From Abditibacteriaceae bacterium (GTDB taxonomy: Bacteria > Armatimonadota > Abditibacteriia > Abditibacteriales > Abditibacteriaceae), in assembly GCA_031425655.1 (NCBI GenBank), contig JANPJS010000242.1:1-12430 (forward strand): a DNA stretch of 12,430 bases, in the 5' to 3' direction. Below are positions 1-12,430 of the stretch, in pieces (the first letter of the stretch is position 1; each line of letters opens with the position of its first letter). The notes under the pieces were generated by a model. The model ran no database searches, was not told the DNA's origin, and was given only the letters and a program-made list of their open reading frames with translations. The translations under genes and the position numbers were made by a program.

Positions 1-143
1 TTTGCCGCTCCTGAAAACCCCCAACCCCCTTAGTAAGGGGGCCAAATTCAAACGCTACGGCACGATTCAAACTTGGCTTTGTGCGACAGCGTAATAAATT
101 CGCCCCCTTACCAAGGGGGTTGGGGGTTTTCACGAGCGGCAAA
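1..143. repeat. Long imperfect palindrome (REP/MITE-like), 42-bp arms, each with an internal CCCCCTT-N3-AAGGGGG hairpin
   Basis: 1-42 is the reverse complement of 102-143 at 40/42 positions, with weaker complementarity continuing inward. May extend beyond the left edge of the window. Confidence 0.9.
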
Positions 144-156
144 GCCGCTCTTCTTT
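134..156 (+). terminator. Possible rho-independent terminator
   Basis: GAGCGGC-AAA-GCCGCTC (134-150, perfect 7-bp stem) followed by TTCTTT. Overlaps the right end of the 1-143 palindrome. Confidence 0.45.
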
Positions 157-179
157 CACTAACTTAATGCCATTGGGCA

Positions 180-234
180 GACGCCCTCTTCCAAACGGGG
201 TGTCTTCAGCCTCGACTGTTTGGAAGAGGGGGTC
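180..234. repeat. Inverted repeat / stem-loop upstream of the SDR gene
   Basis: CCCTCTTCCAAAC (184-196) pairs perfectly with GTTTGGAAGAGGG (218-230) around a 21-nt loop, and extends by GAC/GTC after one mismatch. Confidence 0.75.
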
Positions 235-308
235 AGCCTCGCTTTTTCGTGATGCCCCACAAAGCACGAAAATTGGCCGCGTGTTAAAACAAGTGGCGGA
301 GAAAACCT

Positions 309-1076
309 ATGAGACTCAAAGACAAAGTCGCTCTCATTACCGGAGCCAGCAGCGGCATCGGCAAAGGCATCGCCGAACGCTTCGCACGGGAAGGCGCGCA
401 CGTTGCGATTAATTACCGGCTGCGCGGCGATAATCAAGAAAAGGCCGAAGCTATCGTCGCAGACCTTGCTACAACAGGCATGGCCATCGCCGCCGATGTC
501 AGCCAACGCGCTGATGTCGAACGCATGATTGCCGAAGTCGTAGCCAAATTCGGGCGCCTCGATATTGTCGTCAATAACGCCGGCATCGAAATTAAAAAGC
601 CGTTTCTCGAAGTCGGCGACGATGAATGGAATAAAGTTATCGCCGTCAATCTTTATGGCTCGTTCGTAGTGGCGCAGGCCGGCGCGCGGCAAATGGTGAA
701 ACAGGGGCAGGGCGGCAAGCTGATTTTTATTTCGTCCACCCACGAGGACATTCCCTTTCCCGAATATACGGCTTATTGCGCCTCGAAAGGCGGCATTCGC
801 ATGATGATGCGCAACTTGTCAATGGAACTGGCGCCGCACAAAATCAACTGTAATAACATCGCGCCGGGCGCCATCGCCACGCCGATGAACCAATCGGTTT
901 TGGACGATCCGCAGGCCAGCAAAAACGCGATTTCTGAAATTCCGTGGGGCCGTTTCGGCACGCCCGATGAAGTCGCGTCGGTCGCCGTCTTTTTAGCCGG
1001 AGCCGACAGCGAATACGTGACCGGCAGCACTTATTACGTGGACGGTGGCCTCACGCAGCAAGTCACGCTGTATTGA
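309..1076 (+). CDS. Short-chain dehydrogenase/reductase, glucose 1-dehydrogenase-like
   Basis: 255 aa with TGASSGIG Rossmann motif, NNAG, catalytic YCASK, ISSTHEDIPFP and NIAPGAIATPMN typical of Gdh-type SDRs. GGAGA RBS at about 298-302. Confidence 0.88.
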   Translation: MRLKDKVALITGASSGIGKGIAERFAREGAHVAINYRLRGDNQEKAEAIVADLATTGMAIAADVSQRADVERMIAEVVAKFGRLDIVVNNAGIEIKKPFLEVGDDEWNKVIAVNLYGSFVVAQAGARQMVKQGQGGKLIFISSTHEDIPFPEYTAYCASKGGIRMMMRNLSMELAPHKINCNNIAPGAIATPMNQSVLDDPQASKNAISEIPWGRFGTPDEVASVAVFLAGADSEYVTGSTYYVDGGLTQQVTLY

Positions 1077-1081
1077 TTTCG

Positions 1082-1210
1082 ATTCACCACAAAGACACAA
1101 AGAATTCACAAAGATTTTTGAAATATTTCGTGAGTGGACGCCAATTTTTTTTCCCTTTTGTGAATTCTTTGTGTCTTCGTGTCGGGTGCCCTCTGGGCAG
1201 GATGGTGAAT
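1082..1210. repeat. Intergenic palindrome, family A (TTCACCACAAAGACAC...), right arm interrupted by a 23-nt insertion
   Basis: Left arm 1082-1112 pairs with 1157-1180 (1 mismatch) plus GGTGAAT 1204-1210. 1181-1203 has no partner. Related to 3902-4009. Confidence 0.9.
1182..1203 (-). repeat. Mini-hairpin insertion motif, copy 1 (ATCCTGCCCAGAGGGCACCCGA on - strand)
   Basis: Near-identical to 4625-4645 and 8063-8084. Absent from the partner arm and from the related palindrome at 3902-4009. Confidence 0.85.
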
Positions 1211-1222
1211 GACTGAAAAACT

Positions 1223-3901
1223 ATGAACCACGAAGAGCAACGCTTAAAAGCGGCGCGCGAAGACGGCGCGCCGTGGAAACAATGGGGGCCGTATCTCAGC
1301 GAGCGCGCGTGGGGCACGGTGCGTGAAGATTACAGCGCCGACGGCGCAGCGTGGACGTATTTTCCGCACGACCACGCACGTTCGCGCGCTTATCGCTGGA
1401 ACGAAGACGGCATAGCCGGTTTTTGCGACGACAATCAATATCTGTGCTTTGCTTTGGCGCTGTGGAACGGGCAGGACGCTATTCTCAAAGAGCGTTTTTT
1501 CGGCCTAACCGGAGTGGAAGGCAATCACGGCGAAGACATCAAAGAGTATTCCTATTTCCTCGACAGCACGCCGACGCACTCGTATTGCAAGTGCCTTTAT
1601 AAATATCCGCAGCGCGCTTTTCCTTACGGCCAACTGGTCGAAGAAAACGGGAGGAGGGGCAAAAACGATCCCGAATTCGAGTTGCTCGACACCGGAATTT
1701 TTGCCGAGAATCGCTATTTCGATGTCTTCGTGGAATATGCCAAAGCCGCGCCGCGCGACACTTTAATTCTCATCACCATTGTCAATCGCGGGCCGGAATC
1801 GGCGACTTTGCATTTGCTGCCGACACTGTGGTTTCGCAATAACTGGAGTTGGGACGGAATTCGCGCCAAGCCGCGTTTATCCGTGCCTGAACCTGACCCG
1901 ACAGCCGAAGCCCTGCATCGCGCGGTCATTGAGGCCAAACACAAAAACATCGGCACTTACTGGCTGCTTTGCCACGGCGAGGACGGCGTGCCCGAACTGC
2001 TCTTTACCGAAAACGAAACCAACACCCAACGTGTATTCGGCACCGCCAACGCCTCGCCTTTCGTCAAAGACGGCATCAACGATTGCGTCGTGAACAATCG
2101 CCGCGAGGCCGTTAATCCGGCGCAGGAAGGCACCAAAGCGGCGGCGCATTACGAGCTTGAATTGGCGCCCGGCGAAACGCGGACGGTGCGTTTGCGCCTG
2201 CTCGACGATATGCCGCAAACCAATGTGTTTGGCGCGCCTTTCGAGGCCATTTTCGCGCGCCGACGCGCCGAAGCCGACCAGTTTTATGCGAGCATCGCGC
2301 CCGAAGGCTTATCCGACGACGCGCGCTTGGTGCAGCGTCAGGCGTTGGCCGGGCTTTTGTGGAGCAAGCAGTTTTTTCAGTTCGATGTAGAGAAATGGCT
2401 GGCCGGCGACAAAGCCCAGCCGCAGCCGCCAAACCAACGCTGGCACGGTCGCAACCACGATTGGAAGCATTTCAACAGCCGCGATATTGTTTCGATGCCC
2501 GATACGTGGGAATATCCGTGGTTCGCGGCATGGGATTTGGCTTTTCATGCCATTCCTCTTGCTCTGGTAGACAGCGATTTCGCTAAAGATCAGCTTATTT
2601 TGCTGCTGCGCGAATGGTTCATGCACCCCAATGGGCAACTGCCGGCTTATGAATGGGAATTTGGCGACGTAAATCCGCCGGTTCATGCCTGGGCCGCGCT
2701 GCGTGTTTTTCGCATCGAAAAGCGCCAGCGCGGACAGGGCGACTATAAATTCTTAGAACGCGTTTTTCATAAATTGCTGCTGAATTTTACATGGTGGGTC
2801 AACCGAAAAGACGCCAAAGGCCACAACATTTTTCAAGGCGGCTTTTTGGGTTTGGACAACATCGGCCCATTCGACCGCAGCAAGCCGCTTGCCGATGGCG
2901 CGCAGTTAGATCAATCGGACGGCACCAGTTGGATGGCGATGTATTGCCTCAATTTGCTGGCAATGGCTTTGGAATTAGCCGCGCATAACGACACTTACGA
3001 AGATGTGGCCACCAAGTTTTTGGAGCATTTTTTCTACATCGCGCACGCCATGAACGACCGCGTTGCCGCCGGCAGCGACGACGGCGCCGATTTATGGGAT
3101 AACGAAGACGGTTTCTACTACGACGTTTTGCATCACTTTGACGGGCGGCGCGAATTTCTGAAAGTGCGCTCAATGGTCGGTCTGATTCCTCTTTTGGCTG
3201 TTGAAACACTCGATGCGGAGCTTCTGGAACGCTTGCCGGGTTTCCGTGAGCGTTTGGAATGGTTTCTCAAACATCATGCGAAAATCAGCGGAAACGCCGC
3301 CTCACTCACACGCACCGGGATGGCGGAGCGTCGCCTTTTTTCGGTTGTCAACGAAGAACGCCTGCGCTTGATTTTGCAGCGCGCTTTGGATGAAAACGAG
3401 TTTCTGTCGCCGTTCGGCTTGCGTTCGATGTCGCGCTTTCACTGCGAGCATCCGTATCGCTTGACTTTGGGCGGCCAAGCCTATGAAGTCAATTACCAAC
3501 CTGCCGAATCGCAAACCTCGCTCTTCGGCGGCAATTCCAATTGGCGCGGGCCGGTTTGGTTTCCTCTCAATTACCTTATTATTGAGGCGCTGCAAAAATT
3601 CGATCATTACTACGGCGCCGATTTCAAAATCGAATGTCCGACGGGCAGCGGGAATTGGATGACGTTGTGGGACGTTTCCACCGAATTATCGCAGCGCTTG
3701 ATTCGCTTGTTTACCAACGATGAACAAGGCCGTCGCGCAATTTTCGGCGGCGTTGAAACCTTGCAAAGCGACCCGAACTGGCACGATTACATTCCGTTTC
3801 ACGAGTATTTTCACGGCGACAACGGCGCCGGACTTGGCGCCTCGCACCAGACCGGCTGGACAGCGCTTGTCGCTAAATTGATTCAGCAAAGCGGCTTGTA
3901 A
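1223..3901 (+). CDS. GH63-like / MGH1-like glucosidase (six-hairpin glycoside hydrolase)
   Basis: 892 aa with family motifs [60 protein letters not shown] and [20 protein letters not shown]. Confidence 0.88.
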
Positions 3902-4009
3902 TTTTCACCACAAAGACACGAAGGCACAAAGAGTTTTTAAGGTTTTCAAAGCATAATGCTTAGAATTTCCTCTTATCTTCTTTGTGCCTTCGTGTCTTTG
4001 TGGTGAAAA
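3902..4009. repeat. Intergenic palindrome, family A, uninterrupted, between convergent genes (may also terminate transcription)
   Basis: Perfect 31-bp inverted repeat: TTTTCACCACAAAGACACGAAGGCACAAAGA (3902-3932) and 3979-4009, with a 46-nt AT-rich spacer. Confidence 0.95.
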
Positions 4010-4012
4010 AAA

Positions 4013-4564
4013 TCACCGTGCGTAGAGGCCGCATGGCGCCCAGCACGCGGCGGGCGCGCCGGTCATGGTGCCTTCCGGCAAAGTCAGCGCGATAACTTCG
4101 CCGTTGACGCGCAAACTCGCGCTTTGTGCGCTGGCTTCCAATCCCTGCTGCGCGAAGGGAAGCGGCCCCGGCGCGCGATTGACTTGTTCCAAATCGCCGA
4201 TTTGGGCCATGTGCGACTCGAAAACCATGTCGCCAATTGTCACGCGGGCGCCGACGGCGTGCGGCAACTCCGTCCAGACTTCGATTTTTGCGTCCAGAGC
4301 CGGCGCGTTTTCAAACGGCGTGCCCGCGAAAATATGCGGCCCGAAATAAGCGCCGACTTCGGGGTTTTCGGACACAAAACCGGCTAAAACCGGCGGCGCG
4401 GAAGAATCCGGCTGCCACAAAATCATGCCCGAAGGCGCCGAGCCAACCGGCGTATGCACCATGCGCGCGATGTGCAAAATCAAGTTCGGCGCTTCGCCGC
4501 CCGCCTGCGTGAGGCCAACTAAATCTACGCCGCCTTCCCAGGCCATCCAATTTTCAATTGCCAT
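4013..4564 (-). CDS. Hypothetical protein (183 aa)
   Basis: ATG start with GAGGAG RBS (complement of 4571-4576). Fills the space between two palindromes and has protein-like composition. Family not recognised. Confidence 0.8.
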   Translation of the reverse strand: MAIENWMAWEGGVDLVGLTQAGGEAPNLILHIARMVHTPVGSAPSGMILWQPDSSAPPVLAGFVSENPEVGAYFGPHIFAGTPFENAPALDAKIEVWTELPHAVGARVTIGDMVFESHMAQIGDLEQVNRAPGPLPFAQQGLEASAQSASLRVNGEVIALTLPEGTMTGAPAACWAPCGLYAR

Positions 4565-4610
4565 TGTAATCTCCTCGAATCCTGCTTTGAGCGCTTAAAC
4601 AAACGAGATT

Positions 4611-4713
4611 TTAACCACAGATCAATCCGCCCAGAGGGCACCCGATAGACACGGATTTTGGTTTTTTGATTCTGCCTTGTCATCTGTGTTTATCCGTGTT
4701 TATCAGTGGTTAA
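4611..4713. repeat. Intergenic palindrome, family B (TTAACCACAGAT...ACACGGAT), left arm interrupted by a 24-nt insertion
   Basis: Right arm has three tandem 10-mers ATCTGTGTTT ATCCGTGTTT ATCAGTGGTT (4682-4711). The left arm TTAACCACAGAT|AGACACGGAT matches it once 4623-4646 is removed. Confidence 0.85.
4625..4645 (+). repeat. Mini-hairpin insertion motif, copy 2 (ATCCGCCCAGAGGGCACCCGA)
   Basis: Differs from copy 1 by one deleted T. Absent from the partner arm. Confidence 0.85.
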
Positions 4714-4732
4714 TTTGGTTAAAAACTTTTAA

Positions 4733-5605
4733 TCAACCTTTCATCCCCGTTGTGGCGATGCCTTGAATGAAGCTCTTCTGCGCCAAAAAGAACAAAATGA
4801 TAATCGGCATGATGACTAAGAGCGAGGCCGCCATCAGCAGATTCCATTGTGTGCCGCCGTGCTGCGATTGAAAGGTTTGTAGGCCAAGCGCGAGCGTGTA
4901 TTGGCCGGGATGCTGAATATAAACCAGCGGCCCCAGAAAGTCGTTCCACGCGCCCATGAAAGTGAAAAGCGCCACTACAACCAAAGCCGAGCGCGACAAA
5001 GGCAAAATAATGTGCCGAAAAATGCCCCATTCCGAACAGCCGTCAACCGTTGCAGCTTCGGATAATTCGTCGGGGATGGTCATGAAGAATTGGCGCAGCA
5101 AAAAGATATTGAACGCCGAGCCAAACCACGCCGGCAGCCAAAGCGGTCGGAGCGTGCCGAGAAATTGCAGCGGCGTATTATCGCCCATCCAGCGAAAAAT
5201 CGTGAACAGCGATACCATCACGACCGGAAAGGGAATCATCATCGTGGCCAGCATCACGCCGAAAAGCAGGCCGCGCCCTTTGAAATCAATCTTGGCGAAG
5301 CCGTAAGCCACAATCGCGCTTGAAATCGTGGTGCCCAGCACGGTTAACAGCGCGACCATCAGCGTATTGTGGGCCAGCAGAGGAAAGTCGAGCTTCTTGT
5401 TTTCCAAAACCGCCGAATAGTTTTCCGGCACCATAGGACTCGGCCACCATTCCGGCGGCATGGTCATGGCATTTTCGAGCGTTTTCAGGCTTGTCGAAAG
5501 CATCCACACGAAGGGCAAAATAAAGCCGACACAGATGAGCAGCAGCGCGAGAGTGGCAGTCCATTTTTCGGCGCGTGAACGGCGAGAAAGAGAAGTTTTA
5601 GTCAT
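4733..5605 (-). CDS. Carbohydrate ABC transporter permease (MalG/CUT1 type)
   Basis: 290 aa with multiple hydrophobic helices, EAA loop LRQFFMTIPDELSEAATVDG, WNDFLGPL and C-terminal FIQGIATTGMKG. Confidence 0.95.
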   Translation of the reverse strand: MTKTSLSRRSRAEKWTATLALLLICVGFILPFVWMLSTSLKTLENAMTMPPEWWPSPMVPENYSAVLENKKLDFPLLAHNTLMVALLTVLGTTISSAIVAYGFAKIDFKGRGLLFGVMLATMMIPFPVVMVSLFTIFRWMGDNTPLQFLGTLRPLWLPAWFGSAFNIFLLRQFFMTIPDELSEAATVDGCSEWGIFRHIILPLSRSALVVVALFTFMGAWNDFLGPLVYIQHPGQYTLALGLQTFQSQHGGTQWNLLMAASLLVIMPIIILFFLAQKSFIQGIATTGMKG

Positions 5606-5606
5606 A

Positions 5607-6548
5607 TTACTTTCCCTGATAATGCACCCAGCGTTTGCTCGACCAGAACGCGAACGCGGTCAGCGCCAAAATGATGAGCAGTTGAATCCACGCCATCGCG
5701 CTGGCGTAGCCCATTTTCAAATAGCGAAAAGCGTTGTCGTAGAGATACATCGTGAAAAAGTAGGTCGCGCGGGCCGGATTGCCCTGCGTCATGATGTAGG
5801 GCACGGCGAACACTTGCAGCGTGCCGATAATGCCCATAATCAGATTGAAGAAAATCACCGGCGAAAGCATCGGGAGGGTGACGTGTCTCATGCGCGTCCA
5901 CGCGCCGGCGCCGTCTATTTCGGCGCTTTCCAGCAGTTCGCCGGGCACATCCTGCAATCCGGCCAGATAAATCACGACGGTGTGGCCCACGCCCCACAAG
6001 CTCATCAGCGCCAAAGCCGGCATGGCGTAAAGCGGGTCGGTGAGCCAACCAATCGGCGTGGCGATTTGCGGCAAATGCAAAATTCCCAGCACGAAGTTCA
6101 AGGCCGAGATCATCCAACTAAACGGCGCTTGATCCAATAAATTGTTGATTAAACCGAGCTTGGCGTTGAACAGCCACAGCCAGAGCATCGCCGAAGCGAC
6201 GGTGGGCACCAGTGACGGCAAAAAGATAATAGTGCGATAAGCGGCTTGTCCGGGCACTTTTTGATTGAGCAGCATCGCCAATCCCAGCGAGACCATCAAG
6301 CCCGCAGGCAGCGCCATCAGCGCATAAATCAGCGTGTTTTTCAGCGACTTGAGGAAAATCGGGTCGGCGGCGAGTTGGCGATAATTTTCAGTTCCGATGT
6401 AAGCCGGGCTTTGCAGCAGCGAGTAATCGCAAAAGCTGTAATACAGCGACAGCGCGACCGGCAAGAGCGTAAAAACCAAAAATCCGATGAGCCAGGGCGA
6501 GAGAAACGCCAAGCCTTTGCCCAGTTGTTGAGATTCTTTGCGTGTCAT
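5607..6548 (-). CDS. Carbohydrate ABC transporter permease (MalF/CUT1 type)
   Basis: 313 aa with FLSPWLIGF, EAA loop YLAGLQDVPGELLESAEIDGA and MGYASAMAW. Start overlaps the stop of the upstream gene (ATGA). Confidence 0.95.
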   Translation of the reverse strand: MTRKESQQLGKGLAFLSPWLIGFLVFTLLPVALSLYYSFCDYSLLQSPAYIGTENYRQLAADPIFLKSLKNTLIYALMALPAGLMVSLGLAMLLNQKVPGQAAYRTIIFLPSLVPTVASAMLWLWLFNAKLGLINNLLDQAPFSWMISALNFVLGILHLPQIATPIGWLTDPLYAMPALALMSLWGVGHTVVIYLAGLQDVPGELLESAEIDGAGAWTRMRHVTLPMLSPVIFFNLIMGIIGTLQVFAVPYIMTQGNPARATYFFTMYLYDNAFRYLKMGYASAMAWIQLLIILALTAFAFWSSKRWVHYQGK

Positions 6549-7999
6549 GCGCCACCTCCGTTAGCTGCGTTCTGCGAGTTGCGCGCACGCTGGCGAGCGC
6601 GATAATCGTCCCATTTCAGTTGCAATCGCGCCTGCGCTTCATCGAGTGCTTGTTTGGGTTCGGCTTCCAGCAAGTAAACGCGCTGCGCGACCACGCCCAG
6701 TTCTTCGCTGACTTCGGGCCAAATCGGAATTTTCGGCACACCGTGCGCGTGCGGACTGGCGGCTAATTTTTCAAACACGTCAATATACGGATTCGGATGC
6801 TCGTTGATGAACTTCGTGCTGACTTTCGCTAACGGCGAGTTTTTGCAGTGCAGCGAATTCAGCTTTTCCATCACGTCCTGGCGATTAACGTAAGCGATGA
6901 ATTCGAACGCTTCTTTTTTGTGTTTCGAGCCGCGTGGAATCGTGAGCGTATCGAAACCGGCATAAGTGGCATTTTCCAAATTCGCAACAGCGGAGGGAAA
7001 CGGTGCGGCACCCCATTGATAATTGGCTTGGCGCGCCTCATAAGGCAGCTTGCGCTCCTGCTCTTTCGACATTTTCCAGCGGTTCATGCTGGGTTTGAGG
7101 TCTTCGATATAATTCGCCATCCAGGGGCCTTGCTGTTCCATCGCAACGGTGCCCACTAAAAACGGGTTTTGCGCCGAGGCGAACGAACCAAAGCCGCTGC
7201 GAAATTCGGTCATGGAATCTTTGCCGAGCTTTTTGGAATAACTTTGAATCCACTTGTAGGCTTCGATCATTTTCGGGCTGTTGATGGTCAGTTTTTGCGT
7301 TTTTTCATCGAAAAGCCGTCCGCCAAACCAGTAAACGGTGTATTGCATAAACCAACCCGGCTCCATCGGCAGATAGCCGGAGATTTTAACTTGTTTGCGC
7401 CCTCTGACCGTTTCGTATTCGTCCAGCACTTTGGCGTAACGGTCAAGCTCATCAAGCGTGCGCGGCGCGCGATTGGCGTCCAGTCCCGCCGCGCGCAGTT
7501 CCTTCGCTTTTTCCACAAACAACGCCTTGTTGTAATGCAGCGCCGCAGCCGCCGGAGTGCTGATCAAGGCCCATAAACGGCCTTTGTAGCGGCAGGCGTC
7601 CCAATAAACCGGCTTGTAATAGCCTTCCCGAATGCCATGCGCTTTCGCCAGTTCGTCCAGCGGTTCGAGCGCGTTGATGGAAGCGAACTGCGTTACTTGC
7701 GGATCCCAAAGCCCGGCGATGTCGGGCGGCACACCGGCAGCGGTAGCAACTAAAGTTTTCTGATCCACGCTGCTCATCGAAAGATATTGGACGTAGATGC
7801 CTTTTTCTTTGCCGACCGTGTTGTTGAAATCGTCCACGATCTGCCCCATTTGCTCGGCTTCGTTGCCCGTCCACTTTTCCCAGTAATTGACGACAACGCG
7901 CCCTTCGTGCGAACCTTGTTCGCGCCGCCCGCCAAAAATCAGGAAAAAGACGGCCAAAACCGCTAAAATGGCCGAAAAGCCTTGTTTCAGAATTTGCAT
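6545..7999 (-). CDS. Carbohydrate ABC transporter substrate-binding protein (family 1)
   Basis: 484 aa with an N-terminal hydrophobic segment, AGVPPDIA, LHYNKALF, APRTLDEL and FLVGTVAMEQQGPW. Directly upstream of two CUT1 permeases. Confidence 0.92.
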   Translation of the reverse strand: MQILKQGFSAILAVLAVFFLIFGGRREQGSHEGRVVVNYWEKWTGNEAEQMGQIVDDFNNTVGKEKGIYVQYLSMSSVDQKTLVATAAGVPPDIAGLWDPQVTQFASINALEPLDELAKAHGIREGYYKPVYWDACRYKGRLWALISTPAAAALHYNKALFVEKAKELRAAGLDANRAPRTLDELDRYAKVLDEYETVRGRKQVKISGYLPMEPGWFMQYTVYWFGGRLFDEKTQKLTINSPKMIEAYKWIQSYSKKLGKDSMTEFRSGFGSFASAQNPFLVGTVAMEQQGPWMANYIEDLKPSMNRWKMSKEQERKLPYEARQANYQWGAAPFPSAVANLENATYAGFDTLTIPRGSKHKKEAFEFIAYVNRQDVMEKLNSLHCKNSPLAKVSTKFINEHPNPYIDVFEKLAASPHAHGVPKIPIWPEVSEELGVVAQRVYLLEAEPKQALDEAQARLQLKWDDYRARQRARNSQNAANGGGA

Positions 8000-8033
8000 T
8001 GCGCTTTTATCTTACTTTGCTTGAACATCTATG

Positions 8034-8172
8034 GCTTTTAATAGAACACGGCGGCTTCGCCGATCCTGCCCAGAGGGCGCCCGAAACGACACGGATTAAC
8101 ACGGTTTTTATTTGATCTGTGGAAATCTGCGCCGTTTCCGTGTCGGCGAAGCCGCCGTGTTCTATTAAAAGC
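8034..8172. repeat. Intergenic palindrome, family C (TTTTAATRGAACACGG-hairpin-ACACGG), left arm interrupted
   Basis: Perfect 30-bp inverted repeat 8034-8063 / 8143-8172 with imperfect pairing inward. Related to 12347-12430. Confidence 0.93.
8063..8084 (+). repeat. Mini-hairpin insertion motif, copy 3 (ATCCTGCCCAGAGGGCGCCCGA)
   Basis: 21/22 identical to copy 1. Replaces CACG, which is present in the partner arm and in the 12347 relative. Confidence 0.85.
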
Positions 8173-8175
8173 ACA

Positions 8176-8246
8176 TCACTTTGCCCAATCCGGCGCGTTC
8201 TTCAAGCGATAAAGCATTTCGCCGGCTTTGGCGATGTAAAGGATGC
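8176..8246 (-). pseudogene. Remnant 3' end of the larA-like gene (diverged direct repeat of 10130-10200)
   Basis: 62/71 nt identical to 10130-10200. Encodes ILYIAKAGEMLYRLKNAPDWAK* versus ILYVAKAGEMLYRLKDAPEWAR* in the intact gene. Confidence 0.9.
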
Positions 8247-8289
8247 TTTGCACTTTCATCTTGCCCCTTGATGAGGAGCGCTTTGGAAA

Positions 8290-9186
8290 TTAATGAAGCC
8301 AGCTCAAATCTCGACTGATAAGTAATTCGCTCATTTCGGCATGATGCGTGTTCTTCATGGCTACGGCTTGAGTTTCAAAGCCAAACTTTTCCGCTAATTC
8401 CAAAACGCCTTGTGCGTTATCGTAAGTCATTAAAAAGTCGCCTTCAAGTGCTGCGGCTATTCTAAATAATTCTTCGTGGTCGAGTTGGTTGTGTGTGTAA
8501 AGGCGTGTGCCGGCTCGCTTTCCTGCTCCTGACGCGGTGTAGGGCGGGTCAATGAAGAAAACGGCATCGGCGCGATTGGCGTTATCTCGAAGCACCTGCA
8601 TTCCATCGCCTTCGATAAATTGGATGCTGTCGCGCCAGCTCACAATATCAAGAATGCGCTTGCTCAATGTTTCGGGATACCAACGCGATTTGATGCCTTT
8701 CCCGTTCTCCCCGTGCTTCAATATGCCGGCGCCCGGCGCTAAAATGCCGCCGTGATTGATGCGGTTTTTCAACAGCGTGCGAAATGCCATCTCCCGCAAG
8801 TTCGGTTCGGGCTTGCTCAAGACTTGCTGCACGCTTTCCGGTGTCATATCGAAATTGACAATGCTGTCGGCAAGCCATTCTCCGCCGCCCGGTTGCTGCA
8901 AAATAACGCGCCAAACGGCGGCGACTTGCTCGTCGCGTTCAACCATCGTGACCCATTCGGCGCGGCATTCAAAAGCGGTAGTCAAACTGGCGATTCCGCC
9001 GCCGCCGAACGGTTCGATGAATTCGCGCGGCTTAGCGGGCTGGCTTTCGAGCCATAGTCGCAAGCGTGGAACAAGCCACGTTTTTCCGCCCGGATAGCGA
9101 AAAGGACTGCGCTGCGGCACGCTCGCCACATTGACGATGCCGATTGCAGCCGTAACCGTTTCTTCACCGAATAAAGTGGATTGCAT
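8290..9186 (-). CDS. DNA amino-methyltransferase, Dam/D12 alpha class (probable N6-adenine)
   Basis: 298 aa with RSPFRYPGGKT and FIEPFGGGG (motifs X/I) N-terminal to FIDPPY (motif IV). ATG overlaps the endonuclease stop (TAATG). Confidence 0.92.
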   Translation of the reverse strand: MQSTLFGEETVTAAIGIVNVASVPQRSPFRYPGGKTWLVPRLRLWLESQPAKPREFIEPFGGGGIASLTTAFECRAEWVTMVERDEQVAAVWRVILQQPGGGEWLADSIVNFDMTPESVQQVLSKPEPNLREMAFRTLLKNRINHGGILAPGAGILKHGENGKGIKSRWYPETLSKRILDIVSWRDSIQFIEGDGMQVLRDNANRADAVFFIDPPYTASGAGKRAGTRLYTHNQLDHEELFRIAAALEGDFLMTYDNAQGVLELAEKFGFETQAVAMKNTHHAEMSELLISRDLSWLH

Positions 9187-10106
9187 TAAAAGCTCTCCGC
9201 ATCGGTTTGTTCTTCTACCAAACCGAGTGGTGGCTCGACATCCGGTGATAGCTCCGATGCCGGCGGTGTGCCCATGATCTTGCCGCGCTTAATTCTTTCT
9301 TCCAACCCTTTTATGAATACGCTGACTTCGCCGGCATCGGCTATGGTGATGGCGCTCAGCGCATCCTGAAAGCTTGTATAGTGCGTTTTGGCTGCTTCCA
9401 ACTTATAGCGATTTTGGGCCGTGTCCAAATTCAGGTCGTAGGTCAGCCACGCTATTTCTGCGCTCGCCTCGTCAACTTCGGGCAACACCGGCAATTGCTC
9501 GAAAAAGGGAGTATGAACCACAACCGCCATTTTCTTGCCCCATGTGTTAAGAATGCCGCCTTTGAAAATAAGCTGCGGCGCAAGGCGTTTACGCGACGAG
9601 GATAAATAATCGGGTTTCGGATAGCCAAGCGACGGCCATTCCATAGTTGCACGAGCCGCAGGGTCGCTCATATAGTGCTTAAAAGGCTTCTTCACATTGC
9701 CAGAAACGTAAACGGCTTGCACTTCCAACGCGCCAAAATCAACGATTTGGTCATCGGCGCCCAGCGCGACCAAAACCATGTCAATGTTGCCCGCTGATTT
9801 TCCATTTCTGTCGTTTAATCGAACTTCGGTAAGTGCTAAATAGCGTGTATTTGGTGAGAAAAAGAAGCGGGCCGCATCAGTGACAATCAACATATCCTGA
9901 CGGAATCGAACCGGGCAAGTGATGGCCGGCGCGTCTTTGTGAGATACGGTGCAAACGCCTAATGGGTCGGTTTTGCTGTCTTTGGTGCAGTGCAAACCGG
10001 ACGAATTATGAAACGGGCACAATCTACCCGCGCGGTGTCTGGTTGCTTCCGGCGACATATCCGTAACGCTGTAGCCAAAAACTTCGACCAGAGGATGTTT
10101 GGGCAT
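9186..10106 (-). CDS. Type II restriction endonuclease, NotI family
   Basis: 306 aa with N-terminal EVFG and four cysteines (C30, C40, C52, C64; CPF..C.K..GVC..CPVRF) like the NotI metal-binding domain. GNIDMVLV..ALEVQAVY is a PD-(D/E)xK-type core with ExQ, followed by the SSRKRLAPQLIFKG motif. Coupled to a methyltransferase. Confidence 0.85.
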   Translation of the reverse strand: MPKHPLVEVFGYSVTDMSPEATRHRAGRLCPFHNSSGLHCTKDSKTDPLGVCTVSHKDAPAITCPVRFRQDMLIVTDAARFFFSPNTRYLALTEVRLNDRNGKSAGNIDMVLVALGADDQIVDFGALEVQAVYVSGNVKKPFKHYMSDPAARATMEWPSLGYPKPDYLSSSRKRLAPQLIFKGGILNTWGKKMAVVVHTPFFEQLPVLPEVDEASAEIAWLTYDLNLDTAQNRYKLEAAKTHYTSFQDALSAITIADAGEVSVFIKGLEERIKRGKIMGTPPASELSPDVEPPLGLVEEQTDAESF

Positions 10107-10129
10107 AAAACTAAGGATACAGCTTTAGC

Positions 10130-11407
10130 TCATCTGGCCCACTCCGGCGCGTCTTTCAAGCGATAAAGCATTTCACCGGCTTTGGCGACGTAAAGAATGC
10201 CTTCATCTTCGCGGTTTTGGAAATCCGCCGGGTTAATCGTGGCCGGGTCGCGGTAGCCCATGTTGATGGCGGCGCAGCGTCCGGGCGAAATTTGCGTGGC
10301 GAGCGTCACTTTGACGCGCGGTTTTTCGATTCCGTCCTCGAAAGTGCCAATGCCGCGAACGTGCGTCGAATGCGCTAAAACGCCCCACGGATGATCTTTA
10401 AACTTGTCCCACTGCTTGAGGAAATAATCGCGCACATGATAACCGATGGCCTCGATTTCCGCGCTGTGCGTAACCGAAACCTCGCTGATATGCGGCGCAT
10501 AAATAATCAATTCGCCGCCGTCGGCCAAAACCGGCTCTAATTTATACATACACTTGCCGCCCGTCCACAAATCTTCATACATCGTCGGGCAGCACGCCAA
10601 AACGGTGTGAAACGGGCGCTCTTTGTAAGTAATGTGCAATTTGTCCGAGAGCTTGGCGGCTTGCTGCCACGCGGCTTCGGGCGTGCCGGCGTAAAGACCG
10701 GCAAGCTGATTCTGATGAACGGTCATGCAAAACGCGGCGCGCGGAATCGGCACCATTTGCGCGGCTTCGTCCACGACGGCGCGCACCGGAGTCCATTTGG
10801 CGCCGATGATTTTCGGATTGCTGATAACCGCGCCGAGCCAGTGAAAGAAATTGAGAATTTCCGCGCCGCCGATGCCAGGAAACAAATATTTGTTGCCGCC
10901 CGAAAAGCCGACGACTTCGTGCGGGAAAACCGGGCCTAAAATCAACAGCAAATCATAATCGAAGATTTTGCGGTTGATTTGCACGCGCACGTCCATCTCG
11001 AACAAGCCGTTCGACAATTCGCCGATGCGCGAAGCCGGAATCGTTCCGATGTCGGCTAATTCCGCCGGGTTATCCCATTCGTGATTGAAAACGCGCACCC
11101 CGCCGAATTTGCTGGCGCGTTCTTCGGCTGAAATCTCCAAACGATGATTAATCGCTTCGTCGCTCATCGGCTGATGTGTGCCCAGCGCGATCATCACATC
11201 AAGCTGCGCGACATCGCGCCCGATGAGTTCGTAAATCGTCTTGAATAGCAAGCCGACGGGCGCGGTGCGCGTGCCATCGGGGATAATCAGCAGCACTTTT
11301 TTGCCGCGTAGTTCGAGCGGACACAGAAAATCGGCGGCGATGCGCTGCACTTCGGCATCACTGAGAAAACGGTCGGTGGAACCGGCGCCAACGGTGGGGA
11401 AATTCAT
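10130..11407 (-). CDS. LarA-family (lactate racemase domain) 2-hydroxyacid racemase/epimerase
   Basis: Motifs IIPDGTRT, IALGTH, PHEVVGFSGGNKYLFPG, FFH and WTGGK correspond to LarA active-site and nickel-pincer-binding residues. Start placed at ATG 11407 (MNFPT); the ORF is open back to TTG 11461, so the start is uncertain. Confidence 0.85.
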   Translation of the reverse strand: MNFPTVGAGSTDRFLSDAEVQRIAADFLCPLELRGKKVLLIIPDGTRTAPVGLLFKTIYELIGRDVAQLDVMIALGTHQPMSDEAINHRLEISAEERASKFGGVRVFNHEWDNPAELADIGTIPASRIGELSNGLFEMDVRVQINRKIFDYDLLLILGPVFPHEVVGFSGGNKYLFPGIGGAEILNFFHWLGAVISNPKIIGAKWTPVRAVVDEAAQMVPIPRAAFCMTVHQNQLAGLYAGTPEAAWQQAAKLSDKLHITYKERPFHTVLACCPTMYEDLWTGGKCMYKLEPVLADGGELIIYAPHISEVSVTHSAEIEAIGYHVRDYFLKQWDKFKDHPWGVLAHSTHVRGIGTFEDGIEKPRVKVTLATQISPGRCAAINMGYRDPATINPADFQNREDEGILYVAKAGEMLYRLKDAPEWAR

Positions 11408-11503
11408 GGTTTCGCTTTGAAATGGATGTTCGTCGCGCAGTTTGCGACGTTCGCGCGACAAGCGGACGGGGACGACAGCAGGGCGACGAGCGACTTCACA
11501 AGA

Positions 11504-12313
11504 TTAAATCGTCGTCGCCGAGAAGCCGCCGTCCACGACGAGGTTGTGGCCGGTCAGGAAGCCGGAGGCTTTGTCGGATGCGAGGAAAACCGTAGCGCCG
11601 CCCAGTTCTTCGGCTTTGCCAAAGCGCGCCATCGGCGTGTGGCCGATGATCTGGCCGCCGCGTTCGGTGTAAGTGCCGTCGTCTTTGAAAAGCAGGGCGC
11701 GGTTTTGCTCGGCTGGGAAAAAGCCCGGACTGATCGCGTTGACGCGCACGCCGCGTTGCGCCCATTCGCGCGCTAAAAACTGCGTGAGATTAAGCACGGC
11801 GGCTTTGGCCGCAGAATAAGCGACGACGCGCGAAAGCGGCGTCATGCCCGACATCGAAGCGATATTAATAATGCTGCCCATTTCCGCCGCCAGCATCGCT
11901 TCGCCGAAGACTTGGCAGGGCAAAACGACGCCGCCCACGAGGTTTAAATCGAAAACTTCGCGCCACGCATCGAGGGGCAAATTGGAAAACTCCGCGCCCG
12001 GCGGCAACGTCGCTTCGGGACGGTTGCCGCCCGCCGCGTTGACTAAAATATCCACGAAATGATGCTCTTTGACGATGGCGTTGCGCGCTCGGATCAGCGA
12101 TTCGTGGTCGGTGGAATCGGCCATCTGAAAGTTCGCGGTGCCGCCGGCCAAGACGATTTTCTTGACGCGCTCGAAGCCGTTTTTCTCGTTGCGGCCCATG
12201 ACCACGACTTTGGCGCCGGCATCGGCCAAAGACATCGCCATCGCGCCGCCTAAAACGCCCGTGCCGCCGATGACAACAGCGGTTTTGCCCGTCAAATCGA
12301 AAAGACTATTCAT
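11504..12313 (-). CDS. SDR oxidoreductase, D-mannonate oxidoreductase / gluconate 5-dehydrogenase-like
   Basis: 269 aa with GGTGVLG, NAAGGN, INIASMSGMTPLSRVVAYSAAKAA, NAISPGFF and HTPMARFG, characteristic of the mannonate-reductase SDR subgroup. AGGA RBS at 12321-12324 (complement). Confidence 0.85.
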   Translation of the reverse strand: MNSLFDLTGKTAVVIGGTGVLGGAMAMSLADAGAKVVVMGRNEKNGFERVKKIVLAGGTANFQMADSTDHESLIRARNAIVKEHHFVDILVNAAGGNRPEATLPPGAEFSNLPLDAWREVFDLNLVGGVVLPCQVFGEAMLAAEMGSIINIASMSGMTPLSRVVAYSAAKAAVLNLTQFLAREWAQRGVRVNAISPGFFPAEQNRALLFKDDGTYTERGGQIIGHTPMARFGKAEELGGATVFLASDKASGFLTGHNLVVDGGFSATTI

Positions 12314-12346
12314 TGAAATGTCCTGTTAGGTTTGGAATCGCAAGAG

Positions 12347-12430
12347 TTTTAATGGAACACGGAGGCTTCGCCTACACGGAAACGACACAGATTTACACGG
12401 TTTTTCTATATTGAACAGCGAAAATCTGTG
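12347..12430. repeat. Intergenic palindrome, family C, uninterrupted left arm, truncated by window end
   Basis: TTTTAATGGAACACGGAGGCTTCGCCTACACGGAAACGACACAGATTTACACGG matches the 8034 element without the insertion. The right arm appears to begin at ATCTGTG (12424-12430). Confidence 0.85.

Follow-up and report, generated by a model that had tools for sequence, protein, structure and literature searches.

An SDR-like micro-element with an 18-nt core and a defined junction rule in Abditibacteriaceae

We describe a real SDR-like, non-autonomous micro-element whose unit is an 18-nt core, CYGCCCARAGGGCRCCCG, present in 253 exact copies in the 5.98 Mb genome of an Abditibacteriaceae bacterium (G000, the source genome). 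The new part is its junction rule: a target L-X-nnnn-R becomes L-N-X-core-R, with four bases lost, the target base X kept and a variable base N gained 5′ of X. We consider it very probable that the element is a mobile unit, and the notion of a very small mobile unit lodged in unrelated repeats, advanced in a preliminary description of this DNA, is supported by empty alleles.

How elements of about 20 nt move has been open since the description of SDRs in 2008, and the passages on SDRs in the papers that cite them name no enzyme. The junctions carry a sharp signature that lends itself to testing: a constant loss of 4 nt, one target base retained and, beside it, an additional base that follows an A>G>T pattern. 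Because a change of +15 keeps reading frames, the element, which occurs in phages and several phyla, also offers a natural reporter. If an undescribed insertion chemistry is responsible, it would show how SDRs, which count among the smallest mobile DNA known, can move, and would amount to a writer of short sequences found in nature; the mover, if found, would be a compact enzyme writing short sequences with almost no target homology. A literature search that covered SDRs through papers citing Elhai et al. 2008 found no description of the motif or its junction.

The core and its copies in the window

The window is the whole stretch of DNA analyzed, 12,430 nt of contig JANPJS010000242.1. The preliminary description had placed three copies of a 21-22 nt unit in it, each in one arm of a different long palindrome. 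Positions and palindromes were borne out, and so was the existence of a small repeated unit, but not its extent, which is the 18-nt core plus one host base per end. The family A palindrome (1083-1209, fold z -5.6) carries the first core in its right arm at 1183-1200 on the minus strand, where N is T (1202) and is followed by the retained X, a C (1201); host AAAG has been lost, and the empty site in the partner arm (1083-1112) shows C-AAAG. In family B (4611-4714, fold z -2.8) the left arm holds a CC-variant core at 4627-4644 on the plus strand with a short junction, a single T at 4626, so that 19 nt stand for 5 (net +14); its partner arm (4684-4714) shows C-ACGG. The left arm of family C (8034-8172, fold z -10.2) is filled at 8066-8083 on the plus strand, with T as N (8064), C as X (8065) and ACGG lost, and the empty C-ACGG site is seen in the partner arm (8119-8172) and in a relative starting at 12347. 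Partner arms do represent the pre-insertion sequence, as had been proposed, and repeat comparison within the window confirmed the empty relatives of family A (3902-4009) and of family C (12347-12430, plus strand, reaching the contig end). Another host palindrome family (1-143) is empty in the window and filled at 8-11 other places in the genome.

The core forms a hairpin with the consensus CY-GCCC-ARA-GGGC-R-CCCG and contains no stop codon. Its abundance is far above chance: each of 30 shuffles of the motif gave 0 copies in the source genome, and control searches with the pattern reversed returned 0-1 hits per genome. The motif is not an artefact of adapters or assembly, since the core is present in independent assemblies of other species and phyla. 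Sequencing run X1, from which the window may derive, has a contig that covers the second copy with 0 differences, and no 14-15 nt skip at the three window sites occurs among the joints listed, which come from run contigs and not single reads. Counting CC variants, the same core is found in 20 of 26 Abditibacteriaceae genomes, and beyond this family of Armatimonadota it extends to some Chloroflexota, to Verrucomicrobiota and to phages. No match suggesting an origin from tRNA 3′ ends was found among 68 predicted tRNA/tmRNA genes, and no Rfam family reached its gathering score.

Junction rule and host context

The rule was derived from filled and empty pairs comprising paralogues, partner arms, a tRNA orthologue, phage orthologues and self-nested copies. 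Its 3′ junction is exact, 4 nt beyond X. The earlier picture of a simple insertion holds insofar as empty alleles exist, but the core replaces target bases. In the source genome, 73 of 150 site types had the two or more empty paralogues required for scoring, the other 77 having too few; the net gain was +15, and hence frame-preserving, at 60 of the 73, +14 at 12 and +13 at one. At the +15 sites X is C in 59 of 60 cases; in 57 of these, C also immediately precedes the core. Elsewhere this base tracks X, with TC at 13 of 13 C sites and TG at 18 of 20 G sites, most TG rows coming from a search that required ATG; over all rows from other genomes it equals X in 34 of 43 and misfits in 9, and G062 contains several 6-nt replacements. 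X may be C, G or A, and T is rare. A rule that the target always starts with C was rejected, its 58 of 58 sites having been preselected by a CCT or CC prefix; without this filter the rule still applies to the source genome (the 59 of 60 +15 sites above) but fails in Chloroflexota, where G, and probably A, are common as X. The C before the core is better read as the retained target base than as a fixed target start.

Read on the opposite strand, N is A at 38, G at 24, T at 19 and C at none of 81 site types (a top-strand preference of T>C>A), and A>G>T is the order of untemplated or abasic-site incorporation. N looks made at insertion, because it depends on the adjacent target base (15 of 19 A follow C) and has no clear link, at site level, to internal core variants; the weak association seen at copy level (p 0.002 and 0.02) probably stems from amplification by host repeats.

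Filled and empty alleles at orthologous sites, envisaged in the preliminary description, were found in three settings: a filled tRNA-Arg(TCG) gene with an empty orthologue (CAGCA) in the congener G001, a phage portal gene filled in L118 and empty in L121, and four empty phage orthologues sharing flanks with the filled L351, in which GGCAG gives way to TG plus core. The same geometry recurs at 20 loci where the element sits in its own loop, some of them doubly nested; these lie in other genomes and metagenomes, with 0 in the source genome, and 18 were retrieved by an ATG-forced search. Between -12 and +16 nothing but X is conserved in the target, no flanking homology links insertion sites, DNA folds of 57 site types reveal no common local hairpin or fold, and copies show no preference for the sense orientation of neighboring genes (65 vs 60). 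No replication-strand bias was seen in the source genome, where the skew signal is weak (98:75, 55:46 and 36:36 at three thresholds). On one G003 contig, a post hoc hand count gave an 18:4 strand imbalance among unpaired copies.

Placement in palindrome arms, seen for all three window copies, is frequent but not exclusive, and the absence of copies from coding sequence does not generalize: elsewhere they occur in a tRNA gene, a Calx-beta-like gene, the phage portal gene and the element's own loop. A hairpin-forming repeat context surrounds 271 of 307 copies, against 1481 of 5000 intergenic C positions, a lenient control, and 1276 of 5000 positions when the same test is run on coding DNA. The proposed inward polarity survives as a bias and not as a strict rule: among 313 copies examined, 148 of them with no partner arm found, the partner arm lies downstream of 131 and upstream of 32 (54 vs 19 site types). 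The C content of 5′ arms was considered as a source of this polarity and rejected at the aggregate level: 739 empty palindromes together have a C/G ratio of 0.79, which does not account for it. Linkage to a following GACAC broke down, that motif occurring after only 24 of 253 copies; it is part of the host repeats and not of the element.

Once filled, a site spreads further along with the host repeat that carries it. Such hitch-hiking accounts for 22 copies at one site type in the source genome and for G179, where all 10 copies lie within one host repeat, and it lends some appeal to the idea that the motif is a sub-family variant of host repeats, spread by repeat amplification and gene conversion and not itself mobile. 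We regard this as very improbable, given 150 site types in unrelated repeat families, self-nesting and the lack of flanking homology between sites, and the idea is contradicted by unique-sequence insertions with empty orthologues.

Candidate movers and insertion mechanisms

We infer that a trans-acting enzyme moves the element. The master copy beside an enzyme gene that had been postulated was looked for without success, and a half-motif search for a larger autonomous form yielded only an IS110 and a few truncations. This IS110 inserts into the element, and its predicted bridge-RNA-like guides match the core. All 10 of its sites in G016, where copy L520 has both the DEDD and Transposase_20 domains, lie inside the element; in the source genome, where only the C-terminal IS110 domain is assembled, it is seen in the element at contig breaks, 10 of them left-end and 8 right-end. 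The predicted left-end RNA guides are GGGTGCCCT and CCCAGAG in G000, G003 and G016. Its occupancy and guides could point to a bridge recombinase as the maker of the element, or to the element as its footprint, a prospect to which we give hardly any credence: the guides cover only 14 of the 18 nt of the core, a relative in G005 has different guides and a different target, the IS end is matched in only 6 of 41 genomes and in none of the six core-carrying g6 genomes, and IS110 elements are described as recombining at a CT core without leaving a scar (PMC11208160). With the IS110 as a passenger, three layers of parasitism are superimposed: a palindromic repeat, the micro-element within it and, targeting the latter, a bridge-RNA IS110.

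For the movement itself we put forward, with slightly less than even confidence, target-primed copying that involves a template jump and is carried out by a polymerase other than a canonical RVT_1. A trans-acting enzyme would nick both strands about 5 nt apart, placing the top-strand cut on the 5′ side of X. Synthesis from the bottom-strand 3′ end would copy a hairpin template, which could be ssDNA or RNA derived from any copy, and would then jump back to X; one untemplated base would be added before joining to the left flank. In favor of this route stand the order of N on the opposite strand (A>G>T) and the junction geometry, as target-primed insertion with an upstream second nick is described as leaving a precise 3′ end, an imprecise 5′ end and a deletion in the target (PMC2881922). 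Counted against it are the failure to find a mover, the lack of sense bias and of a unique master copy, the 9 misfits among 43 rows, the 6-nt replacements in G062, the copy-level association of N and the ATG-forced TG rows; moreover, the extra base sits one position into the target, where ordinary target-primed insertion has its untemplated base at the element/target border, so that an extra jump is needed. The polymerase searches weigh in the same direction. A reverse transcriptase had been proposed, but the RVT_1 profile (PF00078), with divergent and phage-borne enzymes outside its scope, gave 0 matches in G000 (97% complete), G001 and G002, that is, in the source genome and two of its three congeners, all of which carry the core; G003 has a broken fragment, and 21 of 27 family genomes contain the domain. 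PF01896, a model that may miss bacterial LigD/PrimPol, gave 0 of 27 genomes over cut-off, and no phage-borne candidate emerged among 43 phage ORFs.

The lack of RVT_1 matches in the richest genomes also fits a strand transfer without synthesis, in which a pre-cut single-stranded 18-mer would be joined by two transesterifications, through an HUH/RAYT-like or other transesterase, leaving a branch or abasic-like link at X that is replicated as X plus one uninstructed base. A hairpin with short fixed feet resembles HUH substrates, the source genome has six Y1_Tnp matches, copies are enriched in hairpin repeats (by the lenient control given above), X is C, G or A and seldom T, and the A>G>T order fits lesion bypass too. 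We nevertheless hold this route to be rather unlikely, since only X is conserved from -12 to +16 and targets have no common local fold; to our knowledge, IS200/IS605-type insertion loses no target bases and needs a 4-5 nt target motif. The HUH transposase proposed earlier does not track the element either: Y1/HUH proteins occur in 25 of 27 family genomes regardless of element number, RAYT subclades not being separated in this count, and the element-free G021 has 31 matches.

The exact loss of four bases could also arise by repair capture, with breaks in the repeats patched by host end-joining using a stable, abundant hairpin oligonucleotide. The breaks would come from the repeats' own small nucleases (GxxExxY/PDDEXK_3, DUF559, four-helix-bundle cassettes) or from a type II topoisomerase, which cuts with a 4-nt stagger. 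One PDDEXK_3 gene is flanked by family B repeats, and PDDEXK_3, IVP, DUF559 and Uma2 are among the best protein matches between G000 and G062 (63, 57, 51 and 47% identity), in a cross-phylum BLAST of 2.3 of the 5.2 Mb of G062 against G000 proteins of at most 420 aa, with a Pfam scan of 32 of 53 hits. Repair capture is improbable all the same: the geometry is unchanged in the tRNA, phage genes and the element's own loop, the position of N 5′ of X is left unexplained, and neither PDDEXK_3 (24 of 27 genomes) nor DUF559 (20 of 27) tracks the element, G007, G021 and G023 having PDDEXK_3 and no core, and G017 and G019 the core and no DUF559 match.

More broadly, and only tentatively, the scar may record an undescribed DNA-insertion chemistry, in which an enzyme that is not a reverse transcriptase, nor of the DDE, serine, tyrosine or standard HUH type, would require no more than a single target base to attach the 18-nt hairpin to nearly any DNA, perhaps by way of a branched or abasic-like linkage at that base.

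Comparison with known systems

MITEs have terminal inverted repeats and target-site duplications, whereas the element ends in CY and CCCG and target bases are lost. REP/REPIN sequences with their RAYT (TnpA-REP) share with it the character of short non-autonomous hairpin DNA moved in trans (PMC3116915), as the element presumably is, and E. coli REP is likewise the target of an IS621-like IS110. REPINs are mostly inverted doublets; the element, in contrast, enters other repeats and genes singly (only 45 pairs within 300 nt among 327 copies, 22 of them inward), has no RAYT-adjacent master in the genomes searched, and combines a target deletion with an extra base.

Non-LTR/SINE target-primed insertion shares with the element a precise 3′ junction, a 5′ junction that varies, an untemplated base and loss of target sequence on the 5′ side (PMC2881922). 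The element departs from it in its 18-nt length, the lack of poly(A) and of RVT_1 in its richest genomes, and an extra base one position inside the target. The passenger IS110 resembles, in its sequence, IS621-type IS110 with bridge RNA in its DEDD and Transposase_20 domains, long left end, CT core and dispersed-repeat target, with a predicted left guide equal to the left target and a predicted right guide complementary to the right target (PMC11208160). Its predicted guides covary with the target, which is the 18-nt element where that of the IS621 type is described as REP.

SDRs are the closest known likeness, in agreement with the analogy first drawn. Elhai et al. 2008 reportedly give them a length of 21-27 nt, place them in diverse contexts, often heptamer arrays or small mobile repeats, and are said to report nested self-insertion for SDR1/SDR4. 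The element is shorter, at 18 nt for the core and 19-20 nt with the junction; it is similarly dispersed, over 150 site types in the source genome and with heptamer arrays among its hosts, and self-nested at 20 loci. As described in PMC4390886, PMC5861425, PMC2884548 and PMC3116915, SDR1-8 of Nostocaceae are dispersed hairpins of about 20 nt, precisely inserted by a mover that these sources do not name, found within heptamer arrays and other small mobile repeats, and self-nested. The same sources confine SDRs to Nostocaceae and SDR5 to HIP1, whereas the element's hosts are Armatimonadota, Chloroflexota, Verrucomicrobiota and phages, and it has no fixed target such as HIP1. It further differs from SDRs, as far as their junctions are known from citing descriptions, in replacing four bases and adding an untemplated base 5′ of the retained one.

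Unit, host repeats and distribution

The three copies that the preliminary description placed in the window were recovered there, each interrupting one arm of a long palindrome from whose partner arm the empty sequence can be read. The genome-wide search that it proposed returned 203 exact copies of its 16-mer, and 308 at one mismatch, in the window's genome (G000; 5.98 Mb, 97% complete), and the motif is also found in named Abditibacteriaceae records, inside the same host repeats as in the window. Sequence conservation drops sharply at both ends of an 18-nt core, CYGCCCARAGGGCRCCCG, which constitutes the unit of the element and occurs exactly 253 times in G000, against zero for each of 30 shuffled motifs. 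The core holds the GCCC/GGGC stem with a 3-nt loop noted at the outset; taken alone, it is no more stably folded than shuffled sequences, and it contains no stop codon in any frame. Its foot pair is T-G in 137 copies, T-A in 86, C-A in 29 and C-G in one. Two further regularities did not generalize: GACAC, noted after each of the three window copies, is seen at only 24 of the 253, and orientation towards the inside of the palindrome holds as a bias (131:32 copies, 54:19 distinct insertion contexts, or site types) and fails as a strict rule. Orientation relative to flanking genes shows no sense bias (65:60). On a 2.2 Mb contig of the congener G003 (C8), unpaired copies were counted by hand as 18:4 on one strand, a bias not detectable in G000.

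Repeats hold a disproportionate share of the copies: 271 of 307, against 1481 of 5000 for intergenic C positions, which served as a lenient control. This may reflect targeting or better survival there. Filled sites hitch-hike on their hosts, with 22 copies at one site in G000 and all 10 copies of another genome (G179) carried by a single host repeat. Of the 26 other family genomes, 20 have the core (1-162 copies each), as do 4 of 34 genomes from elsewhere in the phylum (1-6 copies). Three Chloroflexota MAGs carry 81-95 copies each and a Coraliomargarita genome four; in the phylum to which the Chloroflexia genome G062 belongs, only six of another 300 sampled genomes have the core. It also occurs in 12 viral stretches. 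Four viral contigs (L111, L118, L121, L112) hold two or three copies within 4-21 kb. This density is well above that of the bacterial genomes but is biased upward, because the contigs were found through the motif.

Junctions and empty alleles

Empty paralogues were sought for 302 G000 copies, representing 150 site types, and at least two were found for 73 types, with a net gain of 15 nt at 60, 14 nt at 12 and 13 nt at one. A first reading, in which 20 nt replace 5 nt beginning with C (58 of 58, in a set pre-filtered for a CC prefix), was revised because G062 (41 copies in 2.3 of its 5.2 Mb) and pooled loci show the pre-core base tracking the first target base: TC at 13 of 13 C sites and TG at 18 of 20 G sites, the majority of TG rows coming from a search that required ATG, with agreement in 34 of 43 rows overall. 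Since the pre-core base follows the first target base, the aligned junctions are best described by the rule L-X-nnnn-R -> L-N-X-core-R, where L and R are flanks, X is the retained first target base, nnnn the four bases lost and N an extra base. The 14-nt form is without one of N and X. X is mostly C in G000 (the core is preceded by C in 257 of 302 copies) and far less so in Chloroflexota, with 42, 40 and 48 non-C forms among about 95, 86 and 81 copies. Other target positions show no conservation, and no local fold is common to the targets. Some G062 sites lose six bases or fit the rule poorly. In several G062 copies (L281, L289, L237, L330) the first base of the right flank is replaced by G, which suggests a 3′ variant of the element with an extra G.

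Empty orthologous alleles, anticipated in the preliminary description, exist in unique sequence. In a tRNA array on contig C61 (L194:579-739), the element sits in tRNA-Arg(TCG), at the border of D-stem and anticodon-stem, and the orthologue in the congener G001 is empty (CAGCA), a difference of 15 nt; another gene of this array holds a heptamer palindrome. A phage portal gene carries the element in L118 and lacks it in L121, again a 15-nt difference with the reading frame kept. Of 15 records for a second phage site, three are filled, 11 empty and one unrelated, and both flanks of four empty records match the filled record L351. A coding copy on C139 adds 15 nt relative to three congeners, its junction not being clean. 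Some insertions predate the species split, because G000 and G001 share a copy that lies in a Calx-beta-like repeat (identified by eye). The element also lies within its own loop at 20 loci (18 from the ATG-forced search), with the same geometry as elsewhere and some doubly nested; none of the G000 copies is self-nested. A mere sub-variant of the host repeats is, in our judgement, a very improbable account of these copies.

Candidate movers and routes of insertion

The unit and its ends, the insertion geometry, the empty orthologues, self-nesting and carriage by host repeats are established by the data; a trans-acting enzyme presumably moves the element. Of 339 copies, 15 were scored as lying outside repeats, and no unique master copy of the proposed kind was seen among these. 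RVT_1 is absent from the matches of G000 and its congeners G001 and G002 and present in 21 of 27 family genomes; a reverse transcriptase open frame of about 500 aa (L128-L137) occurs in most family genomes and was not found in those three. Presence of Y1_Tnp (25 of 27 family genomes), PDDEXK_3 (24 of 27) or DUF559 (20 of 27) does not track the element, and PF01896 exceeds the cut-off in 0 of 27. Cross-phylum BLAST against 2.3 of 5.2 Mb of G062 returned just repeat-associated small nucleases and housekeeping proteins. A PDDEXK_3 gene, presumably of the GxxExxY type, lies between inverted repeats of palindrome family B (L192, G000 C126:3841-4302) and has five such paralogues. Within the window, a 74-nt direct repeat (86% identity), corresponding to the 3′ end of a lactate-racemase-like gene, flanks the genes for a NotI-family endonuclease and a D12 adenine methylase (8176-10203). 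A 183-aa ORF (4013-4564, minus strand) has no Pfam match; at the DNA level it is conserved in each of the three congeners, at about 70% identity.

The extra base N, scored for 81 site types, is T in 38, C in 24, A in 19 and never G, 15 of the 19 A following a C. Read on the opposite strand the order is A>G>T>C, as in abasic-site bypass or the addition of untemplated bases. By site type, loop variants show no association with stem variants (Fisher p 1.0), and N is not clearly tied to either, whereas tests on individual copies reach p 0.002 and 0.02; N was probably made at each insertion. We tentatively favour target-primed copying, because the exact 3′ junction, variable 5′ junction and target deletion match the signature given for target-primed insertion with an upstream second nick (PMC2881922). 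Copying would start at a bottom-strand nick and run across a hairpin template, then jump back to X, add one untemplated base and finish by end-joining. Contrary to the textbook form, RVT_1 is lacking in the three genomes and N sits inside the target. The main rival, strand transfer of a pre-cut oligonucleotide leaving an abnormal link at X that replication reads through, appears rather unlikely; capture during repair is improbable, ranking, like the repeat sub-variant, below both copying and strand transfer.

An insertion sequence lies inside the core at G000 contig breaks (ten left-end, eight right-end), with a Transposase_20 match at C101, and its relative in G016, with DEDD and Transposase_20 domains, is inside the element in 10 of 10 copies. 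At the left end, GGGTGCCCT equals the left target with its CT core and CCCAGAG is complementary to the right target, an arrangement matching the IS110 bridge-RNA layout (PMC11208160). Such IS621-like IS110 elements occur at L190, L191 and L511 (G000 C101, C70) and L520-L534 (G016); in the G005 relative (L514) guides and target both differ, changing together. We read the IS as a user of the element and not its mover; an IS110 footprint as the element's origin is highly unlikely, again ranking below copying and strand transfer. In four G000 copies (C119, C143, C244, C302) the loop is longer by AG at the point where the IS110 inserts; these are possibly excision footprints. On C138 (about 230-390, minus strand) a copy is split at this position in the loop by a short element of another kind, which has inverted ends.

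Relation to small dispersed repeats

The motif and its junction are undescribed in the literature searched, including one 2026 preprint covered by term search; the original supplements on the small dispersed repeats (SDRs) of Nostocaceae may describe junctions. The analogy with SDRs drawn in the preliminary description stands for behaviour, the element working as SDRs do. It does not extend to lineage, which differs from that given for SDRs in papers citing the original work, nor to length, the 18-nt core falling below the 21-27 nt of SDRs. We regard the element as a fresh form of an already known, still unexplained, SDR-like kind.
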